Below are positions 1 to 64,000 of a stretch of DNA of 64,000 nucleotides, in pieces (position 1 is the first letter of the stretch; each line of letters begins with the position of its first letter). The translations under genes were made by a program, and so were the position numbers. The DNA is from Octopus vulgaris (lineage: Eukaryota): contig OX597839.1 in NCBI GenBank assembly GCA_951406725.2, forward strand, positions 19,530,001 through 19,594,000, in the 5' to 3' direction. The notes below the pieces were generated by a model, which did no database searches, was not told the DNA's origin, and worked only from the letters and a program-made list of their open reading frames with translations.

Positions 1-159
1 CCATTTATTATATAATCCTAAAATAACAGCATAAACCAATATACGAACAGATAACGTCTGTACTCGAGACCTTTTATGTGTATACCATTATTATTTAAAT
101 ATGCATAAGACCAGTTTATATGCCGTAACAGGGAATATGCTACTCGACAATATAATAAT

Positions 160-391
160 TATTTCTTTACTACCCACAAGGGGCTAAACACAGAGAGGAC
201 AAACAAGGGCAGACAAACTGATCAAGTCGATTATATCAACCCCAGTGCGTAACTGGTATTTATTTAATCGACCCCAAAAGGATGAAATGCAAAGTCGACC
301 TCGGCGGAATTTGAACTCACAACGTAACGGCAGACGAAGTACGGCTACGCATTTCACCTGGTGTGCTAACTATTCTGCCAGCTTGCCACCT
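160..391 (-). mobile_element. SINE family A (tRNA-derived head, central domain, tail 1)
   Basis: Reverse complement reads GGTGGCAAGCTGGCAGAA...GAGTTCAAATTCCGCCGAGGTCGACTTTGCATTTCATCC...CCCCTTGTGGGTAGTAAAGAAAT, a B-box-like head plus tail. There are about 15 copies in the window. Possible TSD TATAATAAT at 151/393. Confidence 0.85.
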
Positions 392-544
392 TTATAATAA
401 TGCTAGCTTAAAAGCTGCAGTCCGTGCGGACTTTGGGGCTATCTTCAAAAGAGGGTTGATTGCACCTGCGCTCCTAAACTAGGCTGAGCAATAATAAAAA
501 AGCATTTATTGGTGCCCTGCCAATACGGTATTAAAAACGATAAA

Positions 545-848
545 CGTCGCCCTTTTCAAGCCTAGCCAGTCTCATGGGCCCGGTTTTCCGGTTTCTGTGG
601 TGTATGTGTTCCCCCCAGCTGGACAGGACGCCAGTCCATCGCAGCGTTACTCATGAAACAAGAAGAGAGAATGAGAGAAAGTTGTGGCGAAAGAGTACAA
701 CAGGGGTCGCCACCACCCACTGCCGGAGCTTCGTGGAGCTTTTAGGTGTTTTCGCTCAATAAACACTCACAACATCCGGTCTGGGAATCGAAACCGCGAT
801 CCTCCGACCGCGAGTCCGCTGCCCTAACCACTGGGCCATTGCCTCTCT
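545..848 (-). mobile_element. SINE family C head and body joined to a CTGCGATGGACTGGCGTCC-type tail
   Basis: The tRNA-like head (GCAATGGCCCAGTGGTTAGGGCAGCGG...GGTTTCGATTCCC) is shared with 60754-61139 and 63632-64000. The tail is shared with 54580-54822 and 26930-27178. Confidence 0.8.
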
Positions 849-1061
849 TAATATGGTATGACCCTGCCAATACGGTAGTACCTTAAATTCAGTTTAAATG
901 AAAAACTCGTAAATACACAAATTTTTTAGAGTTCTTTTAAAATCTGGATTTTCAACTGTTAGTATTTAACAAATCCTCATCCAGAACTGGGTGGGATGTT
1001 CAAGAACCAAACGAAGGTCCGATTTTCAATCCTGGGATCATCCTGATTCCAAAAAGGTATA

Positions 1062-1575
1062 CCGTAAATCCTCGAGTATAGTCCGCCCTTGAGTATTACG
1101 CAGGGGATTTTTAGGGGGCTATACTTCTGAAAAACCTAAACCTTGTGTATAATAAGCACCCCTTCTCTAACTTGAGTCAAGGAGATCTATATAACGTACT
1201 TGATTTCTAAAAAAGTATACGGTAACATCCTTTATTATCATTGTATATATAACATAATGCAAACATGTAGCTTTTTTGTACATTTTGTTTGCAGAAAATA
1301 AAATAATAGTAATAACCTTTAATAAATGTTGCTTATTGCAATTTATGGATGATTCTTTTATGACTTCATTGCTTTCAGGCTTAGCTTAAGGTATTTTCGT
1401 GCCCTACATCACAAAATGCGTCTGAATAAACATTGCCGGACAGCAAATAGAGACACGGACATTGCTTAGGATTTTTTTTTTCATTTTTAACCTCGTATAT
1501 AGTACGCACTAGGGATTTTGACGCTTAAATTTTTTTTGGGGTGGGGGAATGCGGATTATACTCGAGGATTTACGG
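1062..1575. mobile_element. MITE, Tc1/mariner superfamily (CCGTA termini, Tc2/pogo-like)
   Basis: TIRs CCGTAAATCCTCGAGTATAGTCCGC and GCGGATTATACTCGAGGATTTACGG (1 mismatch), TA on both sides, no ORF. Confidence 0.85.
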
Positions 1576-1708
1576 TAATATGTTTATGCAGAGCAAATGT
1601 AGATTGACGAGCAGACAGACAGATAGAATTTTGCGTTTATCATAATAATAGATTATCGTTCCACTTACCTTTAACTGTGAAGACGATTCTGGTTAAAAGG
1701 ACATCTAT

Positions 1709-2644
1709 GTGAGCGGGTATCCAGAAGTAACCGGAAACGCTCTCCATGGGATAAGTCCGTTGTAGTTCGGACTTCCGCCGCTAGAAGCCACTTAATTCAA
1801 CTCTCAGACATCAGTCTGCTGATCAGCGTCGTCTACTGAGGTTGTACTGCCACCTGGCGTGTCTTTGTTTCGCAGTGCTTCTCTCCTGCTCTCATTGATG
1901 TTTCGCGATGGCTAAAACGAAGGACCGGTTTGCTTCTGTGACATTCAGCTGGGTCCCCCCCCCCCCGGGGGAAAACAGCAACCGAAACAGTTGTCATGCT
2001 TCAAAAGTCCAATGCCATGAACAAAACACAAGTCTTCGAGTGGTTTTTAGGCTTTCAGAATGATCACTTGTCGCTTGAAGACAAACCTCGTTCAGGGCGA
2101 CCGTCCACCTCCCGAACGAATGAAAATATCATGAAAATCATGAACTGACCTTAGAGGACTGTCACCAAACAATTGACGAACTTGTTGACATGACTGGTGT
2201 GTCCTGGAGATCCCGTCAACGAAGTTGGAGCGAGGAATTGCGAATGAAAAAAGAGTTTCAGCAAAATTTGTGCCTCGCTTGCTTACAGAAGATAAAAAGC
2301 AGTCACGACTGAATGCGTGTCGTGAATTGAAAGAATAGTTAGATATTGATCAGGACATTTTTTCGAAGGTTATCGCTGGTGACAGAAGCTGGTACTACGG
2401 GATTTGCAGATATGAAAGAGTTGAAGAAAAAGAAAAAAAAAAACAAACAGAGGCGTTAAATGACATCGCTTCGCAAGAGTTCCAGCATTGTTTCGAATAG
2501 GAGAAACGCGCCAGAACTGATTGCATTGCTTCAAAATGGAGAATACTTTGAAGGCGATAAAAGTGTAAATATGTAAAACTAAGTGAATAAAATCATATTG
2601 CAAAATTACGCATTTTTTTTTTATTTATTGGGTACCACCTCGTT
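1709..2644 (+). mobile_element. Decayed, internally deleted mariner element (transposase pseudogene)
   Basis: Broken frames give KTATETVVMLQ, KTQVFEWF, LEDKPRSGRPSTSRTNENI, SAKFVPRLLTEDKKQSRLNACRELKE and SKVIAGDRSWYYG (first catalytic D), then a C-terminal CIAS..GEYFEGD. Degenerate TIRs lie near 1709 and 2625-2644. Confidence 0.85.
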
Positions 2645-2715
2645 TGTGTACGTGCAAGTTTTAATCTTTGTTATGTGATGATTTCGCTATGTGATCTTGT
2701 GTTGGCTCTCCTGAT

Positions 2716-3050
2716 TCATTAGTCTTTGCTAGTTAATCTTTACTCGTTAGTCTTTGCTCGTTAGTCTTTACTCGTTAGTCGTTGTTCGTTAGTCTTTGTT
2801 CGTTAGTCTTTGCTCGTTGGTCTTTGCTCGTTGGCCCTTGCTCGTTAGTCTTTGCTCGTTAGTCTTTGCCCGTTAGTCTTTACCCGTTAGTCTTTGCCCG
2901 TTTGTCTTTACCCGTTAGTCTTTGCCCGTTTGTCTTTACCCGTTAGTCTTTGCCCGTTTGTCTTTGCTCTTTAGTCTTTGCCCGTTAGTCTTTGCTCTTT
3001 AGTCTTTACTCATTAGCCTTGTGTTCATTAGTCTTTGCTCATTAGTCTTG
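2716..3050. repeat. 14-bp minisatellite, consensus TTAGTCTTTGCTCG, about 23 copies
   Basis: Direct tandem units read from the sequence, with variants TTAGTCTTTGCCCG and TTTGTCTTTACCCG alternating in the middle. Confidence 0.9.
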
Positions 3051-3395
3051 TCAGAACGCTCGCAGAATCCTTTCCAAGCCACTCTCATGTCAGTTACGAA
3101 GGTTCTGCACCAGATAATTTTCAATCTTCCTCTCTTGCTTCCCCCTCCGGCGGTCTCTAAAATTCAAAGCTGTTCGCGAATGTCATTTTTTCCCCTGGTA
3201 GCCGGAGTATGCCATTGGCTAGTTTAAATCTTCGTTCCGTAATGATTCCTCATCTTCATTTTCTTTGGAACAAAAAACTTCGCTGGTTACGTAGCCTTAC
3301 CAGTTTGTTCTCAGATTCCTTCCTAAGCATCTTTGGTGGAAGACATCAAGCTTTCTCTGGATTTTCTCGTTCCTCTTTCATGTCTCATTAACATA
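3050..3395 (-). mobile_element. RTE-clade LINE fragment (region C-terminal to RT), decayed
   Basis: Minus-strand frames give IQRKLDVFHQRCLGRNLRTNW, ITERRFKLANGILRLP and SKRGRLKIIWCRTFVTDM, matching the RTE pattern KL..FHQRCLR.IL...W and RGRPK.TW. Confidence 0.7.
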
Positions 3396-3624
3396 GGGAA
3401 ATGTTGATAGAAATATTGTATTACAGAGTCAGATACCAGCGTGTAAGATAATAGTGTGGTTCGAATCTCAAGGAAGAACAATTAATTTTTCCACAATTCA
3501 CGCACCACATACTTCACGAAGAGGAATATTAAATTTAATGCCTACATACTGTTGAAAAAGTTGTGATGGTCACATCTGGACGGCCTTTAATTATGATTTC
3601 GCTTGATCACCTACTTACACACGC

Positions 3625-3663
3625 TAAACTACACCGCAACCATCACGACGACGACGATCACCT

Positions 3664-3703
<40 letters not shown>

Positions 3704-5155
3704 GACAATCACCCTCCACAATACCACTATTACAACTACAACCACTACTACAACAACTACTACGACAATAACCAATACCACCACTACTACTACGACAACC
3801 ACCACCGCCACTACTGCGACAACCACCACCACAACTACTACGATGACAATCAACACCACCACCATCACCTACATTACTACTACTACTACCGCCACTACCT
3901 CCACTTTATGTAAACGCTGTGGCTACAAATAAAAGTATTATCAATATTACTGCCAACGTCACTACCACCACCACTACTACCCAAACAATAACAACCATTA
4001 ACACTAAACACTAATACTATTACCACTACAATAGCTACTGCCACCATGACCACTATTACCACCACTACAACCACCACCATTACAACTACCACTAGCACCA
4101 CAATTGTTGCCTTCACCATGACCACCATAGCCAGCACCAATACTACTTCTGCCATTATTATCATCAACACAACCAATACTGTTACCATTACTACCACGTT
4201 AACAACCACCCCCACCATCATCACCACGACCACTAGCACTACGACCAGAACCTTCATCTCCACCACCACCACCATCACTATTAACACCGCCTCTACTACA
4301 ACCGCCACCACCATCACCACCACCTTAGCAAACACCGCAGCTGCCACCACAACCACTGCAAACACACAACCGCCACCAACACCACTACAGCAAACACCAC
4401 AACTGCCAACAGTACCACCACCATTACCACCATTCGTAACATCGTCACCACTACGACTACTATCACCACCACCAGAACCACAGCCAACACCATCACTGCT
4501 ACAACTATTACTACTACTACTACTACTACTACTATCACTACCACCACCACCACCGCCACTACTACTACCACTATCACCACCACCACTACTATCACACCAC
4601 CACCATTACTACTACTACTATCACCACCACCACCATTACTACTACTACTATCACCACCACCACCATTACTACTATCACCACCACCGCCACTACTACTACT
4701 ACCATCACCACCACCGCCACTACTACTACTACCATCACCACCACCGCCACTACTACTACTACTATCACCACCACCGCCACTACTACTACTACCATCACCA
4801 CCACCGCCACTACTACTACTACTATCACCACCACCATTACTACTACTACTATCACCACCACCATTACTACTACTACTATCACACCACCGCCACTACTACT
4901 ACTACTATCACCACCACCGCTACTATCACTATCATCACCACCACTACTACTACCACCACCACCGCCACTACTACTACCACTATCACCACCACCGCCACTA
5001 CTACTACCACTATCACCACCACTCCGCCACTACTACTACTATCACAACCACCGCCACTACTATCACTACTACTACTACTACTATCACCACCACCACTACT
5101 ACTACTACTACTATCACCACCACCACTATTACTACTATCACTACCACCACCCTCC
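3625..5155. repeat. Low-complexity (CAC/TAC/ACT)n trinucleotide tract with a ~27-30 bp higher-order unit at 4590-5140
   Basis: CACCACCACCGCCACTACTACTACTAC(C/T)AT units. The poly-T/H/Y/V ORFs in several frames are by-products. Confidence 0.9.
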
Positions 5156-5449
5156 TTCCCTTCATCGTACACCCCACCGTTCCACTAATAAAACGTTTCA
5201 TTTGCCGTTCCGTCTCTTAACTCGGTTTGATTGTCAGGAAAGTATCCCTGTTAATCGAATAAGGGTTTTGCAGCGAGAGAACCCTTTTTCTGTGAGAAAG
5301 TGTATTCCTGATAATAATGGTAATAATGTTTCGCAAGTGAGACGTGCCTGCATCTGGGGTTTGAAACAGGGCACAAGGCAGGGCCGTCGACTGACCGGGG
5401 AATATGGCGTCGGAGAGCGGTAATTCAATGAGCAGCGTTTTTATGATCG

Positions 5450-6003
5450 CGTATATATATATATGTGTGTGTGTGTGCGTGTATATATATATATGTGTGT
5501 GTGTGTGCGTGTATATATATATATATATGTGTGTGTGCATGTATATATATATGTGTGTGTGCATGTATATATATATGTGTGTGTGTGCGTGTATATATAT
5601 ATATGTGTGCATGTATATATATATATGTGTGTGTGCGTGTATATATATATATGTGTGTGTGCGTGTATATATATATGTGTGTGTGCATGTATATATATAT
5701 ATGTGTGTGTGTGTGTGCGTGTATATATATATGTGTGCGTGCATGTATATATATATGTGTGTGTGTGTGTGCATGTATGTATGTATATATATGTGTATAT
5801 ATATATATATACGTGTGCATGTATATATATATGTATATATGTGTGTGTGTATGTATATTTACGTATGTATATGTGTGTGAATGTATATGTAGGTATGTAT
5901 GTATGTATTTGTGTATGTGTTGTATGTATGTATATATTTTCAGACACACACACACACACATATATATGTATATAACATATATATATATATATATACACGC
6001 GCG

Positions 6004-6070
<67 letters not shown>

Positions 6071-6082
6071 AGAGAGACAAAC

Positions 6083-6140
<58 letters not shown>

Positions 6141-6145
6141 GCAGA
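5450..6145. repeat. Compound (TA)n(TG)n microsatellite followed by (GATA)n
   Basis: Visible directly; a ~22-26 bp compound unit (TA)4-7(TG)3-7C(G/A)TG. Confidence 0.95.
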
Positions 6146-6478
6146 CAGATATATATCCATACGCATGCGCACCTACAGACTTGCATATCATACATGTGTA
6201 CAGCCACATACCTCTGTTTACACATCTCGCGTCGATTGCAGATCTTAGGCGATTACGGACGTCTGTCTGTTGTCTTCAAAACCGGACTGCCCGTCGATGA
6301 TACATTGATACGAACACATTAATTTTTGCTGACTAATGAAAAATCATCCTTCTCTCTCTTTCTCCCTCTTAATCTAACGCTTTCTCTCCTCTCACCCCTA
6401 CTCTGTATTCCTCTTACAAATATACAAATACCCACAAACAAAGGCATACATTTGCTCTTGAATAATACATACATGGGA

Positions 6479-6552
6479 GCCCCTATAGTTCATTGGTTTA
6501 GAGCACTGGTCGCGTAAACCTGGGGTTATGAGTTCGAATCTCACGGGCGGCA
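6479..6552 (+). pseudogene. tRNA-Thr(CGT)-like pseudogene forming the head of a mini-SINE
   Basis: Cloverleaf GCCCCTA-TA-GTTC-ATTGGTTTA-GAGC-A-CTGGT-CGCGTAA-ACCTG-GGGTT-ATGAG-TTCGAAT-CTCAC-GGGCGGC-A. It has mismatches in the acceptor, anticodon and T stems, and G at position 33. Confidence 0.7.
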
Positions 6553-6659
6553 GTGGATTGAAAAATTGTTGTACGCTTCAATTTTTCAAGGTGGTGCTCC
6601 AGCATGACCACAGTCGAATGACTGTAACGATTGAGAAAAAAAAAAGAAATACAATCTAT

Positions 6660-7085
6660 TTTTTATATTTTGCTTGTTTTCGTTATTGGATTGCAGCTAT
6701 GATGGGACACCGCCTTGACGGAGTTTTAAATAAGAAATAGACCCCAGTATCTATTTTGGTTTATTCAGTTCTCTTATTGCATTTGTTAAACTGCAGGGTC
6801 ATAGGGACATAAATAAACGAACACCTGTTGTCAAAAGGTGGGAGGGGACTAACGTGACATTAGCACAAAGACAAACACGTGTCTATCTATCTATCTTTCT
6901 GTCGCGCTACCTGTTTGTCTATCTATATGCATAAGACGGGTTTCCACGCTGTTTCCTTCTACCAAATTTACTCACAAAGCATTCGTCGACTCGAGGCCAC
7001 AATAGGAGACACTTATCCAAGATATCGCAGAGTAGGACCGAACCTGAAACCGCATCGTTAGAAAATGAGCTTCTTAACCACACTG

Positions 7086-7090
<5 letters not shown>
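6660..7090 (-). mobile_element. SINE family B, old diverged copy
   Basis: Degenerate but colinear match to 17545-17973. Confidence 0.7.
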
Positions 7091-7172
<82 letters not shown>

Positions 7173-7522
7173 CGTGAGTGCGTGCGCGTGTGTATGTATA
7201 GTCAATCCAAACAAGAACGAGCAAGAAAAATATCGAACTCACTACCTCATGATTGTGACACCGACGCTACATTTCAAATATGCACAGTAAGGCGCGCTTT
7301 GATAAAAATAATTTTGCCGCTATTTGTAGTTAGCATTGTAATTATATATATTAGACGTTTTACGAACGTCTAAGCTCCGAGTTCAAATCAGGCCGAGGTC
7401 TACCTTATATTTTGTATCCCCGTATTTCTAAAATGTATAAAATTAAAAAATATTTTTGTTGTTTTTGTAAAATCTCGTAAAATAATTAAAAATTCACATT
7501 CACAAGGAAAGAAAAAAATAGG

Positions 7523-7557
7523 ATTTCACGTTTCGAGCGGAGCTCTTCATCAGAAAT
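7523..7557 (-). ncRNA. Minimal type I hammerhead ribozyme motif (cleavage-site variant)
   Basis: Minus strand: AUUU-CUGAUGA-A-GAGC-UCC-GCUC-GAAA-CG-UG-AAAU. The core, stem I, stem II and CG palindromic stem III are present, but H17 is G. Confidence 0.7.
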
Positions 7558-7906
7558 ATAGAAAAAGTCCAAAGAAGGGAAGACGGAGAAAGAAAATCGC
7601 CAACAATACACAAGCGGTCACACACACACACACACACATTATTTGCCAGCAATGAATAGTATTATGGCTTAAGAGTAGTCAGCTTTCATAGCGAATATTC
7701 ATCTGTTGGTCGGATTTCCATTCGCTGATTTCCAACCGAAACCAAATCGCTTAAGTTTGCATCAATAAACCTGAGAAAAGAACGCATGCCATGTACTCTT
7801 CTCGATTCACTCTTCTTTGGTAATCAGTAATAAACGGTTATAGAAATACCAGTCAAACTCCGCGGTTACTTCTTGGAATCAGCTAGGTAGACCACCACTA
7901 GTAATA

Positions 7907-8115
7907 TATTTCTTTACTACCCACAAGGGGCTAAACACAGAGGGGACAAACAAGGACAGACAAAGGGATTAAGTCGATTACATCGACCCCAGTGGGTAAC
8001 TGGTACTTAATTTATCGACCCCGAAAGGATGAAAGGCAAAGTCAACCTCGGCGGAACTTGAACTCGGAACGTAACGACAGACGAAATACGGCTACGCATT
8101 TCGCCCGACGTGCTA
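7907..8115 (-). mobile_element. SINE family A, slightly 5'-truncated, with 18-bp TSD
   Basis: AGACCACCACTAGTAATA at 7889-7906 and 8116-8133. Confidence 0.9.
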
Positions 8116-8424
8116 AGACCACCACTAGTAATAGACCTGCTTTACAAAAATCCTTTATTTTCTTATTTTGGGCCTCCGCACTTTAGACTCTACCAGTAAA
8201 GGAAGACTAAAAGGCTTTTGTGACACAGGCCAACACTAGTGTCTTTAGTCTGGAGTATATATTTTAGAAATACGGGGATGCAAAATATAAGGTAGACTTC
8301 GGCCTGATTTGAACTCGGAGCTTAGACGTTCGTAAAACGTCTTATATATAATTATAATGCTAACTACAAATAGCGGCAAAATTATTTTTATCAAAGCGCG
8401 CCTTACTGTGTATATTTGAAATGT

Positions 8425-8720
8425 AGCGTCGGTGTCACAATCATGAGGTAGCGAGTTCGATTCCCAGACTAGGCTGTCTGTTGTGTTCTTGAGCAAGACA
8501 CTTTATTTCACGTTGTTTCATTCCACTCAGCTGTAGAAATGAGTTGTGATGTCACTGGTGCCAAGCTGTATCGGCTCTTTTGCCTTTCCCTTGAATAACA
8601 TGGGTGGAAGGGAGACGGGAAGCGGTATGCATAGGCGACCGCTGGTATTCCATAAACAACCTTGCCCAGAGGGGAACTTTCAGGTGCAGTCCCTTGGTCG
8701 TTCATGACCGAAGGGATTGC
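8425..8720 (+). mobile_element. SINE family D (CORE-like) with tail ii
   Basis: GAGTTCGATTCCC B box, then GTGTTCTTGAGCAAGACACTTTATTTCAC...CTCAGCTGTAGAAATGAG, which resembles the CORE domain. The same layout occurs at 44965-45300. Confidence 0.7.
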
Positions 8721-9292
8721 ACCTAATTGAAACTCAGAACGTGCTAACAATTCTGCCTGCTTGCCGCCTCCGTGGTTTCACATTTTGGCTCAAGGTCTGA
8801 AATTGGGGGGGTCGATTACACTGACCTCAAAGCTCAACTGATACTTGTTTTATCTACTCCCAAAGGATGAAATGCAAAGAATACCTCGTCACAATTTGGC
8901 TATCTACCTATAAAAGAAACAATTAAATAATACAAAAATAGTTTTTTTTCTTCCACTGTTCCGTGATGTGATGAAATTCTGGTTTAGATTTTAGCACAAG
9001 GTCAGCTATTTCGAATCAACTGGTTCTTATTTTATCGACCCCGATAGGGTGTCAGGCAAAGTCGACCTCGGAGGAATTTGAACTCAGAGCCTAACGTTAC
9101 GAATTTCAACTCAGAACGTACTAACGATTCTGCCCGCTCGCTGCCTCCGTCGTTTCAAATTTTGACCCAAGGCCTGAAATTTTGGCGTTGAGGGCTGGTC
9201 GATAACACCGACCCCACAGCTCACCTGGTACTTATTTCGCTTATTCCCAAAGGATGAATTGCAAAGAAGACTTCGGCACAATTTGGACATGT

Positions 9293-9592
9293 TGTTTGTT
9301 CCTTCTCGAGCCATGCCTGGCTCATAACGGCCGGTTTCCCGGTTTCTTGGTGTATAGGTTCCCCACCTGGACGGGACGCCGGTCCGTCGCAGGTGAGCTG
9401 CAAGATGCAGGAGGAAAGAATGAGAGAAAGTTGTGGCAAAAGAGTCAGCAGAAGTTTCGCCATTACCTTCTGCCGGAGCCGCGTGGAGCTTAGGTGTTTC
9501 GCTCATAAACACACACATCGTCCGCTCTGAGATTCGAACCCTCGATCCCTCGACCTCGAGTTTGCTGCTCTAACCACTAGGCCATGTGCCTC
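9293..9592 (-). mobile_element. SINE family C variant with 16-bp TSD, inserted in an old SINE A cluster
   Basis: CACAATTTGGACATGT at 9277-9292 and 9593-9608; tRNA-like head GGAGGCACATGGCCTAGTGGTTAGAGCAG...GGTTCGAATCTC. Confidence 0.85.
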
Positions 9593-10408
9593 CACAATTT
9601 GGACATGTACTTATAGAAGAAACCAATAATACGAAAAAAAAAAATGGATGCTTTTGTCTAGTGTTCTACAACGTAATAAAATATTAAAACAAACGTTAGT
9701 TAATTAGCTTCGAGACTGATTGGCTTGTAGTAGGATATAACATACATCAATGAACGTACCATTTCTAGTTTACACGGTAATGAAAATACAGGACTTACTT
9801 AAAAGGAAATTGTCACAGTTTAATGGAAACAAAACTTAAGTTGATAAGGGTACGGGTAAGGTTAATTATCTACCGGTTTATTTCTACTCAGTCTCTAGCA
9901 ATTATTGTTCTGTACCGTAAACCGAATAGAGTAGAAATCGATTCGTATTTATTCTCTCTCTCTCTCTTTCTCTTTCTCATTTGCAATTTATCTCTGTTCA
10001 TCTTCGGCAATGTGCGATTAAGACAATTGAGTTGATTTATCATGCAAAAGTACTTTATGCCTAATTAAGAAATCGTTATTGTATCCTCCCCTGTGTAGGT
10101 AAGAGTTCATCAAAAAAAAAAAAAAGGCGACAACTTAACACATCCTATATTGATTCTTTGAAAGGAAAAAGAAAAAAAATACAGCGAGCTACTGAGATTG
10201 GTGTTCCATACGCCATTTTGCTTTGAGGTATACGGTTTGATGGAACTACGCTTATTACCTATCGAGTGGAATTGTCTGTTTGCACACGTACGTAGACATA
10301 AATCACACAACATAGGGAAATCTCTCCAAACATACACCACTACGCATATATAATTCTAACAGATCTCTATATCCTTCTCTCTCGCATGCATATATATATA
10401 TAACAATG

Positions 10409-10462
<54 letters not shown>

Positions 10463-12365
10463 TGAGGGAATATTATTCCAAACTTACAGGGAAAAATTCA
10501 ATTTAGAAATACTAAACCAAATTTCACAAAATATAATATATATATATATTAGAAAAAAAATTACCATTTATCAATTCAATAATGAAAAATTAAAATTAAT
10601 CATTGTTATATGTTTTATCTTATATTTAATCTTTCTATAATGAGTAATTTTTCTAAATGGTATAACTTAGCGTCTCGGCAAATGAGACCGATAGAATAAG
10701 TACCAGGCTTACAAAGAATATGTCCTGGGGTCGATTCTCTAGACTAAAATAGGCGATGCTGCAGCATGGCCGCAGTCAAATGACTGAAACAAGTAAAGGA
10801 GTAAAAGAGTAAATAAAATATGATTACTGTAGCCATGGAAACTGATCATACGTGTCTAGAAGACTGACTTATCACACCTTAGACGTCTTTGACAAACTCT
10901 CTGAACTTATCGGTGAATTTTCCCAGAAGAATACAAAAGATTATTTGTTGAGATACATCAAGTATTTTTACCTGTTACTTTCTATTGGTTGATTATATTT
11001 ATTAACAAATTCTGAAAGAGTTCTGGTGTTGATTTTCCTAACTGCTTTATTTCTCTTTTAGAATTGGCTATGTTGCATTCTTCGAAGAGTCACGGGAGAT
11101 GATTCAAAATACCATTTTCTCTAGAAATAGAAAAGGATTGATCTAGAAGTTAAAGGCTTCTCATTGAAAAAAAAAATGATAATCTATTCGAAACGTCCAT
11201 GGACAGATCGAAGTATGAGACTACAGAAAACTAAAATATAAAGCAAAGAATTATGAGAATACAAAGAGGGCCCGCCATTTTTGTTTCAATTTAATCTGAA
11301 GAGGCGGTTCAGGGCACGCTTTTCGTAAACATTTCTAAGACCCTACGGACTAGGGGTTAGATATTACAGAACAAGGTTAATATGGTTCATATTTTTCAGA
11401 GATGAGTTCAAATCCCGCTGGGTTTGATTTCGCCTTTCATTATTCTGAGATCGATCAAATAAGTGTCTGTTAAATATTGATTCCGATTTAATCGGCTATG
11501 GTCCTCCTCCTCTCCAAAAGTTTACGGCTACTGAGTGTATGTAAGTAAGAAATCGATATTTGAAAGAGAGGGAGAGATCGGGAGATTGCAAAGAGAAAGT
11601 GATGTAGAGAACTGAAGAGATGGAGGATCGACAGAAAGAAGGGGTTTTGAGGGATAATAGGAATTATGCAGAGGGGACAAATGGGGGGACTAAAAGGAGA
11701 AGAAGAAAGATGAGGATAAAAGCAGAGAAGGAAGTAAGAAGGAGGAGAACGAAAAGAGCAAAAGAAATTAAATACAAGAGAAAACAAGGAAGATAGAAAG
11801 AGCAGTCAAACAAGAGAAAAATGAAACCAAAAGATCTATCTATCTATCTATCTATATTTATATATATATGTGTGTGTGCATATATATATATATATAGAGA
11901 GAGAGAGGGGGGGAGAGACAGAGAAAAAGGAGAGGCTAATATATAAAGAGAAAGTCAACGATAAAAAGAAAGCTTATAGCAAAATGAAGGCAAAGGATAG
12001 AATGAGAGAACAAGGCTTGAGAGGCAGAGAGAAAGAGACTCAGTACAGTGGTAGAGGGAAAGGAGAGATGAAGAGAAGGAGAGTAATTGTAGGAAACTTT
12101 GTAAATAAATAGTGAAGAGAGAGAGATAGAGAGGAGGGAGGGAGGGAGGGAGGGAGAGAGATAGAGGAAGACGGGGAGAGCGAGAGGCTGAAAATGAGAG
12201 ATAAGAAATAATCAATAGTATTTCTGTTTAATGTTGTTTTCCCATGATGCATCATTGTATTATGTGATTTATAGAAGCACCAGAGATGTTTGTGCAGATA
12301 TATATACACGTACATATACACACATACACACACGCTCACATTATATATACAGCTATATATATATA

Positions 12366-12433
<68 letters not shown>

Positions 12434-13120
12434 ACGTATATATTTCGATTACACACATACACAGATATATGAATATATATGAACATATATATATGTGTAT
12501 AACATATAAACATATATGTATATGTTTATAAATAAATTAATATATAAATATATATATGTGTGTATGTGTGTGTGTGTGTGCGTGTATCTGTATGTATCTA
12601 TATGTATATATTTATATATATGTGTGTATTGTATATATACATATATGAGTGTATATACATATATATTCATGCACATATGTGTGCATATGCATTTCTGTGT
12701 ATACATATTCATATATACATATGTTTGTAAATATACACACACACATATATATATATATATAACTTTTCGTTTTTCCTCCGCATCTGTTGACCCTAAGTTT
12801 AACACAACACCAACATCTGTCAGTCTTCTCTGACCTGTCACCCTTGCACTTTGACCCCCGAGCCTTGACTTTAAACCTTAAACTGTCCAACCCTTAATGA
12901 GTCAGTGGAACACTGTTTTCTGGATTGTTACAGAAGAGCTACAAAATAGTTTGCCTCGTGCTCGGCAATATGCGTGTCTGCTATATACGAGGTTGCTTGT
13001 TCGAATCCTACATTGTCCATTGGGTTATTTTCTCCTCGATTTTTTGTTTCTTTATTGTTTTTGCTTTCGTGAAAAAAATAGTAGTGACCATTATCTTTGG
13101 CCTTGTTATTCTTCTTGTTA

Positions 13121-13727
13121 AGGCGGCGAGCTGGCAGAACCGTTAGCACGCCAGGCGAAATGCTTAGCAGTATTTCGTCTGCCGTTACGTTCTGAGTTCA
13201 AATTCCGCCGAGGTCGACTTTGCATTTCATCCTTTTGGGGTCGATTAAATAAGTACCAGTTACGCACTGGAGTCAATATAATCGACTTAATCCTTTTCTG
13301 TCCTGGTTTGTCCCCTCTGTGTTTAGCCCCTTTTGGGTAGTAAAGAAATAGGTATTTCGTCTGCCGTTACGTTCTGAGTTCAAATTCCGCCGAGGTCGAC
13401 TTTGCCTCTCCTCTTTTAGGGGTCGATAAATTAAGTACTAGTTACGCACTGGGGTGGATGTAATCGACTTAAACCGTTTGTCTGTCCTTGTTTGTCCTCT
13501 CTGTGTTTAGCCCCTTTTGGGTAGTAAAGAAATAGGTATTTCGTCTGCCCCTAAGTAAAGAAATAGGTATTTCGTCTGCCGTTACGTTCTGAGTTCAAAT
13601 TCCGCCGAGGTCGACTTTGCCTCTCATCCTTTAGGGATCGATAAATTAAGTACCAGTTGCGTACTGGGGTCGATGTAATCGACTGGACCCCTCCCCAAAA
13701 ATTTCAGGCCTTGTGCCTAGAGTCGAA
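13121..13727 (+). mobile_element. SINE family A concatemer (head plus 184-bp repeats, ending in tail 2)
   Basis: The junction GAAATAGGTATTTCG recurs near 13350, 13534 and 13564. Confidence 0.9.
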
Positions 13728-13849
13728 ATTAGTTATTTTTGTTGTTGTTGTTGTAGGTACTGCGGCTGTGGCTACTGTTTTTTTTTTAAATTGAGAGTAA
13801 CCTCTATCAACAGATCGATGAATAACAGCGCTTCCCGTCTTTTGCATCT

Positions 13850-14370
13850 GTGTGTGAATTATCCGAAACGTCTCACCCCTATACCTGTGTCCTCGACAAA
13901 TTCCATTATAATCATAACGTTTACCATTGAAAAATATTTGTAGAGAATTCCATTAAAAATATATATTTGTTCAAAATTTTGCTAACAAATATTCATTTTT
14001 CTGGAAGTTACGAGGGAAGCAATAACGAGGCGTGTGTGAATTATCCGAAACGTCTCACCCCTATCACTTCGAAAAAATGTTTCCACTACAAATTCCTTAT
14101 AATCGTAATATATACAATTGAAAAATATGTGTAGAAAATTCCATTAAAAATATATATTTGTTGAAAATGTCATTAACAAATAATCCTTTTTCCGAAAGTT
14201 ACGAAGGATCAAATAATGAGGCGTGTGAATTATACGAAACGTCGTCCCCTATCCCTCAGAAAAAGGTTTCCATTACAAATTCCATTATAATTGTAATATA
14301 TACCACCTGAAAAATATTTGTTGAAAATTCCATTGAAAAATATCTTTCAGAAAATTATGAGGAAATAAAA
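13850..14370. repeat. Tandem repeat, ~185-bp unit, ~2.8 copies
   Basis: GTGTGAATTAT(C/A)CGAAACGTC...ACAAATTCC(A)TTATAAT...GAAAAATAT recurs at about 13852, 14034 and 14223. Confidence 0.8.
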
Positions 14371-14494
14371 TCGATGGGGAGGGCAGATATCTCTAGTTAT
14401 TCCCAAAATGTAGTTACTGAGTGATTGAGTGATTGAGTGGAAGGAATGAAAGATATAAAGGAAAATTAAACAAAATATAACAGAAAAAAAATTG

Positions 14495-14770
14495 TGAAGG
14501 CGTTGGGCCTAGCGGTTAGACCATAACACTCACGATCGCTAGATCGTGGGTTCGATTCCCGGACTGGGCGGCGCGTAATCTTCTTGAGCAAAACTCTTCA
14601 TTTCACGTTTCACCAGTCTTCTTTTCGATCAGGATGGGAGTGAAGTGCTGGCCTGCTTACCTACTCAGCGGGGTAGCGTCATTTGAGGGCTAAAACAATG
14701 AAACAAACGAATTGTGACCAGCGATGTGTAACAACATCTGACAGCCTGGTCGAGCATGTGTGATCACGTA
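14495..14770 (+). mobile_element. SINE family D head and core with tail iii
   Basis: GGCCTAGCGGTTAG...GGTTCGATTCCCGG...CTTGAGCAAAAC. The tail GCTAAAACAATG...GACCAGCGATGTGTAACAACATC also occurs at 19870-19990 and 57400-57495 (minus). Confidence 0.7.
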
Positions 14771-15261
14771 ACAGCAGAAAAATTACACAAACTGGGAATC
14801 AGATGAGTGAATATGTAATGAATGACAAAAAAAAACTGCCCCGAGGGAGGTGTTTCTGCTGGTTTTATTAGGGATTTCTCACACACCCTTGTATATAGTA
14901 TATATAACATAACTAAAATTGTCGCACATTCTAATTAATTATTTACCGTTACGTAATTAATTATACGTATGATTATTCGCTATAACCCTTTCCGTTGCAA
15001 ACTATACATGACTCCCTCCAAGCGAAGTGACGTTGCGTAACTTGTAAAATATATTTTCATAAACTCTATAAATTATATAATGATGTATATATATTTAACC
15101 CCCAACCAAGCAACTTGTTTACCCTGCTAGGGGTAAATTTACACCTTGTTGCGAATCATATAATTAAAGTAGCGTGTAGGGTGTAACGAAACAGGTCAAA
15201 AGCGACGTTGCGTAATTCCTAAAATATATTTTAATAAACTCTACAGATTATATAATTCTCT

Positions 15262-15597
15262 TTACTAAAAGCACAAAGCCTGAAATTTTCGGAGAGGGAA
15301 CTAGTTAATTACATCGACCGCAGTGTTGCACTGGTACTTAATTTATCGACCCCGAAAGGATGAAAGTCGAGGTCGACCTTCGCGGCATTTAAACACAGAG
15401 AGGACAAACAAGGACAGACAAACGGATTAAGTTGATTAAATTGACCCCAGTGCGTAACTGGTACTTATTTAATCGACACCCGAAAGGATGAAAGGCAACG
15501 TCGACCTCGGCGGAATTTGAACTCAGAACGTAGCGGCAGACGAAATGCCGCAAAGCATTTCGCACGGAGTGCTAACGTTTCTGCCAGCTCGCTGCCT
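15262..15597 (-). mobile_element. SINE family A dimer (tail 1 unit plus tail 2 unit)
   Basis: Two consecutive central domains on the minus strand. Confidence 0.8.
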
Positions 15598-15619
15598 TAT
15601 ATAGTGTAATAGCAGTATA

Positions 15620-16060
15620 GACTGGCTTTTCCCGGGATTAAGTGAGGATTATTAAGCTAATCAAGTTCGTTATTTCGAACCAAACTAAGTAACATCGACG
15701 TCATATTTGAGCGAAATCCGTTGAAATTGGTAAACTTTTGGCTGAAAATGAGTTGCAGACAACTTGATTGGGAAATCCCATTAGGAATCGATTTATCGAT
15801 TTTTTCCACTCATCGATTTTTTTTATTCGTTTTTGAAGAACTTAAAGCATTCAAAGATCCCACTGAGTCCTAAGTGATGCTGGCATCAAGTTCGAACAAA
15901 ATACATCAAATTTGGTAAAAGTTATGGTTGAAAATGGGGTGTAGTCAATCTTATTGGGAAATCCTATAAGGAATCGGTTTATTGACTTTTTTTATCCTGA
16001 TTAAATGGAAAACCCCATAAGGAATCGGTTTATTGATTTTTCACCCCAAACAGAACTCAA
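15620..16060. repeat. Interspersed repeat with internal direct repeats (possibly non-autonomous Helitron/Helentron type)
   Basis: GGAAA(T/A)CCCAT(T/A)AGGAATCG(A/G)TTTAT-like block occurs three times. The class assignment is a guess. Confidence 0.45.
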
Positions 16061-16414
16061 CCGAACACATTATTGCTGATTCAAAAACATCTGTATTTAT
16101 AATTTAAAGTTGGTTTTCATACCCAGCCAAGTTCTGCAGAATCAGTGTCACGACAGGAGCGCATGGGTTGGGAGTTTGATCAGCAGAGGCGATGAGGTTG
16201 CACATGCCAGCCCTTTGAAAACACCCCCCCCCAATCATTAACCCCCCCTTTGCCGATCGGTTTGGAACCCTTCCAGCAAGGAAAATAGAATGCCGATAAG
16301 GCCTTCTGATCCTCTGTGTCAGAAGCGGTTAGGTTCAGATCACAATTAAGTCTTAAGTATATATATATATAAAATGTGTACTTACATACAAGAGAACAAA
16401 GTGTACGTACGCCG

Positions 16415-16453
<39 letters not shown>

Positions 16454-16673
16454 TATATATATATATGCATATAGATAAAATACAAAATGGGACAAGAACG
16501 CAAAACATCCGGACAACTAGTTGATACGAAAAGGTACAACAAAACATCCCACGCTGAGCAAGCTGGTTTGTTGAACTTGCCTACTGTCTTCTGGGCTATC
16601 GGACACGGACTGTTAGAGGCTGTTGGTGGTAGAAGGAGGAAGGCATGCAGCGTAATAATAATATGTGTGTGTA

Positions 16674-16729
<56 letters not shown>

Positions 16730-16888
16730 CATGTAAATATATACTAAAACAAAATGGGTTAAAAGAATTTTTGACAGAAGTTTCATTGGGAGTAAAAGTA
16801 GAAAAGCATAAATATTACACAGTTCGTAATTTCATTGTGCTCAACAGCTGTTTCAAGCGCATAGAATATCATTATTTGTGTGTGTGTG

Positions 16889-16924
<36 letters not shown>

Positions 16925-17031
16925 CATATATATGTATGTGTATGTATATGTATGTATGTGTAAATGAATATGTATATATATATATGTGTGTGTGTGTATG
17001 TATGTATATATATAATTGGGAAAATGAAAGT

Positions 17032-17067
17032 CTTTTAAGTTTCGAGCATACGCTCTTCAACAGAAAG
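17032..17067 (-). ncRNA. Degenerate minimal hammerhead motif, related to 7523-7557
   Basis: Minus strand: CUUU-CUGUUGA-A-GAGC-GUAU-GCUC-GAAA-CU-UA-AAAG. The stems are intact, the core has A6U and the stem III palindrome is mutated. Confidence 0.55.
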
Positions 17068-17544
17068 GAAGAAAAGAGAATGATAAAGAGCATATGTGTA
17101 TGTGTGTGTGTATGTATGTATGTATGCGCGTGCATGCGTGTATATGTGTATGTGTGCCTGTGTAATTTTCTCCTACTAGGATTTACTACAAATGTACTTA
17201 TGTATAGGAGATTAACGACACGTTATTAAGTAAGCTCTTAATTACTGAGGACAAATATTCTGATGTTTATAAATGAACTCTACAGAAAGATATCTTAATT
17301 CATATCTAAATATATGCAGATATATATATATATACATATGCATTATATATATATATACGTATACATCTGTATATATATTTATGCACATGTATATATATAT
17401 ATGTATGCATATATATGTGTATTTATATATATATATATATATATATGTACAATATACATATATATAACTTAACACCATCTTGAAGTGCAGCGCTATTTAT
17501 TATTCTTTCTCAATGCTTCCCTACTCTGATATATATATATATCT

Positions 17545-17755
17545 TTCTTTCTTTTTCTTTTGCTTGTTTCAGTCATTTGACTGCGGCCATGCTGGAGCAC
17601 CGCCTTTAGTCGAGCAAATCGACCCCATGACTTATTCTTTGTAAGCCCAGTACTTATTCTATCGGTCTCTTTTGCCGAACCGCTAAGTAACGGGGACGTA
17701 AACACACCAGCATCGGTTGTCAAGCAATGCTAGGGGGACAAACATAGACACACAA

Positions 17756-17811
<56 letters not shown>

Positions 17812-17973
17812 GACGGGCTTCTTTCAGTTTCCGTCTACCAAATCCACTCACAAGGCATTGGTCGGCCCGGGGCTATAGCAGAAGACACTTGCCCAAGATG
17901 CCATGCAGTGGGACTGAACCCGGAACCATGTGGTTGGTTAGCAAGCTACTTACCACACAGCCATTCCTGCGCC
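17545..17973 (-). mobile_element. SINE family B, full length (tRNA-like head, body, internal (TA)n(TG)n, 3' module)
   Basis: GGCGCAGGAATGGCTGTGTGGTAAG...GGTTCAGTCCCACTG...CTTGGGCAAGTGTCTTC...GGTGCTCCAGCATGGCCGCAGTCAAATGACTGAAACAAG. Other copies lie at 19460-19838, 29015-29380, 36625-36985, 46649-47060, 47725-48085, 48750-49158 and 55982-56358. Confidence 0.9.
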
Positions 17974-18295
17974 TATATATATATATTCATGTGTGTATAT
18001 GTGTATATATATATGTATATGTGTGTGTGTGCGTGTTATCTACGCATGCACCACCACCGCTTGAAAACCGATGTTGGTGAGTTTACGTCCCCGTAATTTA
18101 GTGGTTTGGCAAAGGAAACCGATAGAGTAAGTCCTAGAGTCGATTTGTTCGACAAAAAGCCGTGCTCCAACATGACCACAGGTAAATGACTGAAACAATT
18201 AAAACAACACCAAAAGAAAGAATATCTATCTATCTGTCTGCATGTCTGTCAGTCTGTGTCTGTCTATCTGTGTGTCTTTCTGTCTGTCTATCAAT

Positions 18296-18326
<31 letters not shown>

Positions 18327-18445
18327 CATCCACATATATAGTTGTATATATATTTTTAAATATATCTATGTATGTATATGTTTATATAAATATGAATATG
18401 TATGCACCTACATATATACATACATAGATATATATATATATATAT

Positions 18446-18508
<63 letters not shown>

Positions 18509-18681
18509 CACACACTCATATATGAATATATGAAAGCTCATATATCAAAATATGCACACTCCTTCACACTCACACACACCAACATTTACAAACATACACA
18601 TTACATACGCACATTCATTCATACATACATACATACATACATACATACATACATACATACATACATACATACATACATACA

Positions 18682-18712
<31 letters not shown>

Positions 18713-19381
18713 TCATTGACACACCACTCACTTCCACGCACATTGAATACAGGATATCTGAGCCGAGTCTTTAAACATATGTAAGAATTATGAGTCAAAA
18801 CGTCTGGCGAAACCTCCCGCTGTCAACGTTGCTTCTGATCTAGTTATTGATATTGGTGATACCGCTGGAATTGCTCCTGGCAATGTTCGTGTAACTATTA
18901 TTATTACAATTATTGTTGTTGTTGTTTGTGTTGTCATTGTTCGTGTTGTTATTGTTTGTTTATTTATACACAAAAATATGATTTTTTTTTCTTCCTTTCT
19001 TCATGTTTCGGTCTTTATGTATATGAAGCAGTGATACGTGGCAACCGAGATTTGATAACCTTGTAGTAATGCGTTGTAACGTCTGTCTTGGTGGGTGTGT
19101 GTATATATGTATATATGGGTGTGTGTTAGTGTGTGTTTGTAATGAATGGACGCAGACTGAAGAGGTGTCGTGTGTATGCTATAGTACTGTGTTACTGTAC
19201 GTCGCAGAGTGACGAAATAGTTGAGTTATATCAATGTAAATCACCGCTTGGTGAAGACGAAATCTGGCGTATCGGCCCCTTTGTCTGTCTCTCAGTCTCT
19301 CTGTCTAGTTTCTGTACGTTTACGCATTATACAAGTATATCTATCTATATATGTCTATCTATTTGTCTATGTATCTATTTG

Positions 19382-19431
<50 letters not shown>

Positions 19432-19838
19432 GATATATATATATATATATGTATGTACTCTTTTATTTGTTTAAGTCATTTGACTGCGGCCATGCTGGAG
19501 CACCGCCTTTAGTCGAGCAAATCGATCACAGGACTTATTCTTTGCAAGCCTAGTACTTATTCTATCGGTCTCTTTTGCCGAACCGCTAAGTTACGTTGAC
19601 ATAAGCACACCACCATCGGATGCCAAGCGATGTTGTGGTACAAACCCCCCCCCCCCCCACACACACACACACAAATATACAACGGGCTACTTTGAGTTTC
19701 CGTCTACCAAATCCACTTACAAGACTTTGGTCGGCCCGAGGCTATTACAGAAGATACTTGCCCAAGATGCCACGCAGTGGGAATGAATCCGGAACTATGT
19801 GGTTGGTAAGCAAGCTACTTACCACACAGCCACTCCTG

Positions 19839-19878
<40 letters not shown>

Positions 19879-20062
19879 ATCAAGTGACCGACCAGTCTAT
19901 TAGATGTAGTTACACATCGCTGGTGACAATGCGTTCGCATTGTTTTAGCCTTCGAACGACGCCACCCCGCTGGCTAAGCGAGCAGGCCAATATATATATA
20001 TATATAACATTTTATTTTATTTGGCTCGAGTCACTTTCCGGAAACATAATTATTGCAGTAAG

Positions 20063-20684
20063 TGTAGGAGCCGCACACAAGTGTACTAGTGGTTGAGACG
20101 TTTCCAAGATGGCCGAAAAAGACGTCGATAATGATGAACGTTCGGAATGAGCCACAACCAGCAGAACTGAGAAAAACATCGCAGATATGCGTGCAGCTGT
20201 GAAGGGAAATCGTCGAATTGCCATCCATGAGATATCAGAGAATGTGCAGATTGGTTACGGTTCAGTTCAGTCCATTATCAATGAAGATTTGGGTATGAGA
20301 CATGTGTCTACAAAGTTTGTGCCAAAACTGCTTTCAGCTGACCAAAAAGACACTCGGGTTTCATTTGCACAAGATCTTCTTTATTGTGTCGAGAATGTTT
20401 TAGAAAACATCCGGTAGACTTCTAAACAGATATCGCCAAGCTTTTCACAAAATTTGATGCAGATTCTCTACTCAACTTTCTCTGTCATGGTCCATACGAC
20501 GGTCACACGCTACACACCACCCGTCTCAGCAATGCTGTAAACAGCAGAAGTGAGGTAGGACTTAAAAACTTAGTGCGCATGCACATCAGAGCTCAAGGTC
20601 AATATGTGTTAAGCGGCTTCACTCTGCGTGCTTTAACTTCATTACTATGGCAACAGTGTGGATACTTATTGATCAGACCACGTA
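20063..20684. mobile_element. Rearranged mariner 5' fragment
   Basis: Minus 20684-20395 has a TIR and MTEKVE*RICIKFCEKLG. Plus 20063-20398 has SRTQVY*WLRRFQDG...EDLGMRHVSTKFVPKLLSADQK. Confidence 0.85.
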
Positions 20685-21044
20685 TTTTATTTAAGAAGAG
20701 GTGTGGCTCTGTGGTAAGAAGTTTCCTTTCCAATCACATGCATTCGGGTTCAGTCCTATCAAACTACCCATCTGCCAATCCACCAACGACATTGTCTACC
20801 GAACTATTTGCAAGCTACCAGCCGACCTACCTAACAACCAATCGAAATACGCACTTGTTTAGCTACCTACCTCTTTAACCCTTTCCCTCCCTACTTACCT
20901 ACCAAGCAATCAACCTACCTACCTACCTACCTACCTACCTACCTACCTACCTACCTACCTACCTACCTACCTACCTACCTACCTGTCTACTTACCTACCT
21001 ACCTACCTACATACATACATACATACGTACATACATATATAGCG

Positions 21045-21412
21045 GTGCAGAGTTTGACAAGGCTGGCCCTTTGAAATACAGGTAGAGCAGAAACAGGAAG
21101 AAAGAGTTAGAGAAAGTTGTGGTGAAGAATACAGCAGGGTTCGCCACCACCCTCTGCCGAAGCCTCATGGAGCTTTTAGGTGTTTTCGCTCAATAAACAC
21201 TCACAATCACAACGCCCGGTCTGGGAATCGGAACCGCGATTTTACGACCGCGTGTCCGCTGCCCTAACCACTGAGCCATTGCGCCTCCACACACACATAC
21301 ATACATTCATACCCATCTCTAAACCTACGCACAACGTTCAGTCCGGGAATCGGAACCGCGATTCTATGACCGCGTGTCCTCTGCCCTAACCCCTGGGCCA
21401 TTACACCTCCAC
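21045..21412 (-). mobile_element. SINE family C partial copy plus a duplicated head
   Basis: The head sequence occurs at about 21210-21290 and again at 21330-21412. Confidence 0.8.
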
Positions 21413-22009
21413 ACATACATACATACATACATACATACATACATACATACATACATACATACATACATACATACATACATACATACCTATCTCTAAACCC
21501 ATCTGCCAATCTACCTACTCACATATACTCATCGACCTCCTGACCTCCCAAACTACCCTCCCCCTAACTCTTTCTCTATATACCTACCAACTAAGCAATC
21601 AACCAACAAACCAACAAACCAACCAGCCAACCAGCCAGCCAGCCATTGAATCAGAGTGTCTGAAACTCTTTGTAATTATGTGACAACTTCGACAGAAGCT
21701 CACATCTTTCCTCTCTTTCATGAAACGCAAGCGAGAAAGAACCCCTCGTCTTGGGAGGTTGAGTGAGACGGAAAAAGACAGGCAGACACAGAGAGAGAGA
21801 GAAAGAGAGAGAAGGAGAGAGAGAGAGCGAGAACTGAAGTGTAGAATTGAGCAGAGAGGATGAATGAAGAATAAGTTAGCTGGATGGGCGTGGGTGGGTG
21901 GATGTAAGTTGTTGTCATTCTTCAAGTTAATTAGGCAGGAAATGTCTGGCCACCGACTGTGGCATTCCTGACACAAAAAGCTACGATTAAAGACAAACAC
22001 ACACACACA

Positions 22010-22062
<53 letters not shown>

Positions 22063-22429
22063 TGTAATTCTGCGTCGCCTCGTGAGGGCACATTTCTTCC
22101 TTTTACAAATTAGTTCGTAAGATTCCGACTCACATTCACCCTCTTATGTTCTTTCTTTCTCTCTCTCTCTCTCATTCTTTCTTTCTCTCTCTCTCTCTCA
22201 TTCTTTCTTTCTCTCTCTCTCTCATTCTTTCTTTCTCTCTCTCCCTTTCTCTTATTTCTCTTTCTCCCCCACTATATATATGTCTATCTATTTATCTGTC
22301 TAGTTATCTGTCTACTTACCTATCTCCCACCTCTCTCTATCTATCTATCGATCTATATATCTCTCTGTGTGTACCCCTCTCTCTCTGTTTATATATCTCT
22401 CTATCTATCGCTCTCTCTATCTCTCTATT

Positions 22430-22468
<39 letters not shown>

Positions 22469-22659
22469 CTGTCTCTATCTCTCTCTCTCTCTCTTTCCCT
22501 CTATTTCTCTCTCTCTCTATCTATTTATCTATATATCTATCTATCTAACCATATAACTACCAGCTAACCTATCTATCTATCTATTCACCTATCCATCCAT
22601 CCATCCATCCATCAGTTAGACCGTTCGTCTGCCTGTCTGCCTGTCTGCTTGTCTGTCAG

Positions 22660-22707
<48 letters not shown>

Positions 22708-23278
22708 AAATTATTTATTAGATGTCACACAATACTGCTACTCTTGTACTATTCTATTCAATCTCACGCTTCATTCATTAGCCTGAGACTTAGCTGGAGC
22801 ACTGCCATGAAAAACGAACCCCGAACTTAAAACTAGCGGCATTATTATCATTCTCATTTGGACAAAGACACTGACAAGCAGGCAGAAAGGTTGCCCTGAT
22901 TTCTAATATATCATAACAAACAGATGTACCTGGCGTCGCTCGAGATTGAAATGGCATAGTTTTTTCCAAGATTCATTCTTTGTAAGCCTAGTAATTATTC
23001 TCGGGGCGTGTTTTGCCGAACCGCTAGGTTACGGGGACGTAAACACAGCATCATCGGTTGTCAAGCAATGGTGTGTGTGTGTGTGGGGGGGGGGGGACAA
23101 AACACAGACACGCAAATATATACACACATACATACTCCTACGGTATTTTGGGATTCAACATTTATCCACAAGGCATTTCCCTTTCAAGTGAATATTTATC
23201 TATTTGTTTATTTATCTACCCTCAAGCATTCCCGTACAAAGACATCTCCGAAGCCACACGCACCAACACTCACGCACG

Positions 23279-23310
<32 letters not shown>

Positions 23311-23339
23311 GACATACTGTGGATAATATATTTTGTTCG

Positions 23340-24078
23340 CCGAAATTTTTTGGGAGGGGACCAGCCGATTAGATCGACCCCAGTATGTGAATGGTACTTA
23401 ATTTATCAACCCCGATAGGGTAAAAGGTAAAGTCGACCTCGGCGGAATTTGAACTCTGAACGTAAAGACAGACAAAATATTGCTAAGCATTTCACCCGGC
23501 GTGCTAACGATTTTTCCTACTCAAGGCACAAGGACCGAAATCTTAGGGGACGGGGCTAGTCGATTAGATCGACCTCAGTAGGCAACTGGTACTTAATTTA
23601 TCGAACCCGAAAGAATAAAAGGTGGAATTTGAACTCAGAACGTAAAAACAGACGAAATACCTATTTCTCTACTACCCACAAGGGGCTAAACACAGAGAGG
23701 ACAAACAAGGACAGACAAACGGATTAAAACGATTACATCAACCCCAGTGTGTAACTGGTACTTATTTAATCGACCCTGAAAGGATGAAAGACAACGTCGA
23801 CCTCGGCGGAATTTGAACTCAGAACGTAATGGCAGACGAAATACCTATTTCTTTACTTCCCACAAGGGGCTAAACACACAGAGGGACAAACAAGGACAGA
23901 CAAACGGATTAAGTCGATTATACTGACTCCAGTGCGTAACCGGTACTTATTGAATCGACCCCGAAAGAATGAAAGGCAAAGTCAACCTCGGCGGAATTTG
24001 AACTCAGAACGTAACGGCAGACGAAATACGGCTACGCATTTCGCCCGGCGTGGTAACGTTTCTGCCAGCTCGCCGCCA
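23340..24078 (-). mobile_element. SINE family A concatemer (four central domains)
   Basis: Reverse junction GAAATACCTATTTC near 23660 and 23845. Confidence 0.85.
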
Positions 24079-24715
24079 TATTATCGATAATATATTAAAT
24101 ATTCATTCCTCCAAAAAAGTGAGTTTTGTGAGAAAACAAAAAATACCGCTGACACTTTATAATTTAGGGCCGAAATATTTTACTTTTTTGTAACAGAAAA
24201 CTAATCAAATTAAAGTGTAACATCATAAGTTTAAAGAGTTACTGTTGAAGAACATTAAAATTTGTGTATGTCTATGGCGGAGTTAATTGGATAAGCTATC
24301 GACCTACAATTATTCTGGTTATAAAAATGTCAAGTTTAGTTATATGAGTTTTGAGTTTAATTACATCAGAGATGAAGAGAAAACAATTCCAATCCGCCCC
24401 GGCCCCCCACCACACAAATACAGACACAAAAACACTCACGCACACATCTATGTATCTATCTTTATAAATACATATATATCTATATATATATGTATATATG
24501 TATGGATAGATATATACATGCATATATATAACATTTTAAACAATTAAGCCTTATTTGGATCCTCAAGGATCATGTGGACCCCGGTTGAGAACAACTATAA
24601 ACAGATAGTTGCAGTGAAACAAGATGGCTATAACATTCGACCCCTTCCATATTTGCATTTTCATTCACTTAAATATAACATAAGTAGGTTAGCACCCATT
24701 TCATTTTTATTAAGT

Positions 24716-24794
24716 TTTAATGCAGCAGGGTTTTTTTCCGTACGGGAAACTCAGAGTAACAGGTTTTGTTGAATTTTCTGCTGCTTTAAATAAA

Positions 24795-24795
<1 letters not shown>
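24716..24795 (+). repeat. Truncated copy of the hammerhead foldback element (3' half of the ribozyme only)
   Basis: GAAACTCAGAGTAACAGGTTTTGTTGAATTTTCTGCTGCTTTAAATAA matches 39797-39845 (reverse complement) and 56424-56472. CUGANGA is missing. Confidence 0.75.
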
Positions 24796-24829
<34 letters not shown>

Positions 24830-25156
24830 TGTATATATATGTATGTATATGTATATATATATAAATGTATACATGTATATATATGTATGTATGTATATAT
24901 ATGTATACATATATATATGTATATATATATATATATATAATATTTATATATATATATATATATATAAAACCATATATATTGGTGTGCATGTATATATATA
25001 TTATATATATAGAACATACATATAAACGTATACAAGAAATTTCAGAGGAAGAATTCAGCGAACACCAGAACCAAATTTGGCGGGCAGGACATATGAAAAA
25101 TTAAATAAAAAACAGACTTCTTCCTCTAGAGAATTTCCCTTGTAGTTTGATGTTTA

Positions 25157-25201
<45 letters not shown>

Positions 25202-25639
25202 CATATTGCGCGCACATCTGTGTGTATATGTGTTTATGTATACGAACCAAGCGGTATTTGGTTATCTTGTTGCTGGTCCTATACATCACGTGATACACAA
25301 GACATATTTCCCTTGCATCGATGCATCATACATGAAACCCATTCTCAATATCTTTCCGATAACCTGACTAACTTGGGATTTATCCAGAACCGTTTACGAG
25401 TTTAAGAGTTTGATATCAACTATTTTGTGCTTGATGCAACTGTGTTTCAAACTGTTTACGTGTGTGAAACGATCATCTGGTATTTGATGAAACTGTTTGA
25501 ATGTCTGACGTAACTGATTTCAGACGTCATTTAAAACACCCGACAAATAGCCAAAGCAAATGAACAGACGCCAAAGTCGCTACGTTTTTGTTAGTTGTTT
25601 GTGTACAAAGATTAATGATGCATATCAGCATAGAATGGG

Positions 25640-26190
25640 CATTAAATGTAGAGGATATTCAAAGACTGGTAAGAAATGAGGTAAGTAGTATTTTCTGCTG
25701 GATGTGTAATGTTAGTATGCAGAAGCAACAGATCACAAATGAGCTGAGACTAGCTACTGGGTAACCAGGCCGAGGATCCCCAGGCGAATGCTGTAATGGT
25801 CTAGAAATGTAATGCATATATATACAGTGGATGGTGGGGAAATAAATACCTATTTCTTTACTACCCACAAGGGGCTAAACACAGAGGGGACAAACAAGAA
25901 CAGACAAACGGATTAAGTCGATTACATCGACCCCAGTGCGTAACTGGTACTTATTTAATCGACCCCGAAAGGATGAAAGGCAAAGTCGACCTCGGCGGAA
26001 TTTGAACTCAGAACGTAACGACAGACGAAATACGGCTACGCATTTCGCCCGGTGTGCTAACGTTTCTGCCATACCATGTGATCTTAGTAGACGGGAGTGT
26101 TAGATTGGAGAAGACATGGAAAGAAATGATGAAAGCTGATACCAAATGTCTGAGAACTAACTAAGACTCTGAAGACAAGCATGGACGTTT
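25640..26190 (+). mobile_element. Decayed RTE-clade LINE fragment interrupted by SINE A (25848-26070, minus)
   Basis: LNVEDIQRLVRNEVSSIFCWMCNVS..ITNELR before the SINE and EKTWKEMMKAD after it. Confidence 0.55.
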
Positions 26191-26929
26191 AAGACAAACC
26201 TACGAAGATGCTTTGGACACACCAAAGGTTTATATAAATAGTTGTTAAATAAGATTTCCTTCCGAAACGGTTTAGTCATTTGCCTGTCTTGTGTATCATA
26301 TGCAGTGCAGAAAACATATTTCTTTGAGTGTCCACGCATCAGATATGACACATATTTTCAATCTTTTTTTATCGAATAGAGAAACTTTCGTTCATCCAAT
26401 GGTCTAAATACCAGCAGGGAGGTTAAAGACAAACTTATAAAAATGCTTCGGACAGGCAAATATTTTATATAAATAGCGTTTGAATAAGATTAGATGTTCC
26501 TTAAGAAATGGATTAATCCTTTACCTCTGCTTTGTGTCATATAATAGATAGGATAGACAGGATGTTCAGGGAGTTCACACTGTTGTAGTTATGCAGAGCA
26601 AGGCACTGATCTGAGGATCACATCATCCGTTCCTCTCTCACTCCTCGGATGTACTCGATGTCTGAGTCACGGGCGTCGTTCTTCATACCGTGACTATACC
26701 ATAAAGAGCATATTTCTAACACGCACCAAACCACTCATTGCAGGGATGTGACCAGTTGATTAGGAATCGATTCTAGTACATCGCTTTGTTGTTCTATGTA
26801 GTACCACAACCACCCACCCATCCACACACCTCTCAAACATATTCTTTAAAAAAAACAAAAAAATTTTATTTCGGTGTGATTTAAACAGACAACTAAAATG
26901 ATCGCAACAACATTAATAATAAATAATAA

Positions 26930-27178
26930 ATGCGCCCTTTTAAAGCCTAGCCAGGTTCATGGGCCCAGTTTCCCGGTTTCTATGGTGTATCTGTTCCCCA
27001 GCTGGATGGGACGCCAGTCCATCGCAGCGTTAATCATTTTTGCCAGCTGAGTGAACTGGAGCAACGTGAAATGTAGTGTTTTGCACAAGAACACAACGCG
27101 TCGCCCGGTCCAGGAATCGAAACCACAATCTTACGATCACGATGCTGACACCCAGACCACTTAGCCACGCACCTCCAC
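26930..27178 (-). mobile_element. SINE family D with tail i
   Basis: Colinear reverse complement of 54580-54822. Confidence 0.8.
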
Positions 27179-27388
27179 CAACAACATTAATCTCTACTTT
27201 TTTTTTTTTTTGCAGCAACACCAATTTTGATACGTTCCAACCTCTAATAGTTTTCGATATTTAAATTTAACCCCAGAAACACACCTATTGTGTGAGTACA
27301 GAACTGGGAGATGCATACGAATACCTGTTTTAATTGACCCCAAAATATAACGTTATGACAGTAAGAACGAAAATAGGCATAATAACAA

Positions 27389-27618
27389 GCTAGACAACCT
27401 GATTTAGTAGTAGCTGACAAAGAGAATAGAAAGTGTCAGGTAATTTGGGACTTTAGAGTCCCAAATGATGAAAAAATGAATATGAGAGGTATTGAGGAAA
27501 TAGCGAAATATCGGGACCAGGGCATTGAGTTGAAGCGGCTATGGAAAGTTGAAATAAAATGTAAGCCTGTTGTTATAAATGTATTGTGAACTATCCCTAA
27601 AGACTTGAATAAATGGAA
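27389..27618 (+). mobile_element. Restriction-like endonuclease fragment of an R4/Dong-type non-LTR retrotransposon
   Basis: ARQPDLVVADKENRKCQVIWDFRVPNDEKMNMRGIEEIAKYRDQGIELKRLWKVEIKCKPVVINVL*TIPKDLNKW fits the RLE pattern PD..D..P..KY..L.RLW..PVVI. Confidence 0.8.
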
Positions 27619-27621
27619 TAA

Positions 27622-27930
27622 TAACAGGAGAACTCAAAGAACGTAAAACCTCCGCCAAGGCAACACTGACGTCCTCTCAACGATTGGCCGGAGATTATTT
27701 TTAAAATGAGAATATCTAAAATAAACTCGACTGATTTCACAAATGAGAATACTTAAAAAGAACCTGATTGCTCTCAAAAATTAAGTAAAAAAAAAAACGG
27801 AAAAATAATCCAGAATCTTTGCCCGGTACAGGATCGATCCCAAAATCTAATCAGTTCGTGCCAGTCACGAGGCCGAACATCCCTGAAAGTTTCATCCGAA
27901 TCCATCCTGCGGTTCTGGAGATATCTTGGA
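27622..27930. repeat. Interspersed repeat, probable non-autonomous DNA or rolling-circle element
   Basis: The motifs AACCTCCGCCAAGG and CCAAAATCTAATCAG..AAGTTTCATCCGAATCC resemble Helentron-associated elements from recall; this is not verified. Confidence 0.4.
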
Positions 27931-28843
27931 TAATTCACATTTGGGAACATGGTTTGGTTCGTCCAACATCCTTAAACAATCCTTATTCAGGGATCTTTTG
28001 AGCAGGATGGGCTACTCGACCAGATGAAAATTCTAACTGGGCCCCACCTGCAAGGTCATGCGCTGTTTATCTTGATATGAGATCACCATGTCCTGCACAT
28101 ATGGTTGTGATGCATGTGCCTGGTGTACCCTTATCAGACAGGTAGTCATGACAGGTATACTGGGTTTCATATATTTTACTCCAGTGCTACTTGTATGGAA
28201 TGCACTGCTCTCTCACTCAATAATAATAATCCTTCGGGCTGTAGGCACAATGTCTGAAATTGTAGAGGAAGGGGCTAGTTCATTTTATCGACCACAGTGT
28301 TTCACTGGTACTTAATTTATCGACCCCGAAAGGATGGAAAAGAAAGTCGACCTCTGTTGCCTTTGAACCCAGAACGTACGGACGAACGAAAACGCCGCTA
28401 AACATTTTCTCCGACGTCCTAACCATACTAATAATAAGAATAATTTGGAAGACAATAAAGAAAATAATAACATTAATCGTAAAAAAAAAAATTTATGATA
28501 AAAACAACAGCAGAAACAAACATAAAACAACGTTTATTAATAGTAATCTAATTGTGTATTTACAACATAACTTGTCTAAAGATGGAGTCAATACATTCAT
28601 GTACTTTATCACCTTGTCAGAACCACTTCAAAGGGGATGTCACTCTGCGGGAAGGCGACTAGGAGACTCGTCAGTGAAACGTAGTGTGCGATATCCTTAT
28701 TAATCAGTTCTGATAACCGACATTGAAATTAAAAGTTCCGAAATAACTGGCATGTCATAACCTACTTTACGAGGTTGTGTACGGGGGTCGGTGTTTGAAT
28801 GCGGGCTTTTGTTGAGCGTTTGTGTATACACGTATGTGTGTGC

Positions 28844-28881
<38 letters not shown>

Positions 28882-28890
28882 AAATGTACA

Positions 28891-28945
<55 letters not shown>

Positions 28946-29446
28946 GAATATATGTATGTATGTACGTATGTGTGTGTATATATGTATCTATATATATACA
29001 TATATACTCTTACTATTTACTCTTTTACTTATTTCAGTCATTTGACTGCGGCCATGCTGGAGCACCGCCTTTAGTCTATCGATTATTCTGTGTAAGCCCA
29101 GTACTTATCCTATCGGTCTCTTTTGCCGAACCGCTATGACGGGGACGTAAACACACCAGCATCGGTTGTCAAGCAACGCTAGGGGGACAAACACAGACAG
29201 ACAAACACACACACATACATATATATATATATACATATATACGACAGGCTTCTTTCAGTTTCCGTCTACCAAATCCACTCACAAGGCATTGGTCGGCCCG
29301 GGCATAGCAGAAGACACTTGCCCAAGGTGCCACGCAGTGGACTGAACCCGGAACCATGTGGTTGGTTATATCCTGCGCCTATATACATATATATATATAT
29401 ATGTCTATATATACATATATTTATATATCTACATACGTACATACAT

Positions 29447-29480
<34 letters not shown>

Positions 29481-30429
29481 TATGTCTACATATATATGTA
29501 TGTATATATTATATATATCTATATATATATAGTGTTATTTGCATATATATACATACATATATATATGATATTTGCATATATCTATACATATATATATATA
29601 TGTGTGTGTGTGTGTTCTTATAATATTCTATATGACTCGAGATGTTTGCCTTGTCTCAACGTCTGACGTCCTGGTTAACAATTATATATCCGCTGCATCG
29701 GAAATCTGCAAAAGCCCCATAACTACCGTCTCGGCTATAGCCTTGGAGCCCCAGTAATCCGTTACAGCACTTACCTAGCGTACCTAATCGTTTAGATCAC
29801 CTGTGAACTGAACCCACATACTATGTAAGTATATATTCATATATAGATTACAAGCAGCGTTAGTGAACTAAACGTTATCGACTACGCAAACGCAATGTAT
29901 GAGCTTGCTTGCTCGCCGTTGTTAGGCTGCAATTTAGCGCAGTGGGGCCGCCTCCCTTAAGCGATGGTTGTCAAAACATCTGAAACACATGGGCATTGCT
30001 TCAATTATGTATGCATGTACGTATGTGTGAGTATATGTATACACACACACACATACACACATCTATATATACGACGGACGTTCAGTTTCCATTAGCCAAA
30101 TCAAACACATACCTTTGGTCGGCCTCAGGCCAAGGTAGAAGTAAGTTACCTAAGGTGTCACGCGAAGGGACTGAACCCAGAACCATGTGATTGGGAATCA
30201 AGCTTCTTACCATACAATCATTCCTGCGCCTATGTTTGTATATATATATATATGTGTGTGTGTGAGAGAGAGAGCATGTGTTTGTGTGTTTGTATATATA
30301 TATATATATATATATCTGTGTGCGTGTGCGTATACGCATCTGTCTCAATATGTATATAAGCATGAATACATATATGCACACACACGCACACACATACACA
30401 CACACACATACATACATACATACATACAT

Positions 30430-30490
<61 letters not shown>

Positions 30491-30891
30491 TACGTGCATA
30501 TACGATCACATATGTATATACATGCGTTTATGAATTTGGCCTTATATGTATACACACAGATACACAGGGTCACACACATACACACATATAAATTTCTAGT
30601 AATAGTTTCTAGACATGTTTTTATAAGTCTTAGGGTAAAAGACATGAATACAAAATTAAATAAATTTACAGCGAATATAGAAAACGAAAACAGCTATGAA
30701 CGCAACAATAGAATTTAAAATTTTGAGATTGTTAAAAAACCGGACCGGAATACACGTTTCTTTCCTGCTATTTCAGGATAATTTAAAATCTTTTTATTTC
30801 TTGATCTTCTTTAACCCATTACTTTAATTGTTTTTTATAGCTTGCATTTATTGACGCACAACGTGCTAAAACATTACATGAGAAAACAAAG

Positions 30892-31190
<299 letters not shown>

Positions 31191-31438
31191 TAAACAAATT
31201 ATAAATGCATATATATATATGTACGGATGTAGAAGGGGTTATGCGTGTTGTTCTGTGCGCATGTGCGTTGTGTGTTTTACATGTGCACATAGGTACACAT
31301 GTATATACATACATTGTTAAGTACACTTAAAATGCATGTTCATAAATGTGAAATGTGCAAATGCCTACATATATATATACTCATATCTATGTATAAACAC
31401 ACAAACGCACGTATAGACACACACAGACGTATATGTAG

Positions 31439-31471
<33 letters not shown>

Positions 31472-31736
31472 CTCATATATATAGAGACACACACACACAC
31501 ACATATATATATACATACATATATGTGTGTGTGAGTATATGCAACTATCTATATGTACGCACACTTTCATATAAGTTCGTATATGGGTATATATATATAA
31601 ATAATGAATTCATATATGTATATGTGTATTCATATATATATATATATGTATCTATCTATCTATCTATCTATTTATCTATCTGTATATATATGTATGTATC
31701 TATATATCTATCTATATATATATATATATATATATA

Positions 31737-31793
<57 letters not shown>

Positions 31794-31927
31794 GAGCACG
31801 TGTGTGTGCGTGTGTGTATGTGTGTGTTTGAATTGTTTTCGTATTCAGTTTCCATGGGAATATGCAATTTATGTGTGACTGTAAAATTCATATTTATACG
31901 TTTCCCTTTACACGTTTTGTGTCAGTT

Positions 31928-31932
31928 ATCAC

Positions 31933-31967
<35 letters not shown>

Positions 31968-32023
31968 CCATCATCATTATCATCATCACCATCATCACCA
32001 TCATCACCATTATCACCATCATC

Positions 32024-32055
<32 letters not shown>

Positions 32056-32075
32056 TATCACCATCATCCTCCTCC

Positions 32076-32172
<97 letters not shown>

Positions 32173-32250
32173 TATTGACATTGTCACGGGTGTTTTTGCT
32201 GCTCTGTTCTTCTTGTTATCATCATCATCATCATCGTCATCATCATCATT
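31928..32250. repeat. (CAT)n microsatellite
   Basis: Visible directly; it explains the poly-S/I/M ORFs. Confidence 0.95.
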
Positions 32251-32374
32251 ATCCTTTTTCTTCCCTCCTTTACGTATTTATTCCGTGTCTGCTTGAATGG
32301 ACTTTTAAAAGTTGGTCACAAATCAACGAAAGGAGGGGAATAAAAAATCTTACATACATACATTCGTACTTTAA

Positions 32375-32425
<51 letters not shown>

Positions 32426-32758
32426 TATACACACAGACGCACGCACAAACAAAAACACACATATCCGCGTGTATATGTAGGCACAAATTGCTACATATAA
32501 GTAAATGGGAGTTTGTGCATATTCCTGTATGGTGTGTGTGTGCCACACACACACGTTCCGTGTTTAATTTGAGGTTTGGTTTCGATTCACACGCGTACAA
32601 ATACCCAATTTTCCCCGTCGAGGGCTTCTATGCCTTAATATTAGAATAATTTTTCATAACCAATATAGAGTGAACGTTTATAAACATAAGCATGTCATAT
32701 AATATAATATAATATAATATATATATATGTGTGTGTGTGTTACATGTGTGTGTGTGTA

Positions 32759-32818
<60 letters not shown>

Positions 32819-33119
32819 TGTGTGTGTAAATATAGTTGTCAGTAGGCAAGCGAGACAGTTGCGAAACTGAGAGTATACTAGATGAAGACAAGTTCAAATA
32901 TTTTGGGCAGAGATCTTTGAACCTGCGATGTCTTTTCACTGCAATTTGTCAGGGAATTTCATTGAAGACAAAAAATAAAAAAAGGTTTTTCAAAACACTG
33001 CAGCCAACAATAAGATCCTGATCACCACCAGCATCATCGCCATCGTTTATAACTATTACATGCTATACATTAGTTAACAAAAATGACCTCTTGTAGATTG
33101 GTGTCAACAATTCATCTCA

Positions 33120-33577
33120 AACCGCAGAGAATCCCCCTCATTTCTGCTCGTGATCAGGGATGCACGTATCGTGAACCTATTTCTTTATTACCCACAAGGG
33201 GCTAAACATAGAGGGGACAAACAAGGACAGACATAGGTATTAAGTCGATTATATCGACCCCAGTGCGTAACTGGTACTTAATTTATCGACCCCCGAAAGG
33301 ATGAAAGGCAAAGTCGACCTCGGCGGAATTTGAACTCACAACGTAACGACAGACAAAATACCGCTAAGCATTTCGCCCGGTGTGCTAACGTTTCTGCCAG
33401 CTCTCCGCCTCGACTGGTTAAGGTCAAACAACTGACAAGCAAATCTGTGGTACTGAGTAGAATATTTGCTGTAGCCCATCTTTTATACCAAGACAAAACA
33501 ATGTACATGATGAAACTTCCAATCAGTTAAGATCAGAAGCCATGAGAGCCCATGCTTGGTACTGCATCAGGGCATTA

Positions 33578-33650
<73 letters not shown>

Positions 33651-33930
33651 TATTATCAATATTATTATTATTATCATTATTATTATTATCATTATTATTA
33701 TCATTATCATTATCATTATTATTATCATTATTATTACTTTTTTTTTCTTCTTTCAAATTTGCTTCCATTTCTTGCCGAGTGTCTTCCCGACTCCTAGGGC
33801 AAAGAAACTCATAGTATACATTGGTAGGCCATTAAACCAAACTCAGTAGTTCGTTCATTTTATTATTATTATTATTATTATTATTATCATTATTGTTATT
33901 ATTATCATTATTATATCATTATTATTATTA

Positions 33931-33985
<55 letters not shown>

Positions 33986-33990
33986 GAGTA
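33120..33990. repeat. Retroposon 3'-end-like sequences with (ATT)n tails, with SINE A (33176-33410, minus) inserted
   Basis: Non-microsatellite blocks end directly in (ATT)n at 33575 and flank it again at 33740-33850. Confidence 0.55.
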
Positions 33991-34107
33991 GTAAAAGTGC
34001 TAGGCCTCACATTTTTATAAAAATTATATCAAGATTGGAATATGTTAGAATTTTCTAGACGGGGCACAATTCGGTGATTAATTTCTTTTAATAAAAGTTA
34101 CACACTC

Positions 34108-34700
34108 TTTTACTCTTTTACTTGTTTCAGTCATTTGACTGTGGCCCATGCTGGAGCAACGCCTTTAGTCGAGCAAATCGACCCCAGGACTTATTCTTTG
34201 TAAGCCTAGTACTTATTCTATCGGTCTCTTGTGCCGAACCGCTAAGTTACAGGGACGTAAACACACCAGCATCGGTTGTAAAGCGATGTTGGGGGAGGGA
34301 CAAACACAGACGCACTAACATATACACACACATACATACATACATACATACATACATACATACATACATACACGCACATATATACACATACATACATACA
34401 TACATACATACATACATACACGCACATATATATATATATATGGATTTGGTAGACGGAAACTGAAAGAAGCCCGTCGTATATGTTTGTGTACATATATATA
34501 TATACACACGTATATATATATACATATATATACACACAAACATATACGACGGGCTTCTTTCAGTTTCCGTCTACCAAATCCACTCACAAGGCTTTGGTAG
34601 GCCCGAGGCTATAGTTGAAGACACTTGCCCAAGGTGCCACGCAGTGGGACTGAACTCGGAACCATGTGGTTCGTAAGCAAGCTACTTACCCCACAGACAC
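34108..34700 (-). mobile_element. SINE family B with an internal foldback duplication
   Basis: Perfect 49-bp inverted repeat at 34441-34489 and 34534-34582. Confidence 0.9.
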
Positions 34701-35241
34701 GTCTACGCTCCAAACTAATTAATAAGCGGCCTTTTCTTTATTATAGTGCACAATGTTATTATCAACAATTAACGTGACAATGCCAGGTCGTATTTCGTTA
34801 TACGATTTTAAATCCTGAATTCAATTCCCTCTGGTTTATAATTCGCGTTTCTAGTTTAACAATGTCGACAAGATAAAGTTTATGTCAATTAATATAATCG
34901 ATGGAATCGATTTCATTTTACTCTGCAATCACCGAAATCAATTAACTAAGTAAATTATTCAATAATTAAACAAGCTTGTATCGTTAAGAGGCTAATATAT
35001 TTGATTATTTTTTTTAACTTTCTGTAGTTTATTATTTTCTATAATATTAAACATGGCGATTATCTAATGAATTTAGTCATTAATTTATGAAGTAGTTACG
35101 ATGGCCTTATGGAAAAGGCTATGATAATCCTCTGTTATAAAAATACTTAAATTTTGGTAATTGTGATAAAATATTTACAACAGAATATCAAAGCTGTTAA
35201 AGGAAAGACAAAATTATTATTATTATTATTAATAATAATAA

Positions 35242-35316
<75 letters not shown>

Positions 35317-35799
35317 TAATAATAATAATAACACCAACAACAAATATATACAAAAGAAATGGTAAAATTAATAAATGAATATATAAATATATTTTGGTGA
35401 AGATAATCAATGTTGCTTACAATGCAATATATAGCACCCAATTAATAAGCAATTAAGAAATTAACGCTAAGTGTTTGGTGATTTATAGATCAAAGTTCAA
35501 AACCTTAGCGCCGCCTAAGTGGTCGAACGGCTGCACAAATGGACGAAAGCATATAGAGTACTTCTGTTAATTGTCGTATGAAGGCAACCAGTGTTTACAT
35601 GGAAATATAGATTCTGTGTATACAATGGATGTAAGTGATGTAGGAAAGCAAAAGTTTTAGCATGTGATACGCTGGTGAATTCGGGGCTGAGGAATCTGTA
35701 GGAATATGCTAACTATTGCAATTGTAACGACTGCGACGGCGAAAACGATGGAAAAATTTAAGGGTTACCTTCGTGTGACATATTCTTTTGCAACTGGTG

Positions 35800-36375
35800 T
35801 TGCTGTTGCTGTTGAGCGAAGCGGCCTTCGTCCCAGACCTCACAAGATCGCGCCTTTGTAGTGAGAGAAGTCCGAAACGTGGTCCTTTTGCTATTCGTAA
35901 GACCCGCAGAAGAGAAAGTAAGTCAACCCCCGACACCGAGAGCATCGACGGATGGATGAATGCGCATTCAGGCTTAGCGGTTGCGCAGGAAGTCGGGGAC
36001 AAGAAACAGGAAGAAAGAGAGAGAAAGTCGGTGCGAAAGAGTACAACAGGGGTCGCCACCACCTCTGCCGGAGCCTCGTGGAGCTTTAGGTGTTTTCGTA
36101 GTCCTTTGCTATTCGTAAGACCCACAGAAGAGAAAGCAGGTCAACCCCTGACACCCATCGACGGATGGATGAATGCACATCCAGGCTCAGCGGTTGCGAA
36201 GGAAGTCGGGGACAAGAAACAGAAAGAGTGAGAGAAAGTTGGAGCGAAAGAGTACAACAGGGGCCGCCACCAGCCTCTGCTGGAGCCTCGCGGAGCTTTA
36301 GGTGTTTTCGCTCAATAAACACACACAACGCCCAGTCTGGGAATCGAAACCACGATCCTCCGACCGCGAGTCCGT
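35800..36375 (-). mobile_element. SINE family C with a fourth tail type; body and tail tandemly duplicated
   Basis: GTCCTTT(T)GCTATTCGTAAGACCC...GGAGCTTTAGGTGTTTTCG occurs twice (about 35882 and 36101). Confidence 0.8.
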
Positions 36376-38079
36376 GCAGCTGGTGTCTTTGGACAGGCTA
36401 TAATCAGCAGTCAATCTTAGATAGAGGTTTGGTTTTTGGTATCTAGAATGTTTCTCGGCTTTCACAAGAATCAACCAGCTGTACAACGTCAGGGAGAAGA
36501 TACAAGTGCCGCTTGCTGTGGCGGGTTATTTGAGGGCATGCGTTACAACGGTCTGGGAACAGGACAGGGCATCAATGGGATCAATCTAAGCTATCTCTTC
36601 CAGAGAACATTGTACCCTACATTTCTTTGCTTGTTTCAGTCATTAAAATGGGGTCACGCTGGGACCATCCTGGGGCACCGCCTTAAAGAAATTTTAGTCG
36701 AGTGAATCGACCCTAGTACCTATATTTTATTAAATCTGGTATTTATTCTATCGGTCTCTTTTGCCGAACCGCTAAGTTACGGGTACGTAAATACATCAAC
36801 ACAGGTCAAGCGGTGGTACGTAAACACACACGACGGGCTCCTTTCACTTCCCGTCTACCATGTCCACTTAGAAAGCTTTGGTCGCCTCGAGGCTATGGAA
36901 GAAGACACTTGCCCAAGATGCCACACAGTGGGACTGAACGCGGAACCTCGGGGTTGAGAAGCAAACATTTTACCACACAACCACAACAGAAGTCTCTGAC
37001 ATAGCAGTGTCACAAGGAGGCATTTCTTGTTTGAGAAGTGTTCATCAGACTCAGAAGTGCGATGACCGGACCTGCCTGAGATACCCACTGAAATTTAGCG
37101 CTACGATTCTCTAAATCCTGGTTTGCAATACAGGTGTCTATTCCTCGACCCAACCATTTTATATAATCCATGTTTCCTTATCATGGTTTCAAATTTTGGC
37201 AGAAGGAAAGCAATTTCGGAAAGGGGCTAAGCCGAATACATCGACCCCCTGTGTTCATATGGTACTTAAAGGATGAAAGGCTAAGTCGATCTCGGTGGAA
37301 TTTGAACCCAAGACGTAAAGAGAAACGAAATGCCGCAAAGCAATTTGCCCGGCGTGCTAACGACTCTGCCAGCTCGGCGCCTTAAATATTTCAAAAATTG
37401 GTTTTTCAAAAATTTGGCACGAGGTCAAATTTCAAAAGTGGGATTAGACGATTACACTGACCCCAGTGATCAACCTGTATTTATTTTATCGACTCCGAAA
37501 GGATGAAAGTCAAAGGTTGACTTCGGCGGAATTTGAACTCAGAACGCATAGACTGATAAAATGCCAATAAACATTTTGCCAGGCGTGCTAACGATTCTGC
37601 CAGCTCACCACCTTCATATTTTCTTATATTAGCACAAGAACATTTTCTCTACGTCTGTGACATTTCACACCATAGTAATTGTTAATCTCTTGATTATGAC
37701 CGTGGGCATTAATTTCTAATTAAGAACATCATTATGCTATCAAGCATTTCTGATATCTATCTCCTGAACGTCACCTTAAACAAATTCCTTTCATCATTTC
37801 AAATATGGGTTCAGTTTCAGACCAAGTTGAATAAATCGACAGAAACTAAACAGATAGAAATCTAACGATTGTACCAAGCTTTCTGTTGATCGTAATGGAC
37901 ATTTGCTTTGAGGTGGTTAAGTTTTATGTAGTTATATTAAGTTCAATAATTGCTTCTAGTAATTGCTGTATTTGAACTATAATTCATGGCTATACCTTCA
38001 ACGTATAGGGCTGTCAATTATGTATGTGTTTCCTGGTACGCGTATAGTAATGTTTATTTATGAGGAGTTTAATTATATA

Positions 38080-38205
38080 TAAGCATAGACGTCAAATCGT
38101 CATTACCACGAAGAATGTGTTCTCAAGAAAATCTCGGCAAAAAACCAAAATAATAAACGACTTAAAAAACGATTAATGGTAATGGCGATTTGACGTCTAT
38201 GTTTA
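38080..38205. mobile_element. 126-bp MITE-like hairpin
   Basis: TAAGCATAGACGTCAAATCGTCATTACCA and TGGTAATGGCGATTTGACGTCTATGTTTA: 29-bp arms, 2 mismatches, TA ends. Confidence 0.7.
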
Positions 38206-38241
38206 GCATATAGGCTGTCCACTTTAGTGGTCAGTCCTCTA

Positions 38242-38286
<45 letters not shown>

Positions 38287-38341
38287 TTATGAGAGGTAAT
38301 GGTGTTATTAAGACCAAAGATGTCAGGTAATGCTGAATAAG

Positions 38342-38735
38342 TGCAGTGGCTGTGTGGTAAGTAGCTTGCTTACCAACCACATGGTTCCGGGTTCAGTCCC
38401 ACCGCGTGGCATCTTGGGCAAGTGTCTTCTGCTATAGCCCCGGGCCGACCAATGCCTTGTGAGTGGATTTGGTAGACGGAAACTGAAAGAAGCCTGTCGT
38501 ATATATGTATATATATGCATGTGTTTGTGTGTCTGTGTTTGTCCCCCAAGCATTGCTTGACAACCGATGCCGGTGTGTTTACGTTCCCGTCGCTTAGCGG
38601 TTCGGCAAAAGAGACCGATAGAATAAGTACTGGGCTTACAAAGAATAAGTCCCGGGGTCGATTTGCTCGACTAAAGGCGGTGCTCCAGCATGGCCGCAGT
38701 CAAATGACTGAAACAAGTAAAAGAGAAAAAGAGAA
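38342..38735 (+). mobile_element. SINE family B flanked by ~60-bp direct repeats
   Basis: TATAGGTTATGAGAGGTAATGGTG...GTCAGGTAATG(C/G)TGAATAAG at 38281-38341 and 38738-38799. Confidence 0.9.
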
Positions 38736-38886
38736 TATATAGGTTATGAGAGGTAATGGTGTCATTGAGACCCAAAGGTGTCAGGTAATGGTGAATAAGG
38801 GCTTTAGATGGACCGCAGTTAACTTCCAGGTTCGGTGATTATGCGAAAAAGGGGTTCAACGTTGGTCATATGTCAACGTGTGTATA

Positions 38887-39127
38887 TAAAAATTTTATTT
38901 CGTAATGAGATAAAACAACAAACAAACAAGGTTGAATAGATTTTAGAACATTTATAGATAGAAGGTCTTATCTAAAATAACTATTGCTTAACCATTTTCT
39001 CACACTGTCTCCGATGAAGAGATATAATAAATATCCTAGAAACAGGTGTAAGACCTTCTATCTATAAATGTTCTAAAATCTACACAGCCTTAGGTTTTTT
39101 TTATCTCATTACGAAATAAAATTTTTA
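38887..39127. repeat. Foldback element, ~80-bp arms, with a hammerhead motif in the loop
   Basis: Arms 38887-38970 and 39049-39127 are reverse complements, with a divergent middle segment. Confidence 0.9.
39007..39054 (+). ncRNA. Minimal type I hammerhead motif (U4C core variant)
   Basis: GUCU-CCGAUGA-AGAGAUAU-AAUAA-AUAUCCUA-GAAA-CAGGUG-UA-AGAC. Stem III is one change from the palindrome CAGCUG. Confidence 0.65.
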
Positions 39128-39279
39128 CATATAAACATATACATACATGTGATCTCTTGAGCACCACCAGCAAAAATATTTTTTCCTCTGTCTTCCCTTC
39201 TTGGGATCTTTCCTTCTCCTTGTTTCCGACGAGGCTCCGCTATATATTATACCTCTATATATATAATATATATTGTTCC

Positions 39280-39317
<38 letters not shown>

Positions 39318-39478
39318 CACACACACACACATATATGTGTATGTATATATAGATATATAAAACAGGAAAACAAGATAGAAAAGTTTCACAGGCAACAAGC
39401 ACATCAAGCAGATACTTCCATCATCAGCTGCCTACCGGATATCATGCTGGTTTCGACATCTGGACAGCAACAAACAGA

Positions 39479-39488
39479 CACACACACA

Positions 39489-39581
<93 letters not shown>

Positions 39582-39586
39582 GCACG

Positions 39587-39655
<69 letters not shown>

Positions 39656-39760
39656 GCACGCACGCACACACACACACACACACACACACGCACGCACGCA
39701 CACACGCACGCACACACACACACACACACACACGCACGCACACACACACACACACACACA
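39479..39760. repeat. (CA)n/(CG)n microsatellite
   Basis: Visible directly. Confidence 0.95.
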
Positions 39761-39821
39761 ACTTATATATCTATAGTTATCTGTCTATCTATTTATTTAT
39801 TTAAAGCAGCAGAAAATTCAA

Positions 39822-39871
39822 CAAAATCTGTTACTCTGAGTTTCTCGTTGCCGTTCATCAGACAGTTTTTG
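39822..39871 (-). ncRNA. Type I hammerhead ribozyme motif with a canonical core
   Basis: Minus strand: CAAAAACUGU-CUGAUGA-ACG-GCAA-CGA-GAAA-CUCAGAG-UA/ACAGAUUUUG. It has a 9/10-bp stem I, GNRA-capped stem II, palindromic stem III and a GUA cleavage triplet. Confidence 0.8.
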
Positions 39872-40320
39872 CTGGCTGCTTTAAATAAAGCATATTACTC
39901 TACCACTGGTATTTGAGTACTCTTTTTTCCACCTTGTTTCACATTTATGTGTTTACTCCGGTATTTATTTATTTATACAGGTATATACTGTACCCACGCA
40001 GACACACACACACATAGATACATTCATGCAGTCATATATCCACATGTTCGAGGAATTTATACTTGCATAATTTCAACATTTATATCAACTCTAGTGGAAT
40101 AAAGAAAAAAATAAAACAATATCAAAAATTCACAAAAAACAAAAACAAAAACAACTTCACTTGTTTCCGAGAAACGAGCACCATGCCTTCCACTCCACCA
40201 CCAGCAACAAGAACAACGACGGCGGCGAATATTATGACCATTATCACCAGAACAACAATCACCACAACCACCATTATGAATACCATTTCTTAAAGATGTC
40301 ATTAACAAAGAAAAGACGTA

Positions 40321-40367
<47 letters not shown>

Positions 40368-40375
40368 GTATACAT

Positions 40376-40406
<31 letters not shown>

Positions 40407-40476
40407 TATATATATGTAGATATATACATATATATACGCGCACATATATATATATATGTATATATTCATATATATA

Positions 40477-40524
<48 letters not shown>

Positions 40525-40567
40525 ATATACATGTATATGTATAGTCACATATATATACACACATCCT

Positions 40568-40653
<86 letters not shown>

Positions 40654-40721
40654 TAGAGAGAGAGAGTGAGAGAGAGATTCATATATATATATATATGTAG
40701 AGACACACAGACACAAACATA

Positions 40722-40799
<78 letters not shown>

Positions 40800-41119
40800 C
40801 ACGGTGTGCTTATCGAAAATAAAAACATTGCGCTGATGTGATCAGTTGCAAATTCCGTTGTATCAATCACTGCCAGACTGTGTAACGCATTTCGTATTCT
40901 ACGGAATTATGTTGGGAATGGATGGATATGGTGCAGGGTGCCACAGGGTATGGGAAATAGCATGGAGGGGTGGATAGATGTAAGGTAGATAACTCTGCAG
41001 TATCTAGCTGCCATGGGTAGGTGAATGGCGGTGTCCTGCTTATCGTTTAAATGTTTTGATATGCTGTCTGTTATATATACATATATGCACACATTACCGT
41101 CACACACATGCGTGTACAA

Positions 41120-41215
<96 letters not shown>

Positions 41216-41279
41216 CTATGTACATATATGTATATATGTAATTATATATTATATATGTGTATGTATGTATATCTATATC

Positions 41280-41312
<33 letters not shown>

Positions 41313-41315
41313 GTA

Positions 41316-41385
<70 letters not shown>

Positions 41386-41454
41386 AACATAGATGCAGTT
41401 TGCATTGTTCAGTTTATTGGAATAGTTGTATGTCCGTTTTCTTTTACTGTTGTT

Positions 41455-41820
<366 letters not shown>

Positions 41821-42005
41821 TTGTTACCATTGTAGTTACATTAAAATCATTATCAACGATGTCATCCCCCACCACCTCCACAACCTCCATCGGCATCATT
41901 TATCATTTTTCGTACGTCTTTATTTTTGTTTCTTTTAAAATTCATGTGAATGAAATTTTGCATCCATATGTCTAATTTTGACCCTATCTATCCATATATC
42001 CATCC

Positions 42006-42086
<81 letters not shown>

Positions 42087-42142
42087 CCTGTCTGTCTCTC
42101 TAAATAAATATCTATCTTTCCGTCTGTCTCTCCCTCTCTCTT

Positions 42143-42174
<32 letters not shown>

Positions 42175-42229
42175 CATATATATATGTATGTATATATATA
42201 TATATAAATATATATACGTATGTGTGTAT

Positions 42230-42277
<48 letters not shown>

Positions 42278-42280
42278 ATG

Positions 42281-42329
<49 letters not shown>

Positions 42330-42453
42330 GTTACATACTTAGATTGATGTATACGTCTATCTATCTATCTGTTCATCTGTCTCTCCTCCTCTTACTCACA
42401 CTCTCTCTCTCTCTGTATACTTATAGATAAATAGATAAATCGATATATATATG

Positions 42454-42564
<111 letters not shown>

Positions 42565-42891
42565 TGTATTGTGCATTGGGGTGATCTTATTTTAAGCGGT
42601 TTGCTTTGTTTCGGTCGATAAATGCGATAATAAGTCGGTAGATTACCTGATGGAGAAATACTCCATATTTTGCACATTTCTGTATATGTATATGTGAATG
42701 TGTACGTGTGTGTTTGACAGTGTACGTATATAATATTGATGAGTATATGTTTCTTTGTATGTCTGCATTGCTACGTACGTTTCGAAATGTCTTTATTCGT
42801 ATATGTGTATGTGTGGCTCTTATATACACGTGTGGTTGTGTGTATGTCTGTATTAGGGCTTGAAAACGCGTGTTAGTCTGTGTGTTTGTTA

Positions 42892-42928
<37 letters not shown>

Positions 42929-43306
42929 CGTGCGTGCGTGTGTGTGTGTGTGTGCATTTATTACTATGTCTGTGTTACTACGTGTGTTTGAAAACGTGTT
43001 TGTGTTCGTTTTTGTGTGAGTGTAACATAAGTGTGTGCTTAGTTCTGTTCATGCTCTGTGTGCGTATGTGTATGTGTGTGTAAGAGAGAGAGAGACAGAC
43101 AGACAGAAAAAGAAAGAGAGAGGGAGTAAGAGAGAGAGACAAGCACACAGTGTCAGACAGACAGACAGAGAGAGAGAGAGTGAGAGAGCGAGAGAGAGAG
43201 AGAGAGAATGAGATACAGAGAAGGATACAGAGAGAGTGTGATTGACAGGAAGAATGAGAGAGAGTAGGACTGAGAGAGCTAGAGAGATAGGTGAAAGACT
43301 GAGAAA

Positions 43307-43347
<41 letters not shown>

Positions 43348-43502
43348 TGGGAGAAAAGAATAGAGAGACGGGATGACAGAGAAAAAAGTAAGAGAAATAC
43401 AGGGAGAGAAATAGAGAGAGTGAAAGAAGGACAGTAAAATAGAGAAAGAGAAAGTGAGAGAATGTGTTTGTATACTTGTGTGTATGTGTGTGTGTGCGAG
43501 TA

Positions 43503-43535
<33 letters not shown>

Positions 43536-43579
43536 GTTTATATATATATTGTCATATATGAATATATCTAAATGTATAT

Positions 43580-43631
<52 letters not shown>

Positions 43632-44706
43632 GTGTGTGTGAGTGTGTGTGTGTGTGTGTCTGTCACTCTAGCCATGCGATAGGGACAAATAGCGGAATAG
43701 ACAGAGAGTGTGATAGAGAGAGGGGACAAGAGAGAGAAAGGGGAAGAGATAGAGGGGGAAGAAAGAAAGAGAGAGTGAGAGTAAGAGGAGGAGGGAAAGA
43801 GAGATTCATGCAAAAATATTGAAAAATAATGATAAGGATCTGCGATATAATACAGTGCCTTTTGTCTAAACACCATGGACATGTACGCTTACACATATAC
43901 ACTCGTACACACAGACACACACACACGTATATACATTTAGATATATTCATATATGACAATATATATATAAACATATATATATATATATACCGAATGATTG
44001 CATGATTGATTAAGCCAATAAATATACACAGACATTGATTCAAATGTTGATATTGTTCGGGAAATATCTTACATACTTATCCATGTATAACATACACAAA
44101 CACACACAAACACATACATGATTCTATACATACATACACACCAATGTATATATGTATATATATATATGTATATATATATGTATATGTATACGTCAATTCT
44201 TTCACAAATATTGACTTATACATATAGCTTGCAACATATATCTTTTTAATTACATCTCAGAATCTATATATTTCATTGTTATGGAGCAGCGAGGAATATA
44301 TATATTCTCTTTAGAAAGAATAGAAAATCACAAATCACCCCAGTGTAGGCAGTGTAGCAACCATCCAGGCAAAAATCCAAATGTTTTGAGTATTTACGCG
44401 CACAAGATATACACATACAAGCTATCGCAAGCACTGACACGTACATGCTGAACAACACATTCACGTCGATATGAACTTAGATCTACACATGTATTTATGT
44501 ACGTATATATATATATATATCGTAATACTATGTCCTTACGTTTCATAGTAGTACATACATTTATACATACATACATAGATGCATAAACGCATTCATTAGT
44601 TATGATATATAGATATATAGATAGCAGTACCCCTGGAATTAGCCTTGTTATTTTGTGAACGTATAAATACATATACATACATACACACACACATATATAT
44701 ATATAA

Positions 44707-44830
<124 letters not shown>

Positions 44831-44843
44831 ATATATATGTATG

Positions 44844-44880
<37 letters not shown>

Positions 44881-44964
44881 ATATATATATGTATTTATAT
44901 ATATATATATATATATGTATGTGTATATACATGTATATATATGTATGTGTATATATATATGTAT

Positions 44965-45300
44965 GGGAAGGCGCATGACTCAATTGTTAGAGCGTCGAGC
45001 TTACAATCATGAGGTAGTGAGTTCGATTCCCGGACCAGGCTGCGTGTTGTGTTCTTAAGCAAGACCCTTTATTCCCCGTTGCTCCAGTTCGCTCAACTGC
45101 AGAAATGAGCTGCACCATCAGTGGTGCGAAGCTGTATCGGCCTTTGCATTTCCCTTGGAGGCTGATATGCATGGGCGACTGCTGGCCTTCCATAAAATCA
45201 ACCCTAGGTTGTGCTTCCGCCGATGAGGCGACTTTCCGCCCAGACGTGTACCCCGGGGGGGAACCTCTTAGGTACACCTATAGTAATTCGTGACTGACGG
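44965..45300 (+). mobile_element. SINE family D with tail ii
   Basis: tRNA-like head GGCGCATGACTCAATTGTTAGAGCG...GAGTTCGATTCCCGG, CORE-like block, and the same tail as 8425-8720. Confidence 0.75.
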
Positions 45301-45524
45301 CGTCGAGTTCTTACGTATGTATATAAAATTAATATGGTCAGTAGTTTGCAACGTTTCACCGAAAACAAAAATTACAAATATCACTAAATGCGACTAGTGT
45401 GTTAGAAAAGACCAACATTGCTAGAAAAAACACTGAAGTTAACGCACCTGAATGAAAACACTATACACTCGCAGAAACCATAATCGTCCGAAAAGTGCCC
45501 ATCTAGAATGCCTAATACTGACGC

Positions 45525-45603
<79 letters not shown>

Positions 45604-45637
45604 TATACATGTATATACATGCATACATACATACACA

Positions 45638-45676
<39 letters not shown>

Positions 45677-47152
45677 TTTTATTGTTTTACTTTGTCATTT
45701 GACCGCAGCCATGCTGGAGCACCGCTTTTAGTCGAACAAATCGACCCCAAGACCTATTCTTTGTAAGCCTAGTACTTATTCCATCATTCTCTTTTGCAGA
45801 ATCACTAAATTACGGGGACATAACCACACTAATATTGGTTGTCAAGCAACTGCTAAAAGGCGAATTCACTACACTTACCGTGGAGAATATATCTCTCTTA
45901 AAGTAAAAGCCGCGAAAGCACCCGGTGTGTACAGTGTAGCCATCTATCAGGAACCCCAGACATCGTCGTTTCGAGTTCATTGGCTCTTGTCAATGGGATG
46001 TACCTAAGGGAGGCAACTCTGAACAGGCTTATGATTCTTCCATTTAAACCGCCTATAATGGGTGTTGTTGATGCACCATAACATAGCGTTTCGTTAAATA
46101 CTAATTGATAAATAAAGTACTTAACTTTAAAATAATTACCAGGAGGGATATGAACTGGTGCGATTTAAGCTCAAAACTTTAAACCTAATACTGCCGTTGG
46201 ATTCTGAATAAATTACATTGATTATTTAAAAATCTAGTAATACAAATTTCCAGGGAGCGGTGAGAGAATTTCTCGACGAGAGTAATTGATAAGGCTTGAT
46301 ATTAATGTCTTCCTCAGGGGACATACGTGATATATATGAAGCGTGGAGGATTGAAACTGTAACCGAATCCCTGTTCTGATCGGCTTATTTTTGACAGGGG
46401 ATCAACATTTTTCATAAAGTTCTCACTGGATTATATTTTTGGAGGGAATAGTTACCAGACTATGGTTTACGCAATCGGGAGAGAAAAATGATAAAATAAT
46501 TATGTGTCAGATAAATTCGTTCTTTTATTATTATTATTTTTTTTTTTTTCGTTGAAGAGGTAACTTTTTTTCAAATTTCAAAAACGATCGAGAAGAGTTG
46601 TAGAGAAAACATTGAGCAACAAAAGAAAAAGATTTTAAAAAATCAAACAGGCGCAGGAGTGACTGTGTGGTAAGTAGCTTGCTAACCAGCCACATGGTTC
46701 TGGGTTCAGTCCCACTGCGTGGCATCTTGGGCAAGTGTTTTCTGCTATAGCCTCGGGCCGACCAATGCCTTGTGTGTGGATTTGGTAGACGGAAACTGAA
46801 AGAAGCCTGTCGTATATATGTATGTATATATAAGTGTGTGTATATGTTTGTGTGGCTGTGTTTGTCCCCCTAGCATTGCTTGACAACCGATGCTGGTGTG
46901 TTTACGTCCTCGTCACTTAGCGGTTCGTCAAAAGAGACCGATAGAATAAGTACTGGGTTTACAAAGAATAAGTCCCGGGGTCGATTTGCTCGACTAAAGG
47001 CGGTACTCCAGCATGGCCGCAGTCAAATGACTGAAACAAGTAAAAGAGTAAAAAGAGTAAATACCGTAAAAACATTCAAATCACACTGGAAATAAAATAC
47101 GTAAATAAATAACAAAAAACAACATAAACGAACGGTTTTACCTGACAACCCT

Positions 47153-47370
47153 ATACAAAGGTATGCTGAAATTTTCCTGGCTTTGGGTAAAATAAAATAC
47201 GGGAGGATCAGTAAATTACAATTTTATTCAACGTATTCCCCTCCCAGATTCACGCACATATTCCAGCGGCCCTTCAGTTTCTCTAAGCCCTGTAAATGGA
47301 CTCAGATGGTTGGGCCTCCAGCCAGACCTTTTACGACTCCCTAAACGTCCGGAACTTTTCAGCATTCGGA
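47153..47370 (-). mobile_element. Mariner-derived MITE retaining the transposase C-terminus
   Basis: Imperfect TIRs ATGCTGAAATTTTCCTGG and CCGGAACTTTTCAGCAT; the minus frame reads LQGLEKLKGRWNMCVNLGGEYVE*. Confidence 0.75.
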
Positions 47371-48083
47371 ACGAAACATATATATCTGTACATATACATA
47401 CATGCATACATACATAATTATACATACATACATATATATATGTATGCATGTATATTTACATATATATATATATATATGTACGTATGTATGTATATATTTG
47501 CATGTATGTATATATATACATATACATATATACATATACATATATATATATATATAAATATATATACATATATACATATACATATATATATAAATATGTA
47601 TACATATATATATATATGCATATATATACACATACATATATATATATACATACATATATATACATATATATATATATATACATGTATATATACACATATA
47701 TTTATATACATATACTCTTTACACTTTTACTCTTTTAATTGTTTCAGTCATTTGACTGCGGCCATGCTGGCGCACCGCTTTTAGTCGAGCAAATCGACCC
47801 CGGGACTTATTCTTTGTAAGCCCAGTACTTATTCTATCGGTCTCTTTTGACGAACCGCTAGGTGACGGAGACGTAAACACACCAGCATCGGTTGTCAAGC
47901 AATGCTAGGGAGACAAACACAGACACACAAACACACATACATATATATATATATACATATATACGACAGGCTTCTTTCAGTTTCCGTCTACCAAATCCAC
48001 TCACAAGGCATTGGTCGGCCCGGGGCTATAGCAGAAGGCATGTGGCTGGTTAGCAAGCTACTTACCACACAGCCACTCCTGCG

Positions 48084-48155
<72 letters not shown>

Positions 48156-48223
48156 TATTACATATATATATTTACATATACATATATATATATATATATA
48201 TACATATATATATACATATATAT

Positions 48224-48305
<82 letters not shown>

Positions 48306-48349
48306 ATACATATAATATATATTATATACATATATATATACATATTTAA

Positions 48350-48388
<39 letters not shown>

Positions 48389-49498
48389 TACACAGACATA
48401 CATGCACAAATGCATATACAAGTCTGCGTGGCGTGTGCTCACGTGTCAGAGAATTGTTTCAATTAAGTACACACACACACACACATTAAGTTTCTATGAC
48501 ACCGTCTGATGTAAGGTGAATCGGACAGCTTATGTCAAACATGGGGCGTCACAAACGACTGGCAAATACTCATGTAATAGGAAAGACTTACGATAATCCA
48601 CGAAATAGATGAAATACGTAAAAGAAATATATAAACCCTTAATCACCCGATACACTTCCTTCCTCAACCGACGCCACATCCTCGCAGTCATCCTTACTAT
48701 TTTCGTTCTATGTTTTTATTTCCTTTCCTGTTTTACCATATTATATCCTGCAGGAGTGGCTGTGTGGTAAGTAGCTTGCTAACCAACCACATGGTTCCGG
48801 GTTCAGTCCCACTGCGTGGCATCTTGGGCAAGTGTCTTCTGCTATAGCCCCGGGCCGACCAATGCCTTGTGAGTGGATTTGGTAGACGGAAACTGAAAGA
48901 AGCCTGTCGTATATATGTATATATATATATATGTATGTGTGTTTGTGTGTCTGTGTTTGTCCCCCTAGCATTTCTTGACAACCGATGCTGGTGTGTTTAC
49001 GTCCCCATCACTTAGCGGTTCGGCAAAAGAGACCGATAGAATAAGTACTGGGCTTACAAAGAATAAGTCCCGGGGTCGATTTGCTCGACTAAATGCGGTG
49101 CTCTAGCATGGCCGCTGTCAAATGACTGAAACAAGTAAAAGAGTAAAGAGTAAAGAGTTTCGCGGTTTCATTTTTCACGCTTTCTCCATTGTTTCCACGT
49201 TTCATAAATATCCTACTTCCATTTTTCTTGTTTTTGGTGTCTTCTCTATCCATGCTTCTCTCTTGTATTCGTTGCTCTTTCTCTTATTTTCATTCTTATC
49301 ATTCCTTTGTTATTTTCTTCTGTCTATTTTCTTCAGTCTGCTTCCTTCGTTTCTTCATTTTCATTCATTATCTCGTTGTTTCAGTGTTTCTTATAATCTT
49401 AGCTGTGCCACACCATACAGTGTCCTTTTCACAGATCGTTCAATATGCATACATATAGGTACACACACAAATACACATACACGCTTATATATGTGCAA

Positions 49499-50250
49499 AG
49501 GCGGCGAGCTGGCAGAAACGTTAGCGCACCGGGCGAAATGCGTAGCCGTATTTCGTCTGCCGTTACGTTCTGAGTTCAAATTCCGCCGAGGTCGACTTTG
49601 CCTTTCATCCTTTCGGGGTAGATAAATTAAGTACCAGTTACGCACTGGAGTCGATGTAATCGACTTAATCCGTTTGTCTGTCCTTGTTTGTCCTCTCTGT
49701 GTTTAGCCCCTTGTGCGTAGTAGTAAAGAAATAGGTATTTCGTATGTTTTTACGTTCCAAGTTCAAATTCCGCCGAGATCGACTTTACCTTTCATCCTTT
49801 CGGGATCAATTAAATAAGTACCAGTAACGCACTGGGGTCGATATAATCGACTTAATCCGTTTGTCTGTCCTTGTTTGTCCTCTCTGTGTTTAGCCCCTTG
49901 TGGGTAGTAAAGAAATAGGTATTTCGTATGTTTTTACGTTCTGAGTTCAAATTCCTCCAAGGTCAACTTTACCTTTCATCCTTTCGGGATCAATTAAATA
50001 AGTACCAGTAACGCACTGGGGTCGATATAATCGACTTAATCCATATGTCTGTCCTTGTTTGTCCTCTCTGTGTTTAGCCCCTTGTGGGTAGTAAAGAAAT
50101 AGGTATTTCGTATGTTTTTACGTTCTGAGTTCAAATTCCTCCAAGGTCAACTTTACCTTTCATCCTTTCGGGATCAATTAAATAAGTACCAGTTACGCAC
50201 TGGGGTCGATATAATCGACTTAATCCGTTTATCTGTCCTTGTTTGTAACC
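49499..50250 (+). mobile_element. SINE family A tetramer, 184-bp period
   Basis: The ATAGGT junction starts at 49731, 49915 and 50099. Confidence 0.9.
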
Positions 50251-50329
50251 CCTACGCTTATGTGTGAGTGCATATACATATGCACACCCACATATGTATG
50301 TGTGTATATATAAATACATATACATATAT

Positions 50330-50545
50330 ATTTCTTTACTACCCACAAGGGGCTAAACACAGAGGAGACAAACAGTTTAAGTCGATTACATCGACCCCAG
50401 CGCGTAACTGGTACTTAATTTATCGACCCCGGAAGGATGAAAGGCAAAGTCGACCTTGGCGGAATTTGAACTCGGAACGTAACGGCAGACGAAATACGGC
50501 AACGCATTTCGCCCGGCGTGCTAACGTTTCTGCCAGCTCGCCGCT
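50330..50545 (-). mobile_element. SINE family A, tail-to-tail with the tetramer
   Basis: Full head and tail 1 on the minus strand. Confidence 0.9.
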
Positions 50546-51108
50546 GTATGTACACACACACACGAACACATACACATATATGTATAATCATTGGACTTTA
50601 TATTATCAAGCCTGTCGATGAGTACAGGCTATCAGGCAGTTGCCTTAAAAATAAAAAATTATTCGCAGATATTTTACGAATATAGACCCAAAACAAAATG
50701 GCGTGACTCCTTTTGTTTTACCATTTTACAATAATATATGCAAACATTTATTCGTGAGATTTCGAATTCAACATGCATAAGGTATCGATGTTGAGTGTAT
50801 ATAGTTAGGATGTAGGGGCTCTACAGATGTGTTTAGAGGCCAACAAAAATAAATACAACAGCGTGTGGTAACTACCGTACTTTGTAACAGTTTAACGTTT
50901 GAAGCATCCACTGCAGAGGATGCGAATCGCAAAAATCGTGAAACATACTTAGGGGACACAAGATGTGAAAGCCAACATGTGTTTATCACAGTTCTATACA
51001 AACACACACACGTGCGCGTCCACACATATATATATGTACGTATTATACAGAATATTAAAAGTTCGCGATAGTCAAGATATCCTACGGTTTTCGTCCGAAA
51101 TATATAAC

Positions 51109-51195
<87 letters not shown>

Positions 51196-51329
51196 GTATG
51201 TGTGTATGTATGTACAAATATAAAAATATATATACATATATACACACACATATACCTATGTATATATGTATGTATGCATATATGCATACATACCTACATC
51301 TATATACATACATATATACAAACCTACAG

Positions 51330-51365
<36 letters not shown>

Positions 51366-51456
51366 ATCTATTTGTCTATCAATCTCTACCACTCTCTCTC
51401 TCTCTTTACATATATGTTTGTATGTGTATATACACACATGCATATATATATATATG

Positions 51457-51487
<31 letters not shown>

Positions 51488-51545
51488 GCATATATATAAA
51501 CGTCTACATATATATGTATATATACATGCATACATACATTCACAT

Positions 51546-51588
<43 letters not shown>

Positions 51589-51642
51589 GTATATATATAT
51601 ATATATATATATTATACATATATATATGCATATATAAACGTC

Positions 51643-51684
<42 letters not shown>

Positions 51685-52081
51685 TGCATATATATAAATG
51701 TCTATATATATACATGTATATATACATGCACATATATATATATTTATATATGTGCATATATATATACATGCATATATATATATAACCATGTGCACGCATG
51801 CATATACACATGCAGTCACTGACACAGACGTAGATATGTATGTTCTCAGAATTCGTTGGCCAAATGCGATGTTTCTCTTTTTCCCAGCAGGTACCTAAAC
51901 AAGCAGTGAAGTTCAAGTAGAGCATTAAACGATATCGACCTTGTCATCCTGGTAGACCTGAAGGCCAAGGAAAGGTCGGCACTGCTGCCCTTCATAAATT
52001 ACATTACACCATAACACATACACACACACAAAACACACACACATATATGAAATGTCATGCAATATCCATATATAAACTGAA

Positions 52082-52130
<49 letters not shown>

Positions 52131-52198
52131 TGAAATACTTTATTAAACAAGTGTTATTCTTCACTCTAGTTAATATCTTTATACACACACACACACAC

Positions 52199-52229
<31 letters not shown>

Positions 52230-52231
<2 letters not shown>

Positions 52232-52300
52232 TATAAAGACGTTAACTACAATGAAGAATATCATATATATACATAATTATACACACATATATATAGATAT

Positions 52301-52356
<56 letters not shown>

Positions 52357-52419
52357 AAGACGTTAACTACAATGAAGAATATCATATATATACATAATTA
52401 TACACATATATATATATAT

Positions 52420-52464
<45 letters not shown>

Positions 52465-52490
52465 CATACACACATATATATACATATGTT
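52230..52490. repeat. Local tandem duplication, ~120-bp unit
   Basis: TATATAAAGACGTTAACTACAATGAAGAATATCATATATATACATAATTATACAC occurs twice. Confidence 0.85.
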
Positions 52491-52777
52491 ATGAATACAA
52501 ACATATATATCAACAGGGCTCTACCACAGTTTTGACAGCCATTGTCATTATATATCATTAGTTGATCCCGAATTGCAAGCAATAAATCCGAAAGAGATCC
52601 AAAGGATATTTTAGCTATGTCGGTTTAGTAAACAATAGCTATATTGTTGTTGTTGGCTTTATAATTGTTGCTGTTGTTATGATTATTATTGTCATTGTTG
52701 TTGTTTTAATAATTGTTGTTATTGTTACTCCTTTTCTTAGTTCTATGTTTTTATTATTATCATTATTATTATTATTA

Positions 52778-52853
<76 letters not shown>

Positions 52854-53023
52854 ATGCTTAGCATTTCTTCCGTCTTCGCGTTCTGAATTCAAATTCCGCT
52901 GTGGTCGACTTTGCCATTTAACCTTTTGGGGTCGATAAAATAAGTACCAGTTGAACACTGGAGTCAATGCATTCAACTCATACCCTTCCCTGAAATTCCT
53001 GCCCTCGTGGAAAAATTTGGAAC

Positions 53024-53070
<47 letters not shown>

Positions 53071-53071
<1 letters not shown>

Positions 53072-54520
53072 GAGCTATCCCTTTCGAAATGGGACAAGGA
53101 AGAGCAGTGTCGGCATACGCGGACGTCGTCATCGTCAAGGTGTAGGACGCCTCCGAAGTGGAGAGGGTCGCACCATCCTAAAGGAATATGAGTCGATTGA
53201 AGGGGCGAAAATTAACGCCGACAAATCGGTGGGATTGAGGTTGGGTTCCTGAAGGGGCATGATGATGCCATCGGACGGCGTTGTCTAACGCTGGAGCGAC
53301 GGACCGCTTAAACTGCTTGGGGTCTGGTGTAGTTCCGACCTTTAAGTTGATAAGAACTGGGACAAAGTGGTGAAAAGGATGGCCAATATAACCTAGAAAT
53401 GGGCTGAGAGGAAGCTGTCCCTGAAAGGTCGGCTACCGGTGACGAATGCTTACATCGCATCCGTTATCATTTATCGCCTGACCGTCATGCTTTGTCCCGG
53501 TCAATGTTTAACCAGGTTAAAATCCTTTGGAAGGGATGCGTTCCAATGGTCAGGCGGTCAGTCTGTTGCCAGCATCCTCTGAGAGACAGATTAGGTATGC
53601 CGTGTCTCCTAATGCACAGATATGCTCTTAGCTTATGCGACCTGCAATGATTTCTGAACGGTGGACGTATGTGGACTCCGTTTGTGAGTCTCGTTTTTCC
53701 GCAGCTCCTCTCCTTGAGGACTAAAACTGGGCGCCTGGCACCTAGAATATCGTCAGACGTTCACAGCCCTCTACCAGTCGGACAATGGGGTCGTGAATGC
53801 TTCGCTTTAGAAATTTATAAAGGATTAGTGGCGGAGAAGTACGACGACGTACTCAGGGAGACTCTGTCTAGCTCTCGTTCAGTGTTCGGGCATTACTGAC
53901 TTGTGGGGTTATGTCGAACAGCTTCTGTCACATGTGGGACGGATCCGTCAGTCGGCTGAGTCTGTAGTGATGATCGCACTGCTGCCCTTCTTCAATCGGG
54001 CAGGCAAGGCAGTTTTCCTTTGCGTGGTAGCTTTGGTGAAAGAGGTTGTTTGCTGGAGAAAGTTGAAAGGCATGAGGACGGATACATTCGTCTTTTCTAG
54101 AACTCTCACTGAATGGAGAGGGAAGTACTGTCCTCGAGGGAGTTTATTGAAAGGTGGGTGAAAGTTGCGAAAATGGCAAGAGTAGATGGTACCTCTCTAA
54201 GTGTAGACTTGTGAGTCGGAGAAAAGGAACTGGAGAGGGCACTTGCTCTTGGGGTCTCAGGGAAATGTCGGACAGTGGGATATCTCGATTATCCCAGGAG
54301 GCCTTCCTGCATTAGGAGGGCCACGTCTCTATCATCCCCCCACCACTGTTTTTTAAGTATTTGTATGCTATGCATATGCCCCTTCTTTTTCAGTGTATAC
54401 TGTGTATACTTTCTTTCTCTCTTTCTTTCTTTTATAATTTCATTCTATATAAACTCCACACTTTATGTCAGTCTTTGTATTGTTCTCCTCATCCTTCCCC
54501 TTGTGGCAAATAAATGAAAT
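53071..54520 (+). mobile_element. 5'-truncated, decayed L1/Tx1-clade LINE (RT C-terminal half to 3' UTR)
   Basis: VSAYADV (YADD motif), LKEYESIEGAKINADKSVGLRLGS, PLKLLGVW, KWAERKLSLKGR and WKGCVPMVRRSVCCQHP across stops and frameshifts. It is flanked by (ATT)n on both sides. Confidence 0.85.
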
Positions 54521-54579
54521 CATAATCATCATTATTATTATTATTATTATCATCATTATTATCATTATTATTATTATTG

Positions 54580-54822
54580 TGGAGGCAGTGGTTAGGGTGT
54601 CAGCACCATGATTGTAAGATTGTGGTTTCGATTCCTGGACTGGGCGACGCGTTGTGTTCTTGAGCAAAACACTTCATTTCACGTTGCTTCAGTCCACTCA
54701 GCTGGCAAAAATGAGTAACGCTGCGATGGACTGGCGTCCTGTCCAGCTGGGGAACACATTCGCCATAGAAACCGGGAAACCGGGCCCACGAGCCTTGCTA
54801 GGCTTTAAAAAAAGGGTGCATT
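54580..54822 (+). mobile_element. SINE family D with tail i
   Basis: Head, CORE-like block, then TAACGCTGCGATGGACTGGCGTCCTGTCCAGC...GAAACCGGGAAACCGGGCCC. Confidence 0.8.
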
Positions 54823-55951
54823 TTTTAATTTATATACTATCATTATCAAGACGGAAAGCTGGCACAATCAGTAGTGCGCTTCGTGCGTGTGTTAGTTTGT
54901 ATAAGTGTGTGTGTGTGCGTGCGTGCGTGTGTGTGTATGTGTGTATGTGTGTGTGTTTCTTTCCAGTGCCAACAACAGACTTACCAAAATAGGACAAGCG
55001 TCCAACCATCCGCGTCAAATCGTGGGCGCCCAAACTGCTGCACCCAACTGTCTCATACCACAGTAAGGGAATATGTACGTTCTATTGTATAATTTAAGCC
55101 AAAACTAGAAAGAACGAATGTCATCGTGGTTCAAACGATAAACTTTAATGATTCAATCAAGTGACTGGTGTGACTTTCACCGAAAAGTGCTTCCAGCCCC
55201 AATTCCCCGCGAAAACTCCGCCCACGACAAGCCGTCACACAACAGCAATAATAATAATACTAAGCATAAAATATTTCTTCTATAATTACTTATTCCCCTT
55301 GCAAAAAAAATCTGCCTTACCTATATTCTGCCCCCATCCCCAAAATAGCAACAACAACAACAAAAAGAAAAAAAAAGAAAAAAAAAAGAAAACAAACAGG
55401 CATTCAAATTCCATATTAGTTTGGCGTATTAAATGCTATGTGATATCCAAACAAGATCGTTGTAACTTAATAGATTGCTTTATGAATCCTGTAGGATTTC
55501 ATGAAATATTCAGACACACATACGATATTAAGAGGGGAAAAATCCCTAAAAAACAGGTTTAGATTAAGCTTACATATCTTTTAGATTAAAGAACAAGTAA
55601 AAAGGGGGTATCATAAGTGCGTGTTCTAAATATTACATTCTAAATATAATTATTACTAATATTTGTAATCTGAGTATCAGGGAGGGATTTTATAAGGAAA
55701 AATACCCTACAAAAAGTTATATCTTCCATTGGGTATAGAACAGATATTCAATTAGTTGGATATGGCGTGAATAGCTTCGCTGCTCGCACGCACACGAAAT
55801 GAACGCATGCCTACGCATACACATACACAGGTACACACATACGAACACAAGCGCGCGTACTCACACACAAAAAGAACCATACACACTCGTGTATTGCCTA
55901 GATGTGTGTGTGTGTGTGTGTGTGTGCGGGTGCATGAATGTGTATATGCAC

Positions 55952-55983
<32 letters not shown>

Positions 55984-56359
55984 TCTTTTACTCTCTTTTA
56001 CTTGTTTCAGTCATTTGACTGCGGCCATGCTGGAGCACCGCCTTTAGTCGAGCAAATCGACCCCGGGACTTATTCTTTGTAAGCCCAGTACTTATTCTAT
56101 CGGCCTCTCTTGCCGAACCGCTAAGTGACGGGGACGTAAACACACCAGCATCGGTTGTCAAACAATGCTAGGGGGACACACAAATACACACACACATACA
56201 TATATATATATACATATATACGACAGGCTTCTTTCAGTTTCCGTCTACCAAATCCACTCACAAGGCATTGGTCGGCCCGGGGCTATAGCAGAAGACACTT
56301 GCCCAAGATGCCACGCAGTGGGACTGAACCCGGAACCATGTGGTTGGTTAGCAAGCTAA

Positions 56360-56545
56360 TTAAGCAGCAGAGATTTAACAAAAGCTGTTACACGGAGTTT
56401 CACTGTCCGACGAACGGGAACGTGAAACTCCGAGTAACTGTTTTTTGTCAAATTTCTGCTGCTTTTAAATAAAGTATATATATGCCTCTGGTATTTGAGT
56501 ACTCTTTTTCCACCATGTTTCACATTTATTGGTTTACTCCGGTAT
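56360..56545 (+). ncRNA. Hammerhead foldback element; motif at 56403-56440
   Basis: CUGU-CCGACGA-ACG-GGAA-CGU-GAAA-CUCCGAG-UA-ACUG, with arms at 56362-56403 and 56422-56464. The right flank matches about 39900-39963. Confidence 0.7.
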
Positions 56546-56846
56546 ATACATACATATATATATATGTAGTCGACCCTAGGGCTTACCCATCTCTAAGTCT
56601 AGTATTTATTCTATCCATTCCTCTTTCGCCGAGCCGCTAGATTACGGGGACATAAACACACAACCATCGGTTGTCAAGTGAAGGCTGCGGGACAAACAGA
56701 CACACACATAGATACATAAATATATATATATATATATATATATAAGGACACAGGAAATATGTCAAGGCTGACAGGAAGCGGTGCTGCTTCCTAGGGCTAA
56801 ATAGCAGTAGTATTATTCCCTCCACATGCGACAAATTTGCCTTCCA

Positions 56847-57260
56847 AGGCAAGCTGGCAGAAACGTTAGCACGCCGGGCGAAATGCGTAGCCGTATTTCG
56901 TCTGCCGTTACGTTCTGAGTTCAAATTCCGCCGGGCTCAACTTTGCCTTTCATCCTTTCGGGGTCAACAAATTAAGTACCAGTTACGCACTGGGGTCGAT
57001 TTAATCGATTTAATCCGTTTGTCTGTCTTTGTTTGTCCTCTCTGTGTTTAGCCCCTTGTGGGTAGTAAAGAAATAGGTATTTCGTCTGCCGCTACGTTCT
57101 GAGTTCAAATTCCGCCGAGGTCGACTTTGCCTTTCATCTTTTCGTGATCGATAAATTCAGTACCAGTTACGCACTGGGGTCGATATAATCGACTTCATCC
57201 GTTTGTCTGTCCTGGTTCGTCCCGTCTGTGTGTAGCCCCTTGTAGGCAGTAAATAAATAA
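56847..57260 (+). mobile_element. SINE family A dimer
   Basis: Junction GAAATAGGTATTTCG at 57070. Confidence 0.9.
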
Positions 57261-57399
57261 GATTAGCCTTCCAATCAGAGGAATGTTCGGCTGTTTGCCA
57301 TTCAAGTGGAACAGACACCATTCGGAAGCTAAAACGATTCGAAGTGCACTGTGACTACTGATTTATTAGACGCACATTATATATATATATATATATATA

Positions 57400-57672
57400 T
57401 CACCGTGACCGACCAGGCCATTAGATGTTGTTACACATCGCTGGTCACAATGCGCTTTGCATTGTTTTAGCTTTCAAATGACGCCACCCCAGGCCAACAG
57501 AAGAAAGAGTGAGAGAAGAGTACAGCAGGGATCGCCACCACTTCCTGCCGGAGCCTCGTGGAGCTTTAGGTGTTTTCGCTCAATAAACACTCACAACGCC
57601 CGGTCTGGGAATCGAAACCGCGATCCTACGACCGCGAGTCCGCTGCCCTAACCACTAGGCCATTGCGCCTCC
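57400..57672 (-). mobile_element. SINE family C head and body with tail iii
   Basis: Head as in 63632-63760; tail as in 14640-14770. Confidence 0.8.
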
Positions 57673-57686
57673 CCACACACACACAA

Positions 57687-57718
<32 letters not shown>

Positions 57719-58162
57719 ACACACACATATATATATATATATAGTACTTTTATACATACATGTATGGGTGCTATTTATAAACTTTTCTTGTTTTGAATGT
57801 TAACGTAGAGCTGTAACGAAAGATAGTTTTTATAGCCCGCAGCCACGTCTCGTCTTGATTTTCTTGTCCCATTCAAACTATTTCAGTATATCCCTTCGTC
57901 ATATTCACATTTTTATTGCGTATTGTTGTATTGTTATCTATATTTATCCATAGATAAATATGTATGCATAAGTATATGCGTGTATAAACTCACGTCCACA
58001 CACATATATACATAATTATGCACATACGTGTATATATATGTACATATGTGTGTATATGCATGGGCATGTGTGTGTGGGCATAATATATATGAAGTCACTC
58101 GTTCTCTCTCCACCTGAATACAAATACAAACGCGTGTAAACTATATATATACAGACGCACAC

Positions 58163-58199
<37 letters not shown>

Positions 58200-58204
<5 letters not shown>

Positions 58205-59123
58205 GTTGGACAAATTTAATGGAAACACCTAGCATCATAGCATCATAATTTTGAAATATCTATAAAACCGTCAAAAGCTTGTTTACTTTTGTTTTTTAAT
58301 TTATTATTAATGTTGTTTAATGTGTTTTGCTTTAATTGCTCTTTCTTTTCAGATATCATCAGAAAAAGGTAATTAAAACTCATTAAAATGACAGATCTGT
58401 TGGACTTTCAAAGAGGTGAAATAGTTGGTGCACTTATGGCAGACGCTAGTGTAATGAAAACAACTGAAATGTTTGGTGTGTCAAGCAGTACTGTCTCGAA
58501 AGTAATGACAGCCTGTGAGAAAGAGGGAAAAACCTCCTCGTCGAAAGAAAACTCCGGAAGAAAAACAAAGCTTTCAGATAGGGAACATCGGACTCTTACG
58601 CGAATTGTTATAAGGAATCACAAAAGTACAGCTCCCAAAATTACTGCAGAGCTTAATGACCACCTCGAGAACCCATTTTCCACAAAACTATTCGCTGCAC
58701 AAAGCCGGATCTCATGAGGGGGCTGCAATCAGAAAACCACTACTTTCAAATGCAAACGTTGCAAAGCGTTTACAATGGAGTAAAAACTTACATAATTGAT
58801 CCCTAGAACATTGGAATAATGTTATTTTGTCGGAAGAGTCATCCTTTACCTTATTTCCGACCACCGGCTGAGTATACTTGTGGAGACAGCCAAAAGAAGC
58901 ATTTGACCCAGACTGCCTTCTTCCAACTTTTAAACATGGAGGAGGATCTGTGATGATCGGTAGGGCTATATCTATGAAATCTACCGGCTCAATGGTTTCC
59001 TTTCATAGCAGAATTAATAGTCAAGACTATTTAAGCATTTTATCTCATCAAATTCATCCTATCATTGCGGAACTTTTTCCGGAGGGAATCGCAATCTTTC
59101 AGGATGATAAAGCACCAATTCAT
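58200..59123 (+). mobile_element. Tc1-like transposon, 3'-truncated transposase pseudogene
   Basis: Left TIR AGGGGTTGGACAAATTTAATGGAAACACC. ORFs 58388-58717 (HTH, SGRK.KLS) and 58878-59189 (KHGGGSVM, IFQDDKAPIH), with VILSEES at the first D position. The sequence breaks off after the second D. Confidence 0.9.
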
Positions 59124-59360
59124 CAATTTCAAATAGAGCCCTATCTTCAGCTGAACAGGTATGGAATTTCAACAGACAAGATATATTAAAATAATTTTTT
59201 CTTAAATATTTTAAAAGAAGAAGCGGATGGAAAAAATTCAAGTTGTGGTTGAAATTCTGTTACTTATTTTGATTTTATTCAACCTACTTCGAGCTGTACG
59301 GACAATACCGGACTGCCTTGGTGCTTCAATTTAAGTAACTAATTCAACTGAATCTCTATT

Positions 59361-59419
<59 letters not shown>

Positions 59420-59520
59420 TAACAATTGAGGATAAAATCTTTAAAAGAAATTATCAGTAGTCAGCGTGAAAAACCTCGTAAGAGAAAAAATCCGTAAATT
59501 CTTCCTCTTTGAAAATATTC

Positions 59521-59786
59521 ATTTATATTATATTGAGGGTACTACTATTCGTAGATACCAACACGATAAGAGGGACCAATGCGGTCAAAACTACTAAAAA
59601 TAAACAAAATTTTATGCATATTCTGCATTAAATGCGAAATCACATGTGATATGTAACTGAATTCTTTTTTAAAATGATGTGTTTTGAAGTTTTGCATTCG
59701 GTAAAATTTTGTTTATTTTTAGTAGTTTTGATCGCATTGGTCCCTCTTAGCGTGTTGGTATCTACGAATAGATAGTACCTAATATA

Positions 59787-59794
<8 letters not shown>
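59521..59794. repeat. Foldback element, ~93-bp arms, ~87-bp spacer
   Basis: 59521-59614 and 59702-59794 are reverse complements with few differences. Confidence 0.9.
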
Positions 59795-59852
<58 letters not shown>

Positions 59853-59999
59853 ATGTACGTAGATATGAATGCATGCATAAATATATACATTCATTCATAT
59901 ATATATATATATATATATATAGAACAAAGAGGGAGAAAGAGGAAGCGAGAAAGAGAAAGAGCGAGAGTGATTGACAGACAGACAGACAGACCGACAGAC

Positions 60000-60078
<79 letters not shown>

Positions 60079-60184
60079 CAGACACCACACGTATATCTAT
60101 GTGCAGTGTGAGCATAAAAAAGACGGTCTCTCTCCAATGGCGTATTGGTAAAATCTGCAGGAAGGATTTTCCATCAGTTATTGG

Positions 60185-60249
<65 letters not shown>

Positions 60250-60430
60250 TGTTTCTTTATTGCCCACAAGGGGCTAAACATAGAGGGGACAAACAAGGAC
60301 AGACAAATGGATTAAGTCGATTACATCGACCTCAGTGCTTAACTGGTACTTAATTTATCGACCCCGAAAGGATGAAAGGCAAAGTCGACCTCGGCGGAAT
60401 TTGAACTCAGAACGCAACGACAGACGCAAA
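60250..60430 (-). mobile_element. SINE family A (5'-truncated) within (AAT)n
   Basis: (AAT)n at 60186-60248 and 60430-60450; tail CCCCTTGTGGGCAATAAAGAAA. Confidence 0.85.
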
Positions 60431-60449
60431 TAATAATAATAATAATAAT

Positions 60450-60540
60450 ATTTGGAACTGCATGCGTATTGAGTAAAGTACTGTTTGTCTGAGGTCCTTG
60501 TGACTTGACGAACAGAACAAACCCCCGGAAGATACAATAT
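60450..60540 (+). mobile_element. Possible extreme 3' end of an R4/Dong-type LINE
   Basis: IFGTACVLSKVLFV* resembles the GTA.ILRKVL terminus and lies next to (AAT)n. Confidence 0.45.
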
Positions 60541-60753
60541 CTTCCATCAACAACCTCACGATATTGGATACTACGCAACATCTATAACAATAACATCAAC
60601 AACAACAACAACAACAACAATATAACGATAATAACGATGATGCATGAGGATGTCGATGATGATGGTGATGGTGATGATGATGATGATGACGATGATGATG
60701 ATGATAGCAACGACGACAAAGCCGAGGCGCCGAGGTTACCGACGACGACACTA

Positions 60754-61139
60754 GTAGGAGCACTCCATCGGTTACGACGATGAGGGTCCCAGCTGATACG
60801 ATCAACGGAACAGCTTGCTCGTGGAATTAACGTGTAAGTGGCTGAGCACTCCACAGACACGTGTACCCTTAACGTAGTTCTCGAGGAGATTCAGCGTGAC
60901 GCAGAGAGTGACAGGGCTGGCCCTTTGAAATACAGGTACAACAGAAACAGGAAGAAAGAGTGAGAGAAAGTTGTGGTGAAAGAGTACAGCAGGGTTCGCC
61001 ACCATCCCCTGCAGAAGCCTCGTGAAGCTTTAGGTGTTTTCGCTCAATAAACACTCAAAATGCCCAGTTTGGGAATCGAAACCGCGATCCTACGACCGCG
61101 AGTCCGCTGCCCTAACCACTGGGCCATTGCGCCTCCACA
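60754..61139 (-). mobile_element. SINE family C, full length, with 13-bp TSD
   Basis: GACGACGACACTA at 60741-60753 and 61140-61152. Confidence 0.9.
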
Positions 61140-61971
61140 GACGACGACACTAATGACTACGATGCTGACGACATCGATGATGATGATGATGTTGTTGATC
61201 ACAATGATGATGATGATGATGATGAAGATGATGATGATGACAATGATGATGATGAAAATGAGAATGATGAAGATAGCGAGCTAAGAAGAAGAAATATGTC
61301 GGCTTAATATGTATAAAGTAGCGTGTTGTCTTTCTGGTTTTACCGTTTTTTTGTTTTTTTCTAAACTCTCAGCTCGATAAACCACAAAACACACGGACAT
61401 AAATACAGAAATCCGACAGAAAAACAGACATATACACGCAAGAACACACATCCTGATGTCATAAGAACGTACATGTGTGTGGGCCTCCAGATACATAGAT
61501 ACACACAGATATACATACATACATACATATATAAATATATATACATATATATATTCATATATACACATGCATATGTATAAATATATATACATACATATAT
61601 ATATATATATACACATATATGTATATATACATACATACATACATACATATATGTAAATATATATACATACATATATATAAATATATATACATATATATAT
61701 ACATACACACATACACATATATATATAAATATATATAAATACATACATATATATATATATACACATACATATATATAAATATATATACATACATATGTAT
61801 ACAGATACATATATATAAATATATATACACACATTTATATTTGTACATATACATATGTAGATATATATATATATGTGTGTGTGTGTATAAATGTTTATAT
61901 CTATGTATAGTTTATATATACATCTATACATAAATGTGTATTTAAGTATGCATGTATGAATAAAAATAAAT

Positions 61972-62049
<78 letters not shown>

Positions 62050-63034
62050 ATATGTACTATGTACGTATGTATATACATATGGATGTATGTAATATATGTA
62101 TGTGTTAGTGTATATATGTCATAGAAAGAGATGCGTGTCTTTTTCTTTTTCTTGAAGGTAAGTTGGTGTCAGAACAGTATCCATGTTGGAATAACATCGC
62201 CAAGAAGCAAAACGCGTAAAAAGGGGGTGAAAAAATAATTATTATTTCTGGTTTTTGATGGTTTCGAATGGTTTCTTGAAAAGGACAAAAAAATCTATTT
62301 ATATCTATAAAATTCAACAACGACAACAGCAAAACAGAATAAAAACCTATTAAACACATATCGTTTTTATTTATTTTTCCCCCTTCGAGAAATTTTAACC
62401 GGTGTTGTTATAGATTCATCGTAGTAAATTGAAATAGAAAATGGCGTTTGTTATTTCAACGTCATGGATCGTAGTTAAAGTTTGTATGGAGTTTAAATAT
62501 ACAGAATCTAATTGTAGCTAGCAGAGAAGCTAAATGGGAGAATGATGTACGGTTTCAGTCACAGGCCGCTCGATAGTTAGTTTATCGCCCTGAGTGATGT
62601 GTGATGATATCCTTTAAGTAGAAATGACGTGACATTGATGTAATAGAACAGGGTCGTTCTCTTCCCTTTTGCTTTATTTTTCTCTCTTTTCGTCGTCTTT
62701 TAAATGATTTTTCGTTTTAAGGATTTGCCACTCTGTGGTTTATTGTTTTGGTGGTTTGGTGGACGTGGGTGGTTAGGAGGGTGAAGAATAGGGATACTTT
62801 TGTTTGACAGGACAAACGTAACATTTATCACTTTTATAGCATGGGGGTGGGTAATGGTAAGGGTGTTATTGGCAGGCAGATATATGTGATGAGTGTATAT
62901 GTATGTATATATACATGTACATATACAAATAAATATGTGTGTATGAACATACGTATGTATGAATATTCGAACGTCATTAGACAATATATATAAAATATAT
63001 ATATACATACACATATATACACACACACACATAC

Positions 63035-63081
<47 letters not shown>

Positions 63082-63180
63082 AATACATATATAAACACAT
63101 ACATATACATATATTTATATACACATACATATATACATACATATATATATATATATACACAAACATATATACAGACATAC

Positions 63181-63241
<61 letters not shown>

Positions 63242-63631
63242 AGTACATATATATACACATACATACATATATAATTATATATACATACATATATACACAT
63301 ACATATATATTAGCGGTTCGGCAAAAGAGACCAATAGAATAAGTACTAGGCTTCCAAAGAACAAGTCCTGGGGTCGATTTGCTCGACTGAAGGCGGTGCT
63401 CCGGCGTGGCCACAGTCAAATGACTGACACAAGTAAGAGAGTAAAAGAGTATTGTTTTTTGTCGAATAAAATGTATCGAAATAAATAAAGCCGAAATAAT
63501 TATGCACCAACTCAATAATAATCTTCTTCAAATTACTTCAATACAGTAATAAACACTGCAGCCACTTCGTAAAGGACTCGTGGATGTCCTCTAAGTGGAG
63601 GTATCCAGGAGGCTTGTTACAGTTTCCTTTG

Positions 63632-64000
63632 TGGAGGCGCAATGGCCCAGTGGTTAGGGCAGTGGACTCGCGGTCGTAGGATCGCGGTTTCGATTCCCAG
63701 ACCGGGCATTGTGAGTGTTTATTGAGCGAAAACACCTAAAGCTTCACGAGGCTCCTGCAGGTAGGGGGAGGAGGTGAACCCTGCTGTACTCTTTCACCAC
63801 AACTTTCTCTCACTCTTTCTTCCTGTTTCTGTTGTACCTGTATTTCAAAGGGCCAGCCTTGTCACACTCTGCGTCACGCTGCATCTCCTCGAGAACTACG
63901 TTAAGGGTACACGTGTCTGTGGAGTGCTCAGAAACTTGCACGTTAATTCCACGAGCAAGCTGTTCCGTTGATCGTATCAGCTGGGATCCTCATCGTCGTA
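63632..64000 (+). mobile_element. SINE family C, runs off the window end
   Basis: Colinear reverse complement of 60754-61139. Confidence 0.9.

What the first reader, a model, noticed from the sequence alone, without database searches (positions are those of the whole stretch)
39797..39963. Canonical-core hammerhead inside a palindromic element whose copies keep the ribozyme on either strand
Seen: the minus strand at 39822-39871 has intact CUGAUGA, GAAA and GUA, and its stem I is extended by outer arms TTATTTAAAGCAGC/GCTGCTTTAAATAA. The copy at 56360-56545 has the same right flank, but its hammerhead is on the plus strand with a partial antisense copy to its left. 24716-24795 keeps only the 3' half. 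Inference: the parent is a palindrome with two opposed hammerheads, so transcription in either direction would include one. One defect here is an A.A mismatch at the base of stem II (A-U at 56414/56423).
Basis: partly seen in the sequence, partly recalled or inferred. Interest (0 to 1): 0.72.

Follow-up and report, generated by a model that had tools for sequence, protein, structure and literature searches.

The report
Head-to-head stump of Penelope retrotransposon
The hammerhead-ribozyme motif and the palindrome are real, but they are one short, mirror-image end piece of a recently multiplied Penelope-like jumping gene with thousands of copies in this genome, likely made when two copies of the front of its RNA were joined head to head, and not a self-standing two-ribozyme element.

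Summary
The motif and all three window copies are as described. The parent is not a palindrome. It is a 3365-bp Hydra-clade Penelope-like retrotransposon (711-aa RT/endonuclease ORF, one hammerhead per pseudo-LTR, copies 99.1-99.95% alike) that inserts into (TA)n; at least 4071 tail ends exist. 39796-39963 is a 5'-truncated insertion: an inverted arm with the hammerhead, plus a 16-nt direct arm with the 73-nt tail. The 'extended stem I' is that junction. The A·A mismatch is the state of the young subfamily, and a mismatch there is common in the clade. Two-hammerhead palindromes do recur (172 exact centres), but their RNA folds into a perfect hairpin that buries the ribozyme. Three patterns bear on mechanism. 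Inverted insertions carry exactly one tail (0 of 58 with two). Short arms stop at -78..-85, the 5' edge of stem I, about 17 times more often than elsewhere, and not at the cleavage site. ORF-spanning copies never stop there (0 of 19). Best reading: two cDNAs primed from both ends of a cut, run to an uncut RNA's 5' end and joined. Cleavage, start site and expression are untested. This scan reached the same reading on other DNA before.

The parts
39796..39873 (-). Inverted, tail-less arm: parent pseudo-LTR positions -1 to -78 (0 = last G of AATAAAG), holding the whole hammerhead; it ends in the family's stop hot spot
   Evidence: 98.7% over 77 nt to the intact parent pLTR; alignment; in other runs the parent continues beyond 39873 as loose ends
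39820..39873 (-). Type I hammerhead motif: stem I 4 bp + A·A + 7-8 bp, core CUGAUGA/GAAA, stem II 2 bp + A·A with GCAA loop, palindromic stem III ACUC-A-GAGU, GUA site (cut predicted between 39832 and 39831)
   Evidence: cleavage not tested
39874..39874 (.). One extra G at the head-to-head junction
   Evidence: sequence against parent
39875..39890 (+). Direct arm, parent positions -15 to 0, ending in AATAAAG; pairs with the inverted arm to give the 14-bp 'outer arms'
   Evidence: loose ends at 39875 in other runs show the parent's upstream
39891..39963 (+). 73-nt 'tail' between the two element ends; in parents it runs on towards the ORF (ATG at +139)
   Evidence: 100% over 73-74 nt to most intact parents
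56362..56545 (+). Older-subfamily insertion: short inverted arm 56362-56401, direct arm from about -71 with hammerhead (CCGACGA, A-U at 10.1/11.1, U·U at 1.3) and tail
   Evidence: ribozyme sequestered, MFE -56.5 against -16.2 constrained
24716..24795 (+). Decayed insertion: tail-less arm 24742-24795 (3' half of the hammerhead) ending in AATAAAG-(TA)n, with a short worn inverted arm to its left

Best explanation
39796-39963 is a short, 5'-truncated, head-to-head insertion of a recently expanded Hydra-clade Penelope-like retrotransposon, likely formed when the element's protein primed two cDNAs from the two ends of a cut (TA)n site, one at each end of the 73-nt tail, copied an uncleaved RNA towards its 5' end and the two cDNAs were joined. 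Shown: the parent, its ORF, the target, the arm anatomy, the one-tail rule, the stop at -78..-85 and the absence of a stop at the cleavage site. Inferred: two-ended priming; that the stop is a transcription start near -83, at the 5' edge of stem I; and that the hammerhead belongs to the parent's cycle, where the two pLTR copies of one transcript would pair through the palindromic stem III and cut as a dimer. In a lone stump like this one the motif is likely an inactive passenger.
For: Parent: 727-aa stop-to-stop ORF (711 aa from M) between direct hammerhead-bearing repeats 3365 bp apart, with RWK, DKT, YRDD, CxCx5C, CxxC..E and CxH; seven ORFs 99.1-99.95% identical; 1074 homologues among 7996 scored candidates, the listed ones mostly ~700 aa and 43-58% identical, one with a GIY-YIG hit. 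Ends: 4071 exact tail+(TA) ends and 3723 AATAAAG+(TA) ends. In 90 tail-anchored insertions taken by position on C1, 60 had an inverted segment; 58 of these reach or nearly reach the element end and none has a second tail (p=2e-19 if ends paired at random). Of 30 tail-less ends, 20 had an inverted partner reaching an end and all 20 carry the tail (16 are loci of the first set). Stops: 21 of 39 tail arms and 22 of 27 inverted arms reaching -78 end in -78..-85; 0.125 per nt against 0.0073 for -10..-70 and 0.0057 around the cut site. -83 is the A of an initiator-like CCATTCT; 4 of 5 arms ending at -83 are preceded by G where the parent has C. Arms of one insertion share subfamily letters in 24 of 28 loci (shuffles: mean 13, max 20). 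In vitro a PLE protein cuts and extends both strands, starts at the two tail ends and does not need hammerhead cleavage (PMC11167929). Monomer stem III probability is 0.00; the stem III self-duplex is -9.4 kcal/mol.
Against: No RNA evidence for a start at -83. The initiator pattern is loose (13 matches in 1100 nt) and I saw no DPE-like motif by eye. The G at -83 is also the partner arm's last letter in all four cases, so it is not a clean cap mark. ORF-spanning copies do not stop at -83 of their upstream pLTR (0 of 19), so a second template class is needed. The inverted-arm figure is inflated: the parser missed about six long inverted arms that BLAST found. One insertion outside the positional sample has two tails (L080), 30 of 90 had no inverted segment in the BLAST chain, and the 24716 copy has no tail. 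The in vitro study saw no strand preference of start sites, so it does not itself predict the one-tail rule. Pfam and PDB did not recognise the protein.
Confidence: 0.75

Rival explanations
1. One reading: a non-autonomous palindromic element with two opposed hammerheads is the parent and spreads as a unit; one-hammerhead copies are its deletion products.
For: The GCTAGC-centred palindrome is the commonest single junction (172 exact centres; 5-7 of 90 in the sample). The junction type closest to the window's recurs 12 times.
Against: Arms run past the GCTAGC centre into parental upstream sequence (-81 to -146), which deletion from a palindromic master cannot give. The same centre occurs in two subfamilies whose letters match ORF-bearing copies. 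Long ORF-bearing inverted copies have the same two ends. The RNA is a perfect hairpin.
Confidence: 0.07
2. Inverted arms come from self-priming or fold-back of one cDNA (or of an antisense template) at short palindromes, as proposed for rotifer Penelopes; the pile-up reflects the CTAG palindrome, not an RNA end.
For: 17 of 65 arms stop exactly at -80 on CTAG. Some junctions follow the stem I register (L205, L008, L016). The model is in print (PMC3846280, passages).
Against: About 16 of 43 arms in the hot spot have a partner that ends elsewhere or no partner (my count). Fold-back of one cDNA does not explain why only one arm has the tail, or why the tail-less arm is often the longer one, as in the window.
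Confidence: 0.1
3. Two-ended priming holds, but the stop at -78..-85 is a barrier to RT in the initial complex (protein or structure bound just 5' of stem I, like a telomerase template boundary), not a transcription start.
For: The stop affects only the first hammerhead met: 21 of 39 against 0 of 19 on the second pass (Fisher p=2e-5). The cap mark is ambiguous.
Against: The stop lies after RT has crossed the whole stem, at an initiator-like A; a Penelope internal promoter in the pLTR is documented (PMC2377424, passages).
Confidence: 0.15

Closest known systems
Hydra clade of C-terminal-EN Penelope-like elements (Craig et al. 2021, PMC8557442; section 11 and Files S1-S2 read), e.g. Hydra-2_Amil, Hydra-2_Ajap, Penelope-3_HM, Penelope-13_HM, Hydra-1_Obim
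   Same: RWK, DKT, CxCx5C, CxxC/CxH motifs, single ORF, (TA)n target, type I hammerhead near the 3' end. Stem III ACTC-N-GAGT in 5 of 25 listed families; Hydra-2_Amil also shares CTGT/ACAG stem I and the GUA site. A mismatch at the base of stem II in 15 of 25 (14 U·U, 1 U·C; my count by eye). Penelope-13_HM is listed with a hammerhead on both strands from an inverted 5'-truncated copy.
   Different: Not Hydra-1_Obim (different hammerhead and N-terminus, compared by eye). Unit 3365 bp with a 1.1-kb 3' UTR against under 3 kb. Stem II only 2-3 bp. Tail 73 nt against the 30-40 bp quoted for PLEs.
PLE minimal/dimeric hammerheads (Cervera and de la Pena 2014, PMC4209133; parts 1-2 of 4 read)
   Same: Type I motif in pLTRs, palindromic stem III, mostly dispersed single motifs from truncated PLEs, dual motifs on opposite strands 100-700 bp apart already reported, low in vitro activity.
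   Different: Their consensus has G10.1-C11.1 and a long helix II; here A10.1 faces U, G or A and helix II is very short, while helix I is long.
PAc Poseidon element of Anolis (Frangieh et al. 2024, PMC11167929; parts 1-2 of 4 read)
   Same: Two RT start sites bounding the tail, AT-rich targets, both strands cut and extended, hammerhead cleavage not required.
   Different: Different clade; no inverted products or 5' stop analysed in the parts read; its hammerhead overlaps the ORF start, here the ATG is 139 nt past the first end.
Non-LTR retrozymes (bioRxiv 10.64898/2026.07.22.740005; part 1 of 5 read)
   Same: Type I hammerhead, derived from PLE pLTRs, non-coding.
   Different: Retrozymes are direct tandem repeats; these copies are single head-to-head insertions with variable junctions.

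Membership tests
Hydra-clade PLE | Single ORF with RT core and C-terminal GIY-YIG-type endonuclease | tested here: met
   711-aa ORF with FxxFDIxxFYPSI, MGxYDGxE, YRDD, then GVVY..YTG. No Pfam or PDB hit for this protein; homologue P0002 has a GIY-YIG hit. Motif-level evidence.
Hydra-clade PLE | RWK motif and DKT in place of DKG | tested here: met
   RWK at 37, DKT at 113, no DKG (definition)
Hydra-clade PLE | CxCx5C linker, CxxC and CxH around the conserved E and N; no CX2-5CxxC | tested here: met
   CNCKNESSC 562, CRLCLLE 667, CRH 695
Hydra-clade PLE | (TA)n target; pseudo-LTRs, inverted 5'-truncated copy, optional tail | tested here: met
Hydra-clade PLE | Placement in the clade by RT phylogeny | not tested
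   No tree with named Hydra references was built
Type I hammerhead ribozyme | Core C3-U4-G5-A6-N7-G8-A9, G12-A13-A14, A15.1-U16.1, NUH site, stems I-III | tested here: met
   core letters other than U4 and N7 kept in 93-95 of 95 parsed copies (the parser itself allowed only 3 mismatches)
Type I hammerhead ribozyme | Paired 10.1-11.1 and a stable monomeric stem III, loop 1/loop 2 contacts | tested here: not met
   A·A at 10.1/11.1; P(A15.1-U16.1)=0.000; no Rfam hit. Fits the dimer-type PLE variants instead.
Type I hammerhead ribozyme | Self-cleavage at GUA | not testable with these tools
   Needs an assay; arm ends are not enriched at the site
Non-LTR retrozyme | Direct tandem array of short hammerhead-bearing monomers | tested here: not met
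   Short copies are inverted or single
Self-spreading palindromic (MITE-like) element | One fixed master sequence with constant centre and symmetrical ends | tested here: not met
   Variable junctions, one-tail asymmetry, continuity with ORF-bearing copies

The most novel reading that the evidence does not exclude
The family's fossil copies record two template classes. Capped linear RNAs starting at the first base pair of hammerhead stem I give the thousands of stumps by strictly coupled two-ended priming (one tail per insertion). Long copies come from an end-less template, a 3365-nt circle made when the two pLTR hammerheads of one transcript pair through stem III, cut as a dimer and re-ligate. 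That would give PLE hammerheads a defined job and explain both pseudo-LTRs and head-to-head repeats.
Probability: 0.25. Interest if true: 0.65.

Novelty: new member of a known kind. Interest (0 to 1): 0.36.

Why it matters
As a locus it is ordinary. As a family it offers a very young, intact Hydra-clade element with thousands of short insertions whose ends can be counted. How PLEs form inverted repeats and what their hammerheads do are named as open in PMC8557442. The one-tail rule, the stop at the 5' edge of stem I and the lack of that stop in long copies give three predictions testable with CAGE, RNase R and a purified protein. The stumps are also a large predicted source of perfect 40-80-bp hairpin RNA in host transcripts (inference; possible editing or small-RNA substrates).

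Tried and rejected
Rfam: no hammerhead family at either threshold. Pfam and PDB: nothing for the ORF. The protein atlas gave no result. Expression: no RNA holder listed on record; 14 holders are only guessed to be RNA and all are contigs, so the depths are used neither for nor against expression, start site or cleavage. Insertion polymorphism at 39797: no contig spans the site, no verdict. My first guess of Neptune clade was dropped for Hydra. Cleavage-defined 5' ends (arms ending near -36): not enriched. A splice acceptor at TTCTAG (-79..-77) as the cause of the stop: rejected, since arms keep the 'intronic' letters and the old subfamily lacks the AG. RT stalling on the hammerhead on every pass: rejected (0 of 19). 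One search had an off-by-one error and was replaced. Literature: 8 searches found no paper that counts tail asymmetry or a 5' stop in Hydra-clade insertions; subscription papers and Repbase/Dfam were not searchable, and the supplements of PMC11167929 and PMC13282606 were not looked at and may bear on this.

Full report
Observation. The three stretches read as described. The minus strand holds a type I hammerhead motif with core at 39861-39855 and 39844-39841 and a GUA site at 39834-39832. A descriptor scan of both strands found it and one poor hit elsewhere. Rfam does not recognise it. The host is a 2.8-Gb genome in 227 contigs, probably an octopus (inference from earlier scan notes and recall; not tested).

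Finding the parent. DNA searches gave 147-1541 candidates, of which 40 were scored each time. Most copies sit in (TA)n and have variable centres. Three copies shared non-palindromic upstream sequence, and one led 1.2 kb upstream to the end of an ORF. Searching with that piece gave 150 scored of 16036 candidates, many with the same 727-aa open frame. In 18 fetched loci the unit is hammerhead - AATAAAG - 73-nt tail - ORF - 1.1-kb UTR - hammerhead, 3365 bp long. The window's inverted arm is 98.7% and its tail 100% identical to most of these. Seven ORFs differ by 1-19 of 2181 nt. The protein has the Hydra-clade marks RWK, DKT, CxCx5C, CxxC and CxH (Craig et al. PMC8557442 section 11). By eye it is not Hydra-1_Obim. 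Homologue search: 1074 hits among 7996 scored candidates.

Anatomy of the finding. With 0 as the last G of AATAAAG, 39796-39873 is the inverted arm (-1 to -78), 39874 is an extra G, 39875-39890 is the direct arm (-15 to 0) and 39891-39963 is the tail. The 14-bp outer arms arise because both arms contain -15..-1; they are not part of the parent's ribozyme. Contigs of other runs show the parent's continuation as loose ends at 39873 and 39875, and many other junctions.

The ribozyme. The A·A is shared by 58 of 95 parsed hammerheads; older copies have A-U (13), A·G (21) or A·C (3). In Craig's File S2, 15 of 25 Hydra families have a mismatch at this step and 5 share ACTC-N-GAGT (my count). The monomer does not form stem III (P=0.000); two copies can pair there (-9.4 kcal/mol). 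This matches the dimer-type PLE motifs, which cut poorly in vitro (PMC4209133). In two-arm copies the RNA is a plain hairpin (-142 against -58 kcal/mol), so the palindrome would silence the ribozyme rather than guarantee it. Cleavage is untested.

How the stumps form. Exact patterns count 4071 tail ends, 3723 tail-less ends, 172 perfect two-hammerhead centres, 12 centres of the type nearest the window's, and 1851 hammerheads with parental upstream. I took 90 of the first 100 listed tail ends on C1; one duplicate (L249) was dropped for rates. Sixty have an inverted segment; 58 reach or nearly reach the element end, none with a tail. From the other side, 20 of 30 tail-less ends have an inverted partner reaching an end, and all 20 carry the tail. 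Seven long inverted loci with both outer ends in view also have one tail each. Exceptions: L080 has two tails and the 24716 copy has none. Arm 5' ends pile up at -78..-85: 21 of 39 tail arms and 22 of 27 inverted arms at risk (the latter inflated by about six missed long arms), 0.125 per nt against 0.0073 background; the cleavage site shows 0.0057. Both arms share subfamily letters in 24 of 28 loci. These patterns fit two cDNAs primed at the two tail ends, as the two start sites and two-strand extension of the Anolis element allow (PMC11167929), running to the 5' end of an uncut RNA and joining by microhomology; CTAG at -80..-77 gives the perfect palindrome. -83 is an initiator-like A, one of 13 such matches in 1100 nt. 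Four of five arms ending there are preceded by G, but the partner arm also supplies that G. A Penelope promoter inside the pLTR is known in Drosophila virilis (PMC2377424, passages).

What does not fit a single template. Of 24 parsed 5' ends of ORF-spanning copies (4 of 19 newly fetched loci gave no anchor), 19 pass -70 of the upstream pLTR and none stops at -78..-85 (p=2e-5). Long copies therefore need a read-through, jumped or circular template. A hammerhead-made circle was proposed in PMC4209133; it cannot be told from tandem DNA by sequence alone.

Known or new. Inverted 5'-truncated copies, the one-sided tail, junction palindromes and opposed hammerheads are in print (PMC8557442; PMC3846280 passages; PMC4209133). 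Recently active Penelope-like families are reported in an octopus annotation that does not mention hammerheads or the Hydra clade in its main text (PMC13282606 passages). I found no paper with these counts in 8 searches. Earlier notes of this scan give the same reading for other families; they are not independent support, and my reading was recorded before I opened them. The cap-mark test came from one of them.

Verdict. Interest 0.36, for the testable mechanism and the intact young family.

Noticed in passing
L152-L169 (e.g. G000:C1:64213000-64222990): Many near-identical intact 727-aa copies, often as long head-to-head inverted pairs; a candidate active Hydra-clade element for biochemistry.
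   Followed up: partly
L091:5640-5670 (minus) and flanks of L009, L015, L026: End of another abundant repeat with a minimal-hammerhead-like GAAGAG...CGAAAC pattern, probably a second Penelope-like family (by eye).
   Followed up: no
L011:3-617 (+): GIY-YIG C-terminus of a different PLE-like ORF (Pfam PF01541 E=4e-4, below the curated cut-off) about 880 bp from a stump.
   Followed up: partly
window 6479-6552 (+): tRNA-like element just above the Rfam gathering score; perhaps a SINE head or pseudogene.
   Followed up: no
L016, minus-strand ORF of 200 aa: Cysteine-rich ORF about 650 bp from a stump, resembling a cystine-knot cytokine by recall only.
   Followed up: no
L081, about 150 bp upstream of the stump: An older relative with the same tail but a decayed hammerhead core.
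   Followed up: no
window 59150 (-): Weak match to the hammerhead descriptor with long unpaired stems; probably chance.
   Followed up: no
family-wide: From old to young subfamilies the core went CCGACGA to CCGAUGA to CUGAUGA while the 10.1-11.1 pair and stem I position 1.5 lost pairing; order inferred from divergence, no tree built.
   Followed up: partly
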